Shown: positions 1 through 48,099 of the stretch, piece after piece
Numbering within the stretch: position 1 is the stretch's first letter
How the letters are laid out: each line of letters starts with the position of its first letter
Virus record (IMG/VR): IMGVR_UViG_3300038379_000130
Coordinates: 1 to 48,099 of that record
Length of the DNA stretch: 48,099 nucleotides
From: a virus
Taxonomy: Duplodnaviria > Caudoviricetes
Strand: one strand, 5' to 3'
Program-made: the position numbers and the translations under genes
The notes under the pieces: generated by a model
Database searches by the model: none
What the model saw: only the letters and a program-made list of their open reading frames with translations
What the model was told of the DNA's origin: nothing

Positions 1-197
1 CCCACGGCGAGGCGAAAGCGTACTTGAGGATGGGCGCGCAGGTCGCGGATCAGCCCGCCTGATTCCATCAGCGACAGTTCATCACAGCGCCTTGCCTCGG
101 CTGTGCTCTGGTGCATCACGCCGGCCCGGCAGCGTAAGGGGCGGTTGCCGAACTTGCCTCGTCTCACTTCAGAACCTCGGCCACTCGGCTTGGTCAC
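1..197 (-). CDS. DUF1064-like protein (putative nuclease), truncated at window edge
   Basis: Not in the ORF track. GTG at 197 overlaps the upstream stop. Translates MTKPSGRGSEVRRGKFGNRPLRCRAGVMHQSTAEARRCDELSLMESGGLIRDLRAHPQVRFRLAV..., resembling the DUF1064 pattern KYGN...S..EARRY.EL.L...G.I.DL..Q..F.L. Confidence 0.65.
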   Translation of the reverse strand, partial: MTKPSGRGSEVRRGKFGNRPLRCRAGVMHQSTAEARRCDELSLMESGGLIRDLRAHPQVRFRLAV

Positions 198-583
198 TTG
201 TCCTCACCGTTCAGCAGACGCACGGTCGCACAGGGCCAGTGCTCGTCCCCCGTGAACTCGTCCGGCTCGCCGTCGTGGCCAAAATGGCAAACATGGCAAA
301 CCTCATAGAGCAGGCCCTCGGCGCAAGTCAGGCCGACCTCGGCCACATCGAAAACTCCTGGCCCCTCGGCGGCATGGTCATGGCCACACTCGTCATAGAT
401 TCCGTACTTGGAATGCAGGGCCAGCACCTTCTCGACGCGCTCGGCCAGCAGGAATCCCGCATGAGCACGCACCATAAGCACGTCGAATGCCTCGCGGTCC
501 TTCGGCAGCAGCAGCAGAACATTCCCATCGGCGGGACCGTTACGTGAGTCATCGATCAGCTCGCGGATGCTCGGCTTGCTCAC
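194..583 (-). CDS. hypothetical phage protein (His/Cys-rich, ends WPCATVRLL)
   Basis: 129-aa ORF, start/stop overlaps with both neighbours. Confidence 0.7.
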   Translation of the reverse strand: MSKPSIRELIDDSRNGPADGNVLLLLPKDREAFDVLMVRAHAGFLLAERVEKVLALHSKYGIYDECGHDHAAEGPGVFDVAEVGLTCAEGLLYEVCHVCHFGHDGEPDEFTGDEHWPCATVRLLNGEDK

Positions 584-978
584 TTGTCCTCCTCAAACGC
601 CGTGCAGCGTGCGCCACTCGGCCCGATCGTCAGCCCCCCATCGCGCTGCAGCGCGGCAGGCTCCCACACCCATTCCTTCGGATACTTCGGGTCGTCGGTC
701 TCGTACAACATCGAGGAGGACAGGATCGAGCACCCCTCCGCGTTTCCGTCGCTCTCGCGGAATGCGCGGTCGCGCATGCAGCGGTCGCACCACGCCTCCT
801 GAAACATCAGGCCCTCTTCACCGTTCGATGGACGATACGGCTTAGTCACCTCGTGACGGGGCTCCAGAACTAGCGGCAGCGGCTCACCGTCGCACTTCGG
901 GCTGACTAACTCATGCACGTCGAACGTCTCACCGCACTTGGGACACCGGGCGCTGGCGTCGTCGTCGTGGGCGCTCAT
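580..978 (-). CDS. hypothetical phage protein with Cys motifs
   Basis: 132 aa; strong SD AGGGGGAG before ATG; CPKC and YRPSNGEEG...WCDRC motifs. Confidence 0.75.
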   Translation of the reverse strand: MSAHDDDASARCPKCGETFDVHELVSPKCDGEPLPLVLEPRHEVTKPYRPSNGEEGLMFQEAWCDRCMRDRAFRESDGNAEGCSILSSSMLYETDDPKYPKEWVWEPAALQRDGGLTIGPSGARCTAFEEDK

Positions 979-1001
979 CTACTCCCCCTTGCGGCCGCTC
1001 G

Positions 1002-1241
1002 TCAGACAGTGATCCGCGTCTTCGGAGGCATCGGACAGGCGCTCGTGGTCCCCTCACACGGTGCCTTGCCGCAGCCCGGACAGAGCGCGCAGCCCGTCCC
1101 AGTGCTGGTAAACGTCGAGAACCGCGCACCCATGTTGCAGGCGCACGTATACGTCACCGGCGGCGGGGTGGTTCCATTCCACACCGTAGGCGCGTAGATC
1201 GGCGCTCCGCACTTCGGACAGCTACCAACCTGAGTCCACAT
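1002..1241 (-). CDS. small Cys-rich hypothetical protein
   Basis: 79 aa; CPKCG, CAC, CPGCG; SD-like GAGGGGG upstream. Confidence 0.6.
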   Translation of the reverse strand: MWTQVGSCPKCGAPIYAPTVWNGTTPPPVTYTCACNMGARFSTFTSTGTGCALCPGCGKAPCEGTTSACPMPPKTRITV

Positions 1242-1343
1242 CCGTTACCCCCCTCATCTACTCCCCCTCGCTGGCTCCCACCCACTCGCGCGCGGATCGG
1301 CGGGCATCGACTCGCGGGCATTCTGCGTACCAGATTCCAACCC

Positions 1344-1724
1344 TCACCAGCCCTCGTCTCCTGGCTCGCGGTCGCCACGCGGCAGCTCGCGGTCCCCGAT
1401 CGGCATAGCCTTCACGACATCCCTGCCCGTTTGTCCGGTCGCGACCTTCGCGACTTCGGAGAGGTACTCGAACACGTCGAGATGCCCGTAGGTCGATGGC
1501 GGGCAGACGCGAATCGCCCTTGTGTACCGGCGCTCCTCCTCCCAATCGCGCCAGAACGGGTACGGGTCGATCAGTAGGGGCCGCTCATCAGTTGCGTCCT
1601 CTGCTCGCCTGAAGCCGTCCTTGACCGCGCCGTAGGTCTGCACCTGCCAGCGGTCGCGCTCGTCCTTCGACTCGAAGATGCGCGCCGGCTCACGCCCGTC
1701 ACTTCGCCGCAGTCGCCGTTCCAC
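1344..1724 (-). CDS. hypothetical protein
   Basis: 126 aa, GTG start with GAGGG upstream, overlaps end of DUF1376 gene. Confidence 0.55.
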   Translation of the reverse strand: MERRLRRSDGREPARIFESKDERDRWQVQTYGAVKDGFRRAEDATDERPLLIDPYPFWRDWEEERRYTRAIRVCPPSTYGHLDVFEYLSEVAKVATGQTGRDVVKAMPIGDRELPRGDREPGDEGW

Positions 1725-2484
1725 GTTCCCTCTTCACCGCTTCGAGGTTTCGCTCGAGGTCGCGCACGGTGCGAATCAGATGATCGTCGGTCATCGTCTC
1801 GAGCCTGAGCTTGCTGCGCTCGCGGCCGTCCTTCGACACCCAGGTCGCTGCTTCTAGCAGGATGTCGGTCGGATCTCGATCAGGTTCGAGCGCGCCGTGC
1901 TCCCGGATCAGCCGGTAGCCTTTGCGCTCCAGTTCCGGGCGTCTGCCGGCGATCAGCGGGTTGGCGGGCACGGACGGGCCGCGGGCGGTGTCCTGGGGTG
2001 GCACCGGGGCAGGGCCAGGCGTAGGCGCTGGCCTAGGCTCTGGTAACGGAGTAGGAGATGGTAACGGCGGGCCTATGGAGTGCATAGGCGCCACCTGTCG
2101 CGCGGCCTGTTCTTTCTTAGGCCGACCCCTACCGGCAATTAGGCCACCGGCTATCCCGCGTTTGGACTGCTCCTCACGAAAGACCCTCTCGTTTTCGATG
2201 TCCCGGACCACCCGCTCATGGTATAGCCTCCCGTCCCGCTCCTTGAGTTTCCCCCGCTCGAGCCAGTACGCGAGCGCACGTCGAACATCGGCGGGGCGCA
2301 TCCCGAGGATGGCTCCGAGTTCCTCTGGATCGGCCGGGAGCTCGCCGCCCTGGATGTGGGCATGGAACAGAAACAGCGGGTAGAACGTGCAGGAGACGAA
2401 GTCCCGTTGTGCCAGGGCGAGCTTCACGGCAGGGTCGTTCACGTAATCCGCTGGAGCCCAGCGCATCAGATGGATCGGCTTCAT
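1699..2484 (-). CDS. DUF1376/YdaU-like phage replication protein
   Basis: N-terminal WAPADY...GELPADPEELGAILG...DGRLYHERV...EQSKRGIAGG pattern, then a Pro-rich linker. Confidence 0.7.
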   Translation of the reverse strand: MKPIHLMRWAPADYVNDPAVKLALAQRDFVSCTFYPLFLFHAHIQGGELPADPEELGAILGMRPADVRRALAYWLERGKLKERDGRLYHERVVRDIENERVFREEQSKRGIAGGLIAGRGRPKKEQAARQVAPMHSIGPPLPSPTPLPEPRPAPTPGPAPVPPQDTARGPSVPANPLIAGRRPELERKGYRLIREHGALEPDRDPTDILLEAATWVSKDGRERSKLRLETMTDDHLIRTVRDLERNLEAVKRERGTATAAK

Positions 2485-2488
2485 GCCT

Positions 2489-2720
<232 letters not shown>

Positions 2721-2731
<11 letters not shown>

Positions 2732-3044
2732 GGCCCACGAACGCCGCGAACGTCGCGACGGCCTCCGGGGAGCAGTCATGGATCGCACGAACGTCCAGCA
2801 CCAGCGTGCTCGCAATGGGTGCCCCGATGCGGCTCTCGGCGACGCGAGGCCCGCACAGGCCGTATGCCGCCAGGCTCGTGATGCCGCCCTTGCGGCCGTA
2901 CCAGTACCGGATGCTTCGCGCGTCGTAGACGCGCACGGACTTCGTGCGCGCGATCTCCGCATCGGTCGCCTTGATGCGCCCGTACCAGAGCCCCCAATCG
3001 CCGTTACCGACGATCACCCAACGGCCTGTCTTCGCCATCTTCAT
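2721..3044 (-). CDS. DUF6948-like protein
   Basis: MKMAKTGRWVIV...GLWYG...DARSIRYWYG...ITSLAAYG...AIHDCSPEA; SD AAGGGGG; followed by a Gly-repeat ORF as is usual for this family. Confidence 0.65.
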
Positions 3045-3156
3045 CGAATCCCCCTTGTATCCAGCAAAACAAAGCGCCATGAATGGTCGCGCTCGCGCGC
3101 GCAGTCGATCTGCCAGCCGACGGCGCCGAGTTCGTGGACGCGGGGCTGCGGCGCCA

Positions 3157-3633
3157 TCAGCCAACACGACCCCGTAGCGCCCGCGTCTCGAAGAACCCCA
3201 CGAGCACGACGTTCCGCGCCATGATCCGCCGCGCCAGCAGCGAACGCCACGAGTTGTTGCACCGGAACCCCTGCCGGTCCTTCGTCAGCCCCCGCGAGCT
3301 CCGGCGCACCAGCGCCAGATACAGGTTGATCTCCCCGCGCCGGTCCCCTGCCGCCCGGTCCTCCGTCGCCAGCCGCACCACCTCGGCCTCGACGTAGCGG
3401 CCCGCCTCCGTCTCGATCCACTCCGCGAAGGCCCGCTCTACCCGAGACTCGCCGGGGAGCGCCCGCTGGCCCCTCCGGGCTACCGGATGAGCCCGGTTGT
3501 AGGCCCGGTCGTAGCAAGCCCCGTTGTGGTACGCCTGCGCTGCTCTGTGCGGCACGAATAGGAGGCCGCAGCCGGCGCATTCCTTGGCCGCCAGAGCGCC
3601 AGACTCGCCCGTTACGGCCAAGTGAGAACTCAA
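3157..3633 (-). CDS. hypothetical phage protein (N-terminal CxxC, C-terminal NN.W...LAR.IM...FFETR)
   Basis: C-terminal part of ORF 3157..3825; probable TTG start overlapping the methyltransferase stop. Confidence 0.6.
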   Translation of the reverse strand: MSSHLAVTGESGALAAKECAGCGLLFVPHRAAQAYHNGACYDRAYNRAHPVARRGQRALPGESRVERAFAEWIETEAGRYVEAEVVRLATEDRAAGDRRGEINLYLALVRRSSRGLTKDRQGFRCNNSWRSLLARRIMARNVVLVGFFETRALRGRVG

Positions 3634-4787
3634 TCTAGCCCCTCCGCGTCGAGGATCGCTTTCCCGACCGCTGCCGCGCACTGCGGGACGACGGAGTTGC
3701 CGAGGGCTTTGAGCGCGGCCCGGCGGTAGCGTGAAAAAGCCACTCGTCCGAGAGTGCGGACGGCGGGGATAGCCATCCGTCCGGGAGCCCAAGCAGTTGC
3801 GCCACCCAATCGGGGTTGAGTCCATCCCGCGAGCCTCGGCGCTTCCCAGGGGTGCTGCTGCTCCCCTGGTCGAGCAGGCCAGCGGTTCGCGCTTCCGCCG
3901 TGAGGGCCGGCCGCTTCGGGCTGCCCGCCTGCTCGCAGTCCTGCGCTGTCGGTGTCGCCCAGCGATTGGCCTGAGTCCCCAGGTTGACGCCCACAGGATT
4001 CTCCGGGGTGCCCCTTGTCCCCTGCGTCGGCCCGCTGTCCTTCCAGTCCCGTGCCTGTGGGCTCGCCCACAGGCCGTTCGCCGCGTCCGTCAGCGTCGTC
4101 CCCGGATGCCGCCCGCTCTCCGTCGAGTAGCCCGCCGATCCGCTCGCCCGGCTGTCCTCGCCCGTCGCCGTGGGCCATAAGCGGGCCGCGGCCGTGAGCG
4201 TCTCCGCAGTCCCCCGCGCCACATGAGCACCCGCGCTCTCGCTGTCCTCCGCGCGTGGCGCGGGCCACTGCCGCACCTGCCCCCTTGGAGTCACCCAGTC
4301 TTCCAACGATCCAGATCCGGTCCCGCCCGTGCGGAGCGCCGACATGTCGGGCACCAACAACGACCGGCCAGACTTCGTAGCCCGCACTCTCAAGCTCACC
4401 GCACACCCAGTCAAGCCCGTGAGGTTCGAGGCTAGCGAGGCCGCGAGGGTTCTCTGCCACGACCCAGCGGGGACCAACCTCGCGGCAGACGCGGAGAAAC
4501 TCAGGCCAGAGCCATCGCACGTCAGCACTTCCCTGCCGTCGTCCTGCCACGCTGGCGGGCTGACAGGGCGGGCCTCCGGCAACAACGTCAACTGCGCCGC
4601 ACGCCGCCTTAACCGCATCGCCCGTCACCTCCCGCACGTCGTTCCATCGTGGCAGTCTTGGCCAGTGCTGCTCCAACCAGAACCGGCACGCGGGGTCGAT
4701 CTCGCACTGCCCGACCGTCTGCATCCCGGCCCACTCCAGACCAAGGTCGAAGCCGCCTATGCCGGAGAACAGAGAGAGGACGCGCAT
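3630..4787 (-). CDS. dcm: DNA (cytosine-5)-methyltransferase, alpha-like chain
   Basis: Motif I LFSGIGG, IV GGPPCQ, VI ENP, VIII-like PHGRDRIWIVG, X KALGNSVVPQ; motif IX is absent from this frame. Confidence 0.92.
   Translation of the reverse strand: MRVLSLFSGIGGFDLGLEWAGMQTVGQCEIDPACRFWLEQHWPRLPRWNDVREVTGDAVKAACGAVDVVAGGPPCQPASVAGRRQGSADVRWLWPEFLRVCREVGPRWVVAENPRGLASLEPHGLDWVCGELESAGYEVWPVVVGARHVGAPHGRDRIWIVGRLGDSKGAGAAVARATRGGQRERGCSCGAGDCGDAHGRGPLMAHGDGRGQPGERIGGLLDGERAASGDDADGRGERPVGEPTGTGLEGQRADAGDKGHPGESCGRQPGDSGQSLGDTDSAGLRAGGQPEAAGPHGGSANRWPARPGEQQHPWEAPRLAGWTQPRLGGATAWAPGRMAIPAVRTLGRVAFSRYRRAALKALGNSVVPQCAAAVGKAILDAEGLD
3635..4618 (-). CDS. nested out-of-frame ORF, putative beta subunit of the C5 methyltransferase
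   Basis: 327 aa wholly inside dcm; SD GGAGGTGA 6 nt before ATG; repeated W(P/A)(T/S/A)P segments; motif-IX-like LNPDWVAQLLGLPDGW. Confidence 0.7.
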   Translation of the reverse strand: MRLRRRAAQLTLLPEARPVSPPAWQDDGREVLTCDGSGLSFSASAARLVPAGSWQRTLAASLASNLTGLTGCAVSLRVRATKSGRSLLVPDMSALRTGGTGSGSLEDWVTPRGQVRQWPAPRAEDSESAGAHVARGTAETLTAAARLWPTATGEDSRASGSAGYSTESGRHPGTTLTDAANGLWASPQARDWKDSGPTQGTRGTPENPVGVNLGTQANRWATPTAQDCEQAGSPKRPALTAEARTAGLLDQGSSSTPGKRRGSRDGLNPDWVAQLLGLPDGWLSPPSALSDEWLFHATAGPRSKPSATPSSRSARQRSGKRSSTRRG

Positions 4788-4931
4788 TCACGGCTTGCGC
4801 CATGCCCGCAGCGCCCGGCGCGGATGGTTGTGCATAGCTTCAGAACTCGCCGTGTCCGCCACGCGCGACACATGGAACAGCACGGTTACTGCTGTCCATC
4901 GCAGCTTCGCGTCACGCCTCGTGAGGGTCAT
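4788..4931 (-). CDS. small hypothetical protein
   Basis: ATGA-coupled 47-aa ORF filling the gap between the two methyltransferases. Confidence 0.45.
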   Translation of the reverse strand: MTLTRRDAKLRWTAVTVLFHVSRVADTASSEAMHNHPRRALRAWRKP

Positions 4932-5818
4932 GCCGGCGTCTCCTCGGCGAAGAGCCGCCCTTGCGAGTCCTCGGCGCGCAGGTAGCCGACCGCTTGCTTG
5001 AAGTAGCTCTCCTTCAGCTCGACGCCAATGAAGCGGCGCCGGGCACGGAGCGCGCACACACCCTCGGAGCCGATGCCCATGAACGGCGAGAGCACGACGT
5101 CGCCGGGGTTTGACCAGAGAACCAGAGCCCGGTCGATCACGTCGAGTTGGAGTGGGCAGAGGTGGCGCTCATCCTTCGCCTCGCGAGCGAGCGCGACATT
5201 CAGCACACGGGTCTGGTCAACCGTCATCCATACAGGCGAGGCCCACTCCTGCCATTGCTCCACCGGAAAGTCCGCTCGCTCATGCGTGATCGGCTCGGGA
5301 TTGTCGCCCTCCTTTCGGAACACGAGCAGGTAGTCCGGCATACCAGCGCGCGAGCGACCAGAGTCCTTCAGGAGCTGCTTGTGGAGCAGGCCCAGCGCCT
5401 TCGTTCTCGTCATCTCGACCACGGGGGATTTCCAGATCGTGATCCGCGAAGCGAGCACCCAACCGACGGCCTCGTGGGCGCGAATGATTCGTCCCGATAG
5501 GTCTTTGATTCCGATCCGCCCGTCCTTCCATTTCTGGAGCGGCAAGTCGGAGCAGTGAACCGCAGAGAGTCGCCCCGGTTTGGTAGCGCGGTGAAGCTCA
5601 TACAGCAGATAGCCGTACTGCTCCTCGAACTCGTCGTCGTTCGCCGCATTGCCCATGTCGGCCGCGCTGTCTGAGTAGACGAAGAGATTCGAGAACGGAG
5701 GCGAGTAGACAGAAAATCCGATCGACTCCTCTGGCATCTGGCGCAGCATGTCCACGCAGTCTCCGTGGTATGCCGCGAAGTTGTCCCCGTGCGCCTCGCC
5801 GAGACATCTCACAGCCAT
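4928..5818 (-). CDS. DNA N4-cytosine/N6-adenine methyltransferase (beta class)
   Basis: Catalytic SPPF precedes SAM motif VLSPFMGIGSEG; HLCPLQLDVIDR; GVELKESYF. Confidence 0.9.
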   Translation of the reverse strand: MAVRCLGEAHGDNFAAYHGDCVDMLRQMPEESIGFSVYSPPFSNLFVYSDSAADMGNAANDDEFEEQYGYLLYELHRATKPGRLSAVHCSDLPLQKWKDGRIGIKDLSGRIIRAHEAVGWVLASRITIWKSPVVEMTRTKALGLLHKQLLKDSGRSRAGMPDYLLVFRKEGDNPEPITHERADFPVEQWQEWASPVWMTVDQTRVLNVALAREAKDERHLCPLQLDVIDRALVLWSNPGDVVLSPFMGIGSEGVCALRARRRFIGVELKESYFKQAVGYLRAEDSQGRLFAEETPA

Positions 5819-7212
5819 GCCGGAAGCCTCCCCTGATGACGCGGCTCGTATAGCCGCCGCTGTTCGCGCGTGGTGCCGAGTGCCCGCTTCATTGCCTCGG
5901 CCATCTCGCGGCGCATTCGGCTGTTCTCGTCAGCCTTGCGGTCCACGACGCGGCCGATATGGTCCTCGCCCTCCGCGACTACGAGATGCACCTCGACTTG
6001 GCGGAGCTGCCCGAAGCGCCAGCAACGGCGCACGGCCTGGTGATACGTCTCGTAGGAGAACGAGCGGCCGACGAAAGCCATGCGGGCGCAGTGCTGCAGG
6101 TTCAGCCCGTAGCCGCACGAGGACGGCTTCGCGATCAAGATGCGAGCCGAGCCATCAAGGAACGCCGCGACCGCATCCTCCTTCGCTTCGATGCTGTGTG
6201 AGCCGCGCACCTCGACGGTCCCGCCCGGAGCATCGCCGATGACGTCGAGCAGGGCGTCGGCTTCGTAGTTGGTGTCACACCAGACGAGCCATGGCTCCGC
6301 GCGGTCGCCCCACACGAGATCGGCGACGATCGCGGCCCGCGCGCCGGCCGTCTGGCGCTTCACGCGGTGCATGTCCGTGGCCGATACAGCCGCGTCGGCG
6401 AACAGCATCCCCGGCAGCGGCTTCGCCGCAGCCTCGCCGACACGATGCCGGTGGACTACAAACGGCGGGAGATCGAAGCCTGGCACGTCATCGCCCAGGT
6501 CACGCGGATGGTCGGCCGCCCGAGCCCAAGAGGCGACCCAATCCCAGAACGATCTGATGGCATGGCCCTTGAGTCTCCAGGTTCCCGTGCCCGCACTGTC
6601 GTTCACGAACCAGCGAACGAGCATCTCCTCACGCGTCAAGACTCCGCAGAACGCGGAGTGCTGCGCGAGCTCGGTATGGTCGTTCGGCGCCGGGGTCGCG
6701 CTCGCCGATAGCCTCCAGCGGTGTCCGGCGAAGGCCTCGATCAGCGCGCGCGAGGTCGCCCCGGTGAAGCTCTTGAGGATGCTGCTCTCGTTGAGGGCGA
6801 CAGCGCCGAACGCCTGCGGGTCGAGCTTGTCCAGGCGGTCGTAGTTGCAGACGTTGACGCCCGGCCGTGCATCGTCCTGGCTGCGGATCACACGCACGTC
6901 GTAGCCGAGCGACTTGCCTTCAGCCTCGATCTGGCGCGCCACCGCGAGCGGGGTCAGGATCAGCGCGTACCCGTTCGAGAGGCGCGCCGCCTCTTGGCCC
7001 CACCACAACTCGACGCGCGTCTTTCCGAGACCGGTCCCGAGCCAGCACGCCCAGGAGCCGGCGCGGAGCCCGAACGTAGCGCAGGCTCCCTGGTACGGGA
7101 AGAGGTGATCCGGCGGCATCGGCGGGCTCTCGATCCCGCGCAACGGGGCGACGACTGCGCGGCGCGCCAGAAACTCCATGTAGGCATCGCGCTGCCCGTT
7201 CATGCCGCTCAC
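5809..7212 (-). CDS. SF2 (SNF2-like) helicase/ATPase
   Basis: GTGLGKT, NESSILK (DESS-like), SATPAPND, GYGLNLQ, QAVRRCWRFGQ. Confidence 0.88.
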   Translation of the reverse strand: MSGMNGQRDAYMEFLARRAVVAPLRGIESPPMPPDHLFPYQGACATFGLRAGSWACWLGTGLGKTRVELWWGQEAARLSNGYALILTPLAVARQIEAEGKSLGYDVRVIRSQDDARPGVNVCNYDRLDKLDPQAFGAVALNESSILKSFTGATSRALIEAFAGHRWRLSASATPAPNDHTELAQHSAFCGVLTREEMLVRWFVNDSAGTGTWRLKGHAIRSFWDWVASWARAADHPRDLGDDVPGFDLPPFVVHRHRVGEAAAKPLPGMLFADAAVSATDMHRVKRQTAGARAAIVADLVWGDRAEPWLVWCDTNYEADALLDVIGDAPGGTVEVRGSHSIEAKEDAVAAFLDGSARILIAKPSSCGYGLNLQHCARMAFVGRSFSYETYHQAVRRCWRFGQLRQVEVHLVVAEGEDHIGRVVDRKADENSRMRREMAEAMKRALGTTREQRRLYEPRHQGRLPAWL

Positions 7213-7415
7213 GCCAGCACCTCTGCCCGGAAGCCGTCCCGAAGCGCAGCATCCTCAGCGGCAATGCCCCGGTAGATGTAGCGGTAGACGCCCGGAGCGA
7301 TCTCCTCGACCGTGTAAGCGACCGCCCGCTCATCGCAGAGGCTCGACGGGATCACTCGACATGTAAGCCCGGAGCCGTCGCACCGTGAGCAGCGTTGCGC
7401 CAAGTCGAAGTTCAT
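7209..7415 (-). CDS. small hypothetical protein (CxxCxGxG)
   Basis: ATGA-coupled; CSRCDGSG. Confidence 0.5.
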   Translation of the reverse strand: MNFDLAQRCSRCDGSGLTCRVIPSSLCDERAVAYTVEEIAPGVYRYIYRGIAAEDAALRDGFRAEVLA

Positions 7416-7864
7416 CGTCCGTGTCCCATGCTTGCGACCGTGATCGGCGGCGGCTTCAGCGGAACCGAGCACGGATCAATCACGGGGCCGTAGACCTTCA
7501 CGGCCGGCCCGCAGCCCGACAGCAACATGCCGAGCATCACGATCGCGACCACGGAGCGAGGGGCGCCTCTCCCGGGTTCTGTCTCCCGTGCGGCGACGTC
7601 AGGACATTCGTCCCGCAACGCCCCTCGCTCCCTGGCCACGAAACGGCCGGGCGGGAGCGGGAGTTCGGATCTCCCGCCCGGTTGCTCACCCTCCATCTCC
7701 AGGCCTAGGCCATCCAACTCCTTCCCGATGAACGTGCCCGGCCCGCCCGGGCCACGACGACCACGAACGACGCGGACGCGACTCCGATAGAGCAGGTCGA
7801 TCACCCACAGCGCGACCACGAAGGCGAGCCAGACGCAGCCGGCGAAGTAGTCGCGGTCGCTCAC
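7412..7864 (-). CDS. membrane protein
   Basis: GTGA-coupled; two hydrophobic segments, the second ending LLSGC. Confidence 0.5.
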   Translation of the reverse strand: MSDRDYFAGCVWLAFVVALWVIDLLYRSRVRVVRGRRGPGGPGTFIGKELDGLGLEMEGEQPGGRSELPLPPGRFVARERGALRDECPDVAARETEPGRGAPRSVVAIVMLGMLLSGCGPAVKVYGPVIDPCSVPLKPPPITVASMGHGR

Positions 7865-8091
7865 TGCCGATCGACCCTCACGAGCGCGACCAAGATCACG
7901 GCCGAGCCGAGGACCGCAGCCGCGCCGCCGATGACCTTCACGGCCCCGGCGGTCGCCACGAGCCACCAGATCCCGAGGCCGATCGCGAAGACGCAGCCCC
8001 ACAGCCCGAGGAGCACGAGCCCCAGCACCGTCCACAGCAAGAGCAACTCGCGCCCGTAGGCTCTCCCGCTCGTCGTCGCCGTCTGGCTCAT
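7861..8091 (-). CDS. small membrane protein
   Basis: ATGA-coupled; long hydrophobic stretches. Confidence 0.6.
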   Translation of the reverse strand: MSQTATTSGRAYGRELLLLWTVLGLVLLGLWGCVFAIGLGIWWLVATAGAVKVIGGAAAVLGSAVILVALVRVDRQ

Positions 8092-8345
8092 GGCCTTCCC
8101 CCTCCTCCGCAGAAGACGCGCAGAACTTCCTGCATCGCCTGGTACCGACCGAACATCGCTCCCAAGCGGTCGAACATCTCGAGCGCGCTCATCACGCGGC
8201 GCGTCTCGTCCGCGACCTTGGCGATGGCTTCGGTGTCGGGGCGAGTGGCGCCGCACCGCGGGCACCGGCGCAGGCTCGCTGCGCGGATCGGCTGCGCGCA
8301 AAGGCACGTCCACTCACTCTCACGCGGCGTCGGGCCGCTGCTCAT
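8088..8345 (-). CDS. small zinc-finger protein
   Basis: WTCLC...CPRCG; ATGA-coupled. Confidence 0.55.
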   Translation of the reverse strand: MSSGPTPRESEWTCLCAQPIRAASLRRCPRCGATRPDTEAIAKVADETRRVMSALEMFDRLGAMFGRYQAMQEVLRVFCGGGGRP

Positions 8346-8776
8346 GCGCCTTCTCTCCTGCCCCTCGGCGGCGGGACGCGGATGCCCTCCTCCGTCGCGT
8401 GGTCGATCACGGCCTGCAGGAACACCGAGAACTGCGCGACCGTGAGATCCGCGATCGAGGGCGGCTCTCGCATCTCGACCGCTCCCAGCTTGCGGTAGGG
8501 CCAGAACTCCACCGGGACGATGGGCGGCAGGTGCTTCTCTTTCAGGCGGAAGTGCAGCTCGCCCGGATCGGCCCAGCCCCACTCGTCGGCGAGGAGAGGG
8601 AGCACGGTCGAGCGGTAGTAGCCGTGCTGGTCCTGCGTCGGCCGCTCTGCGCCGGTCCGCGTCACGGTCACGTAGACGTCGTGGCCGGCATGGCGCTTGA
8701 GGGCCGTCCGGAATGCGGCGACGTGGTGGATCTTCAGGATGCCACGGTCGTCCACGCGGGCCTCGTGGCGGGTCAT
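8342..8776 (-). CDS. NinB/YbcN-like recombination protein
   Basis: RPTQDQHGYY...ELHFRLKEKHL...SIADLTVAQFSVFLQAV...EEGIRVP pattern; start taken at ATG 8776, just past the repeat array. Confidence 0.65.
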   Translation of the reverse strand: MTRHEARVDDRGILKIHHVAAFRTALKRHAGHDVYVTVTRTGAERPTQDQHGYYRSTVLPLLADEWGWADPGELHFRLKEKHLPPIVPVEFWPYRKLGAVEMREPPSIADLTVAQFSVFLQAVIDHATEEGIRVPPPRGRREGA

Positions 8777-8777
8777 C

Positions 8778-8858
8778 ACGAACGTCCCTTGCCTTGCCTT
8801 GCCTTGCCCTGCCACGCCATACCCATCCCAGCCGCGCCTCGCCATGGCGTGCCTCGCA
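8778..8858 (-). ncRNA. GGY-NN pentamer array 3 (14 units plus tail GGGACGTTCGT), candidate guide RNA
   Basis: Minus strand: TGCGA GGCAC GCCAT GGCGA GGCGC GGCTG GGATG GGTAT GGCGT GGCAG GGCAA GGCAA GGCAA GGCAA GGGACGTTCGT. The repeat is certain; RNA status is inferred. Confidence 0.7.
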
Positions 8859-9365
8859 TCAGATCGTTCCGAGCATCAGCTTCAGGCTGTCGCCGGGCTT
8901 CAGCTCGTTCCGCTTCGCCGCTTCCATGTTCGCTCCGAGCCTCTGCATCGCTCGCGGGCTAGCCATCGCTTGGATAGCCCCGGCCTGCGCCGCGATGATG
9001 TTGTGCTCGCGTCGCTTCTCGGGAGGCAACGCGTCCCACTTCTCGACATTCGCGAGGGCACGACGCGCTCGCCTGGCCTGCCGCCCGGCCTTGTGCGTCC
9101 GCAGGCTCCCGATGTCGATCTTCAATAGATCGTCCGCTCGCTTGAGTCCGACGTTCGGAACCGCGACGAACTCGAAGCCGGATTCGCGCGAGAGGATCGC
9201 GCAGGCTCGCGCGACGTGATGTCGCCCGGTGGTTTGCGGGTTGTCGCCGATGGCCTCGGCGAGCGCAGCGTAGGGCACTACCTCAAGCTCTGCGGCTTGG
9301 CTCAGCAGCTTGACTGCCGCCCACGTCTCCGCGCTGCGCTCTGGAATCGACTTGCCTACTGCCAT
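8859..9365 (-). CDS. accessory protein of the pentamer-array locus, possible winged-helix N-terminus
   Basis: 168 aa, SD AGGGGGGAG; VVPYAALAEAIG...VARACAILSRESGFEFVAVPNVGLKR; lies between arrays 2 and 3. Confidence 0.7.
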   Translation of the reverse strand: MAVGKSIPERSAETWAAVKLLSQAAELEVVPYAALAEAIGDNPQTTGRHHVARACAILSRESGFEFVAVPNVGLKRADDLLKIDIGSLRTHKAGRQARRARRALANVEKWDALPPEKRREHNIIAAQAGAIQAMASPRAMQRLGANMEAAKRNELKPGDSLKLMLGTI

Positions 9366-9377
9366 CGGCTCCCCCCT

Positions 9378-9448
9378 ACGAACGTCCCTTGCCTTGCCTT
9401 GCCTGGCCGCGCCGCGCCGCGCCTTGCCTCGCTTGGCCTCGCCTCGCC
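9378..9448 (-). ncRNA. GGY-NN pentamer array 2 (12 units plus tail GGGACGTTCGT), candidate guide RNA
   Basis: Minus strand: GGCGA GGCGA GGCCA AGCGA GGCAA GGCGC GGCGC GGCGC GGCCA GGCAA GGCAA GGCAA GGGACGTTCGT. Confidence 0.7.
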
Positions 9449-9452
9449 GAAC

Positions 9453-10028
9453 TCAGTTCCAGCGGATCGACTTCACCGCGAACCGCCCGTAGTACCCGTT
9501 GTTCCTCGGGCGAAACCGCCCGATCCCGATGAAGTTGCCCGCCTCCCGGAGATGCTGCTCGAACACCTCCGGTGTGATCGTGTCGTCGAGAATGTGGAAC
9601 TGGACCTTTCCGCTCCACTTCCGCACCAGCGGGAAGCACTTCGACACCCGCTTCCCGTCCCCGCGCCGGCCGCTCGCCGGGACGAACAGCCACTCGCCTT
9701 CGACCTCTTCCTTCTTGATCGGCAACGGCAGCCCTTCCAGCACCATCACTCCCGCCTCGAAGTGCTTCGTGTAGGTGCTCTTGCCCTTGCCGGGGATCTG
9801 CATCGAGAGGTACTTCGCGATCTCGGCGATGCAGTTCTTGAACGCCATCGGGGGGATGAAGAGCTTCCCCTCGGAGTCGACATGGCACCGCTCGCGCCAC
9901 GTCCGGATCTCGTAGTCCTTCGCCGTTTCCGTGTCCGCTCCTGTCGGCCTGCCGAGCTTGGGTATCTCGTAGTGCTTGCCCTGGCTGTACGGCGAGATCC
10001 CCTCAAGTTCTACGGTTGCGATCCTCAT
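9453..10028 (-). CDS. stand-alone Cas7/RAMP-like protein
   Basis: 191 aa; N-terminal strand IATVELEGISPY; GKLFIPPMAFKNCI (cf. RAMP IPGSSxKG); C-terminal G-rich loop AGNFIGIGRFRPRNNGYYGRFAV. Confidence 0.75.
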   Translation of the reverse strand: MRIATVELEGISPYSQGKHYEIPKLGRPTGADTETAKDYEIRTWRERCHVDSEGKLFIPPMAFKNCIAEIAKYLSMQIPGKGKSTYTKHFEAGVMVLEGLPLPIKKEEVEGEWLFVPASGRRGDGKRVSKCFPLVRKWSGKVQFHILDDTITPEVFEQHLREAGNFIGIGRFRPRNNGYYGRFAVKSIRWN

Positions 10029-10047
10029 TGCCCATCCCCCACTCGTT

Positions 10048-10148
10048 AGAACGCCCCTTGCCTTGCCTTGCCTTGCCGAGCCCAGCCAAGACCCGTCTTG
10101 CCGGGTCTGGACGCGCGTTGCCTGGCCCAGCCAAAGCCTTGCTGCGCG
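10048..10148 (-). ncRNA. GGY-NN pentamer array 1 (15 in-phase units plus tail GGGGCGTTCT), candidate guide RNA
   Basis: Minus strand: ...AGCAA GGCTT T GGCTG GGCCA GGCAA CGCGC GTCCA GACCC GGCAA GACGG GTCTT GGCTG GGCTC GGCAA GGCAA GGCAA GGCAA GGGGCGTTCT. Confidence 0.65.
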
Positions 10149-10149
10149 G

Positions 10150-10917
10150 TCACCCGAGCCTCCGCGTCAGCGCCTCTTCGAGCTCGATCGAAACACCCGG
10201 AATCGTCCGCACGCCCGCGGCCACGGCCGCGCGGATCGCCTTCTCATCCGGCATGAGGTACTGCCGCGGGACCGCCGCCGGATCGACGATCGAGAAGCCC
10301 CACCGCTCCCGGCTGGACACGCTCCCCGAGTCCGTCTTCACGCCCCGCGTCATCTCCCGCGGCATGTCCAGCAGCGCCACCGCCTGAGCCTTCGACGCCG
10401 CCTCAGCATCCGCCAACGCCTTCGCCCGAGCCTTCTCCGTCTTCGCCTTCTCCGCCTCCGCGAGCGCCTTCGCCTCGGCCCGCGCCGCCTCCTCCTGACG
10501 CCGACGCTGTTCCTCCTGCTCCCGAGCAATCCGCGCCCGCTTGACCTGGCGGTACGCCAAGAGCAGCCGCTCCAGAACCCCGCCCTTCCCGAAGAGCTGG
10601 TCCGCCGGATCGGTCACGACCTTGAACAGCGCGTTCACCGCCTTGACCTCGGCGTTGAGCGGATCGACTCTCGACCGGCGTAGCGCGTCAAGCTCGCGCA
10701 TCGCCGCCGTCCCGCGCGCCAGGAACTCGGCCGCGCGGCCCTCCTCGGTGTCGTTCTCGATCGGCGTCCGCGCCATCTCCATCGAGATGGACCGGACCTC
10801 GCGCGCCATCATCTCGAGCTTCGCGAGCTGGGGCTCGTCGAGGAGCTGGACCGCCTCGTCCACGCTGTCGGCGGGCAGGTACCTCGCGAGGGCCGTCACG
10901 ACCTCGGGGCCGCTCAC
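10150..10917 (-). CDS. coiled-coil protein, Gp157/Gam-like, recombination-associated
   Basis: GTGA-coupled start at 10917; long coiled coil, then IVDPAAVPRQYLMPDEKAIRAAV...IPGVSI. Confidence 0.7.
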   Translation of the reverse strand: MSGPEVVTALARYLPADSVDEAVQLLDEPQLAKLEMMAREVRSISMEMARTPIENDTEEGRAAEFLARGTAAMRELDALRRSRVDPLNAEVKAVNALFKVVTDPADQLFGKGGVLERLLLAYRQVKRARIAREQEEQRRRQEEAARAEAKALAEAEKAKTEKARAKALADAEAASKAQAVALLDMPREMTRGVKTDSGSVSSRERWGFSIVDPAAVPRQYLMPDEKAIRAAVAAGVRTIPGVSIELEEALTRRLG

Positions 10918-11942
10918 GCCTCGGCTCCGGCTCCGGGCTCGAACGGGTGGCGGCAGGAGTAGCAGTAGAACGTCTGGCCCGGCTTGGGGTACTTCGACGG
11001 CTTCGCCGGATTCCCGCAGTGCGGGCACGTCGCCGTCTTGTCGCTCGCGGGCCGAGCCGCCCGGGCCCGAGGCTTCGCCGTGACCGGACGCGCGGGCTGC
11101 GACGGCACGTAGTCCTCGCCGGGTTCCCACGGCTCGTCGTAGTCGCCACCCGGATCCTGCGAGCCCACCGGCGCGCCCTGCGGGGCCGGCCGCGACTGCG
11201 CCGCCCGAGGCTTCGGCTCCTCGTGCTGCTCGTCCAAGTCCTGTGTGAACAGGTCCGAAGACGCCGTGCCCGTCAGCGCCGCGTCGAGATGCGCCCGCTT
11301 CTTCGACATCTTGACGAGCGTGTTCTCGAGGTCGTAGGGGTCCGGGTTGTCCACGTCCCCGACCTGCTGCCCCTCGATCTCGGGCGCGCCGTCCGGGAAC
11401 TTCGCCCCACACCCGCCCTTCTTCGCGTAGCACAGCCAGCCGCCGCCGTACTCGTCCCGCCCCTTGGTGATCTTGCCGACGACGCCGCACGCCGGGCAGG
11501 CGCGCTCGCCGCGGCGGTAGCGGTAGCGCCGCTCCCACGAGTTGGCCGCGCCGTAGCCGACCGCGACCACGGGGCCGCTGATGTCGCCCAAGTGCAACTC
11601 GCAGCGCATCGTGACCCGCAGCGTCGGCGCCGTGATGCCATCGCCAACCTCCATCGTCGGGATGAAGTCGGGCCGCAGTCCGTAGATCGAGCAGAGCACC
11701 TCGGCGCCAGGCTTCAAGAGCGTCGGTTTCTGCGTCCCCGGAATCGTCCCGTAGTGGACACCCTCCTCCATGAGCTCCTGCTTGATCCGCTTGATGCGGT
11801 CCTGTCCGCGCTTCAGAGCGACGATCCGCTGCTCGAACTCGGCTTCGGGCATCGTCGCCATCGCCAGCATCCCGGCCTGCTCGCGCGGGGCCGCGACCGC
11901 TCGGTCCTCGCTCGTCACGACAAGTTCGCTTCCCACCCCCAC
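10914..11942 (-). CDS. putative single-strand annealing/recombination protein with Zn-finger segments
   Basis: KPTLLKPGAEVLC...NTLVKMSKKRAHLDA...SDLFTQDLDE; CPAC and C-terminal CPHC...CYSC. Confidence 0.6.
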   Translation of the reverse strand: MGVGSELVVTSEDRAVAAPREQAGMLAMATMPEAEFEQRIVALKRGQDRIKRIKQELMEEGVHYGTIPGTQKPTLLKPGAEVLCSIYGLRPDFIPTMEVGDGITAPTLRVTMRCELHLGDISGPVVAVGYGAANSWERRYRYRRGERACPACGVVGKITKGRDEYGGGWLCYAKKGGCGAKFPDGAPEIEGQQVGDVDNPDPYDLENTLVKMSKKRAHLDAALTGTASSDLFTQDLDEQHEEPKPRAAQSRPAPQGAPVGSQDPGGDYDEPWEPGEDYVPSQPARPVTAKPRARAARPASDKTATCPHCGNPAKPSKYPKPGQTFYCYSCRHPFEPGAGAEA

Positions 11943-11969
11943 CCCCCCCTTCTTCTTGATCGCCCCCCG

Positions 11970-12326
11970 TCAGCGAATGCGGCCCGAGACGACCGTGCGG
12001 CCTGTCCCGCTCTCGCGCATGACGCGGGCGCGGAACTCGTCGAGCACCCACCGAAGCTGAGACGTCCCGAGCGGTTCGCCCCCGACGTTGACGACGCCGG
12101 CCTCCGCGAGCTCAGACGCGATCCCCTCGAGCACGCGGCGTTCGATCTCGCGGTACCGCGCCAGGTCGCCGGTCGTGACGCGACGGTCAGTCGCGCGGCG
12201 CGCACGATGCAGGATCGTGGTCGCCCCGTCCTGCTCGTGGACCGCATAACCCTGCGCGAGGAGCGCCGCCTGCTCTGCGCTCCCGGTCCTCACCTGGCGG
12301 AATCCGTTCTCGACCTCGAGCATCAT
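11970..12326 (-). CDS. hypothetical protein
   Basis: 118 aa with GGAGGGG SD. Confidence 0.65.
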   Translation of the reverse strand: MMLEVENGFRQVRTGSAEQAALLAQGYAVHEQDGATTILHRARRATDRRVTTGDLARYREIERRVLEGIASELAEAGVVNVGGEPLGTSQLRWVLDEFRARVMRESGTGRTVVSGRIR

Positions 12327-12344
12327 CCCCTCCTCGCGCCCCGT

Positions 12345-12560
12345 TTAGCCCTTGGCCTTGCGCGGCCGGCCGATCTTCGGATCAGGAGGCGCGCTACCGC
12401 TCTTGGCCGTCGCGATGAGCATTGCGACCGGCCCAGGGATTCGACATTCCCCGGAAAGCCAGCGACTGACGGCCGATTCGGACACGGTTAGATAGCGGGC
12501 CAACCGAGCCTGCCTCCAGCCCAGCGCATCTAGCGCGGATCGCAATTGGCTGCTCGTCAC
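12345..12560 (-). CDS. XRE/Cro-like HTH regulator
   Basis: LRSALDALGWRQARLARYLTVSESAVSRWLSG. Confidence 0.85.
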   Translation of the reverse strand: MTSSQLRSALDALGWRQARLARYLTVSESAVSRWLSGECRIPGPVAMLIATAKSGSAPPDPKIGRPRKAKG

Positions 12561-12566
12561 GGTCGG

Positions 12567-12595
12567 AATCTAATGCGCCCCGATGTGAAATGCAA
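12567..12595 (-). promoter_or_regulatory. sigma70-type promoter for the HTH gene
   Basis: TTGCAT-17 nt-TAGATT, followed 6 nt later by the GTG start; AT-rich tract upstream. Confidence 0.65.
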
Positions 12596-12631
12596 GCATT
12601 ATTTTTCTGCTAGGATCTACCTGTCGAGGGG

Positions 12632-13084
12632 ATGGGGAGGATCACCATGCTTCTCGCCGCCGCTGCCGTAGCCGCCGTGACCGTGTGCGTGACCGTTGCC
12701 GACAAGGACGCCGCCGGCTTCGTCGTGCCGAACGCCGCCGAGCTGCAGGAGAGCGCCAAGGATCTCGCAAAGCGCCTCGGAAAGCAGGCCAAGAAGGGCG
12801 TCGCGGTGGCCGACAATGACTGCCGCCTAACGGCCCGCGTCACCTATCGCGGGATGCTCGAGGGCGCGCCCGTGGTGACCGCACATCACGGCTACGGCCT
12901 AACGACGAAGGCAACGCCGAAGACGCCGATCGTCCGCGTTGATCTAGTGCTCGGCGAGCACGTTGTCCCGTTCGAGGGCCGCGGGCTCCCGGACAATCCG
13001 TTCGCCGGCTTCGGGCGCGCGGCGAGCGAGCTCAGCGATCAGATCGTCGCCTGGATTGAGGCGAACCGGGAGGCGCTCAAATAG
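12632..13084 (+). CDS. exported protein with signal peptide
   Basis: 150 aa, hydrophobic N-terminus, divergent from the HTH gene. Confidence 0.65.
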   Translation: MGRITMLLAAAAVAAVTVCVTVADKDAAGFVVPNAAELQESAKDLAKRLGKQAKKGVAVADNDCRLTARVTYRGMLEGAPVVTAHHGYGLTTKATPKTPIVRVDLVLGEHVVPFEGRGLPDNPFAGFGRAASELSDQIVAWIEANREALK

Positions 13085-13091
13085 GGGCTCA

Positions 13092-13358
13092 TCACCCACG
13101 CTCCCTTGCCCGCCGCTCGTTCACCTGCTCGCGCCGGTCGGCTTCGCGCTCCAGCCAGGCGGCGACCTTCATGTCGGAGGGTCCGGCGGTCCCTCGGAGA
13201 GATCCGGCCGCCGTCCGCATGTCCGTGATCGTGACCGTGCCCTCGCGCCGGAGCCGCAACGCCGCGTAGTGCGCCGCGTCCCCGCGACGCTTGGCCTCGC
13301 CCTTCCCCTTCCGTCCAAGCATCGCGGCGGCCGCCGCCCGCTCAGCCTTCGTGGACAT
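13092..13358 (-). CDS. small basic hypothetical protein
   Basis: MSTKAERAAAAAMLGRKGKGEAKRR... Confidence 0.55.
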   Translation of the reverse strand: MSTKAERAAAAAMLGRKGKGEAKRRGDAAHYAALRLRREGTVTITDMRTAAGSLRGTAGPSDMKVAAWLEREADRREQVNERRARERG

Positions 13359-13380
13359 GCTCACCCCCGAGGGGATGAGC

Positions 13381-13572
13381 CTACGTCGCGCTGGCGTCAC
13401 GGGCAAGGGCCCGCTCCTCGTCGGCCACGTCGTCGAGCATCTTGCGGAGCCTGATCCGGGCCCGGTCCGCAAGGTCGAACGTGGACGAGGACGGCTCCTC
13501 GTTCGCCATGAGCTCGAGCGCCTGGCGGTAGGCCTCCTCGACCGCGGCGCGGTACGTCGCGAGAGTCGCCAT
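13381..13572 (-). CDS. small hypothetical protein
   Basis: 63 aa, helical; GAGG before ATG. Confidence 0.55.
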   Translation of the reverse strand: MATLATYRAAVEEAYRQALELMANEEPSSSTFDLADRARIRLRKMLDDVADEERALARDASAT

Positions 13573-13574
13573 CC

Positions 13575-13871
13575 TCAGAACTCCTGATCCATGTCGCCGG
13601 AATCGATCGGGCCCGCGAGCGTGACGCCGACATCGTGCCGGGCCATCTCGCGGTCCGCGCAGCCGAGGCAGATCGGTCCACCGTCGCCGATCGCATGCGG
13701 TGCCTCGGGGTCCATCCGGCCACCGCAGCTATCGCAGCAGAGCCGCACCTCCCGTGCCGCGCGGTCGCGGGCCTCGCGCTCCTCGCGGATCGCGTCCCAG
13801 TCCGGTTCCAGCATCTCACGCGGCTCGTCCTCGTCCGGTGACGAGCACTTCCAGTCGTCGTAGCTCTGCAT
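13575..13871 (-). CDS. small acidic zinc-finger protein
   Basis: MQSYDDWK...CDSCG...CLGC; TGATG coupling. Confidence 0.65.
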   Translation of the reverse strand: MQSYDDWKCSSPDEDEPREMLEPDWDAIREEREARDRAAREVRLCCDSCGGRMDPEAPHAIGDGGPICLGCADREMARHDVGVTLAGPIDSGDMDQEF

Positions 13872-14080
13872 CACACCGTCCCCTGTTCTGCTGCGATCCG
13901 GCGCAGCCGCCGTACGATCTCGACCGCGAGCCGCTCCTCGGCCTCGGCCCACGGCGCGAGGCAGCAGGCGTTGAGAATGTGCGCCCGCGCCACGTCGCGC
14001 AGGTCCGGGTGCCGGCGCTCCCCGCGCCGCTCGCGCCAGAGGGCGGCGTGTTCCTTGGCTGACGACAGACGCATGGTCAC
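13871..14080 (-). CDS. small hypothetical protein
   Basis: 69 aa, fills an operon gap. Confidence 0.5.
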   Translation of the reverse strand: MTMRLSSAKEHAALWRERRGERRHPDLRDVARAHILNACCLAPWAEAEERLAVEIVRRLRRIAAEQGTV

Positions 14081-14083
14081 AGG

Positions 14084-14479
14084 TCAGTCCCCCTTGCGCG
14101 TCGAGCCGATCCCGCCGCAGTTGAGGCACGGCTCGAAGCGCGACGGCTTCTCGATCCAACGGTTCGACCGCGGATCGAGGTAGTCCTGCCGCACCTCGAC
14201 GCGCCCCGTCCCGTCGCACAGCCAGCAGCGGACGGCCTGCGGCTTGTCGGCCTCGGCTTGCTCGGCGAGCACGCGCGCCGCGAACGCCTCGACCGCCGCG
14301 ACGTGCGAGCACCGCGACGCGATGGCGCTGGAGTGGCGCCCATGCGCGCAGTTGCAGTGCGCCCCGCCCGTGGCGAGCGGGGCCACGAGGTACGACTTGC
14401 CCGAGGTGCCGGAGACGACCACGAAGCCCTCGGGGCTCGGGGTCACGCTGTGGCTGGCGGCCTTGCTCGTCGTGTCCAT
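14084..14479 (-). CDS. SWIM zinc finger plus CxxCxGxG zinc-finger protein
   Basis: SGKSYLV...CNC...CSHVAAV (SWIM); CWLCDGTG...CLNCGGIG. Confidence 0.75.
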   Translation of the reverse strand: MDTTSKAASHSVTPSPEGFVVVSGTSGKSYLVAPLATGGAHCNCAHGRHSSAIASRCSHVAAVEAFAARVLAEQAEADKPQAVRCWLCDGTGRVEVRQDYLDPRSNRWIEKPSRFEPCLNCGGIGSTRKGD

Positions 14480-14484
14480 GCCCC

Positions 14485-14514
14485 AATATACGCAACGTTG
14501 GGCCTATAGTTCAA
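14485..14514 (-). promoter_or_regulatory. sigma70-type promoter for the SWIM operon
   Basis: TTGAAC-18 nt-TATATT, followed 5 nt later by ATG. Confidence 0.6.
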
Positions 14515-14747
14515 GGCATGGAGGCCGAATTTACAATACTGAGGCATCAGTCTGGATTCTGGACGCGCGGAACCTTAACGCCCAAATGACACTCGGTGAG
14601 TGGATCGAAGCGCGGGCCGATGCGGACGGTAACCTGCCGGATCTGCAGTGGAGAGCCATAGCGGCGCTCATGGACGACGACGCGCGGGAGGCGACGCATA
14701 GCGCGGTCGCACCGTGGTGAAACCGCGCTCCGCCGGAGAGCCCTGGC

Positions 14748-15116
14748 GTGTCTGAGCCGACCGACCCCCTCGCCCGCGCCATCGCAGGCGCCCTCCGCGC
14801 CGCGATCCGCGACCACGGCCCGATCACGCTCGAGCGCATCGCCTCCGCGACGAAGCGCATCCTCGGCCAGCTCCGCAACGCCGGGGCCTCCGCGCTCGGC
14901 GCCGCCCTGGTCCGGAAGCGATGGGCCGGAAAGACCGCCGAGCAGCGCGCCGCCGAGGTAGGCGGCATCGCCAGCAGCGGCGGCAAGGCAGCATGGCGGG
15001 GCATGTCCGCGAAGGCGCGCTCGGATGAGATGCGACGGCGCGCACAGAAGCGCGCGCGGGCTGCTGTGCTATCCTCTGGCCGGGCCGGTCCCTCGGGCTC
15101 GGGAGGCGCACGGTAG
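14748..15116 (+). CDS. small basic protein, putative DNA-binding
   Basis: RWAGKTAEQRAAE...SGGKAAWRGMSAKARSDEMRR duplicated motif. Confidence 0.6.
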   Translation: MSEPTDPLARAIAGALRAAIRDHGPITLERIASATKRILGQLRNAGASALGAALVRKRWAGKTAEQRAAEVGGIASSGGKAAWRGMSAKARSDEMRRRAQKRARAAVLSSGRAGPSGSGGAR

Positions 15117-15149
15117 CCCAGCCGGGTTAGCCTCCCACCGGCCCCCCTT

Positions 15150-16433
15150 CTATCCGCCGCCCCCCTCATCGATCTCGGCATCGTAGGCGTGGACGACATC
15201 CTCAACGGCCGGCAGGCCCGACTCGACGATCTCGAATTCGCACAGCCTCGGGTATGGACCCGTCTTCTCGACCGTGATCGACTCCAGCACGCGCCCCATC
15301 ACAACCTGGGCGGCGTCCATGTCCCATGGCGCGATGACGATCGGATTGGCCCCGCCCCTCGAGCCGCGGAAGATCTGGTCGCGGAGCTGCTCGTACTCGG
15401 CGTCTGTCGCCATGAACAGGGTGAAGGCGAAGGACCGCTGCGGCCGGCCGCCATGCAGATGCACCCACTGGTCCCCGACCGCGCTCTCGAGCCGGATCTG
15501 GCGCTCGTTCCAGGTGATCGCCCCTCCGTATCGAGGGTTCCGCAGCATGTCATAGGAGTAGCCGGCGACGAGCTCGCCGAAGTACATGAGCGAGCCGGTG
15601 TCCGGCGTTCCCGTCAGGAGCAGGCGCAGGTAGCGGTCCTGCGAGGTCGAGCCGAACGAATGAGCGAACGAGTCGCGGATCGGTGTGAGTGTCGTGATCG
15701 TCGTCCAGGACGAGGCGTCCGAGGACCGCGCGAGCGCAGGCGAGATGAAGGGCGGAATGTTGTGGCCGTGGACGCTGAACCAATTTGACCACGGCCAGTA
15801 GTGGAGCGCGTCGAATCGCGCCGCGCCGCTCGATGCGTAGCAGTAGACGCGCAGCACCGCGACGTCATCGCGCAGCGTGGCGAAGCTTTCGACGGTGAGA
15901 TTCGCATCCTCGTATTGCCAGCTCGCACCGGAGGCCGAGACGAACGGCGTCGCGGTCCCGTAGCTCGATCCGGTGGCCCATGAGCCGTCCGACTGGAGCC
16001 ACTTGTTCGTCTGGCGATTCCGGACGAGCACCTTGGCGCCCGTGCCGTAGCAGGCGGCCGTGAAGGTTGCCGCCTCTCCGGCGCGAACGACGATATCCTG
16101 TACCGCTACCATCGAAGTCGTGACGGGTGTCAGCTCCATCGCGCCGGCCCCCGCGTAGGCGCCGCTCGTGATCCTCGCGACCGTCCCCGTCCCGAGCGCC
16201 GTCCAGAAGTCCTCGTCGTCCGCTACTTCGAAGCCGCCCCCCTCAATCACGTTCAAGTCGAAGACGATCTGCGAGTCCGTCGTTGCTGTCGCGAAGCGTG
16301 CGGGGATCGATGCTCGCCCGTCGCGCAGATACTTGGCACCGAACCCAGTCATGGCGCTCGGCGTCATCGTCGGCGCGAGCGCAGCGCGGGCTAGGTGGTT
16401 CAGGTAGGGCCCGCTCAGAATCTTGAAGGCCAC
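15150..16433 (-). CDS. tail protein (distal-tail-like, with inserted carbohydrate-binding-like domain)
   Basis: 427 aa, last gene of the tail operon, beta-rich. Confidence 0.65.
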   Translation of the reverse strand: MAFKILSGPYLNHLARAALAPTMTPSAMTGFGAKYLRDGRASIPARFATATTDSQIVFDLNVIEGGGFEVADDEDFWTALGTGTVARITSGAYAGAGAMELTPVTTSMVAVQDIVVRAGEAATFTAACYGTGAKVLVRNRQTNKWLQSDGSWATGSSYGTATPFVSASGASWQYEDANLTVESFATLRDDVAVLRVYCYASSGAARFDALHYWPWSNWFSVHGHNIPPFISPALARSSDASSWTTITTLTPIRDSFAHSFGSTSQDRYLRLLLTGTPDTGSLMYFGELVAGYSYDMLRNPRYGGAITWNERQIRLESAVGDQWVHLHGGRPQRSFAFTLFMATDAEYEQLRDQIFRGSRGGANPIVIAPWDMDAAQVVMGRVLESITVEKTGPYPRLCEFEIVESGLPAVEDVVHAYDAEIDEGGGG

Positions 16434-16445
16434 CGTCTCCCCTCC

Positions 16446-18143
16446 CTACATCCTCAAGAGCTCGGCCTCGGTCGGGCAGTGCTCACCGAACGTGACGCTC
16501 GTCAGGTGCCCGTCGGCCTCGTTCTCGGCATTGCCGTCGTTCGGCGTACCTCCGAGGTAGACCCCACACTCGTCGTTCGCAACAGGCGTCCCGAGGTTCG
16601 TGATCTGTGTCCCGCGCACGCCGTTGACCCAGATGTCGAGTGCTTGTCCCGGCACGCCGTACTCATCCTGCGCCTGGGACGTCCAGCGGCAAACGACCGC
16701 GTACTCGGTACCACGCGTGGCAAGATTGGCTCCACTCACGTCAAGCTTCGCAGGATCGCTCGTCGCGTTGCTCGAGAGCAATCGCCATGATCCGGTAGTC
16801 GAGTCTACGCGCCGATAGAAGCATCTGAGGTACTGCGAGTTCGAGTTCTCATCGAAGTCGGCGGCCCACAGATACTTCGACTGCCCGTCGAGCAGGTCCG
16901 CATGGCTCCACTCCGGCCTCATGGTGGCCTTGGCGTATCCGCGCGTCGGGAAGACTACTCGGTTCGCGAGGTCATTGTTGATCCGCGTCGTTTCGGCCAC
17001 ACGCTGAACCGTCGCCGCCTTTGTCGGTAGCGGCGAGCGGAAGCGGCACCACGGCCCGGTCTGCGCCGTCTCCTCGATGAGCTCGATGCTCTGGATCTGG
17101 CTGATCTGTGCTTGAGTCGACGCCGCCGAGAAGTGACCGACCGAGATCGTGATGTCAGTCGTAACGCTCGTCAGATCGATGAGCTTCGAGATCCAGACGA
17201 GCGAGTTGATGACTCCGCTGCCTGGCGTGAGCGTGTTGTCCTGTGCCGTCGACTGCCACGACTGGTCGCTGTCCCGCCACCACTTCGAGTCGCTGGACCG
17301 CTGCGCGCGCATGACCATGCGATCATTCGCCCCGCCGTCCTTGTACCAGACGCGCACGTAGAGCAGCTTGTCGTCCACGTCCGCCACGGTCTGCGTGACG
17401 TAGGCCGCCTGGCCGGCGGCGTAGGTGGCGATCTGGATAGCGCGGCGAAAGCCGTCCGCGTCGATGAGCGTATAGAGCCGCCACTCGACGACGATCGCGC
17501 TTCCGCTCGTCGTCGGCGTCCAATCGTCGAACGAGTTGCCGCTGCCCTCGCTGAACGTCGAGTTCAGCAACAGGTTCGTATCGTATCCTCCCTGAACGAG
17601 CAGCCCGTAGCGGTCCACGATCGGCTCGTTCGGAGGCACCTCCTGGTAGGCGTTGTCGCCACCTGGGCGCTCGCCGTAGGCGTACTGGTCCCTGGTCGTC
17701 TCCCATCCGCCGCCGCGATCGATGATGGCGACCCCATTGAGGTCGCGCGTCATACCGATGTCCGTCAGCAGCGGCGACCACCAGGTCGCGTAGTGTTCGC
17801 GCAGATCGAGGCACGTCAGCGTGATCGCGGCCGGGTGTACACGATCCGTCACGCCGACGACGAGCAGCGGGACGAGCTTCCACGCCTGCCCGTCGAACTC
17901 CTCGATCTCTGGGATCAGCCGATGCGAGGCCCAGATCGTGCGGCCCGGCTCGAGGTCCGCGAACGTCGGCGGGACTTCGACCGTCACGTAACGCAGCGGA
18001 CGACGCAGGAGCCGCAGCATCGTCGAGATCGACGACCGCACGCTGTCGGTGACTTGAGCATGGGCGAGGCCGGCGAAGAACGTCGGTACTCTGACCGCAG
18101 CGACCGCGGCGGCCCTGCCAGCGTCGACGGTGGTATCTGCCAT
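16446..18143 (-). CDS. tail tip protein (possible LamG-like C-terminus)
   Basis: 565 aa; TNLLLNSTFS; LDIWVNGV...VYLGG. Confidence 0.65.
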   Translation of the reverse strand: MADTTVDAGRAAAVAAVRVPTFFAGLAHAQVTDSVRSSISTMLRLLRRPLRYVTVEVPPTFADLEPGRTIWASHRLIPEIEEFDGQAWKLVPLLVVGVTDRVHPAAITLTCLDLREHYATWWSPLLTDIGMTRDLNGVAIIDRGGGWETTRDQYAYGERPGGDNAYQEVPPNEPIVDRYGLLVQGGYDTNLLLNSTFSEGSGNSFDDWTPTTSGSAIVVEWRLYTLIDADGFRRAIQIATYAAGQAAYVTQTVADVDDKLLYVRVWYKDGGANDRMVMRAQRSSDSKWWRDSDQSWQSTAQDNTLTPGSGVINSLVWISKLIDLTSVTTDITISVGHFSAASTQAQISQIQSIELIEETAQTGPWCRFRSPLPTKAATVQRVAETTRINNDLANRVVFPTRGYAKATMRPEWSHADLLDGQSKYLWAADFDENSNSQYLRCFYRRVDSTTGSWRLLSSNATSDPAKLDVSGANLATRGTEYAVVCRWTSQAQDEYGVPGQALDIWVNGVRGTQITNLGTPVANDECGVYLGGTPNDGNAENEADGHLTSVTFGEHCPTEAELLRM

Positions 18144-19526
18144 CTAGATCTGCCGCGCGGGCGACCAGTAGAGCTCGTACTTCAGATCCGACAGCACGTC
18201 GGAACTGATGTCCTGAACGTCGAGCGAGCGCAGGAACTTGCCGTCGAATGAGTCGTAGAGGTACTTCGCGCTGATCTTGCCGGTGATGTCGCCCGCGTCG
18301 GTGCTCCACTCGAACGTCTTCCCAAGTTCGTCCTCGCTCCTCAGTAGCGCGCTGCTGCCGTCCCAGTAACCGGGCCAGTCGGTACCGATCGTGATGAGCT
18401 CGATCTTGCCATCGGCGTTCCAGAAGGCGCGATACAATGGGAACGACTCCAGCCACTCTCGGAAAGTCTCGAGCGCCGTCGTCTGGTCCTGGAGGTAGCG
18501 GGCACCCTCGAGGCCGTGCGTGAGCGCCCATGTCGCGGCGACATCCCATGACGCATCATCGATCAGCGGATCGTCGGCGTCCCATCCTCCAGGCACGTAC
18601 CCGCGCGTGCGGTTGATGGCGAAGTTGACGAGGAAGTGCCGGACCTGCTCGACGGGGTTCGTGATCGTCCCGTCCCCGTTGTACATCCCGCTCGGCCCGC
18701 CGCCCTGCCATGCGTAGCCATAGAGGTCGACGCTCACGACGTCGTCCTCGGCCGGGAAGTTGCCCGAAGTGAACTCGATGATCGTGAAGATCTTCCCGCC
18801 CGCGAGCGAGCCATAGACCTTGTTGTACTGCGTGTTCGTTTGCTGCGTCGTCACGTCACCCGACCGCACGTAGACGTCCTTGATGAGGTCCGCAGGCCCG
18901 ATGTTCGTGGCGTACCAGGCCGACGTCGCGTCGAGCCACACCCGCACGGTCGGCACGAGGCCGTGGTCGAGGCCGAGGTTCGTGCTGTCGTGCTTTCCGT
19001 AGGCGATGGGCGCGTAGGTGCCAACCGAGTCCTGCGCCATCCAGAACCACTCGGAGTCGAGATAGGGCCACTGCGGGAAGTAGGACCGCAACGCGCGCTC
19101 GTCAGTCTTCAGGTGGAGTTGCACCTGCCCCTGCTGGTACGTCCACGAGTCGAGGAGCCCCGTGAACAGCGAGGCGTAGTCGGTCGCGGAGCCAGGGATC
19201 ACGCGCCAGATCGCGGCCGCGCTGTTGCGCTGGTCGCCCGACTGGAGGGCGGCGCGCACCTTGCCATCCGTGTCGATCACGGTGACCGTCGTCCCGACCG
19301 ACTCGAGCCCGGCCGCCCGCAGATCGATCTTCCTCGTGATCGACTGCCAGCCGGCCTCGGGGATGCGCGGATCGTAGCTGTTGCCGCGAGCGTCGACGCT
19401 GCTGGACGAGAGGAACATCTCGGTTGTCCCGTCCCACGCGGCGTTGTTGAGCGTGATCTCTAGGACCGGATGCAGCGAGGCGGACATCCGCGCCGCGTGC
19501 TCGGCGAAGTTGCCGAAGAAGCTCAC
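18144..19526 (-). CDS. tail tip/hub protein
   Basis: 460 aa, directly after the tape measure; LFTGLLDSW, APIAYG, ITNPVEQVRHFL. Confidence 0.7.
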   Translation of the reverse strand: MSFFGNFAEHAARMSASLHPVLEITLNNAAWDGTTEMFLSSSSVDARGNSYDPRIPEAGWQSITRKIDLRAAGLESVGTTVTVIDTDGKVRAALQSGDQRNSAAAIWRVIPGSATDYASLFTGLLDSWTYQQGQVQLHLKTDERALRSYFPQWPYLDSEWFWMAQDSVGTYAPIAYGKHDSTNLGLDHGLVPTVRVWLDATSAWYATNIGPADLIKDVYVRSGDVTTQQTNTQYNKVYGSLAGGKIFTIIEFTSGNFPAEDDVVSVDLYGYAWQGGGPSGMYNGDGTITNPVEQVRHFLVNFAINRTRGYVPGGWDADDPLIDDASWDVAATWALTHGLEGARYLQDQTTALETFREWLESFPLYRAFWNADGKIELITIGTDWPGYWDGSSALLRSEDELGKTFEWSTDAGDITGKISAKYLYDSFDGKFLRSLDVQDISSDVLSDLKYELYWSPARQI

Positions 19527-22147
19527 CGCCCGCCGTTCTGTCGGAGCAGCTGCCGGATCATTGGGCTGCTGCGTGCCTGGCGGATGAACGTCTCGATCGA
19601 GTGCTTGGCGAGGTCGTCACGGCCCGCGTTCGACTGCAGCGGATCGATGTTGAACGTGGCCGCGATGCTGAGCCCCGTCCCGGCGCCGATCACGCCGCCC
19701 GTCTCGGCCATCTTGCCCTTCGGAGTCACGAGGACGTGCTCAGGGCCGGCCTCGCCGACGAGGATTCGGGTCGGCTTCGTGACCATCGCGTTGAAGCCTG
19801 CGGCCGCGCGGTAGTCGTCCGGCACGCCGCCGTAGTCTCCGGAGCCGGCGCCGCCCGCCCCTCCGTCGCCGCGGTCGTTGTATACGGTATCGACCGTGAC
19901 GGTGCGGCTCACGTTCGGGACTCCGGTCAGCGCCGCGACAAGCTCGCCGATCTTGTCGATCAAAGTCGAGAACTGCTCGCTCATCGTCTGCGCGAAGGTG
20001 ATCCCGGCCTCCTCCGCGCTCGCGTAGGCCTGGCCGTTCTCGTCGAGGAGTGTCCCGTTTTGGATCGCGGCCTCGATCATGGGCCGCATCGCCTCCGGGA
20101 CCGAGACGCCGGCCCTGACCGCGGTCTGGACGTACTCGCTCAGGTTCTCGGACATCTTCGTGAGAACGACGCCGGTCTCGATCCCCGAGGCCGTCAAGAG
20201 CTGGAAATCCTGGAGGAGCTGCCCGGCCTGGCTGTCGAGCTCCTGCTGGCGGAACTTCGGCCCGAGTTCCTCGACCGTGAAGCCGTACCGCTCGACGGCG
20301 TCCTGCAGCGCGGCCTGTGCCTCCTCCTGGTTTCCGAGCAGCCGGTTCACCTCGGACACAGCGGCGTTGAACTGGTCCACCGTCTTCGCGTCGAAGATCT
20401 TTTTGACGAGATCTTGGTTCGAGAGCCCCTGCAACTTCTTCTGAAGCTCCACGAAGCCGCCGTGACTGGCGAGGAACGAGTCGCGGATGTCGTTCAGCGC
20501 CATGATCTCTTTGTTGCCGCCGATGCCGAGCGCGGAGCCGAGTTTGCTCAGGCCCTTCGAGACAAGCGAGCCGAGGCTTGAGCCGAGGAGCGACCCCAGC
20601 CCTGGCAGGAGCGAGCCCAGCGCGCCCCCGAGCGTGTCCCCGAGCTTCTTCGAGAGGATTTTCGTCAGGGGCTCGGCCATGCTCTCTCCGAGCCTGCCGC
20701 CAAGGCTTGCCCCGACCGCCCTGAAGACGTCCCCGCCGCCCTGGATCGCGCCGAGGATCACGTTTGGAAGGTCTTTCAGACCGGCCTTGAGCCCACCCTT
20801 CAGCGAATCCCCGAGGCTCAATCTCTTGAACGTGCTTCCGATCGCTGCAGCCGCCTCTTCCGCCGACGCCCCCATGCGCATCAATTCGATGCCGATCTCT
20901 TGAGCAGACTTCTTACTGTCGCGCATCTCCTGGGCAAGCTTCGCGAAATCCTCGGCTGCCGTTTTCGTCGCGAAAGAGAATTGCGTCATCGATTGTTGGG
21001 GAACCCCGAAGCCTGGCAGCTTCGAGAGGTCGAGATCCTTCGCGATTTCCGGAAGTATCGGCAGGAGGTTCGTTTTGAGGCTTGTGGCGGCTGCCTGGAA
21101 TGCCCCAGGCAGGCCCGTCGCGATGACGCCAACCCTGTCGGCTTCCTTGGCGAGCTCCCTCGCCCGGCCAATGATCGCGTCGTTCAGCGGCATGCCTGCG
21201 GTCGCCTGCGAAAACTTCGCGATATCTTCTCGGGCCTTGGCGCCAGAATAGAGGTCGGTGAGATTCTTCATCTCCTCGGCCGATTTCTTCGCCGCCGCAG
21301 CACGGTCCTCTTCGGCCTTGACGGCTCCCTTGGTGAGCCCGAGCTGCTTCTGCAACTCAGGAGTCATCGTGTCCTCGTAGAGCTTCGCGATCTCCTTCGT
21401 GGACACATCTATCGCTCGCAGGCCCTCAACCTGCTTCTTCTGCGCCTCCGCGTGCTTCGCCGCGATCTCGGCCTGGAACGCCGACTGGCTCACGTTCGCG
21501 AGCGGCCGCGAATCGACCTCGCCCATGAGCCCCAGGAGCCGAGCCATTGCAGGGAACAGCGCGTCCGCTCTGTTGCGAACGGCGTCGATCTTGTTGAGCA
21601 GCGTCCCGAGCGCGGCGCCGATCGCCGCGGCGGCCGCCACGGGGCCGAGCATCGAGAGCTGCAGCGTCTTGAACGAGAGCGCCGTCGAGGCGGCACCCTT
21701 GCCGAGATTCGCCAGCCCCAGCTCTGCCACGTCCGCGACGTCATCAAGCGTGCGGAGCGCCTGCGTCGGGAGGCCGAACGCATCGGCACTACGTGCGAGG
21801 ACTGTACTCGTACGACCGATGCTGTCCGCGAACTTGCCCGCCCGTTGAGCAGACGACTCCAGCGCGGCGTGCATCTTCAGGGCTTCGCCGTGAGCCACGT
21901 CGACATTCTTGTTGAACTGAACAAACTCCTTCGACAGCGTCGCGTCGAGCTTCAGGGCCGCACCATGCAAGGCGTCCATAGCCTTCGCCATGTCACGCTG
22001 CGAAACGCTCCCGCGCTTGGCGGCTTCCTCCAGCGCCATCATCTTCTCGGCAGCGGCAGACGCGGCCTGCGAAGCCTTCGCGAGCGCCGGAGACATCTCG
22101 TCTCTCAGCTTGAGCATTGCTTCGAGCTCACCGATCGAAACGGCCAC
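19523..22147 (-). CDS. tape measure protein
   Basis: 874 aa, Ala/Gly/Leu-rich helical; IGELEAMLKLRDEMS start; C-terminal VTKPTRILVGEAGPEHV. Confidence 0.9.
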   Translation of the reverse strand: MAVSIGELEAMLKLRDEMSPALAKASQAASAAAEKMMALEEAAKRGSVSQRDMAKAMDALHGAALKLDATLSKEFVQFNKNVDVAHGEALKMHAALESSAQRAGKFADSIGRTSTVLARSADAFGLPTQALRTLDDVADVAELGLANLGKGAASTALSFKTLQLSMLGPVAAAAAIGAALGTLLNKIDAVRNRADALFPAMARLLGLMGEVDSRPLANVSQSAFQAEIAAKHAEAQKKQVEGLRAIDVSTKEIAKLYEDTMTPELQKQLGLTKGAVKAEEDRAAAAKKSAEEMKNLTDLYSGAKAREDIAKFSQATAGMPLNDAIIGRARELAKEADRVGVIATGLPGAFQAAATSLKTNLLPILPEIAKDLDLSKLPGFGVPQQSMTQFSFATKTAAEDFAKLAQEMRDSKKSAQEIGIELMRMGASAEEAAAAIGSTFKRLSLGDSLKGGLKAGLKDLPNVILGAIQGGGDVFRAVGASLGGRLGESMAEPLTKILSKKLGDTLGGALGSLLPGLGSLLGSSLGSLVSKGLSKLGSALGIGGNKEIMALNDIRDSFLASHGGFVELQKKLQGLSNQDLVKKIFDAKTVDQFNAAVSEVNRLLGNQEEAQAALQDAVERYGFTVEELGPKFRQQELDSQAGQLLQDFQLLTASGIETGVVLTKMSENLSEYVQTAVRAGVSVPEAMRPMIEAAIQNGTLLDENGQAYASAEEAGITFAQTMSEQFSTLIDKIGELVAALTGVPNVSRTVTVDTVYNDRGDGGAGGAGSGDYGGVPDDYRAAAGFNAMVTKPTRILVGEAGPEHVLVTPKGKMAETGGVIGAGTGLSIAATFNIDPLQSNAGRDDLAKHSIETFIRQARSSPMIRQLLRQNGGR

Positions 22148-22153
22148 GAGCCC

Positions 22154-22503
22154 TTATCCCTGCCCGAGCCCGAGCTCGGCCTCGGCCTCGGCGAAGTCGT
22201 TCTTCTTCACCTGCTCCATCATCGGGTTATCGGCCCATTCCTTGAGCTCGGCCTTCCTGCCGCGCCTCCACGCCTCGTAGGCTTCCGCGTAGCGCCTGAG
22301 TGGCATGATCGCGATGGCGAGCTGGTCCGGATCGCCGTCGATCTCCTCGGCCGCCTGCCGCGGCGTGATCCCGTACTCGCGCGCGACAGCCGACACCATC
22401 CAGAGGCGCGCGACGTCGTAATCCTCCGGGGAGAGCTGGAGCGGGTCGGGGGGCGCGTCCGCCGGCCGCCGCGACAGCAGCCGATGGAGCGCCCTCAGCC
22501 TTT
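22154..22503 (-). CDS. tail assembly chaperone extension (gpT-like), reached by -1 frameshift
   Basis: Open -1 frame KRLRALHRLL...GLGQG from the slippery site up to the tape measure. Confidence 0.7.
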
Positions 22504-22968
22504 TGCAAGGACCGCCTCCGCGTCCGCCGGATCGAGCGGCGGCAGGCTCAGATCGAGGATCGCCTCGTGGAGCGTCTGCGCCGTGGCCTCGTCGAGATCG
22601 AGAAGATGCTCCGGCGCGACCGGGATCGGTTCGCCGTTCGGGGCCTTCGCCGTCCATCGGACGACGCCCGCCAGCAGGACGTGCTCGCGATCGTGCGCGT
22701 CGTAGCGCGCCTTCGCCCGTGCCTTCGGGTCCGCCACTTCCTGCGCGCGCTTCTCCGCGAGGCGTTTCGCGGCCTCCTCGACCTCGGCGCTGCGCCAGAC
22801 CTGCAGCATGTCCTTCGAGGCCGCGCGCAGGGAGGCAAGCTGCGCCGCCGACTTCGCCTCGCGCGCCTTCTCGAGGGAGCGCGCGGATAGCTTCTGGACC
22901 GTGACGAAGACGGCCGCGCCGCCCTCGCCCTCTACCTCGACGTCTCGGGTGACTCGGCTCGCGAACAT
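22495..22968 (-). CDS. tail assembly chaperone (gpG-like)
   Basis: 157 aa between tail tube and tape measure; ends GCA AAA GGC TGA. Confidence 0.8.
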   Translation of the reverse strand: MFASRVTRDVEVEGEGGAAVFVTVQKLSARSLEKAREAKSAAQLASLRAASKDMLQVWRSAEVEEAAKRLAEKRAQEVADPKARAKARYDAHDREHVLLAGVVRWTAKAPNGEPIPVAPEHLLDLDEATAQTLHEAILDLSLPPLDPADAEAVLAKG

Positions 22969-22993
22969 GTCGTCTCACCTCATGAGGGTTAAG

Positions 22994-23043
22994 GCGGGCT
23001 CCCGGGGGGCGGCGTCCCTCATCCACCGCCCCCCGAGAGCCGC
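22994..23043 (-). terminator. GC-rich stem-loop after the tail tube gene
   Basis: CGGGGGGCGG pairs with CCGCCCCCCG; only a weak U-tract follows. Confidence 0.4.
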
Positions 23044-23075
23044 TGTGCGGAACTCGAAAGAGGGCCGGGAAGCGA

Positions 23076-23504
23076 TCAGCTCCAGGCCGCGGCGCCAGAC
23101 GGCCGGAGCACGGCGTTGAATCTGGTCAGGTTGCCGTTCTGGCCCGCGACCTCGTACTCGGCCAGGAGCGTTTCGACCGTGAACGTCTTCGAGTCGCCGA
23201 AGACGATCACCAGCGTCCGAGTGCCGGCGTTCGGGTCGGCGTCCGAGGAGCCCGGGTTGAAGACGACGTGCGGCCCCGTGGTCGCGGTCGTATCCCACAG
23301 CCCGGACACCGGGATGTCCGGCGAGGAGCGCATCCCGGTCGCACAGAACTCGCGCCAGGAGTCGCCGAACGCCTCGGACGACTCGCTCTCGACGACGATC
23401 TTCGCGCCGCCGAGCTCCATGACGAACCCGGTCACGACGCGCCCGGTGCCCGCCGGTGCGTCGTCGTAGGTGATCGTGACCGAAGACGATCCGTAGCGGC
23501 CCAT
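23076..23504 (-). CDS. major tail (tube) protein
   Basis: 142 aa; ESSEAFGDSWREF..TGM...; position before the chaperones. Confidence 0.75.
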   Translation of the reverse strand: MGRYGSSSVTITYDDAPAGTGRVVTGFVMELGGAKIVVESESSEAFGDSWREFCATGMRSSPDIPVSGLWDTTATTGPHVVFNPGSSDADPNAGTRTLVIVFGDSKTFTVETLLAEYEVAGQNGNLTRFNAVLRPSGAAAWS

Positions 23505-23513
23505 GCAGCCTCC

Positions 23514-24500
23514 TTAGAAGCGGGCCAGACCCGCGAGGTACGTGGTCGAGGGCGATGAGCCCGCGCCCGTGAAGTCGAGAGACACCGCGGCGTAACGCTC
23601 GACGGCGCCCGCAACCGTGACGCGCTCGGCGCCGGTGCTCGTCCGCGGCGTGAACGCCACGAGGTCTCCGAAGACGATGTCGTCGGCGCTGTCGCGGATG
23701 GTGACCTGCGCCGCCGTATGGCCGCCGAGCGAGAGGGCGGTCATCTCGAGATACGCCGCGGCGCCGTTCATCGTCTTGCCGCGCGTCAGCGTCCCGCCTG
23801 TCCCGCCCACCGTCACGTTGACTGGGATCGTGAAGGTCGTCGTGCTCGTGACGGTTGCTGTCTGCTCGCCGTTGATCGAAGGGGTCGAGCCGGTGTGCCC
23901 CGAGATCAGCACGGTGTCGCCCGTCGTCAGGCCGTGCGGCACCGTCGTCGTGATGACGCTCGGGTTCGCGACGCTCGAGGACGTGATCGGAACGACGCGC
24001 TGCAGGACGTCGACGGCGTTGTCGACGGAACTCGCCTCCGTATGCGCGTCGGCCGTCTCTGTCGTGAGCGCATGCAGGATCGCGCCCTGGTCGCACCGTC
24101 CCGAGATGACCGCGGTGGCGTTGGCGCGCTGGAGCACCCCGACCTGCGCGAGCACCTCGTATTCCGTCTGCAGCAGGCCCTCGAAGCCGAAGAACTGCGC
24201 CCCGATCGTCTGGCCCTGGTAGCCGACGACGGCGACGCGGTGCGCGGTCTGCGGGCTCGTGACGATGCCGGCGCTGTAGGCGGCATGGCTCGACCCCGAC
24301 GACGTGTCGAAGAATCCGCCTTCCTGCACGATCTCGGCACGGCTCATGCCGGTGGCGCTGTGGTACCGCCAGTCGTCCCCGAGGCCGTCCGAGGGCTCCG
24401 TCTCGTTGACGACCTTCACGCGGACGGCCTGGATCTTCGCCGCGAGGAGATCGTACCCGTCAGCAAGGAAGAGGACGCTCTTGCTTCCGTAGCGGGCCAT
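23514..24500 (-). CDS. tail-tube paralog with inserted FCCH-like beta domain
   Basis: MARYGSKSV...GLGDDWRYHSATGM matches the next gene; insert ITSSSVANPSVITTTVPHGLTTGDTVLISG. Confidence 0.65.
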   Translation of the reverse strand: MARYGSKSVLFLADGYDLLAAKIQAVRVKVVNETEPSDGLGDDWRYHSATGMSRAEIVQEGGFFDTSSGSSHAAYSAGIVTSPQTAHRVAVVGYQGQTIGAQFFGFEGLLQTEYEVLAQVGVLQRANATAVISGRCDQGAILHALTTETADAHTEASSVDNAVDVLQRVVPITSSSVANPSVITTTVPHGLTTGDTVLISGHTGSTPSINGEQTATVTSTTTFTIPVNVTVGGTGGTLTRGKTMNGAAAYLEMTALSLGGHTAAQVTIRDSADDIVFGDLVAFTPRTSTGAERVTVAGAVERYAAVSLDFTGAGSSPSTTYLAGLARF

Positions 24501-24503
24501 CGG

Positions 24504-24716
24504 CTACTCGCCCTCCCTCATTCGCGGCGGCTTGGCGGCGCGCGGCTTCGCCTCCGGCTCAGCGGCCGCCTTCCGCTTGATCTTCCCGGCCCGCTCCAGC
24601 CAGTCGAGCGAGGCGTCCGGCACGCGCCCGCAGGCATCGCCCGGAAGCGCGAGCGTCTCGTTCGCCTTCGTCGAGAGCCTCACTGTGGCGATGTACTCGG
24701 CTCCGCGCTCGCTCAT
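24504..24716 (-). CDS. small hypothetical virion-region protein
   Basis: 70 aa, ATGA-coupled; VPDASLDWLERAGKIKR. Confidence 0.6.
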   Translation of the reverse strand: MSERGAEYIATVRLSTKANETLALPGDACGRVPDASLDWLERAGKIKRKAAAEPEAKPRAAKPPRMREGE

Positions 24717-24904
24717 TCGGTCGCTCCCTCGTAGAGATACCCGCAGCCCGAGCACACGATCCGGGGGGGGCCGAAGCCGGCGGCGTTCATGCGCTTCTCG
24801 CGGCCAGCGCGGCATTCGGGACAACGGTCCGGATCTCGCGGCCGCTCGATCGGGCGGCCGTCCGCGCCGACGATCCGCGGCGCGTTGAAGGGCTGCTCGC
24901 TCAT
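24713..24904 (-). CDS. small zinc-ribbon protein
   Basis: CPEC...CSGCG; ATGA-coupled. Confidence 0.55.
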   Translation of the reverse strand: MSEQPFNAPRIVGADGRPIERPRDPDRCPECRAGREKRMNAAGFGPPRIVCSGCGYLYEGATE

Positions 24905-25317
24905 GCGCTGAGCTCCTTCTTGACGAGCACGTTGAAGGCCCACACCACGCGATGCCCCTGGTCGTCGCGGTCTAGGACGAACGGCGGCTGTAGCGGGATC
25001 GCGGTCAGGTACTTGGTCCCGCTCAAGGTGTCCGGCGCCTGGATCTTCGCGAGCGCCTCGAAGGCCTGCTGTGCCTTCACGCGGGGGCCGTTGGAGTCGC
25101 CCGCGGCCCCGCGAAAGCGGATCTGCAGCGTCACGTTCTCGAACTGGACGCCATCGACGCCGAAGCCCAGGTCGGGCGCCTGCCCCCCGGTGTAGAAGAC
25201 GGCACCGCAGGCGTCGGGATCGGCTGGCATGTCGTCGATGAACAGCGTCGAGCCTGCCGCCCCGAGGGTCGGGCTCTGCCCCGCGAGGTACGCGACGATC
25301 TCGTTCGCGGTCGCCAT
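24901..25317 (-). CDS. tail terminator ('minor capsid'-family) protein
   Basis: LFIDDMPADPD...TGG...LQIRFRG...LDRDDQGHR. Confidence 0.75.
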   Translation of the reverse strand: MATANEIVAYLAGQSPTLGAAGSTLFIDDMPADPDACGAVFYTGGQAPDLGFGVDGVQFENVTLQIRFRGAAGDSNGPRVKAQQAFEALAKIQAPDTLSGTKYLTAIPLQPPFVLDRDDQGHRVVWAFNVLVKKELSA

Positions 25318-25323
25318 TCTCCG

Positions 25324-25728
25324 CTACCCCGCTCCCCGGACGATGCGGTTCAGGTCGATCCGCTTCGCGATGCGCTCGGCCATGAACGGAGCAGACTCCA
25401 TGATCGTCGATTCGAGGAACTTCGCCTGACCGACCGGGTGATGCACCTCCACGCGCTCGTGTACCGGGACGGCGTAGGGCGCCGCCGGGCCTCCGACGAC
25501 GATCCGCACGGACACCTGGCCGCGCTCGACAACCGGGCGCTCTGTCTCGTGGCTCGCGCGCAGCGCCCCCGTGTCGACGGGCGTGCGGCGCATCGATTCC
25601 TTCTGCTCGACGAGGGCCTCCTGGTAGAGCGCGCGGCCGCCCTCTTCGAGCATGCGCGGGCCGAGCGCGGCGAGCACCGCGCGGAGCCGGTCGGCGCCCT
25701 TCGCCATGGTCGCCATCAGCCGATCCAC
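25324..25728 (-). CDS. HK97 gp10-like neck protein
   Basis: TPVDTGALRAS...APYAVPVHE...GQAKFLE. Confidence 0.8.
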   Translation of the reverse strand: MDRLMATMAKGADRLRAVLAALGPRMLEEGGRALYQEALVEQKESMRRTPVDTGALRASHETERPVVERGQVSVRIVVGGPAAPYAVPVHERVEVHHPVGQAKFLESTIMESAPFMAERIAKRIDLNRIVRGAG

Positions 25729-26102
25729 ACCTCGAGCAGATAGGGCCGCGTCGTCGTCGGGTCTTCAAGGCCGGAGACACGCAGGATGGGCCCGATGTAG
25801 CCGTTTGCCAGCGTCAGGCGATCTCGCGGGTCGATCGGCTCGCGACGCCCGGTGGCTCCATTGGCTGCGATCGGCTCGAGGAACGTCAGCTTCGCCTTGG
25901 CGCGAACCTGCTCCTCGCTGGCGCCGCGTTGAAGCTCGGGCATCCATTCGACGAGCGCCGGCCGGGCCACTCCCGCCGCGAACGACGGGGCGTTGTAGAC
26001 GTCCTTGCCGGTCCATGCCTCGTGTGTTACGGTCGTCTGCAGCGAGCCCGTGATGCGGTTCGCCGTCGCGACCGCGGAGCGGACGATGGCATCAAGCCCC
26101 AT
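25716..26102 (-). CDS. head closure protein
   Basis: 128 aa; position; IDPRDRLTL. Confidence 0.7.
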   Translation of the reverse strand: MGLDAIVRSAVATANRITGSLQTTVTHEAWTGKDVYNAPSFAAGVARPALVEWMPELQRGASEEQVRAKAKLTFLEPIAANGATGRREPIDPRDRLTLANGYIGPILRVSGLEDPTTTRPYLLEVWIG

Positions 26103-26313
26103 GAGCAGCCCTCGTCAAGACGAGCCCGGAAAGCTCAGCCTGAAGCTCTCCGTCGCCGACATGCCCGAAACCATCGCGGCCGTTCGCCGTGAGATGGCAG
26201 ACATCCTGCGCGAGACGGCCGACGACGAGCCACCGGCGGTAGCCGCGCGTCTTCGGCAGATCGCAGACCTCTTCGAGGCCGGGCTGCGCGAGGAACCGAA
26301 CGACGCCGCCTAG
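26101..26313 (+). CDS. small antisense hypothetical protein within the head-tail operon
   Basis: 70 aa helical ORF exactly filling the gap between two minus-strand genes. Confidence 0.45.
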   Translation: MSSPRQDEPGKLSLKLSVADMPETIAAVRREMADILRETADDEPPAVAARLRQIADLFEAGLREEPNDAA

Positions 26314-26840
26314 CATCGGATCAGATCCAGCGTCGCCGACCTCGAACGGACATACCCCCACTCCGGCGGGATCATTGACCGCACGATGTCAGGGACCGTC
26401 GTCGCCGACGCGGCTTTCGCCGAGCCATCGAAGTCGATCGAGACGGGGCCGGCCGTGATCGAGCTGATGCCCTGAGCCGCTACGTCGTTGTCCGCGGTTC
26501 GGTCTGCCACCATGAGCTGCCGCGCGAACTCTGCCGTGGCGCGCTGCAGCTCGACCGGGATCACGGTCGTCGGCACGCTGTAGCCGCTTCGGTACAGGAG
26601 CCCGCTCCGGGGCCACAGAAGCGCCTGAGTCTCCGTCACAACCGAGCCTTCCCACTCATAGAGCGAGTCGAGGAGCCGCGTCGCCCAGATGAGCGCCGCG
26701 GTGCGCTCCGACACGGAGGCGTCCGCCCAGGTCGCGGCCACGGGCACGCGCTCGAGGTGGAACTGATCCGCGACCGCGAGCGAGCAGTATGAGTTTGCAT
26801 CGCTGGCGCCGGCCGTGACGATGATGGTCGGGTTCGCCAC
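26310..26840 (-). CDS. head-tail adaptor (DnaT-like family)
   Basis: ANSYCSLAVAD...ALIWATRLLD...QALLWPR...IPVELQRATAEFA. Confidence 0.8.
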   Translation of the reverse strand: MANPTIIVTAGASDANSYCSLAVADQFHLERVPVAATWADASVSERTAALIWATRLLDSLYEWEGSVVTETQALLWPRSGLLYRSGYSVPTTVIPVELQRATAEFARQLMVADRTADNDVAAQGISSITAGPVSIDFDGSAKAASATTVPDIVRSMIPPEWGYVRSRSATLDLIRC

Positions 26841-26846
26841 GTTGCC

Positions 26847-27251
26847 TTAGCGCCCGAGCTCCGAGCGCCTCGCCTTGATCGCCCTGAGGATCGAGCGGCG
26901 TCCGCCGCGGTTCTTGAGGCTCTGCATCTCGGCGTCTTCGAGCGCCTCGAGCTCGCTCTCGCTCTTCGCGCGGGCGATGAGCGCGAGGGCCTCGTCCATG
27001 TTCACGGTGGCGATCGAGCCGGGCGTCTCGTCGAAGCCCTGCGGCTCTGGCTCCTGGGCCGGCCTCGCCGGCGGCGCAGGGGCCGGTGGCGGCACCTGCG
27101 GGGCCGGGGCCGGCTTTTGGCCCTGGTCCAGCGAGCCATCGCCGAAGAGTCGGTGCCTGGTCGAGTCGAAGTCGCGCTTCGCGAGGATCAGCGAAGCCCC
27201 CGGTTTGTCGGGGTCCACGATCCGGATGAAGAGGTTCGGGTCCAGGCCCAT
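26847..27251 (-). CDS. hypothetical protein downstream of capsid
   Basis: MGLDPNLFIRIV...; Pro-rich linker; C-terminal helical RRSILRAIKARR. Confidence 0.65.
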   Translation of the reverse strand: MGLDPNLFIRIVDPDKPGASLILAKRDFDSTRHRLFGDGSLDQGQKPAPAPQVPPPAPAPPARPAQEPEPQGFDETPGSIATVNMDEALALIARAKSESELEALEDAEMQSLKNRGGRRSILRAIKARRSELGR

Positions 27252-27283
27252 CGTGCGCGACCTCCGCGGAAGGGGTTGAGGGA

Positions 27284-27318
27284 GAGCCGACCGAGGGATC
27301 ACCTCCCCCGGTCGGCTC
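27284..27318 (-). terminator. stem-loop after the capsid gene
   Basis: 10-bp inverted repeat GAGCCGACCG/CGGTCGGCTC. Confidence 0.45.
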
Positions 27319-27334
27319 ACACCGTCACGCCGCG

Positions 27335-28516
27335 TCAGTCGCGGGCGCGAACGGCCTTGTTGCCGTCGAGCGTCTTCACGCCGTACAGGCAGTCGAGCGC
27401 GACGTAGAACTTCGAGTTGTTCGGGTCCGCCCAGGTGCGCGCGCGAACCGACAGGCCCGAGGCCGGGTCCACCGGCGTCGAGAAGACGTTGACGCCCTGC
27501 CCGTTCATGAAGTCGGGCAGCTGCGCCATCGCCAGCGCGAAGGCGTTCCGGTGGAAGGCGAGGTTCTGCGTCATCGTCCCGCCCGATCCGGACGTGAGGA
27601 CGACCGTCACGACCTGATCGTCGACGACGGCCGACTCGAGCCCGCCCTGCGCCACGTTCGGCGAGCCGTAGATGACGAAGTCGCCCTCGTTCGTGGCCAC
27701 GGTCGCGGCGCTCGTGACGACGTACTTCTGCGTGTGGCCGGTGATCTCGATGATCGTCCCGACGGGATACGTCCCGTCCGTGATGCCGTCGATGTGGATG
27801 GTCGTGCTGCCGGCCGCATAGCCGGCGCCGTTGTCGATCGCGCCCGCGAGGTCGGCGAAGGTGCCGTTGGTGAAGCTCGGGGCGTTCTGGGCGGCGAAGA
27901 AGTTGAAGCCGTACCTCTTGCCCAGGTAGCCGCGGAGCTGCGTCTCGACGCCGGTCTGCCCGGCGCCCTGCCACTGCGAGAACGCCGCGAGGTCGAGCAG
28001 CTCCTTCTCGATCGTCCCGCTCACCGCGAAGTGGACCATCGACTCGTCGGAGAGATCGACCTTGTTGCCGAACATGATCTTGCGGACGGCGGTGATGTCG
28101 GCGACCGCCGCGGGCCCGGTCCAGCCGCTGTACCACGGCACGTCGACGTACAAGCCGAACAGCGCCTGGTCGATGTTGTCCGCGAGCGCGTAGGCGGCAG
28201 GCCGGATGTGCTCGTCGACGATGCGCTGACTCGTGTAGGCCAGCTCCTTGTCCGTCAGGGAGAACTTGACCTCCTTCCACTGATTCAGCGAGATCGACGT
28301 GCTGGTGGCGGTGATGTCCTGCGCCGAGCTCGGCGCGTTCTGTGCGGAGAACGAGCCCGGGACGCGGATCGTGATCGTGTCGCCGTACTGGCGCGCGGTC
28401 GCGGAGTCGTCGAAGCCGCGGTAGACGCGGGCCGCCATCCCGAGGGCCTTCTCGAGCTGGGTCAGCGCCTCCTGCGCGTAGAAGATGGGGTTGTACGTCG
28501 AGAGCGTGTTCGACAT
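27335..28516 (-). CDS. major capsid protein (P22 coat-like)
   Basis: MSNTL...GDTITIRVP...PAAYALADNID...NLAFHRNAFALA...DCLYGVKTL. Confidence 0.9.
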   Translation of the reverse strand: MSNTLSTYNPIFYAQEALTQLEKALGMAARVYRGFDDSATARQYGDTITIRVPGSFSAQNAPSSAQDITATSTSISLNQWKEVKFSLTDKELAYTSQRIVDEHIRPAAYALADNIDQALFGLYVDVPWYSGWTGPAAVADITAVRKIMFGNKVDLSDESMVHFAVSGTIEKELLDLAAFSQWQGAGQTGVETQLRGYLGKRYGFNFFAAQNAPSFTNGTFADLAGAIDNGAGYAAGSTTIHIDGITDGTYPVGTIIEITGHTQKYVVTSAATVATNEGDFVIYGSPNVAQGGLESAVVDDQVVTVVLTSGSGGTMTQNLAFHRNAFALAMAQLPDFMNGQGVNVFSTPVDPASGLSVRARTWADPNNSKFYVALDCLYGVKTLDGNKAVRARD

Positions 28517-28650
28517 GTGGCTGCGTGCCTCCTCAAATCAACCCGAACCGGCGTTGAATCGAGCGCAGCCATCACGGCCTGTGCGACTCGGGGCGTCACG
28601 CCCCAGGAGCCCCTAGCGTCGATCTTCGAAAACGACTCGCTCGCGACCCC

Positions 28651-29424
28651 CTACTGGATCACGAGCTCGACACCCGCCTTCTGTGCCTCCTGCCGGGCGC
28701 GGACGTACTTGGCCCGGTCCTTCGCGTCTTCGGACGAGAGCACGACGGCGCCGGACGTCCCGCGAGTGGTGCTCGGCGTCGCGCCTCCACCATTCGAGGG
28801 CTCGAACCAGTGCGCCCGATCCTTCGTCCGATCCGTGAGCCACTCCTCGACGGTGATCGGCTTGCCGTCCTTCCCGAAGGCCGGCTCGCCGTCCGGCTTG
28901 ACAGCCACCGGATGCCCGTCCTTGAGCTTCCACACGGTCTTTCCGTAGAGCACGGCGTCTTCGATCGCGGTCGCGCGCACGCCGGCCTTCGCGGCTGCGG
29001 TCCTGATCGCGCCGTCGATCAGCAGCTCCTCGAGCCTGCCGTTGAGCTTCCCGTTCGCTTCCTCGAGCGAGCGCACGCGTCCTTCGTGGTCGGTCTTCAT
29101 CCGCTCGATGCGCTTGGCGACCATCTCCTCGATCTTCGGCAGCAGGGCGGCCGGCACTTCTCCGAGAGCGGCCTTCTCCTCGAGCGCCGCGAGCTGGGCG
29201 ATCGCCTCGCGAGCCTTCGCGGGATCGGCGTCGCCGAGCGCCTTCTTGATGTCTTTGAGCTGGCGCTCGATGTCGCCCCGTGCCTTGCGTTCCTTTTCGA
29301 GGGCGCCCTTCAGGCCGTCCTCGCCGTCGAGGTCGAGGACGAACTTCCCGTCCTTCTCGACGTATGCCGACCGGAGGGCCTCGGGGATCTCGTCCAACGA
29401 GGCGACTTCGCGCTTGAGGGCCAT
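28651..29424 (-). CDS. capsid scaffolding protein
   Basis: SLDEIPEALRSAYVEKDGKFVLDLDG...LKGALEKER coiled coil; HWFEPSNGGG. Confidence 0.85.
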   Translation of the reverse strand: MALKREVASLDEIPEALRSAYVEKDGKFVLDLDGEDGLKGALEKERKARGDIERQLKDIKKALGDADPAKAREAIAQLAALEEKAALGEVPAALLPKIEEMVAKRIERMKTDHEGRVRSLEEANGKLNGRLEELLIDGAIRTAAAKAGVRATAIEDAVLYGKTVWKLKDGHPVAVKPDGEPAFGKDGKPITVEEWLTDRTKDRAHWFEPSNGGGATPSTTRGTSGAVVLSSEDAKDRAKYVRARQEAQKAGVELVIQ

Positions 29425-29437
29425 CGCGGTCCTGAGT

Positions 29438-29737
29438 CTAGCGCCGACCCTCAGCCGAAGCGCATTTCACGATATCGCTGAAATCCGCGGCCGCTTGCTC
29501 CGCTCGTCGCAGGCAGGCAACACGAACGAACTCAGCGAGCGACTCGCCCAGCATCCCGGCCGCAGCTCGGATCTGTGCATCGTCGTCGGGACGCAGCCGG
29601 AACAGGAACGCCTTCGAGCACTTCTCGGTGGGCGCCAGCGGCCGGCGTCCGCGGCGGCCGTGCGCTCGTCTGTCTGTGTGGCCCGAGGTGCTGATCGACC
29701 GGACGACCGCTCCGAGTGACGTGGATGTTTCGCTCAT
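29438..29737 (-). CDS. ribbon-helix-helix (DUF1778-like) protein
   Basis: FLFRLRPDDDAQIRAAAGMLGESLAEFVRVAC. Confidence 0.65.
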   Translation of the reverse strand: MSETSTSLGAVVRSISTSGHTDRRAHGRRGRRPLAPTEKCSKAFLFRLRPDDDAQIRAAAGMLGESLAEFVRVACLRRAEQAAADFSDIVKCASAEGRR

Positions 29738-30330
29738 CGATCTGGCTCCGTTACGGACTGCGCGCAGCGACAGCGCGGATGGAGCGGAGGCCCGTCCACG
29801 TCGCCGAGCGGCGTCTTGAACTGCTCCGTCAGCGGCACCTGGGCGCCGTCCATCGGCTCGCAATAGGGGCACAGGCGATCGTCGGGCGTGACGATCCATT
29901 CCTTGACGGCATCCTCCGACAGCAGCCCGTCCTTGACGGCCTCGCGCCAGCCCTCGCGCGCGCCCTCGTTGAGTGAGCCGAGGATCTCCGTCCTGGCGAT
30001 CGTCTCGGCGCGCTCGCGGATCTTGCGCTCGACATAGCGATCGACGAGCGCGTCCACACGATCGAGTGGCAGGCCGGAGTCGATCAGGTCGCGGCGGTAG
30101 TTTTCCGCGGCACGCGCTTGCTGCGTGTTCATCCCGATCATGCTCCGGATCGCGCGTGCGGCGTCGTAGGGCGGAACGCCGTCTCGGATGCTGGCGACCA
30201 CGAGTGACCGGATCGCGGCCATCGTCTCGCGCGCGATCTCGGTGATGAGGCGAGCTGCGGTCTTTGCTGCGACGCGCTGGGCGGCGACGTTCGTGCCGGT
30301 GAAGCCGAAGGCGGGAAGCGGGGAGCCCAT
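29734..30330 (-). CDS. minor head protein (MuF/SPP1 gp7), C-terminal part
   Basis: RAETIARTE...KEWIVTPDDRLCPYC...PPLHPRCRC. Confidence 0.88.
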   Translation of the reverse strand: MGSPLPAFGFTGTNVAAQRVAAKTAARLITEIARETMAAIRSLVVASIRDGVPPYDAARAIRSMIGMNTQQARAAENYRRDLIDSGLPLDRVDALVDRYVERKIRERAETIARTEILGSLNEGAREGWREAVKDGLLSEDAVKEWIVTPDDRLCPYCEPMDGAQVPLTEQFKTPLGDVDGPPLHPRCRCAQSVTEPDR

Positions 30331-30331
30331 G

Positions 30332-30670
30332 TCAGCTATGGATTCGCTCCGGATCACCGGCCTCACGGATCGCCGCGTACTGCTCTGGCGTCCGTCGCCG
30401 AAGCAGCGTGTCGAGGCAGTCGACGCCGCCTGGCTGAAACGCGCGGCACGTCATCGGCCGCGCCTCATAGATCCCGCAGCGCCCCTCGGGCGTGAGCTTC
30501 GTACAGGGTGCCGGGAACTCCAACATGACGCCATGCTGCAGCGTCGGGCGCTGGCTGAGGCTGTGCAGCTCGACCCATCGACGGGCGTCAACGCTCGGCG
30601 CGAGGATGTGTATCGCTGGGACGTGGAACGTCTCGCAGCACGCGCCTCGGCACTTCAGGCAGTCGGGCAT
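30332..30670 (-). CDS. YkgJ-family Cys-cluster (CxxCxxCC) protein
   Basis: CLKCRGACC...PCTKL...GRCGIYEARPMTCRAF. Confidence 0.85.
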   Translation of the reverse strand: MPDCLKCRGACCETFHVPAIHILAPSVDARRWVELHSLSQRPTLQHGVMLEFPAPCTKLTPEGRCGIYEARPMTCRAFQPGGVDCLDTLLRRRTPEQYAAIREAGDPERIHS

Positions 30671-30954
30671 CAGGCCGCCGCCTTCTTCGCTTGCTCGCGC
30701 CCGACCTGGCGCCCGCGGCGCATGGCCTCGGCTTTCACGTTCCCGGCCGCCATGAGTGCGTCCTCTACCGCCGCCCTCGGAAGCAGCGCGAGCGCGCGCC
30801 GCTGATCCTTCGCCGCCAGCGCGAGAGCCAGGTCGTTGATCGAGACGGAGTCGCGGATCTTGGCGAGGGCTCTTCGGAGCGCCCGAGCCATCTGCGGTTC
30901 GAGTCTCCGCGCGGCGGCATGGACGGCGCGGTAGTCACGCGATGCTTTCGGCAC
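30670..30954 (-). CDS. probable N-terminal part of the minor head protein
   Basis: RLEPQMARALRRALAKIRDSVSINDLALALAAKD resembles the N-termini of this MuF subtype. Confidence 0.55.
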   Translation of the reverse strand: MPKASRDYRAVHAAARRLEPQMARALRRALAKIRDSVSINDLALALAAKDQRRALALLPRAAVEDALMAAGNVKAEAMRRGRQVGREQAKKAAA

Positions 30955-30957
30955 GTC

Positions 30958-31209
30958 TCAATTCTCCCTCCCTGCTTGATACGTCCGGTCGCGCTCGGTC
31001 AGGCCGTACCGGCGCATGGCGTCACGTCTCACATTCTCGGCGAGCGCCCAACGGTGCGCTTCGTCCATGAGCCGCCGATCCTGCGCCTCATCGAAGACGT
31101 CGAGCCAGCGCATGGCCCGGGCCCGCTCGGCTTCGTCCGATCCCGTCGCCGCGGCCCTCCGCGCCTGCCGGTAGCCCTGCAGGAACGCCCGCCAGAAAGC
31201 GCGGATCAT
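30958..31209 (-). CDS. hypothetical protein
   Basis: 83 aa, ATGA-coupled to the portal. Confidence 0.55.
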   Translation of the reverse strand: MIRAFWRAFLQGYRQARRAAATGSDEAERARAMRWLDVFDEAQDRRLMDEAHRWALAENVRRDAMRRYGLTERDRTYQAGREN

Positions 31210-32939
31210 GGCGCACCCTGCGTGCTCGTATTGGCTGCTGACACGAAGCCGGCCCCGGCAGAGCCCATCATCCTCGTCGCCTGATCCCTGGTTAGGTTGA
31301 AGAGAATCTCAAGCTGCGCGATGCCGGCGTCGCGCGGGATCTGCTGCTGAGCCACGGCGCGAACAATCTCCGTCGCCGCCGTCACCTGTGCGCCGTTGAG
31401 TACGGTTTCCGTCGTGACTTCCACTTGACGCTTGCTCACACGCCCCCCACCTCCGGCAACATCGTCATCGTCGTTCGTGTCCGTGTTGCTGTCCGTGTCG
31501 CTGTCGTCGTCTGCCATGGTCCCGCCCTCGGCGATGATGTCGCGCTGCTCCTGCTCGACCGTCACGCCCTCGCGCGCCCACTGTCCAGAACTCAGGATCG
31601 AGTAGAACGTCTTGTAGCTGATCTTCTCCGCGAGCAGCATCGCGAGCGCCTGCTGAACGTCCTGCGGCGTGAGCCGGGCCGAGAAGAAGTCGGACGGCAG
31701 CGTCACGCGCACCGTCTCCGGGATCGGTGTGCCCTTGGCGCCAGTCCACCAGCCATGCCACCGCAGCATCCGCGTCGTCGCCTGCTGGACGGCCGCCGTG
31801 ATCGTGTCGAGCGCCGCCGCGTCGCCTCCGTGCCGAATCCTGACCGCCGTCGCGGTTTCTTGAGCGATCTCGCCCGGCTCCAGCAGCCGCGCCCCGAGCG
31901 CGGCCATCTGCTTTTCCTTTGCCGCCATCGCCTCGCGGATCGCCGCCAGTCCGGCGCCGCTGAACTCCAGCATGCCGGCCTTCCCGTCCTTGTCGAGGTT
32001 CCAGCAGACCGAGGCGCCGATTCTGAGCTTCGATTCGGCCGGAACGCCGGCCGCCCACGGCGTCGGGATCGCCGTGAAGTAGAGGCCGTGCTCGTGATCG
32101 GCGCTGTTGCGATAGTGCGCGATCGAGACGTGCGCCAAGTCGTCGAGCGGCGGATCTTCCACGTCGGCCCCCACACCCAGCGGGCCGACGAAGGTGAACG
32201 GGATGAACGGGAGCGGATCGCCGCGCCGGGTCGGAACGCTCCAGGGCCCGGCCACGTAGTCCGACGCATCCTTCGGCTTTGACCAGATGCGGACCTGGCA
32301 GACGCCGTCGATAAGGCGCAGCTCACGATACAGGCAGGAAGTCTCGTGCATGAACTCGCTCGGCTGCTCGACATCCTCGCGGATCACGACGAGCACGAGC
32401 TCCGAGGGGTCGTTGCCGAGCTTCGCCGTCTTCCAGTTCGTGATGGCCTCGGCGGGCTGGCCGATCCAGTAAGGGCGGTCGCCCCCCTCCGCAGCCATGT
32501 CGAGCAGCATCCCGTAGCGCCCGACGAGGATCACTTCCCGGAGCGCCTCGCGCGCGAACGTCTCGAGCGATTCGTCGCGCAGCGTCACGTCCTCGGCCTG
32601 GCGCTTCAGATCTTCGGGCGCCTCGATCGCGAGCGGCTTGCGGAACACGGCTCCGCTCAACGCCTGGACGGTGCGCCTGATGGCGTTCAGATACGTCGCC
32701 CGGTCCTTGTAGAAGCTGTAGTCGCTCGAGTCCATACCCTGCGGATGAGGCAGATACGAACTCGGCGCGTAGGACGCCATGGTCGCGGGACCGATCGACG
32801 GATCGCCCGCGCTCACTCGGGAGGGATCGACGCTCTTGACCTGATCAGCCCCCCCGTAGAGGTCACGCATGCGCTTCCAGACCGGCAGATGCTTCCGGTA
32901 CTGAGGATGCTGCGCCTCGATCGTGTCCTTTGCCGCCAT
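31206..32939 (-). CDS. portal protein (DUF4055 type)
   Basis: YKDRATYLN...LSGAVFRK...IPFTFVG...HYRNSADHEH...ETATA. Confidence 0.9.
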   Translation of the reverse strand: MAAKDTIEAQHPQYRKHLPVWKRMRDLYGGADQVKSVDPSRVSAGDPSIGPATMASYAPSSYLPHPQGMDSSDYSFYKDRATYLNAIRRTVQALSGAVFRKPLAIEAPEDLKRQAEDVTLRDESLETFAREALREVILVGRYGMLLDMAAEGGDRPYWIGQPAEAITNWKTAKLGNDPSELVLVVIREDVEQPSEFMHETSCLYRELRLIDGVCQVRIWSKPKDASDYVAGPWSVPTRRGDPLPFIPFTFVGPLGVGADVEDPPLDDLAHVSIAHYRNSADHEHGLYFTAIPTPWAAGVPAESKLRIGASVCWNLDKDGKAGMLEFSGAGLAAIREAMAAKEKQMAALGARLLEPGEIAQETATAVRIRHGGDAAALDTITAAVQQATTRMLRWHGWWTGAKGTPIPETVRVTLPSDFFSARLTPQDVQQALAMLLAEKISYKTFYSILSSGQWAREGVTVEQEQRDIIAEGGTMADDDSDTDSNTDTNDDDDVAGGGGRVSKRQVEVTTETVLNGAQVTAATEIVRAVAQQQIPRDAGIAQLEILFNLTRDQATRMMGSAGAGFVSAANTSTQGAP

Positions 32940-32952
32940 AGCCTCTGCTCTC

Positions 32953-34416
32953 CTATCCGATCGGGCGCCCGGTCAGCGCGTGCGTCATGCGCGGAGCACG
33001 CGGCCCGCCGGTCAGCTTGTTGAACGCGCCCGACGCAGCGTCGATCTGGTCGGTGTAGCCATGCTCGCCGTCGAAGTTCTGCGCCTCAACGAGGAACGCC
33101 TCGAGCCATGGCCCGGCCATGACGGAAACGTTTCGCGCTTCGGCCTGCGCCGCGAGCGGGCCGGCGCGGGCGAGCTTCGAGCCGGTCACGGGTTCCGCGC
33201 GGATGCTGAACCCGGCGAGCCCGCGGATCGTGTTCTCCGCGCTTTCCTTGCCGCCGGAGCCGGGCTCCTGCTCGCACCAGATGTCCACCGCGCCGTGCCT
33301 CGCGCGGTCAGTCTCGGCGGTCTGCCGGATCACCGTCTCGCGGTTCCCGCTCGACCATTGCCCGCGCACGACATCGGCGATCAGGAATCCTCCGGCCACG
33401 ACCTCGCCCATGAGCACACCGGCCGAGTACTTCCCGCCGTCCTGCGTCCCGGCCTTGTCCCAATAGCGCACCCAGCGCGCCACCTTTGGCAGCTCGCGCA
33501 GCGGCACGCCGAACCATGAGCGGTCGAAGACCTTGCCGGCCATCGTCTTGATCTTCCAGTTGCCATGCAGCAGGCGCTCGCGCTCGACGAGCGGCTGCGC
33601 GAGGAGCGCGGCGCGGTAGTTCGGGTCTGCTTGCTCAAGGATCGGGTTGTCCTCGAGCTTCGCGGGGATGAAGGTGATGCTCTTCGGGCGGAAGTCTGTC
33701 TCGGGCATCTCCTTGAACCGAGCGCGCAGCTCGGCTCGCGAGTCGCCCCAATGGAGCTCGTCCGCGAGCCGGACGAACCAGCGCACGACGCCGCTGCGCT
33801 TCGTGATCGGGTAGCCGGTCGCGGGGTCGATCCACCATGAGACAAGCCTGTTGAGCCATCCTCCGACCTCGTGATCGTCCGGGACAGGATTGCATGTCGC
33901 CCGGACGTAGGGACGGACGCCGGCGCGCGCGGAGCGATTCCGCGTGAGCAGATACCAGAACTGGCGCTCCTCGAACTCCTCGAGCTGGTCGAAGCCGATG
34001 AGTGGGATCTGCGCGCCTGTCCAGCGGTCGACGTCTTTCCCATGCTGGAGATGGGAGAACGCGACCGTCATGCCGCTCGGGAAGGTGTAGCTAAGGCGGA
34101 CCTCGTTCGAGACCGCGCGGAGCGCCGGGTAGAGCTCGCGCGCCTCGTCCCACAGGCCGCCCTCGTTCCTGATCTGCGGCTGCGTCCGCCGAAAGATGAC
34201 CGCCCCGAAGTCGCGATTGTTGGCATGCCGCAGCGGCTCGAGCAGCAGGCTCCAGGTCTTCCCGCCTCCGGCGGCACCGCCGATGATCGCGATGTCGGCA
34301 GAGGACGAGAGGAAGTCCTCTTGTGGGCCGGGCTGCGGCCGGACCTCGCGGACCTCGCGCCCGGCGCCGTTCTCGATCGCGTCGTTCTCGATCGCTGCCG
34401 CCGCTGCGCTGCTCAT
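32953..34416 (-). CDS. terL: terminase large subunit
   Basis: PQPGPQ, GGAAGGGKT, IGFDQLEEF, RATCNP, RYWDKAGT, EQEPGSGGK, DQIDAASGAF. Confidence 0.95.
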   Translation of the reverse strand: MSSAAAAAIENDAIENGAGREVREVRPQPGPQEDFLSSSADIAIIGGAAGGGKTWSLLLEPLRHANNRDFGAVIFRRTQPQIRNEGGLWDEARELYPALRAVSNEVRLSYTFPSGMTVAFSHLQHGKDVDRWTGAQIPLIGFDQLEEFEERQFWYLLTRNRSARAGVRPYVRATCNPVPDDHEVGGWLNRLVSWWIDPATGYPITKRSGVVRWFVRLADELHWGDSRAELRARFKEMPETDFRPKSITFIPAKLEDNPILEQADPNYRAALLAQPLVERERLLHGNWKIKTMAGKVFDRSWFGVPLRELPKVARWVRYWDKAGTQDGGKYSAGVLMGEVVAGGFLIADVVRGQWSSGNRETVIRQTAETDRARHGAVDIWCEQEPGSGGKESAENTIRGLAGFSIRAEPVTGSKLARAGPLAAQAEARNVSVMAGPWLEAFLVEAQNFDGEHGYTDQIDAASGAFNKLTGGPRAPRMTHALTGRPIG

Positions 34417-34817
34417 TCCTTCGACCGCCCGTTGTCGGGCATGTAGATCGAGACCGGAAGCGAGAGAGGCGAGCCATCCGGGTTCTCGAGCGCCAAGCGG
34501 TTTCGGAAGTCGGGGTCTTGATGGCTGAGGATGAATCGGATCTGAGCCTCGTTCCCGTCGAGCGCCATCTCGAGGCACTTCCCGCGGACGCGCGCGAGCA
34601 TGCGCCGCTTCCCTTCGTGCATCTCCTCGAGCAGGTGCTCGCGCGCCGAACCGAGCGCCATCCCGAGATCGGTGGCGATCTCGCGTTGCGACCAGCCGGA
34701 GTAGGCCAGAAACTCGGCCCGCTCTCGTTGCTTCGGCGTGATCTCGAGCCCGCCGCGCCCAGGATGAGGGCGCGTGTAGCCGGTGCGCTTCTTCTGTCGC
34801 TTGCGCCTGCCCTTCAC
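34413..34817 (-). CDS. terS: terminase small subunit
   Basis: HTH (GWSQREIATDLG) directly upstream of terL; ATGA overlap. Confidence 0.7.
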   Translation of the reverse strand: MKGRRKRQKKRTGYTRPHPGRGGLEITPKQRERAEFLAYSGWSQREIATDLGMALGSAREHLLEEMHEGKRRMLARVRGKCLEMALDGNEAQIRFILSHQDPDFRNRLALENPDGSPLSLPVSIYMPDNGRSKE

Positions 34818-34829
34818 TCGCTCGCCTCT

Positions 34830-35219
34830 CTAGCTGCCCTGCCCGATGTCGCCGCCGATCTCGATGATGTGGCGCGTCTCGGGCGTGTCGCGGTTCGGGA
34901 ACGTCGCGCGCACAGTGCCCGGGCCGCGGACCTCGTACTCGAGCCGATGGAAGCCCGGATAGAGGTGTGTCGTGTCGGTCCAGTCGGTCGCGAGCCAGGT
35001 GTAGCGGACGATGCCGGTGGTCGGGGTCGGGTCGATCGTCATGGTCCGGCTGATCACGCCGCCGTCGCTCAAGTAGATGTGCATCTCGACCTCGTCGGCG
35101 CCGGTCAGGTCGTAGACCGTGAGGTCCGGGTTCAGGAGCGTCGCGACGAGGATCGGGCGCGTGTCGCGGTGTTTCAGGTAGTGGTAGCAGGCGGCGCTCG
35201 GCCGCGTCGAGGTCGTCAC
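34830..35219 (-). CDS. BppU N-terminal-like beta domain protein
   Basis: YLKHRDTRPILVATL...DLTGA...GIVRYTW...EYEV...TFPN. Confidence 0.65.
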   Translation of the reverse strand: MTTSTRPSAACYHYLKHRDTRPILVATLLNPDLTVYDLTGADEVEMHIYLSDGGVISRTMTIDPTPTTGIVRYTWLATDWTDTTHLYPGFHRLEYEVRGPGTVRATFPNRDTPETRHIIEIGGDIGQGS

Positions 35220-37543
35220 GGTTCCTCCGTGGTCTGCTCGCTCGCCGCGAGCGTGGCGGTGTAGGCCGAACCGGCTAGGGTTGCGGTCTGGTCAGAGGCA
35301 GCGACCGTGGCGCTCGTCTCGGAAGCGGTGCAGGATGCCGTCGTCTCCGAGGCCGCGAGCGTCGCGGAGATGTACTCGCCGCAGCCGGCCTCGACCGGGA
35401 TCTCGGAAGCCCCGCCCGGCGACTGCGCTGCAGCGACCGCGGCGGCCCGACCCGCTTCGAGGGCGCTGCTCTTGGCGACGGCTGGAGCGGCGGAAGCACC
35501 GACGGCGGGCGTCCGGTCAGCGGCCGCAGCGACGGAAGCGGACGCGTCCGGAGCGCGCGCGGCGCCGACCGCGGGCGCGTGCCCTGCGGCGCTGGCCGTC
35601 GAGATAGACGGCGCTGCGGCGCGGGCGGCGCCGACTGCCGCGGCACGGCCGGAGCTCGGTGCGGTCGAGGAGGCGACCGCCGGCGCCTGGCTGTTCCCGA
35701 CGGCTGGCGCGCGGCCGGCGGCCTGGGCGGTCGAGACGCTCGCGGCCGGCTCGCGGCTCGAGGCGACGGCGGCTGCGCGGCCGGCCTCGACGGTGCTCGA
35801 GGCGACGTGCGCCGGGGCCCGTGTCGCGGCGACGGCCGGAGCCGAGGACGCCGGGAGCGTCAGATCGCCGATGCTCTCGGGCGACCGGACGGCAGCCACG
35901 GCCGGCGCTCGGCCCGCGGCGGGGGCGACGATGGGGACCGGAGCCCCGGCGGCGCCGGTCGCGGCGGCGCGGTCGGTCGCCAGCGCCGAGGACGCGGAGG
36001 GGGCCGGGCTGCGGACGCCGGCGACCGCTGTCGCTCGGCCGGCGTCGACGGTGCTCGACGCCGACGGCGCGGCCGCCTGGCTCGCCGCCACAGCCGTCGC
36101 ACGGGCCGTCTCCGGGCTGGTGGTCGGCACCGGGGCGTTCGTGGCCCCTACGGCAGGCGCGTGTGTCGCGGCGAGGGCGCTCGAGGTCGATGGCGCTGCG
36201 GCGGCCGCGGCAGCGACGGCGGGGGCCCGACCGGCGCCGAGGACGCTCGAGGCAGACGGGTCCGACGTCCGGACGCCTGCGACGGCGGCGCCGCTGCGGC
36301 CAGCGGCAGACGCGACGACAGGCGCGGCGGATCGGCTCGCCGCGACGGCTGGTGTCCGGTCGAGCGCGAGGATACTGCTGGTGCTCGGCGCCGCCTCGCG
36401 GACGGCCCCGACCGCGGGGGCCCTGTCGGCCGCAGGAGTGGTCGCGACGGACGCCTGGGCGGCAGCGGAGGCCCCGACCGCCGGGGTCCGGTCGCTGAGG
36501 GGCGCGGACGACGCGGACGGTGACGCGGAGCGCGAGGTGCCGATTGCGAGCGCGCCACTCGCCAGCGGGGCCGACGAGGTGGATGGCGCCGCGCTCCTGG
36601 CGGCGGCAACGGCGGCCGCGCGATCAGCGGCCAGCGTCGAGGATGCGCTCGGCGCCGCGGCTCTCGCGGCCCCCACGGCTGGCGCGCGGTCGGTTGCCAC
36701 CGTCGAGGAGGCCGAGGTAGCCGGGCTCCCGCTGTCCGCGCTCGCTGCGGCGCGGCCAGCAAGGGGCGCGCTTGAGGCGCTCGCGATGGCGGGGCGAGTC
36801 CCGCCAACGGCTGCGGCACGATCACCCGCGATCGTGGACGAGGATGACGGGGACGCGGACCGAGCGGCGCCGACCCCTGGAGCTCGGTCCGCCAGCGGGG
36901 CCGACGATGACGATGGCGCCGCCGCGCGCGACGCAGCGACAGCCACCGCCCGTCCGGCGTCGGCCGTGACGGACTGCTGGTCCACCGTGAGCGGAGCGGT
37001 CGCACGGCTCCGCGTCTGGACCTGCGGGAGTGGCTGCGGAAGCCCGCCGGCGCGCTCCGGGACCGAGGCGTCTACATCTCCCGCCGCGGCGAATGGGGCA
37101 GTACCCTGTGGCGGGACATGGCGCGTAACGAACCGTGGAGCCGGAGTCGGCGGCAGAAGCGGGAACGTCGAGGCCGAGACGACAGACGGCTCTCTGACCC
37201 CAGCGACGGCTGCGGCTCGCCCTGCCGTAGCTGTAGTACTGACGACGAACGGCGGGGCTGTGACGCGATGGACCTTGACGATCTTCTGCGGGGCGGGGGC
37301 CGACGCGATAGCCGCTGGAGCCGAAGCGGGCTGAAGAATCGAGACGGAGGCCGCGAGGACGGCCGCTATTGCGGCGGCGCGGCCGGCGCTCGCCGTCGTC
37401 GAGAACGCGAGCGGCGGCGCCGTTGATCCACCGTGCGGACGCTGCGACTCCGGCGGACGCTGCGCGCCCGCGGGCTGCCGCCATCCGACGTTGTCGGACG
37501 TCGCGGCGGCGGTCGGGCTGAGCGGCTGCCAGATCCAGGACAT
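35216..37543 (-). CDS. Ala/Ser/Pro-rich repeat protein (775 aa), putative fibre or scaffold
   Basis: More than 20 copies of a ~22-aa unit like SST.AAGRA.AV.A.RA.APS. Confidence 0.75.
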   Translation of the reverse strand: MSWIWQPLSPTAAATSDNVGWRQPAGAQRPPESQRPHGGSTAPPLAFSTTASAGRAAAIAAVLAASVSILQPASAPAAIASAPAPQKIVKVHRVTAPPFVVSTTATAGRAAAVAGVREPSVVSASTFPLLPPTPAPRFVTRHVPPQGTAPFAAAGDVDASVPERAGGLPQPLPQVQTRSRATAPLTVDQQSVTADAGRAVAVAASRAAAPSSSSAPLADRAPGVGAARSASPSSSSTIAGDRAAAVGGTRPAIASASSAPLAGRAAASADSGSPATSASSTVATDRAPAVGAARAAAPSASSTLAADRAAAVAAARSAAPSTSSAPLASGALAIGTSRSASPSASSAPLSDRTPAVGASAAAQASVATTPAADRAPAVGAVREAAPSTSSILALDRTPAVAASRSAAPVVASAAGRSGAAVAGVRTSDPSASSVLGAGRAPAVAAAAAAAPSTSSALAATHAPAVGATNAPVPTTSPETARATAVAASQAAAPSASSTVDAGRATAVAGVRSPAPSASSALATDRAAATGAAGAPVPIVAPAAGRAPAVAAVRSPESIGDLTLPASSAPAVAATRAPAHVASSTVEAGRAAAVASSREPAASVSTAQAAGRAPAVGNSQAPAVASSTAPSSGRAAAVGAARAAAPSISTASAAGHAPAVGAARAPDASASVAAAADRTPAVGASAAPAVAKSSALEAGRAAAVAAAQSPGGASEIPVEAGCGEYISATLAASETTASCTASETSATVAASDQTATLAGSAYTATLAASEQTTEEP

Positions 37544-37550
37544 GAGGGCG

Positions 37551-37895
37551 CTACGTGATCTTGCGGAGGCTCCACCCGATCGTGCGATCGCTGCCGGCGA
37601 GCCTCGTCACGCTCACTTCCCATCCGTGGGCGACGAACATCGCCGGGCTCACCCACGGCGACGCCTGCGCGCCGGTCAGGATCGACTCGAAGATCTGGCG
37701 CTGCGTCGCGCCTGAGCCGTTGACCTTTTCGTAGAGCCTCACACGGTACTGGTCGCCAGCGATCATGTTCGCGAAGTCGATCCAGACCTGTAGCAGGCAG
37801 TCGTCTGTCTGGTCCGTCTTCGACGTGGAGTCGGAGGCGAGATAGTACTCGGTCGTGCTGATCGAAGCCGAATCATCAACCGTCGAGAGCGCCAT
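37551..37895 (-). CDS. putative virion accessory protein
   Basis: 114 aa, beta-rich; GGAGG upstream. Confidence 0.65.
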   Translation of the reverse strand: MALSTVDDSASISTTEYYLASDSTSKTDQTDDCLLQVWIDFANMIAGDQYRVRLYEKVNGSGATQRQIFESILTGAQASPWVSPAMFVAHGWEVSVTRLAGSDRTIGWSLRKIT

Positions 37896-37899
37896 CTCG

Positions 37900-38754
37900 C
37901 TATCCTCCGATGCCGAGCGCCGCGCATTGATACCCGGTGTCGGGCGCGTTGTTGCATCGCCCGCGCGCGTAAAGCGTCGCACCCGCGGGCACGCGGCAAT
38001 AAGCCGCAGCGACGCTGAGGTTCTCGTCGAGCGGCGTCCCGACGCCTTCCGACGTGTTCCCGCCATGCATCCGGCGAAGGATGACGTGCTTGTTCGAGCC
38101 GTCGCCGTAGGCGAGTTCGAGGTAGGTGTACTCGCCTGTAATCGTCCCGTTGTCGATCTGGTAGCAGAGCTGCCACCACCAGCACTCGCGCGTAGTCGTT
38201 CCGAGCGAGGCCCACGAGCCGTCAGCCGCGTTTCCGGGCGTCACGCTCGTACCGCTTGAGCCGGTGACGCCGATCGTCTCGGCGTATTGCCCGACCGGAA
38301 ACATCCATGGGGCGTCCGGCCTTCCGCTCAGGCGCATGCCCACGCGCACGGTCCCCGCCGTCGCGTTCGACCCTTGGATGCGAATGCCGACCGTCGCGCT
38401 CGCCGGGACGCGAAACGGGATCAGGAACGAATGCCCAGGAGCGCCGCCGGCCGCGATCGTAGCAGAAGCGCCGCATACGATGTCTGAGATGACCGCCGTG
38501 TAGGAGCTTCCGCCGGCCGGGTCGATACCGATGTCGAGAACATGACGCTTCGCTGCGGTCGCGGTGCTGCCGTCCGAGACGCGCAGCTGTATCCACTGGC
38601 ACTCGTTCGCGACTGTGCCGAGGCCGGATGCTGTCCAGGAGCCCTCGACGTCTGAGGCTCCGGGCGTGACCGAGGTTCCGGGAGTCGAACTAGGATTCGT
38701 CCCCCAGTTATCAAGGATGTACGAGCGGCGCGACCGCGGAGTCCAGAGAGGCAT
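37900..38754 (-). CDS. putative virion accessory protein with internal duplication
   Basis: GTSVTPG...GSW.S.G...EC.W.QL occurs twice. Confidence 0.7.
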   Translation of the reverse strand: MPLWTPRSRRSYILDNWGTNPSSTPGTSVTPGASDVEGSWTASGLGTVANECQWIQLRVSDGSTATAAKRHVLDIGIDPAGGSSYTAVISDIVCGASATIAAGGAPGHSFLIPFRVPASATVGIRIQGSNATAGTVRVGMRLSGRPDAPWMFPVGQYAETIGVTGSSGTSVTPGNAADGSWASLGTTTRECWWWQLCYQIDNGTITGEYTYLELAYGDGSNKHVILRRMHGGNTSEGVGTPLDENLSVAAAYCRVPAGATLYARGRCNNAPDTGYQCAALGIGG

Positions 38755-38757
38755 GCC

Positions 38758-39516
38758 TTACCCGGCCATCACGAGGGGCGGCTGTTCACCGACAACGCGC
38801 GCCTGGGTCAGCCAAGTTAGCTCCGCAGACTGAGGCGTGCCCGCGAGCCAATAGGCCCGTGGCGACACGGGATAGAGCGGCGGCCAGACCATCTGTTCCG
38901 TTCCGCTCGTGCCTCCGGTCCATGCCGCTCTAGCAACGAGGTCTCTGTCGTCGCTGGCGAAAGGAAGATCCGCCACAAGATCAGCGCGTCGTACTGGAAG
39001 GGCAGAGCGATACTCGCGGTAGACCTCCTGCGGCGTGAGCGCGACTCGCCACGCGCGAAAATGGGCCACGAAACCCTGCATGCTGCTTATGTAGTTAGGT
39101 GCTCCTATCGCAGCCACGCGCGTGCTAAGGATGTCCGTCGCTGCGTGCCCGCTCCCGGCTCTGGCCGCTAGGCGGCCATCGACATATCCAAGAACGAAAT
39201 GGACGCCTGTCGCATCCGTCCCGCCGTGCGAGGTGATGCAGAGATGGTAGTACCGGCTCGAATCGTATGGATCTAGGAGTGTGACGGAGGCACCGCTTGA
39301 GCCGTCATCGACAAGAATCGAGAACGCGCTCGACCCGTAGCTGCGACGGACATAGACCCCATCGGAAACCGATCCCCCGCCGCCGATTCCGAAGAGTGCC
39401 CGTGCGTCTATGTCTGTTATCAACCGATACCATCCCATCAGGGTGAAGCATCGGGCTGTCAGGCCAAGGCCATCGTTGTATTTCTGCTGTGGACCGCTCG
39501 CGCTACCTCTCGCCAT
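38758..39516 (-). CDS. LamG/concanavalin-like domain protein
   Basis: FTLMGWY...YYHLCIT...GYVDGRL...GFVAHFRAWRVALTPQEV. Confidence 0.75.
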   Translation of the reverse strand: MARGSASGPQQKYNDGLGLTARCFTLMGWYRLITDIDARALFGIGGGGSVSDGVYVRRSYGSSAFSILVDDGSSGASVTLLDPYDSSRYYHLCITSHGGTDATGVHFVLGYVDGRLAARAGSGHAATDILSTRVAAIGAPNYISSMQGFVAHFRAWRVALTPQEVYREYRSALPVRRADLVADLPFASDDRDLVARAAWTGGTSGTEQMVWPPLYPVSPRAYWLAGTPQSAELTWLTQARVVGEQPPLVMAG

Positions 39517-40001
39517 CAGGAACTCGTGAAGGTGATGCCGGTGTACTTATAGGAGTGATCCCCCTCGGTCGCCGAGAGTGCCACGCCCGTATAGTTGCGG
39601 ACGACAATCCCCCACTTTCGCGGCAAGATGCCGCCAAAGACTGGGGCGACTGACATCGGACTCGACTCATACGTAAGCGCGCCCGAATCCGGACACTCGA
39701 TCACGCCGATGACGCGTAGGTTTGTCGGTGCGCGGAGCGTGATCGCCGCGTCCGAGCCAGTCGCGTTGTCCGTGTACGTCGAGCCGTCTTCAGACCCGTA
39801 GGCGTAGACGTAGACTGCCTTGTCGTTCGCCGGTGTGCCCGATTGGAGCGCGACCTTCACCTGCACGATCGCGTCGAGGTAGAGATTGCTCGTGTTGTCG
39901 ATTGCCGTGGATTCCCGCCCCGCCGTCGCAGAGGACGCAAGCGAGGCGAGGGTGAGCGTGAGCGATGTCGATGTCCCATATGCGACCTTGATGCTCGCCA
40001 T
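39516..40001 (-). CDS. putative virion accessory protein
   Basis: 161 aa, Ser/Thr-rich; LASLASSATAGRESTAIDN. Confidence 0.7.
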   Translation of the reverse strand: MASIKVAYGTSTSLTLTLASLASSATAGRESTAIDNTSNLYLDAIVQVKVALQSGTPANDKAVYVYAYGSEDGSTYTDNATGSDAAITLRAPTNLRVIGVIECPDSGALTYESSPMSVAPVFGGILPRKWGIVVRNYTGVALSATEGDHSYKYTGITFTSS

Positions 40002-40002
40002 C

Positions 40003-40347
40003 TCAGCTCACCCCGCTCAACGTCCATGCCGTGCCGTCCCACGAGCTGCCATAGCGCAACCATGGGTTGTAGACATCCGTTTCGTCCTGTAGCGCCTGCC
40101 ATCGCGCCTCGAGCGCCGCCTGGACCTCAGACAGCGTCGGGGTCGTCTCGACGCTATACGTCTCCACGACCTCGCGCACCACACCCGACTGCAGATCCGC
40201 CAGCTCAGGAGCCGAAGCGTCTTTCCATGCGGATGTGGCGCCCGCCTGCGCGTAGAAGCCCTGCCTTGCCGTCGGGACCGTGAGCCAGTAGGCGACGTTC
40301 CATCGGCCTGCGTGCGGCCTGTCGAGGACGATCACCCTTCGGGCCAT
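40003..40347 (-). CDS. hypothetical protein
   Basis: 114 aa; SD AGAGGGG. Confidence 0.65.
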   Translation of the reverse strand: MARRVIVLDRPHAGRWNVAYWLTVPTARQGFYAQAGATSAWKDASAPELADLQSGVVREVVETYSVETTPTLSEVQAALEARWQALQDETDVYNPWLRYGSSWDGTAWTLSGVS

Positions 40348-40367
40348 TCCCCTCTTCCCCTCTCCCC

Positions 40368-41450
40368 TTACGTTGGCAGCACGATCGGTGGCGGCGTCCC
40401 TACGCTCTGCCCTTGCGGTGTCCAGCCGGCGGGCGCGGCATCGCCGGTGTCGATCGCCGACAGCACGAGTCCGCAGGCGACGAGGCCGTCGTAGTTGTCG
40501 GTCCACGAACCGCCGTCCGTCCGCTCCGTTCTGTGGATCGTCGGCTGGGCGCCCTGCAGACAGTACGGAATCGCGGCGTTGTAGCCGCTCTCGACGGTCA
40601 CTATGCCGAGGTCCACAACCTGCCCGCCGCCATCGTCTGGCCGCACGGTGACCCTGTAGTTCGTGTCGGGCGTTAGGAGCACCGGGCTTGGAAGCGGGGC
40701 TCGCCACAGCACATGTCCACCAGCAATCGCGTCGGTGTCCCGCGACACCGAGGCGATGACAGCACCCGCGCTGTCGTAGAGCCGCAGCGAGACGCTGGTT
40801 CCCTGAAACACGCCGTAGCCCCAAAGCTCCGAGCACATGGCTCGGAACGGCAGCGCGACGATTTTGTTGCCGACCTCGTCGGGCGTCGTATCGTGGTACA
40901 CGCTAATGCCCGTGGAGAAGTCCGGGTTCGGTGGCATCATGCTCGGATGGCTTACTACGATCTCGTCTGACCACGTCGGAACGCACAGCGGAATCTTTAC
41001 TCCGGGCGGACTCCACGCTCCAGATTCGTATAGCAGCACGCTGGAGTCTCCTGACATACCATCCGTTGCAAGCCCGACCGTCTCCAGGTCGCCAACGGTC
41101 GAGTCGAACTCGATCACGAGCGCAACGAGCTGGCCAAGCGTGACGGCGTAGGGCGTTCCGAACGTAATCCCCTTGATGGTTTGGTCGTCGCCGTTTGCGA
41201 CAGCCACGGTGCCGCTCGCGAGGATGCTCCCATCCGGCTCTCCCGACGCATTCAACGCCTGCAACGAGCCCTTGAGCGTTTGGCCGGTCGTAACGGTGTT
41301 GAGCGGAAACCGGAAGCCCGTCATCGTGGCCGTGCGATGGCTGGCGAACACGATCGCGATCTTCTCGCCGCTCGCGTCAATCCCAACGCCCAATATGCTC
41401 TGCGAGCCCCACGGTGTCGGGATGAGGAGCGGGTACTCGATCCACGCCAT
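40368..41450 (-). CDS. beta-rich putative adhesin / virion accessory protein
   Basis: 360 aa, two similar beta-sandwich-like halves. Confidence 0.65.
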   Translation of the reverse strand: MAWIEYPLLIPTPWGSQSILGVGIDASGEKIAIVFASHRTATMTGFRFPLNTVTTGQTLKGSLQALNASGEPDGSILASGTVAVANGDDQTIKGITFGTPYAVTLGQLVALVIEFDSTVGDLETVGLATDGMSGDSSVLLYESGAWSPPGVKIPLCVPTWSDEIVVSHPSMMPPNPDFSTGISVYHDTTPDEVGNKIVALPFRAMCSELWGYGVFQGTSVSLRLYDSAGAVIASVSRDTDAIAGGHVLWRAPLPSPVLLTPDTNYRVTVRPDDGGGQVVDLGIVTVESGYNAAIPYCLQGAQPTIHRTERTDGGSWTDNYDGLVACGLVLSAIDTGDAAPAGWTPQGQSVGTPPPIVLPT

Positions 41451-41454
41451 GCGC

Positions 41455-41718
41455 CTAGACCCCCGCGCTCCGCAGGAGCCGCGCCCGCGCTTCCTCGCGT
41501 TCTAGCTTCCGCTCGAACGGATCGCACCGCCCGCGCGCGGCACACGCGGGGCAGATGAGCCCCATGCACTGCTTGCAGACGCCGCCCATCGAGGCCGGAT
41601 CGGCACGCGGCGGGACATGCACGATGCGCTGGCAGTGCGCGCATGTGAACGTCTCGTGTTCCCGCGTGCCGTCCGGTCCCGTGATCCGGACGTAGCCGGT
41701 GAGCCGCTGTGAGGGCAC
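41455..41718 (-). CDS. small zinc-binding protein
   Basis: CAHC, CKQC, CPAC. Confidence 0.7.
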   Translation of the reverse strand: MPSQRLTGYVRITGPDGTREHETFTCAHCQRIVHVPPRADPASMGGVCKQCMGLICPACAARGRCDPFERKLEREEARARLLRSAGV

Positions 41719-41731
41719 TCGCGGCCTCCGA

Positions 41732-42169
41732 CTACTCGCGGAAGGTGACGGTCGCGGTCGCCGTGAGCGCGGACGAGGCCCCGTTCTTCAGCTTGATCCC
41801 GGCGTTCGCCGTCGCCGCGATCACCAGCTCGCCCTCGCCGTAGGCAACCCAGGTGTACGTCGCCCGCTGATTGAGCGGGATCGACTCGAGGATCACGCCC
41901 TCCGTGCCGCTCGCCGTGATCACGTCCTTCGCCAGCGTCACACACGCCGCGTCGGCCGGGTTCACCGGGTTCGGCGTAACGCTCGTCCCGGTGCTCGCCG
42001 TCGAGGTGCGGATCATGACCCAGGTCAGCGTGGCGTCGGCTGGAGTCGCGTCGATCCCGAACTCGGCCTTGAGGATCTGGACTCGCCGCATCGACGAGCC
42101 GGGCGCCTCGATCGCGCCGATGTCGGCGGTCGTGCCGGTGCGGTTCAGTTCTGCCGTGTAGACAGCCAT
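41732..42169 (-). CDS. putative virion accessory protein
   Basis: 145 aa, Thr/Ala-rich beta protein. Confidence 0.7.
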   Translation of the reverse strand: MAVYTAELNRTGTTADIGAIEAPGSSMRRVQILKAEFGIDATPADATLTWVMIRTSTASTGTSVTPNPVNPADAACVTLAKDVITASGTEGVILESIPLNQRATYTWVAYGEGELVIAATANAGIKLKNGASSALTATATVTFRE

Positions 42170-42203
42170 CGTTTTCTCTCTCCCTTTCTGGCCGTCACCT
42201 GAC

Positions 42204-42848
42204 CTACTGGTTGAACAGGTGGTGGAACCCGGTCGTCGGCAGGGTGATCGTGAACGTGCCGTTCGTCACGGCCTGATCGCTGCCGAAGTCGTGGAGCCAG
42301 AACAGCGGCTTGTCGGTCGCGGAGTCGTTGTAGAGCACCGCGTAGCGGATGCCGCTGATCGTGGCGCCCGGTCCCCACGACGGGTCTGCCGCGTCGATCA
42401 CGCAGATCGAGGCCCCGATGCAGCACCACGTCACCGTGTTGTCCGCCGGCTGCTCGTCGTAGAAGGTCGTCGTCCACGTCGGCTCCGTCGAGGCGTGCGA
42501 CGTGCCCGACGTGATCGCAACGTAGAGGCGGCCGTTGCCCGACGTCGGCCGGATCACGTCGCCCGCCGTGTAGGCCGTGCCCGTCGCCCAGGTGGGCGAC
42601 CACGAGTTCGCCGCCGTGGTCGTGATCGTCTTCGATCCGACCGTCGCGCCGCCCGAGGAGTAGCCGGTCCCGCTCACCTCGTTCGTGAGATCGGTGTAGA
42701 CCTCGTGCGTCGCGAGGTCGTATGCGTAGCTCGAGCTGTGGAGGGATACCTTCATCGTGTCGCTCAGGTAGTCCGACTCGCGCGCTTCGGCCGCGCCCGA
42801 ACCGCCGAGCATGTTCTCCCAGGCCCGCCGAAACCAGTAGGTCGCCAT
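42204..42848 (-). CDS. virion accessory protein with inserted CBM-like module
   Basis: NEVSGTGYSSGG...RYAVLYND...DFGSDQAVTNGTFTI with insert WATGTAYTAGDVIRP...TEPTW. Confidence 0.75.
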   Translation of the reverse strand: MATYWFRRAWENMLGGSGAAEARESDYLSDTMKVSLHSSSYAYDLATHEVYTDLTNEVSGTGYSSGGATVGSKTITTTAANSWSPTWATGTAYTAGDVIRPTSGNGRLYVAITSGTSHASTEPTWTTTFYDEQPADNTVTWCCIGASICVIDAADPSWGPGATISGIRYAVLYNDSATDKPLFWLHDFGSDQAVTNGTFTITLPTTGFHHLFNQ

Positions 42849-42865
42849 GGCCGTCTAGCCTCCCT

Positions 42866-43060
42866 CTAAGGAATTCGTCTCACCGTCCGGTGGTCGCAGA
42901 AGAACGCGACGGCCGGTACCACTCGCCCGCAGATCGGGCAGTCCCACGCGCGCCCGGGCCGCTCTGGCTCATGCTCGCGCACCGCGCGTTCGAAGGCCGC
43001 GGCTCGCACCTCTGCAGCCGAAGCCGTCCGGTGCATTCCAGGCTGCGCCGCGCAACTCAC
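42866..43060 (-). CDS. small hypothetical protein
   Basis: CPICG...FCDH; GTGA-coupled. Confidence 0.45.
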   Translation of the reverse strand: MSCAAQPGMHRTASAAEVRAAAFERAVREHEPERPGRAWDCPICGRVVPAVAFFCDHRTVRRIP

Positions 43061-43347
43061 CCTTCGTCCTCCACAATGCCGCCCGTCCGCATTAGCGAGC
43101 GCACATCCGCGTCCGTCGCTTCCGCCCTCTGCGCGATCACCTCGAGCCGCTCGCGCACCTTGCCGAGCGAGTCGGCGATGTGGGACAGCGTCCGTTTGAC
43201 CCAGCGCCGATCCCGACGAGCCGCGAGGCGCTCCGTCTCAAGCACACTCACGCGCCGCTCGATATCCGCTACTCGACGATGGAGCTCCACGGTGGACGCG
43301 CGCTTCGCCGGCATCAGGCATGGTCCTCCGGTCCGTCTCCTTGCCAC
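43057..43347 (-). CDS. small coiled-coil protein
   Basis: RVADIERRVSVLE; exact start uncertain (possibly 43314). Confidence 0.55.
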   Translation of the reverse strand: MARRRTGGPCLMPAKRASTVELHRRVADIERRVSVLETERLAARRDRRWVKRTLSHIADSLGKVRERLEVIAQRAEATDADVRSLMRTGGIVEDEG

Positions 43348-43808
43348 CCATCCTTGAACATCTCCGGGGCCGGAGCCCTCAAGCGTTCCGTCTTCGCCTG
43401 AATCCGCTGCGTTCGCGAGATGGCCTTGATGACTTCTTCTGCTACGCGCTGCGTGCCGCGCATGCTTTCATGCCCGTCCGCGATCCATAGCTCCTCGCGA
43501 ACGTCATCGAGGAGCCGCTTCTGCTGGATCAGCTCGTCTACGTCGATCAGCCGCGTCTCGCCGTCCGCGTTGAGGATCGTGAGCAGCGCGTGAAGGACGT
43601 GGCGGTCGCGGTCGAGCATGTATCGCACCGCCTTCGCCTCGAGGCGCCTGAGCTCGGCCGCCTTCTTCCACCGCTGCCGAGCACGCCCCAGCCATGCCCA
43701 AAGGCCGAGTGCGGCGCCGCTCAGGATGGCCGGCAGAGCCTTCCAGAGCGCCTCCTGCGCCTGGTCGAATGGCGACTGACTCGCCATCGGAAGCGGCTGC
43801 GCGGTCAC
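43314..43808 (-). CDS. membrane-anchored protein (lysis region)
   Basis: One TM segment, then a coiled coil; GTGA-coupled start. Confidence 0.6.
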   Translation of the reverse strand: MTAQPLPMASQSPFDQAQEALWKALPAILSGAALGLWAWLGRARQRWKKAAELRRLEAKAVRYMLDRDRHVLHALLTILNADGETRLIDVDELIQQKRLLDDVREELWIADGHESMRGTQRVAEEVIKAISRTQRIQAKTERLRAPAPEMFKDGWQGDGPEDHA

Positions 43809-44122
43809 TTCGCCTTGCGAGCCAGGAGCCAGCGCAGCGTAGGCTGCAGGAGCGCCACGACACCGGCGACGCCGGTCGTGAACGCGGCGATGATCGTGGG
43901 CCACTGCTCGCGCGCCTGGTCGAGCGAGACGGGCGCGTCGGGGTTCGCCGTGCTGAGGTAGCCGGCGACGAGCCGCAGCGCCGAGTCGAACAGCGGAATC
44001 TGGACGCCGAACAGGATCGCGGCGGACTGCGTCACGAGCAGCAGCGCGAACACGACGCCGAACGCGATGCGCTTCCAGCCCTTGCCGACTTTCGCGTCGA
44101 GAAACGCGAGGACCGCTTCCAT
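43805..44122 (-). CDS. holin-like membrane protein
   Basis: 2-3 TM segments, basic C-terminus; SD AAGGGGG. Confidence 0.6.
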   Translation of the reverse strand: MEAVLAFLDAKVGKGWKRIAFGVVFALLLVTQSAAILFGVQIPLFDSALRLVAGYLSTANPDAPVSLDQAREQWPTIIAAFTTGVAGVVALLQPTLRWLLARKAK

Positions 44123-44204
44123 GATCGCCCCCTTCTTTGCTTTCCATCCGAGGCGCACATACCACGGCGCCTTCGCGTCCTTGAGCAGGTCAGCCACCGG
44201 GTCA

Positions 44205-44648
44205 TCACCCATCGAGGCGAACCTCGAAGCCGAACCAGAGCCCGAGCGCCTTGATCGCCGCAGCCGGCGGCCATGAGCCTCGATGCCGCAGCAGGCGGTA
44301 GAATCCACGGATCTCTGGCCCGAGGCGCACCGGCTTCGGCGGCGCGCTCGCGAGGAAGGCGATCTTGCCGGAGAGGCTCCAGCCGAAGCGCCCTGCCCGC
44401 GGGATCGTCACGGTGGCGAGGGCGCTCGGCTTGAGGGGGCCGAGCTGCGGAAGCCGGACCACGAGGCCGCCACCGGCGCCGCTCTCGTTGACCTGGGCGA
44501 CGATCATCCCGCGCTCGTCCTGGCGCAACGCCGAGGCCGCGCGGTCGATCGCCTCCGAGATGCTCTTGATGTCGTAGGGCGACAGCGAGCCGGACGAGTA
44601 CGTCGCCGGGCTCGGGAACGAGATGGGACCGGGATAGCTCGTGCTCAT
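44205..44648 (-). CDS. hypothetical protein
   Basis: 147 aa, ATGA-coupled. Confidence 0.55.
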   Translation of the reverse strand: MSTSYPGPISFPSPATYSSGSLSPYDIKSISEAIDRAASALRQDERGMIVAQVNESGAGGGLVVRLPQLGPLKPSALATVTIPRAGRFGWSLSGKIAFLASAPPKPVRLGPEIRGFYRLLRHRGSWPPAAAIKALGLWFGFEVRLDG

Positions 44649-44760
44649 CTGGCGAGCGCCAGGACGACGAGGGCCGTCGTGAGGACAACGACAGTCGCAA
44701 GAAGATCGCGCTCGTGGTAGGAGCGGCCGCTCCACCAGCTCACCGCGCGGCGCACCGGGC

Positions 44761-45888
44761 TCACCGCCACTCCCCACAGACGGGCTCCGGCGGGGCGCCC
44801 GACGTCTTGCTCGGGTAGCGGTTGAGGGAGCAGAGCCGGCAGTCTCCGGTCCCGATCTCGAACATGACGGGGTTGCTCGGGTGTGGCGCACATGTCGCCC
44901 CGGCCCGCGACTCGAGTGCATAGCCTCCCGTGAGCCACAGCTCGATGGCGGCACGGTCGGCGTGCCCGTCCGGGCGCACCGGACAACTCGCCCGCGGCTG
45001 GCCGTCCGCGTAGGGCGACAGACCGATCGCCGCGCAGTATGGTTCGTTCCGGATCACGACGGCAGTGTTGTCGAGGTAACGGCCGACGTAGATGCTGGAG
45101 TTGAACTGCCACCGCGCGCGCCCGATCTCGTCGGAGCCCCAGCCGTCAGGCAGCGTCGCCGCGGTCCACGTCGGGTCCGGGCATGGTGCGACCGGGCAGG
45201 AGCCGGAAGGCGGTGGCGGCGACGGCGCTGCCCCGGCGTAGGTGTACCAGCCGTGGACCGTGAAGGCGCTGTCGGCCGTGATGAGGCACCCATTGCCGTA
45301 GTGGAACAGCTTGGCCGCGTTCCAGTCGTTCGACGCCGGCGCGCGGCGCACCCACAGGTGATCCTTCTTCTCGCCGTCCACGACCGCCTGACTCGCCGCG
45401 ATGCCGCGCCGCTGGAGCGCGTGCGCGATCAGCAGATACCCGTGGTCGATCGCGCTCGGCCCGCCGGCCATGCACCCACCGGACCACGCCGTCGGGCATG
45501 CCGTCTGCGCCTCGACCTCTGCGAGGAGGACCGCCTGCTTCCAGTCGCTCGGCAAGCTCTGGTCGGCGGCCACCGGCCACGCGGAAGCGGGGGCGGCAGG
45601 GGCCGAGAGGGCGGGCGCGAGCGTTGGCTGGCACTCGGTCGCCGGAGGCGCCGGAGGGACGGGCGGTGCCTCGCAAGGCGGCGCCTTCACGGGGCAGGCC
45701 TCGCCGGGCGGCTGGTGCTTGCACTCTCCGCAGCTCATGCCGGCCTCGTGGCACCACGGCACGCTGAGCTCTGGGCACGTCGGCCCCGGGGGCGGGGCGG
45801 GCGGGCGGGTCGGCAGCGACGAGCAGCCGGCAGCGCCTAGCACCACGCCGACGGTCCAGGCCCAGACGAAGCGCCAACGAGATGTCAT
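44761..45888 (-). CDS. Cys/Pro-rich lipoprotein
   Basis: Signal peptide ending LGAAGC; many Cys; YCAAIG...CPVRPDGHADR module. Confidence 0.75.
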   Translation of the reverse strand: MTSRWRFVWAWTVGVVLGAAGCSSLPTRPPAPPPGPTCPELSVPWCHEAGMSCGECKHQPPGEACPVKAPPCEAPPVPPAPPATECQPTLAPALSAPAAPASAWPVAADQSLPSDWKQAVLLAEVEAQTACPTAWSGGCMAGGPSAIDHGYLLIAHALQRRGIAASQAVVDGEKKDHLWVRRAPASNDWNAAKLFHYGNGCLITADSAFTVHGWYTYAGAAPSPPPPSGSCPVAPCPDPTWTAATLPDGWGSDEIGRARWQFNSSIYVGRYLDNTAVVIRNEPYCAAIGLSPYADGQPRASCPVRPDGHADRAAIELWLTGGYALESRAGATCAPHPSNPVMFEIGTGDCRLCSLNRYPSKTSGAPPEPVCGEWR

Positions 45889-46313
45889 CGCTCCCTCACC
45901 GGAGGCTCGATCTCGAGGCCTGGGATCTCGCGGACGACCATCACCGCCTCGTGCTCGCGGAGCTTGTACGAGTCGCGGATCGCGGCGGCGACGGCCGCAT
46001 TCGGATACGACGGGCCGATGTAGGAGCGCCGATCGGTGAGCTTGTCGAGGACCATCACGCGCCATCCCCTGCCGCGGGGCATCTCATGCGGCCCGCCGCA
46101 CCCGCTGCTCGCTCGGCTCTCGCTCCTCGGAGTGGCCGTTGTCCGTGATGCCGCCGCTCGGCGGCTTGGCCTGGAGGGGCGAGAGCCGAGCGAGCAGCGG
46201 GGCGGGGCGGCAGTCGGGCCCCGGGGATGAGGGGGCGCTGCCGGCGCGAGACAGCGTCACCGCCGCCCCGCCCTTCTGCGCGGCGATGAGGGCGCCGCCT
46301 TCCCTGCGGGGGA

Positions 46314-46769
46314 TCATCCGTCAAGCCTCCGCACGCCGAGGACGTCGCGTGCCGCGAAGCGCGACACGTTCACGCTGTCGGACTGGTTGCCTCCGAGAAT
46401 GAGCACGGCGGCCGTGCCGTCGAGGCCGGCGAAGAACCCGACATGGCCGGGAGCATCCAGGACCGCGGGCCCGGGCTGCGGCGCCTTGCCGCGCTTCAGG
46501 ACGACAACGTCGTTCTCGGGCTGGGCATCCTCGAGCGCGACCGGCGTGCCGACCCCGAGCCAGCTACGGGCGACGAGGGACTTGGAGCGCGGGAGCCGCA
46601 GCAGCCACGCGATCCAGTTCGCGAAGGCACTGCACCAAGGGACGGCGTCGTCCTTGGGCCACTTGGCGTCGAGCTGCAGCATCGCGAGGATGTGTGCGTT
46701 GCTCGCGACGCCTGAGACCTCGCGCAGGCCGACGAATCGCTGCGCTAGGCTGTACGCGGTGACCTCCAA
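46314..46769 (-). CDS. endolysin, TIGR02594/NlpC-P60-like peptidase
   Basis: DDAVPWCSAFANW...ARSWL...GHVGFF...LGGNQSDSV. Confidence 0.88.
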   Translation of the reverse strand: MEVTAYSLAQRFVGLREVSGVASNAHILAMLQLDAKWPKDDAVPWCSAFANWIAWLLRLPRSKSLVARSWLGVGTPVALEDAQPENDVVVLKRGKAPQPGPAVLDAPGHVGFFAGLDGTAAVLILGGNQSDSVNVSRFAARDVLGVRRLDG

Positions 46770-46902
46770 CCTCGGACCCCCTTTGCCGATGCGCTGGCCG
46801 ATCAGGTACGAGGTGGGGCTTGTCAGACGCTGGCCACCGGCCCTCCGGGGGCGACGATCCCGGCAGAAGGGCTTACGACTGCGCCAAGTCTAGCACCCTA
46901 AG

Positions 46903-47067
46903 TCAAGCCCGGCGCCCCATGTAGATACCGACGAGACTCACGTTTCGCTTGCCGCAGCGTCGGCAGACTCGGACGAGCCACGCACCACGAGACGACCACT
47001 CGACTACGCGCCAACCGCGAAACCAGCATCGCCAACCATGCGGGGAGTCGATCATCTGCTCGCTCAT
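46903..47067 (-). CDS. small hypothetical protein
   Basis: CWFRG...CRRCG; ATGA-coupled. Confidence 0.45.
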   Translation of the reverse strand: MSEQMIDSPHGWRCWFRGWRVVEWSSRGAWLVRVCRRCGKRNVSLVGIYMGRRA

Positions 47068-47269
47068 CGTGATCCCCCAGCCTGAGATTGGCCGAGCGCA
47101 GCCGCCAGCTCGGACGCCGTGATCCCCTCGAGTTTTCCCATCGTACACCGCAGCGTGCCCGCCCGGTCGCTCGCGATCCGGAAGTCTACTGCTGCCGGCG
47201 CCCGGTGCTGGACCAGCCACACCGCCGCCGCGAACTCGCGCAGCACCTCCGGCGAGATGGGGCGGTCGG

Positions 47270-47566
47270 TCAGGGCTTCGCCTCTCGGGTGGCGCGGGCC
47301 TCGGCCAGAACCGCCTGCACGCTGTTCAGACCCGGGTTGATCGGCCCGTCGGTGGCGTCCTCCGCGATCTCCAACAGCAGCCTCCGCAGGCGCTCCACCT
47401 CGCGGGTCAGGCGCTCGTGCGAGGAGAGGAGCGTCATGACGTGAGCGGCTGTCTCAGTACACGAAACAGGCTCGTACTCGCCGGGAAACTCGTCGTGATG
47501 GGACTCGTCCACAAACCGTTGCAGCCTCACCTTCGCCTGCTCCACGTCGCTCTCGGGAGCGGCCAT
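47270..47566 (-). CDS. hypothetical protein
   Basis: 98 aa, MAAPESDV...; TGATG coupling. Confidence 0.6.
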   Translation of the reverse strand: MAAPESDVEQAKVRLQRFVDESHHDEFPGEYEPVSCTETAAHVMTLLSSHERLTREVERLRRLLLEIAEDATDGPINPGLNSVQAVLAEARATREAKP

Positions 47567-47856
47567 CACCACTCCGTCGAGGCCAGGAAGCCCGGCCCGC
47601 TCTCTCGCGCCCATTCGCCGCACGTTCGCCGCTGTTTCTCGGAGCCCTTCGGCGCGTCCTCGTAGTTGATCGTGAACGGCTTGTCGTCAGGCCACTGCTT
47701 GACCGTCGGGGCCGGGTAGTTCGCAAGTGTGAACTCGTCGCGGTCGCTCTCCCGCCAGAGGTGCTCGGCTTCCTCGGCGCTGTGCGCCACCACAAGATCG
47801 GCATCCTCGATGAAGAACACGTGCAGCACGTCGCTCTCGGGGGCGGGGCGGGTCAT
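47566..47856 (-). CDS. hypothetical protein
   Basis: 96 aa, ends GFLASTEW; ATGA coupling. Confidence 0.65.
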   Translation of the reverse strand: MTRPAPESDVLHVFFIEDADLVVAHSAEEAEHLWRESDRDEFTLANYPAPTVKQWPDDKPFTINYEDAPKGSEKQRRTCGEWARESGPGFLASTEW

Positions 47857-48099
47857 CGGTTCTCTCCCTTCTCGCGGGCGGCGGCGAGGGCGGCGCGAGC
47901 AACAAGCCCAGCCTCCTGACACGAATCGCAGCACGTATTTGTGGCAATACTGCGTAGCGCCTCCATCGCCTTCGCCAGCTTGGCCTCGTCCTGCTCGGCG
48001 CGCTCTTTCTCGGCCAGGTATTGCTCGCCCAGCCTGTACTTGTCGCGTATCAGATCCACTCGCTCCCGCGTTAACTCCTCGACCTCGGCGCGGAGGGCG
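47853..48099 (-). CDS. hypothetical coiled-coil protein, 5' truncated
   Basis: Frame is open to the window end; CCDSCQEA. Confidence 0.55.
   Translation of the reverse strand, partial: ALRAEVEELTRERVDLIRDKYRLGEQYLAEKERAEQDEAKLAKAMEALRSIATNTCCDSCQEAGLVARAALAAAREKGENR

Follow-up and report, generated by a model that had tools for sequence, protein, structure and literature searches.

Three GGY/NN arrays interleaved with vipr- and vap-like genes mark a probable VIPR cassette in a viral record

The stretch of DNA analysed here (the window), 48,099 bases long and 68% G+C, is a virus record that contains terminase, portal, scaffold and head genes. Between 10152 and 8774 its minus strand presents in succession the stop codon of an upstream gene, a first array of five-base units, a gene for a 191-aa protein, a second array, a gene for a 168-aa protein, a third array and the start of a NinB-like gene, which is the array-gene-array-gene-array order given in a preliminary description of the locus. 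The two flanking genes are placed outside the system. The downstream one (8342..8776, minus strand) matches phrog_72 at E 7.7e-4, in keeping with the NinB-like label it had been given; the upstream one (10150..10900, minus strand, start approximate) had been called Gp157-like, a label that Pfam did not bear out (no Gp157 match); it is recovered by phrog_10477 ('exonuclease') at E 1e-11. Searches of 43 of the 105 ORFs (at least 150 aa) with PHROGs and of 27 proteins with Pfam recovered no cas gene, nuclease or integrase, and over the same set the earlier statement that cas1/2, a nuclease and a CRISPR array are lacking holds. Neither promoter-like nor terminator-like sites were found inside the cassette. 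The only promoter-like site detected, at 12627-12598, precedes all genes of the leftward run; with no terminator-like site detected, this arrangement fits co-transcription without proving it. The 71-aa gene behind this site (12345-12627, minus strand) is one that we take, from its resemblance, to encode a small helix-turn-helix regulator. Genes for two DNA methyltransferases and for a SNF2-like helicase lie downstream of the cassette, at 3630-7212 on the minus strand.

All three arrays are predicted to encode guide RNAs (vrRNAs). Array 1 (10058..10148, minus strand) consists of three units (10148-10134), a slip of one base that leaves these off register, and a main register of 15 units (10132-10058), ten of which have an exact GGY triplet; its middle is degenerate, with GAC, GTC and CGC triplets. 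Array 2 (9389..9448, minus strand) has 12 units, 11 of them with exact GGY, and array 3 (8789..8858, minus strand) has 14, of which 11 are exact. The five-base period and the GG(C/T)/NN pattern described earlier thus stand, except that array 1 departs from them in its degenerate middle and its register slip. Equally sound were the placement of the arrays a few nucleotides from stop codons (the first units of arrays 1, 2 and 3 lie 1, 3 and 0 bases past them) and the form of their ends, in which a terminal run of four, three and four GGCAA units, respectively, leads into GGG(A/G)CGTTC. This shared nine-base 3' end occupies 10049..10057 in array 1 (GGGGCGTTC), 9380..9388 in array 2 (GGGACGTTC) and 8780..8788 in array 3, always on the minus strand, and is delimited by the sequence itself and, for arrays 1 and 2, also by the comparison of same-locus arrays. 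A scan of the window found it on the minus strand exclusively at these three array ends, and on the plus strand in two copies without arrays. Array 3 ends 12 bases ahead of the NinB-like ATG (8776) and its shared end only 3 bases from it, so that this end overlaps the likely ribosome-binding site of that gene. Windows of 12 units hold 7, 11 and 10 exact GGY triplets in arrays 1, 2 and 3, against fewer than six in every other cluster of the window and a maximum of 6/12 across 30 Markov-simulated windows; GGY/NN five-base tracts in the window are confined to these three arrays. For the cassette, no Rfam family came near threshold and no Rfam ribozyme matched. The degenerate middle of array 1 (10089-10113, minus strand) can form a small hairpin in the centroid structure, which, going by this predicted fold, could impede loading or signal a processing site. 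No usable guide variants were present in the contigs of two DNA runs (array 3 was left out as a repeat), and a search for sister arrays with the same end returned a single unrelated locus.

The preliminary description had pointed to phage systems of this design under the name VIPR, and rightly so: a Vipr protein with GGY/NN guide RNAs is described in 10.64898/2026.04.26.720920, where seven types are defined. In the VIPR preprints a system combines the RAMP protein Vipr with an accessory gene, vap, and with vrRNAs built of 9-16 GGY/NN units; such systems sit mostly in viral or proviral DNA, and their guides are described as RNAs of about 100 nt to which Vipr binds. One Vipr protomer is reported to occupy each repeat and present the NN (10.64898/2026.04.26.720927), and the NN is reported to pair with double-stranded DNA with one base skipped, usually the wobble base, whereby rival phages or satellites are silenced (10.64898/2026.04.26.720920, 10.64898/2026.04.26.720927, 10.64898/2026.10.15.759431, 10.64898/2026.10.21.760802). 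In the available texts of the VIPR preprints, filament assembly, GGY sequestration, skip-1 NN pairing and PAM-free silencing are demonstrated for SUSP1 and Pseudomonas fulva only. The type II system of Escherichia phage SUSP1 is reported to consist of Vipr, vap1 and four vrRNAs (PDB 36pp; 10.64898/2026.04.26.720920, 10.64898/2026.04.26.720927, 10.64898/2026.10.15.759431). The vap1 product of type II is described as DNA-binding and winged-helix-like.

The 191-aa product of the gene at 9453..10028 (minus strand), a predicted single-RRM RAMP protein, found SUSP1 Vipr (36pp) as its sole match at E<=10 when used as a single sequence against PDB sequences (E 5.4e-4), and a profile of 52 sequences recovered the same entry at E 3.2e-6, with the next match at 0.049. 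Furthermore, hhalign of its family against SUSP1 Vipr gave 96% over 130 columns, and phrog_4652 takes in both proteins (1e-96 for SUSP1 Vipr, 8.5e-12 for the 191-aa protein), which are 24% identical. Neither this protein nor the 168-aa one falls in a Pfam or NCBIfam family, and their Atlas neighbours are unnamed viral clusters. An AlphaFold2 model of the 191-aa protein (pLDDT 88.2) has type VII Cas7 and Csm3 as its top Foldseek matches (E 3e-7; VIA Z 10.6, rmsd 4.0, 149 aligned) in fold libraries that run to 8 April 2026 and that the VIPR structures postdate. The RAMP fold proposed earlier is thus supported by structure comparison with Cas7/Csm3 and by sequence comparison with SUSP1 Vipr, and on these sequence matches and this model we identify the protein as a Vipr homolog with a RAMP fold. 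The RRM core, the thumb and the G-loop AGNFIGIGRFRP are present, with residues 173-179 poorly modelled. In the SUSP1 clade GGY is read by H17, R138, D177, W178 and R179. SUSP1 residues K82, K88 and R179 are retained here as K72, K88 and R173, W178 is replaced by F172, and the counterpart of H17 is ambiguous in the alignment. SUSP1 R138 aligns with F132 (F in 119/120 close homologs) and D177 with R171 (R in 117/120). A helix is also missing from the model at residues 11-35, the region of the SUSP1 bundle residues K33 and R39. Since alanine substitution of either R138 or D177 is reported in the SUSP1 VIPR papers to abolish silencing, the replacement of both, together with the missing helix, suggests that the chemistry may differ from that of SUSP1 Vipr.

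The 168-aa product of the second gene (8859..9365, minus strand) has 8 close and 2,023 distant representatives. A profile built from 158 relatives matches the gene that follows SUSP1 vipr at E 9.7e-5 in a search of 14,206 six-frame ORFs, and hhalign of the family against SUSP1 Vap1 gave 68.9% (E 4.5e-5), versus 3% with a shallow alignment; the protein has no direct phrog_5926 match. Members of its family occur in 99 of 125 Vipr loci, a count that includes duplicates and takes the best 80 of 178 metagenome loci. Its model (pLDDT 94.7) combines a helix-strand N-terminal part, winged-helix-like by prediction, with long helices, and against the PDB finds weak matches only, mostly to winged-helix proteins. 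Based on the family profile, hhalign, linkage to vipr homologs and the model, we read it as a distant Vap1-like accessory that would bind DNA.

We then examined the neighborhoods of vipr homologs, whose family comprises 3,370 clusters at 90% identity. A tblastn search of a phage collection with Vipr returned 114 records; among the 60 matches listed, most come from enterobacterial phages, and one of these, Mijalis, has a gene that barely differs from SUSP1 Vipr. Homologs of SUSP1 Vipr are also found on Azospirillum and Bradyrhizobium plasmids (H61-H66). From 45 viral loci and the best 80 of 178 metagenome loci (125 in all, 100 of them unique), GGY arrays were found within 1.5 kb of vipr in 70 of the 100 unique loci, on the same strand in 58 and only on the opposite strand in 12 (L016, L025, L098, L109 and eight more), against one array per 1.0 Mb of simulated DNA scored in the same way. 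The flanking of homologs by such arrays is thus borne out over this set. Where arrays lie only opposite vipr, the guides must have a transcript of their own. The scoring used detected no GGY array at the other 30 loci (e.g. L010, L012, L020, L028-L030, L033), whose Vipr homologs are close (45-65% identity); these loci may have other triplets, truncated arrays or borrowed guides. The 215 arrays of the clade have a median of 13 units, with G at 78% and 87% and a pyrimidine at 99% in the three triplet positions, and an interior NN information content of about 3.8-3.9 bits; their last three units are often AA (96, 107 and 80 of 215).

Several further loci merit mention. In L006 and L009, arrays of the same 3' end also stand 2 to 5 kb from vipr in other intergenic gaps, and one L006 guide finds an 18/20 match at skip 1 in the DNA of L009, a related locus, close to its vipr region. 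The arrays L005:5937 and L059:4816 bear an identical 12-unit dinucleotide string and are the same guide in different records. Phage DSL-LC04 (OR003939; L047:1500-1780), either cultured or deposited, has a Vipr annotated as 'helix-turn-helix transcriptional regulator' with GGY arrays upstream, and its partner gene does not match the Vap1-like profile.

Taken with the chance tests on the window, these comparisons bear on the simplest alternative, namely that the arrays are GC-rich, microsatellite-like repeats that happen to lie beside an unrelated RRM protein. A genome of 68% G+C in which GGC is common is the kind in which this might be suspected; however, the chance tests on both the window and the homolog loci, the shared 3' end of the arrays, the homology to SUSP1 Vipr (PDB 36pp) and Vap1, and the occurrence of arrays in AT-richer relatives as well all speak against it, and we have rejected it as having practically no chance of being correct.

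The position of the arrays relative to the genes raises a second alternative, in which they act mainly as cis operators, Vipr binding its own mRNA to control translation of the operon, with targeting in trans absent or vestigial. Among the loci with vap after vipr, 29 of 65 have an array in between; for 25 of these 29 the array begins no more than 25 nt from the vipr stop, and for 20 it stops no more than 30 nt from the vap start. At several loci the final AAGG passes directly into the ribosome-binding site, and array 3 of the window, as noted, likewise overlaps that of the next gene. An operator, however, has no need of hypervariable, codon-like dinucleotides, and many loci have clusters of arrays far from gene starts, some of them on the opposite strand. 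The terminal AA|GG, present in 163 of 210 arrays, is moreover common whether or not an ATG follows (21/23 with, 142/187 without, p 0.12), on which ground we reject the idea that the AA end stems purely from a ribosome-binding site. We therefore consider a mainly cis-acting role very unlikely.

The same loci define how the guides end. Identity between same-locus arrays falls to background beyond about 10 nt past the end (242 pairs, 42 loci), whereas the four SUSP1 tails have positions in common out to about base 36. The 3' spacers of the window arrays have folding z-scores of -0.46, 0.59 and 1.14, which are nothing unusual; a structured 3' tail of about 40 nt with a pseudoknot was not found at these arrays, which have only the 9 bases in common, and a structured guide tail is rejected by these z-scores together with the loss of identity past about 10 nt. 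In light of the homolog arrays placed between genes and their roughly 10 shared end bases, the interleaved, short-ended layout appears to be a trait of the clade.

Set against known systems, the locus has a stand-alone RAMP homolog, GGY/NN arrays of 15, 12 and 14 units, a minimal vipr plus vap locus and a viral location, as VIPR does, and by sequence comparison the cassette is, in our assessment, real, correctly read and a further member of that family. The claim of a candidate RNA-guided system is consequently supported in substance, as VIPR, and not in novelty, since systems of this kind were published in 2026 preprints and what had been offered as a new candidate is already described. With SUSP1 it shares a homologous Vipr of the same PHROG, a putative, distantly Vap1-like partner, gene order, phage encoding without a cas1 or CRISPR array having been seen, and GGY/NN units, 12-15 per guide here against 9-16 in the paper. 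It differs in placing a guide between vipr and vap, which in SUSP1 are 2 bases apart; in guides that are GGC-based, with a (GGCAA)3-4 end and about 9-10 shared bases in place of the SUSP1 pseudoknot tail of about 40 bases; and in the F and R that replace SUSP1 R138 and D177. The cassette probably functions as SUSP1 VIPR does, but its missing long tail and different pocket residues place it outside the SUSP1 clade. The prophage VIPR of P. fulva resembles it in having three guides (vrRNA1-3), vipr and vap1 and, as far as the available text of 10.64898/2026.04.26.720927 goes, no SUSP1-like 3' pseudoknot marker, although the P. fulva Vipr is reported to keep H17 and the thumb arginine R136. The one-base slip of array 1 and the back-to-back arrays of some relatives are reminiscent of the staggered VIPR arrays mentioned in the legend of Fig. 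S18 of 10.64898/2026.04.26.720920. DNA-binding Vaps are likewise described for types VI and VII in the available VIPR texts, comparable to the DNA binding we predict for the Vap1-like partner, whereas the nuclease or helicase Vaps of types III-V have no counterpart at the window cassette. The RAMP fold, thumb and G-loop are shared with Cas7/Csm3 of class 1 CRISPR systems (types III and VII); with a single RAMP gene, no cas match in the scanned ORFs, no cas operon or repeat-spacer array, a guide period of 5 bases against 6, and a non-contiguous code, the locus falls outside class 1 CRISPR-Cas.

We next considered how the guides might be read. For 187 deduplicated guides with the last three units removed (28 of 215 were dropped as short or redundant), the dinucleotides best fit codon positions 1-2, sense or antisense, with a log-likelihood of -5936 versus -6005, -6277 and -6050 for the other models, a lead of at least 69 log units. 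The sense-antisense spread between guides is 2.08, as against 2.09 +/- 0.20 for simulated skip 1 and 0.92-1.01 for skip 0, 2 and 3; it is 1.66 with runs of identical units collapsed and 1.79 with one guide per locus, and random strand-spread scores have a 95th percentile of 1.57 and a maximum of 1.74. With the collapsed value only just above that 95th percentile, the guide composition of the clade supports the 1-base skip rule moderately.

Searches for targets yielded none above chance. Public collections were scanned at skip 1, and skips 0, 2 and 3 were applied to local sequences. The window guides have no self target at skip 0-2 (best at skip 1, 14/18, 14/20 and 17/30), and the available text of the VIPR paper likewise reports none for its guides. 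With 205 clade guides, skip 1 was not above shuffled guides in 1.4 Mb of VIPR loci (15 vs 9 at >=85%) or in 1.6 Mb of phage relatives (10 vs 8 at >=85%), small sets that need not contain targets. Array 3 had no match in viral contigs with 10 units exact at skip 1; with 8 units it had nine loci, the best, at 18/20, being a single site common to L133, L134, L137 and L159; it falls in a capsid gene (PF13252), where the skipped base is the wobble position. This site was not accepted, because about five independent seed matches give such a one-unit extension about 30% of the time. Relatives of the phage's own capsid (67 loci) and one of a neighbouring gene had nothing above shuffled guides. With 9 units, array 3 found 7 loci in GTDB genomes, versus about 17 expected from uniform composition. 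Array 1 with 8 units at skip 1 had 12 loci, of which the two best, at chance level, were L142 (19/22), without a long in-phase reading frame, and L145 (18/22). The L145 gene is presumably a terminase large subunit, to judge by its motifs. Array 2 with 9 units at skip 1 matched five loci exactly (18/18) in unrelated genes, which were not accepted because this low-complexity string encodes a charged helix of a common kind. Convergence of a second guide on the record of a candidate target was seen in no case, and when the loci of other vipr or vap genes or guides were taken as targets, the best score was 15-16 of 18-22.

These results bear on a third alternative, that the system is a VIPR with a reading rule unlike that of SUSP1, using another skip length or an RNA target instead of DNA. 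It would account for the changes at the GGY-binding residues equivalent to R138 and D177, for the short bundle region of the model, and for the lack of a skip-1 target in public collections scanned at skip 1 alone. Yet the guide composition corresponds to a period-3 reading of coding DNA, unlike skip 0, 2 and 3, and conservation of K82 and K88, the lysines that clamp the non-target strand, favours double-stranded DNA; on balance we find a different rule quite unlikely.

Taken together, the anatomy of the locus, the homology of its two proteins with SUSP1 Vipr and Vap1, a model with a RAMP fold and the linkage of gene and array across relatives, all observed here, lead us to propose that this is very probably a phage VIPR cassette, consisting of Vipr, a Vap1-like partner and three likely guide arrays, with silencing of a competing virus as its likely role. 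The cassette would be co-transcribed inside a leftward recombination operon, and the guides would remain as Vipr-protected pieces of its mRNA. Vipr would coat the RNA of each array with one subunit per five-base unit; the terminal GGCAA run would be no part of the code but a constant 3' handle, leaving 9 to 11 variable units that would spell 18 to 22 informative bases, two per codon. If the skip rule carries over from SUSP1, these units would pair with double-stranded DNA, and a rival phage or satellite in the host would have its genes silenced by the complex with Vap.

As a tentative extension of this proposal, which we regard as doubtful, this large clade of 3,370 clusters might represent a tail-less VIPR branch in which guides are cut from the stretch of operon mRNA that separates a stop codon from the next ribosome-binding site, with the GGCAA run as the point of nucleation and a pocket rewired to F132/R171 as the reader. 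A filament over the ribosome-binding site of the next gene would mean that Vipr both makes guides and throttles its own cassette. No description of a tail-less guide type was found in the texts of the VIPR preprints, whose figures may show one. Were this so, no programmable VIPR RNA would be more minimal than these guides, unstructured and 60-80 bases long.

Being one more locus of a family described in 2026, the cassette is a small surprise. It does offer a compact test case, with three almost tail-less guides, a Vipr in which two residues that SUSP1 needs are replaced, and an accessory gene, and it could show how VIPR guides arise when no structured tail is present, whether the whole family skips one base and whether a shorter guide scaffold can be used for programmable repression.
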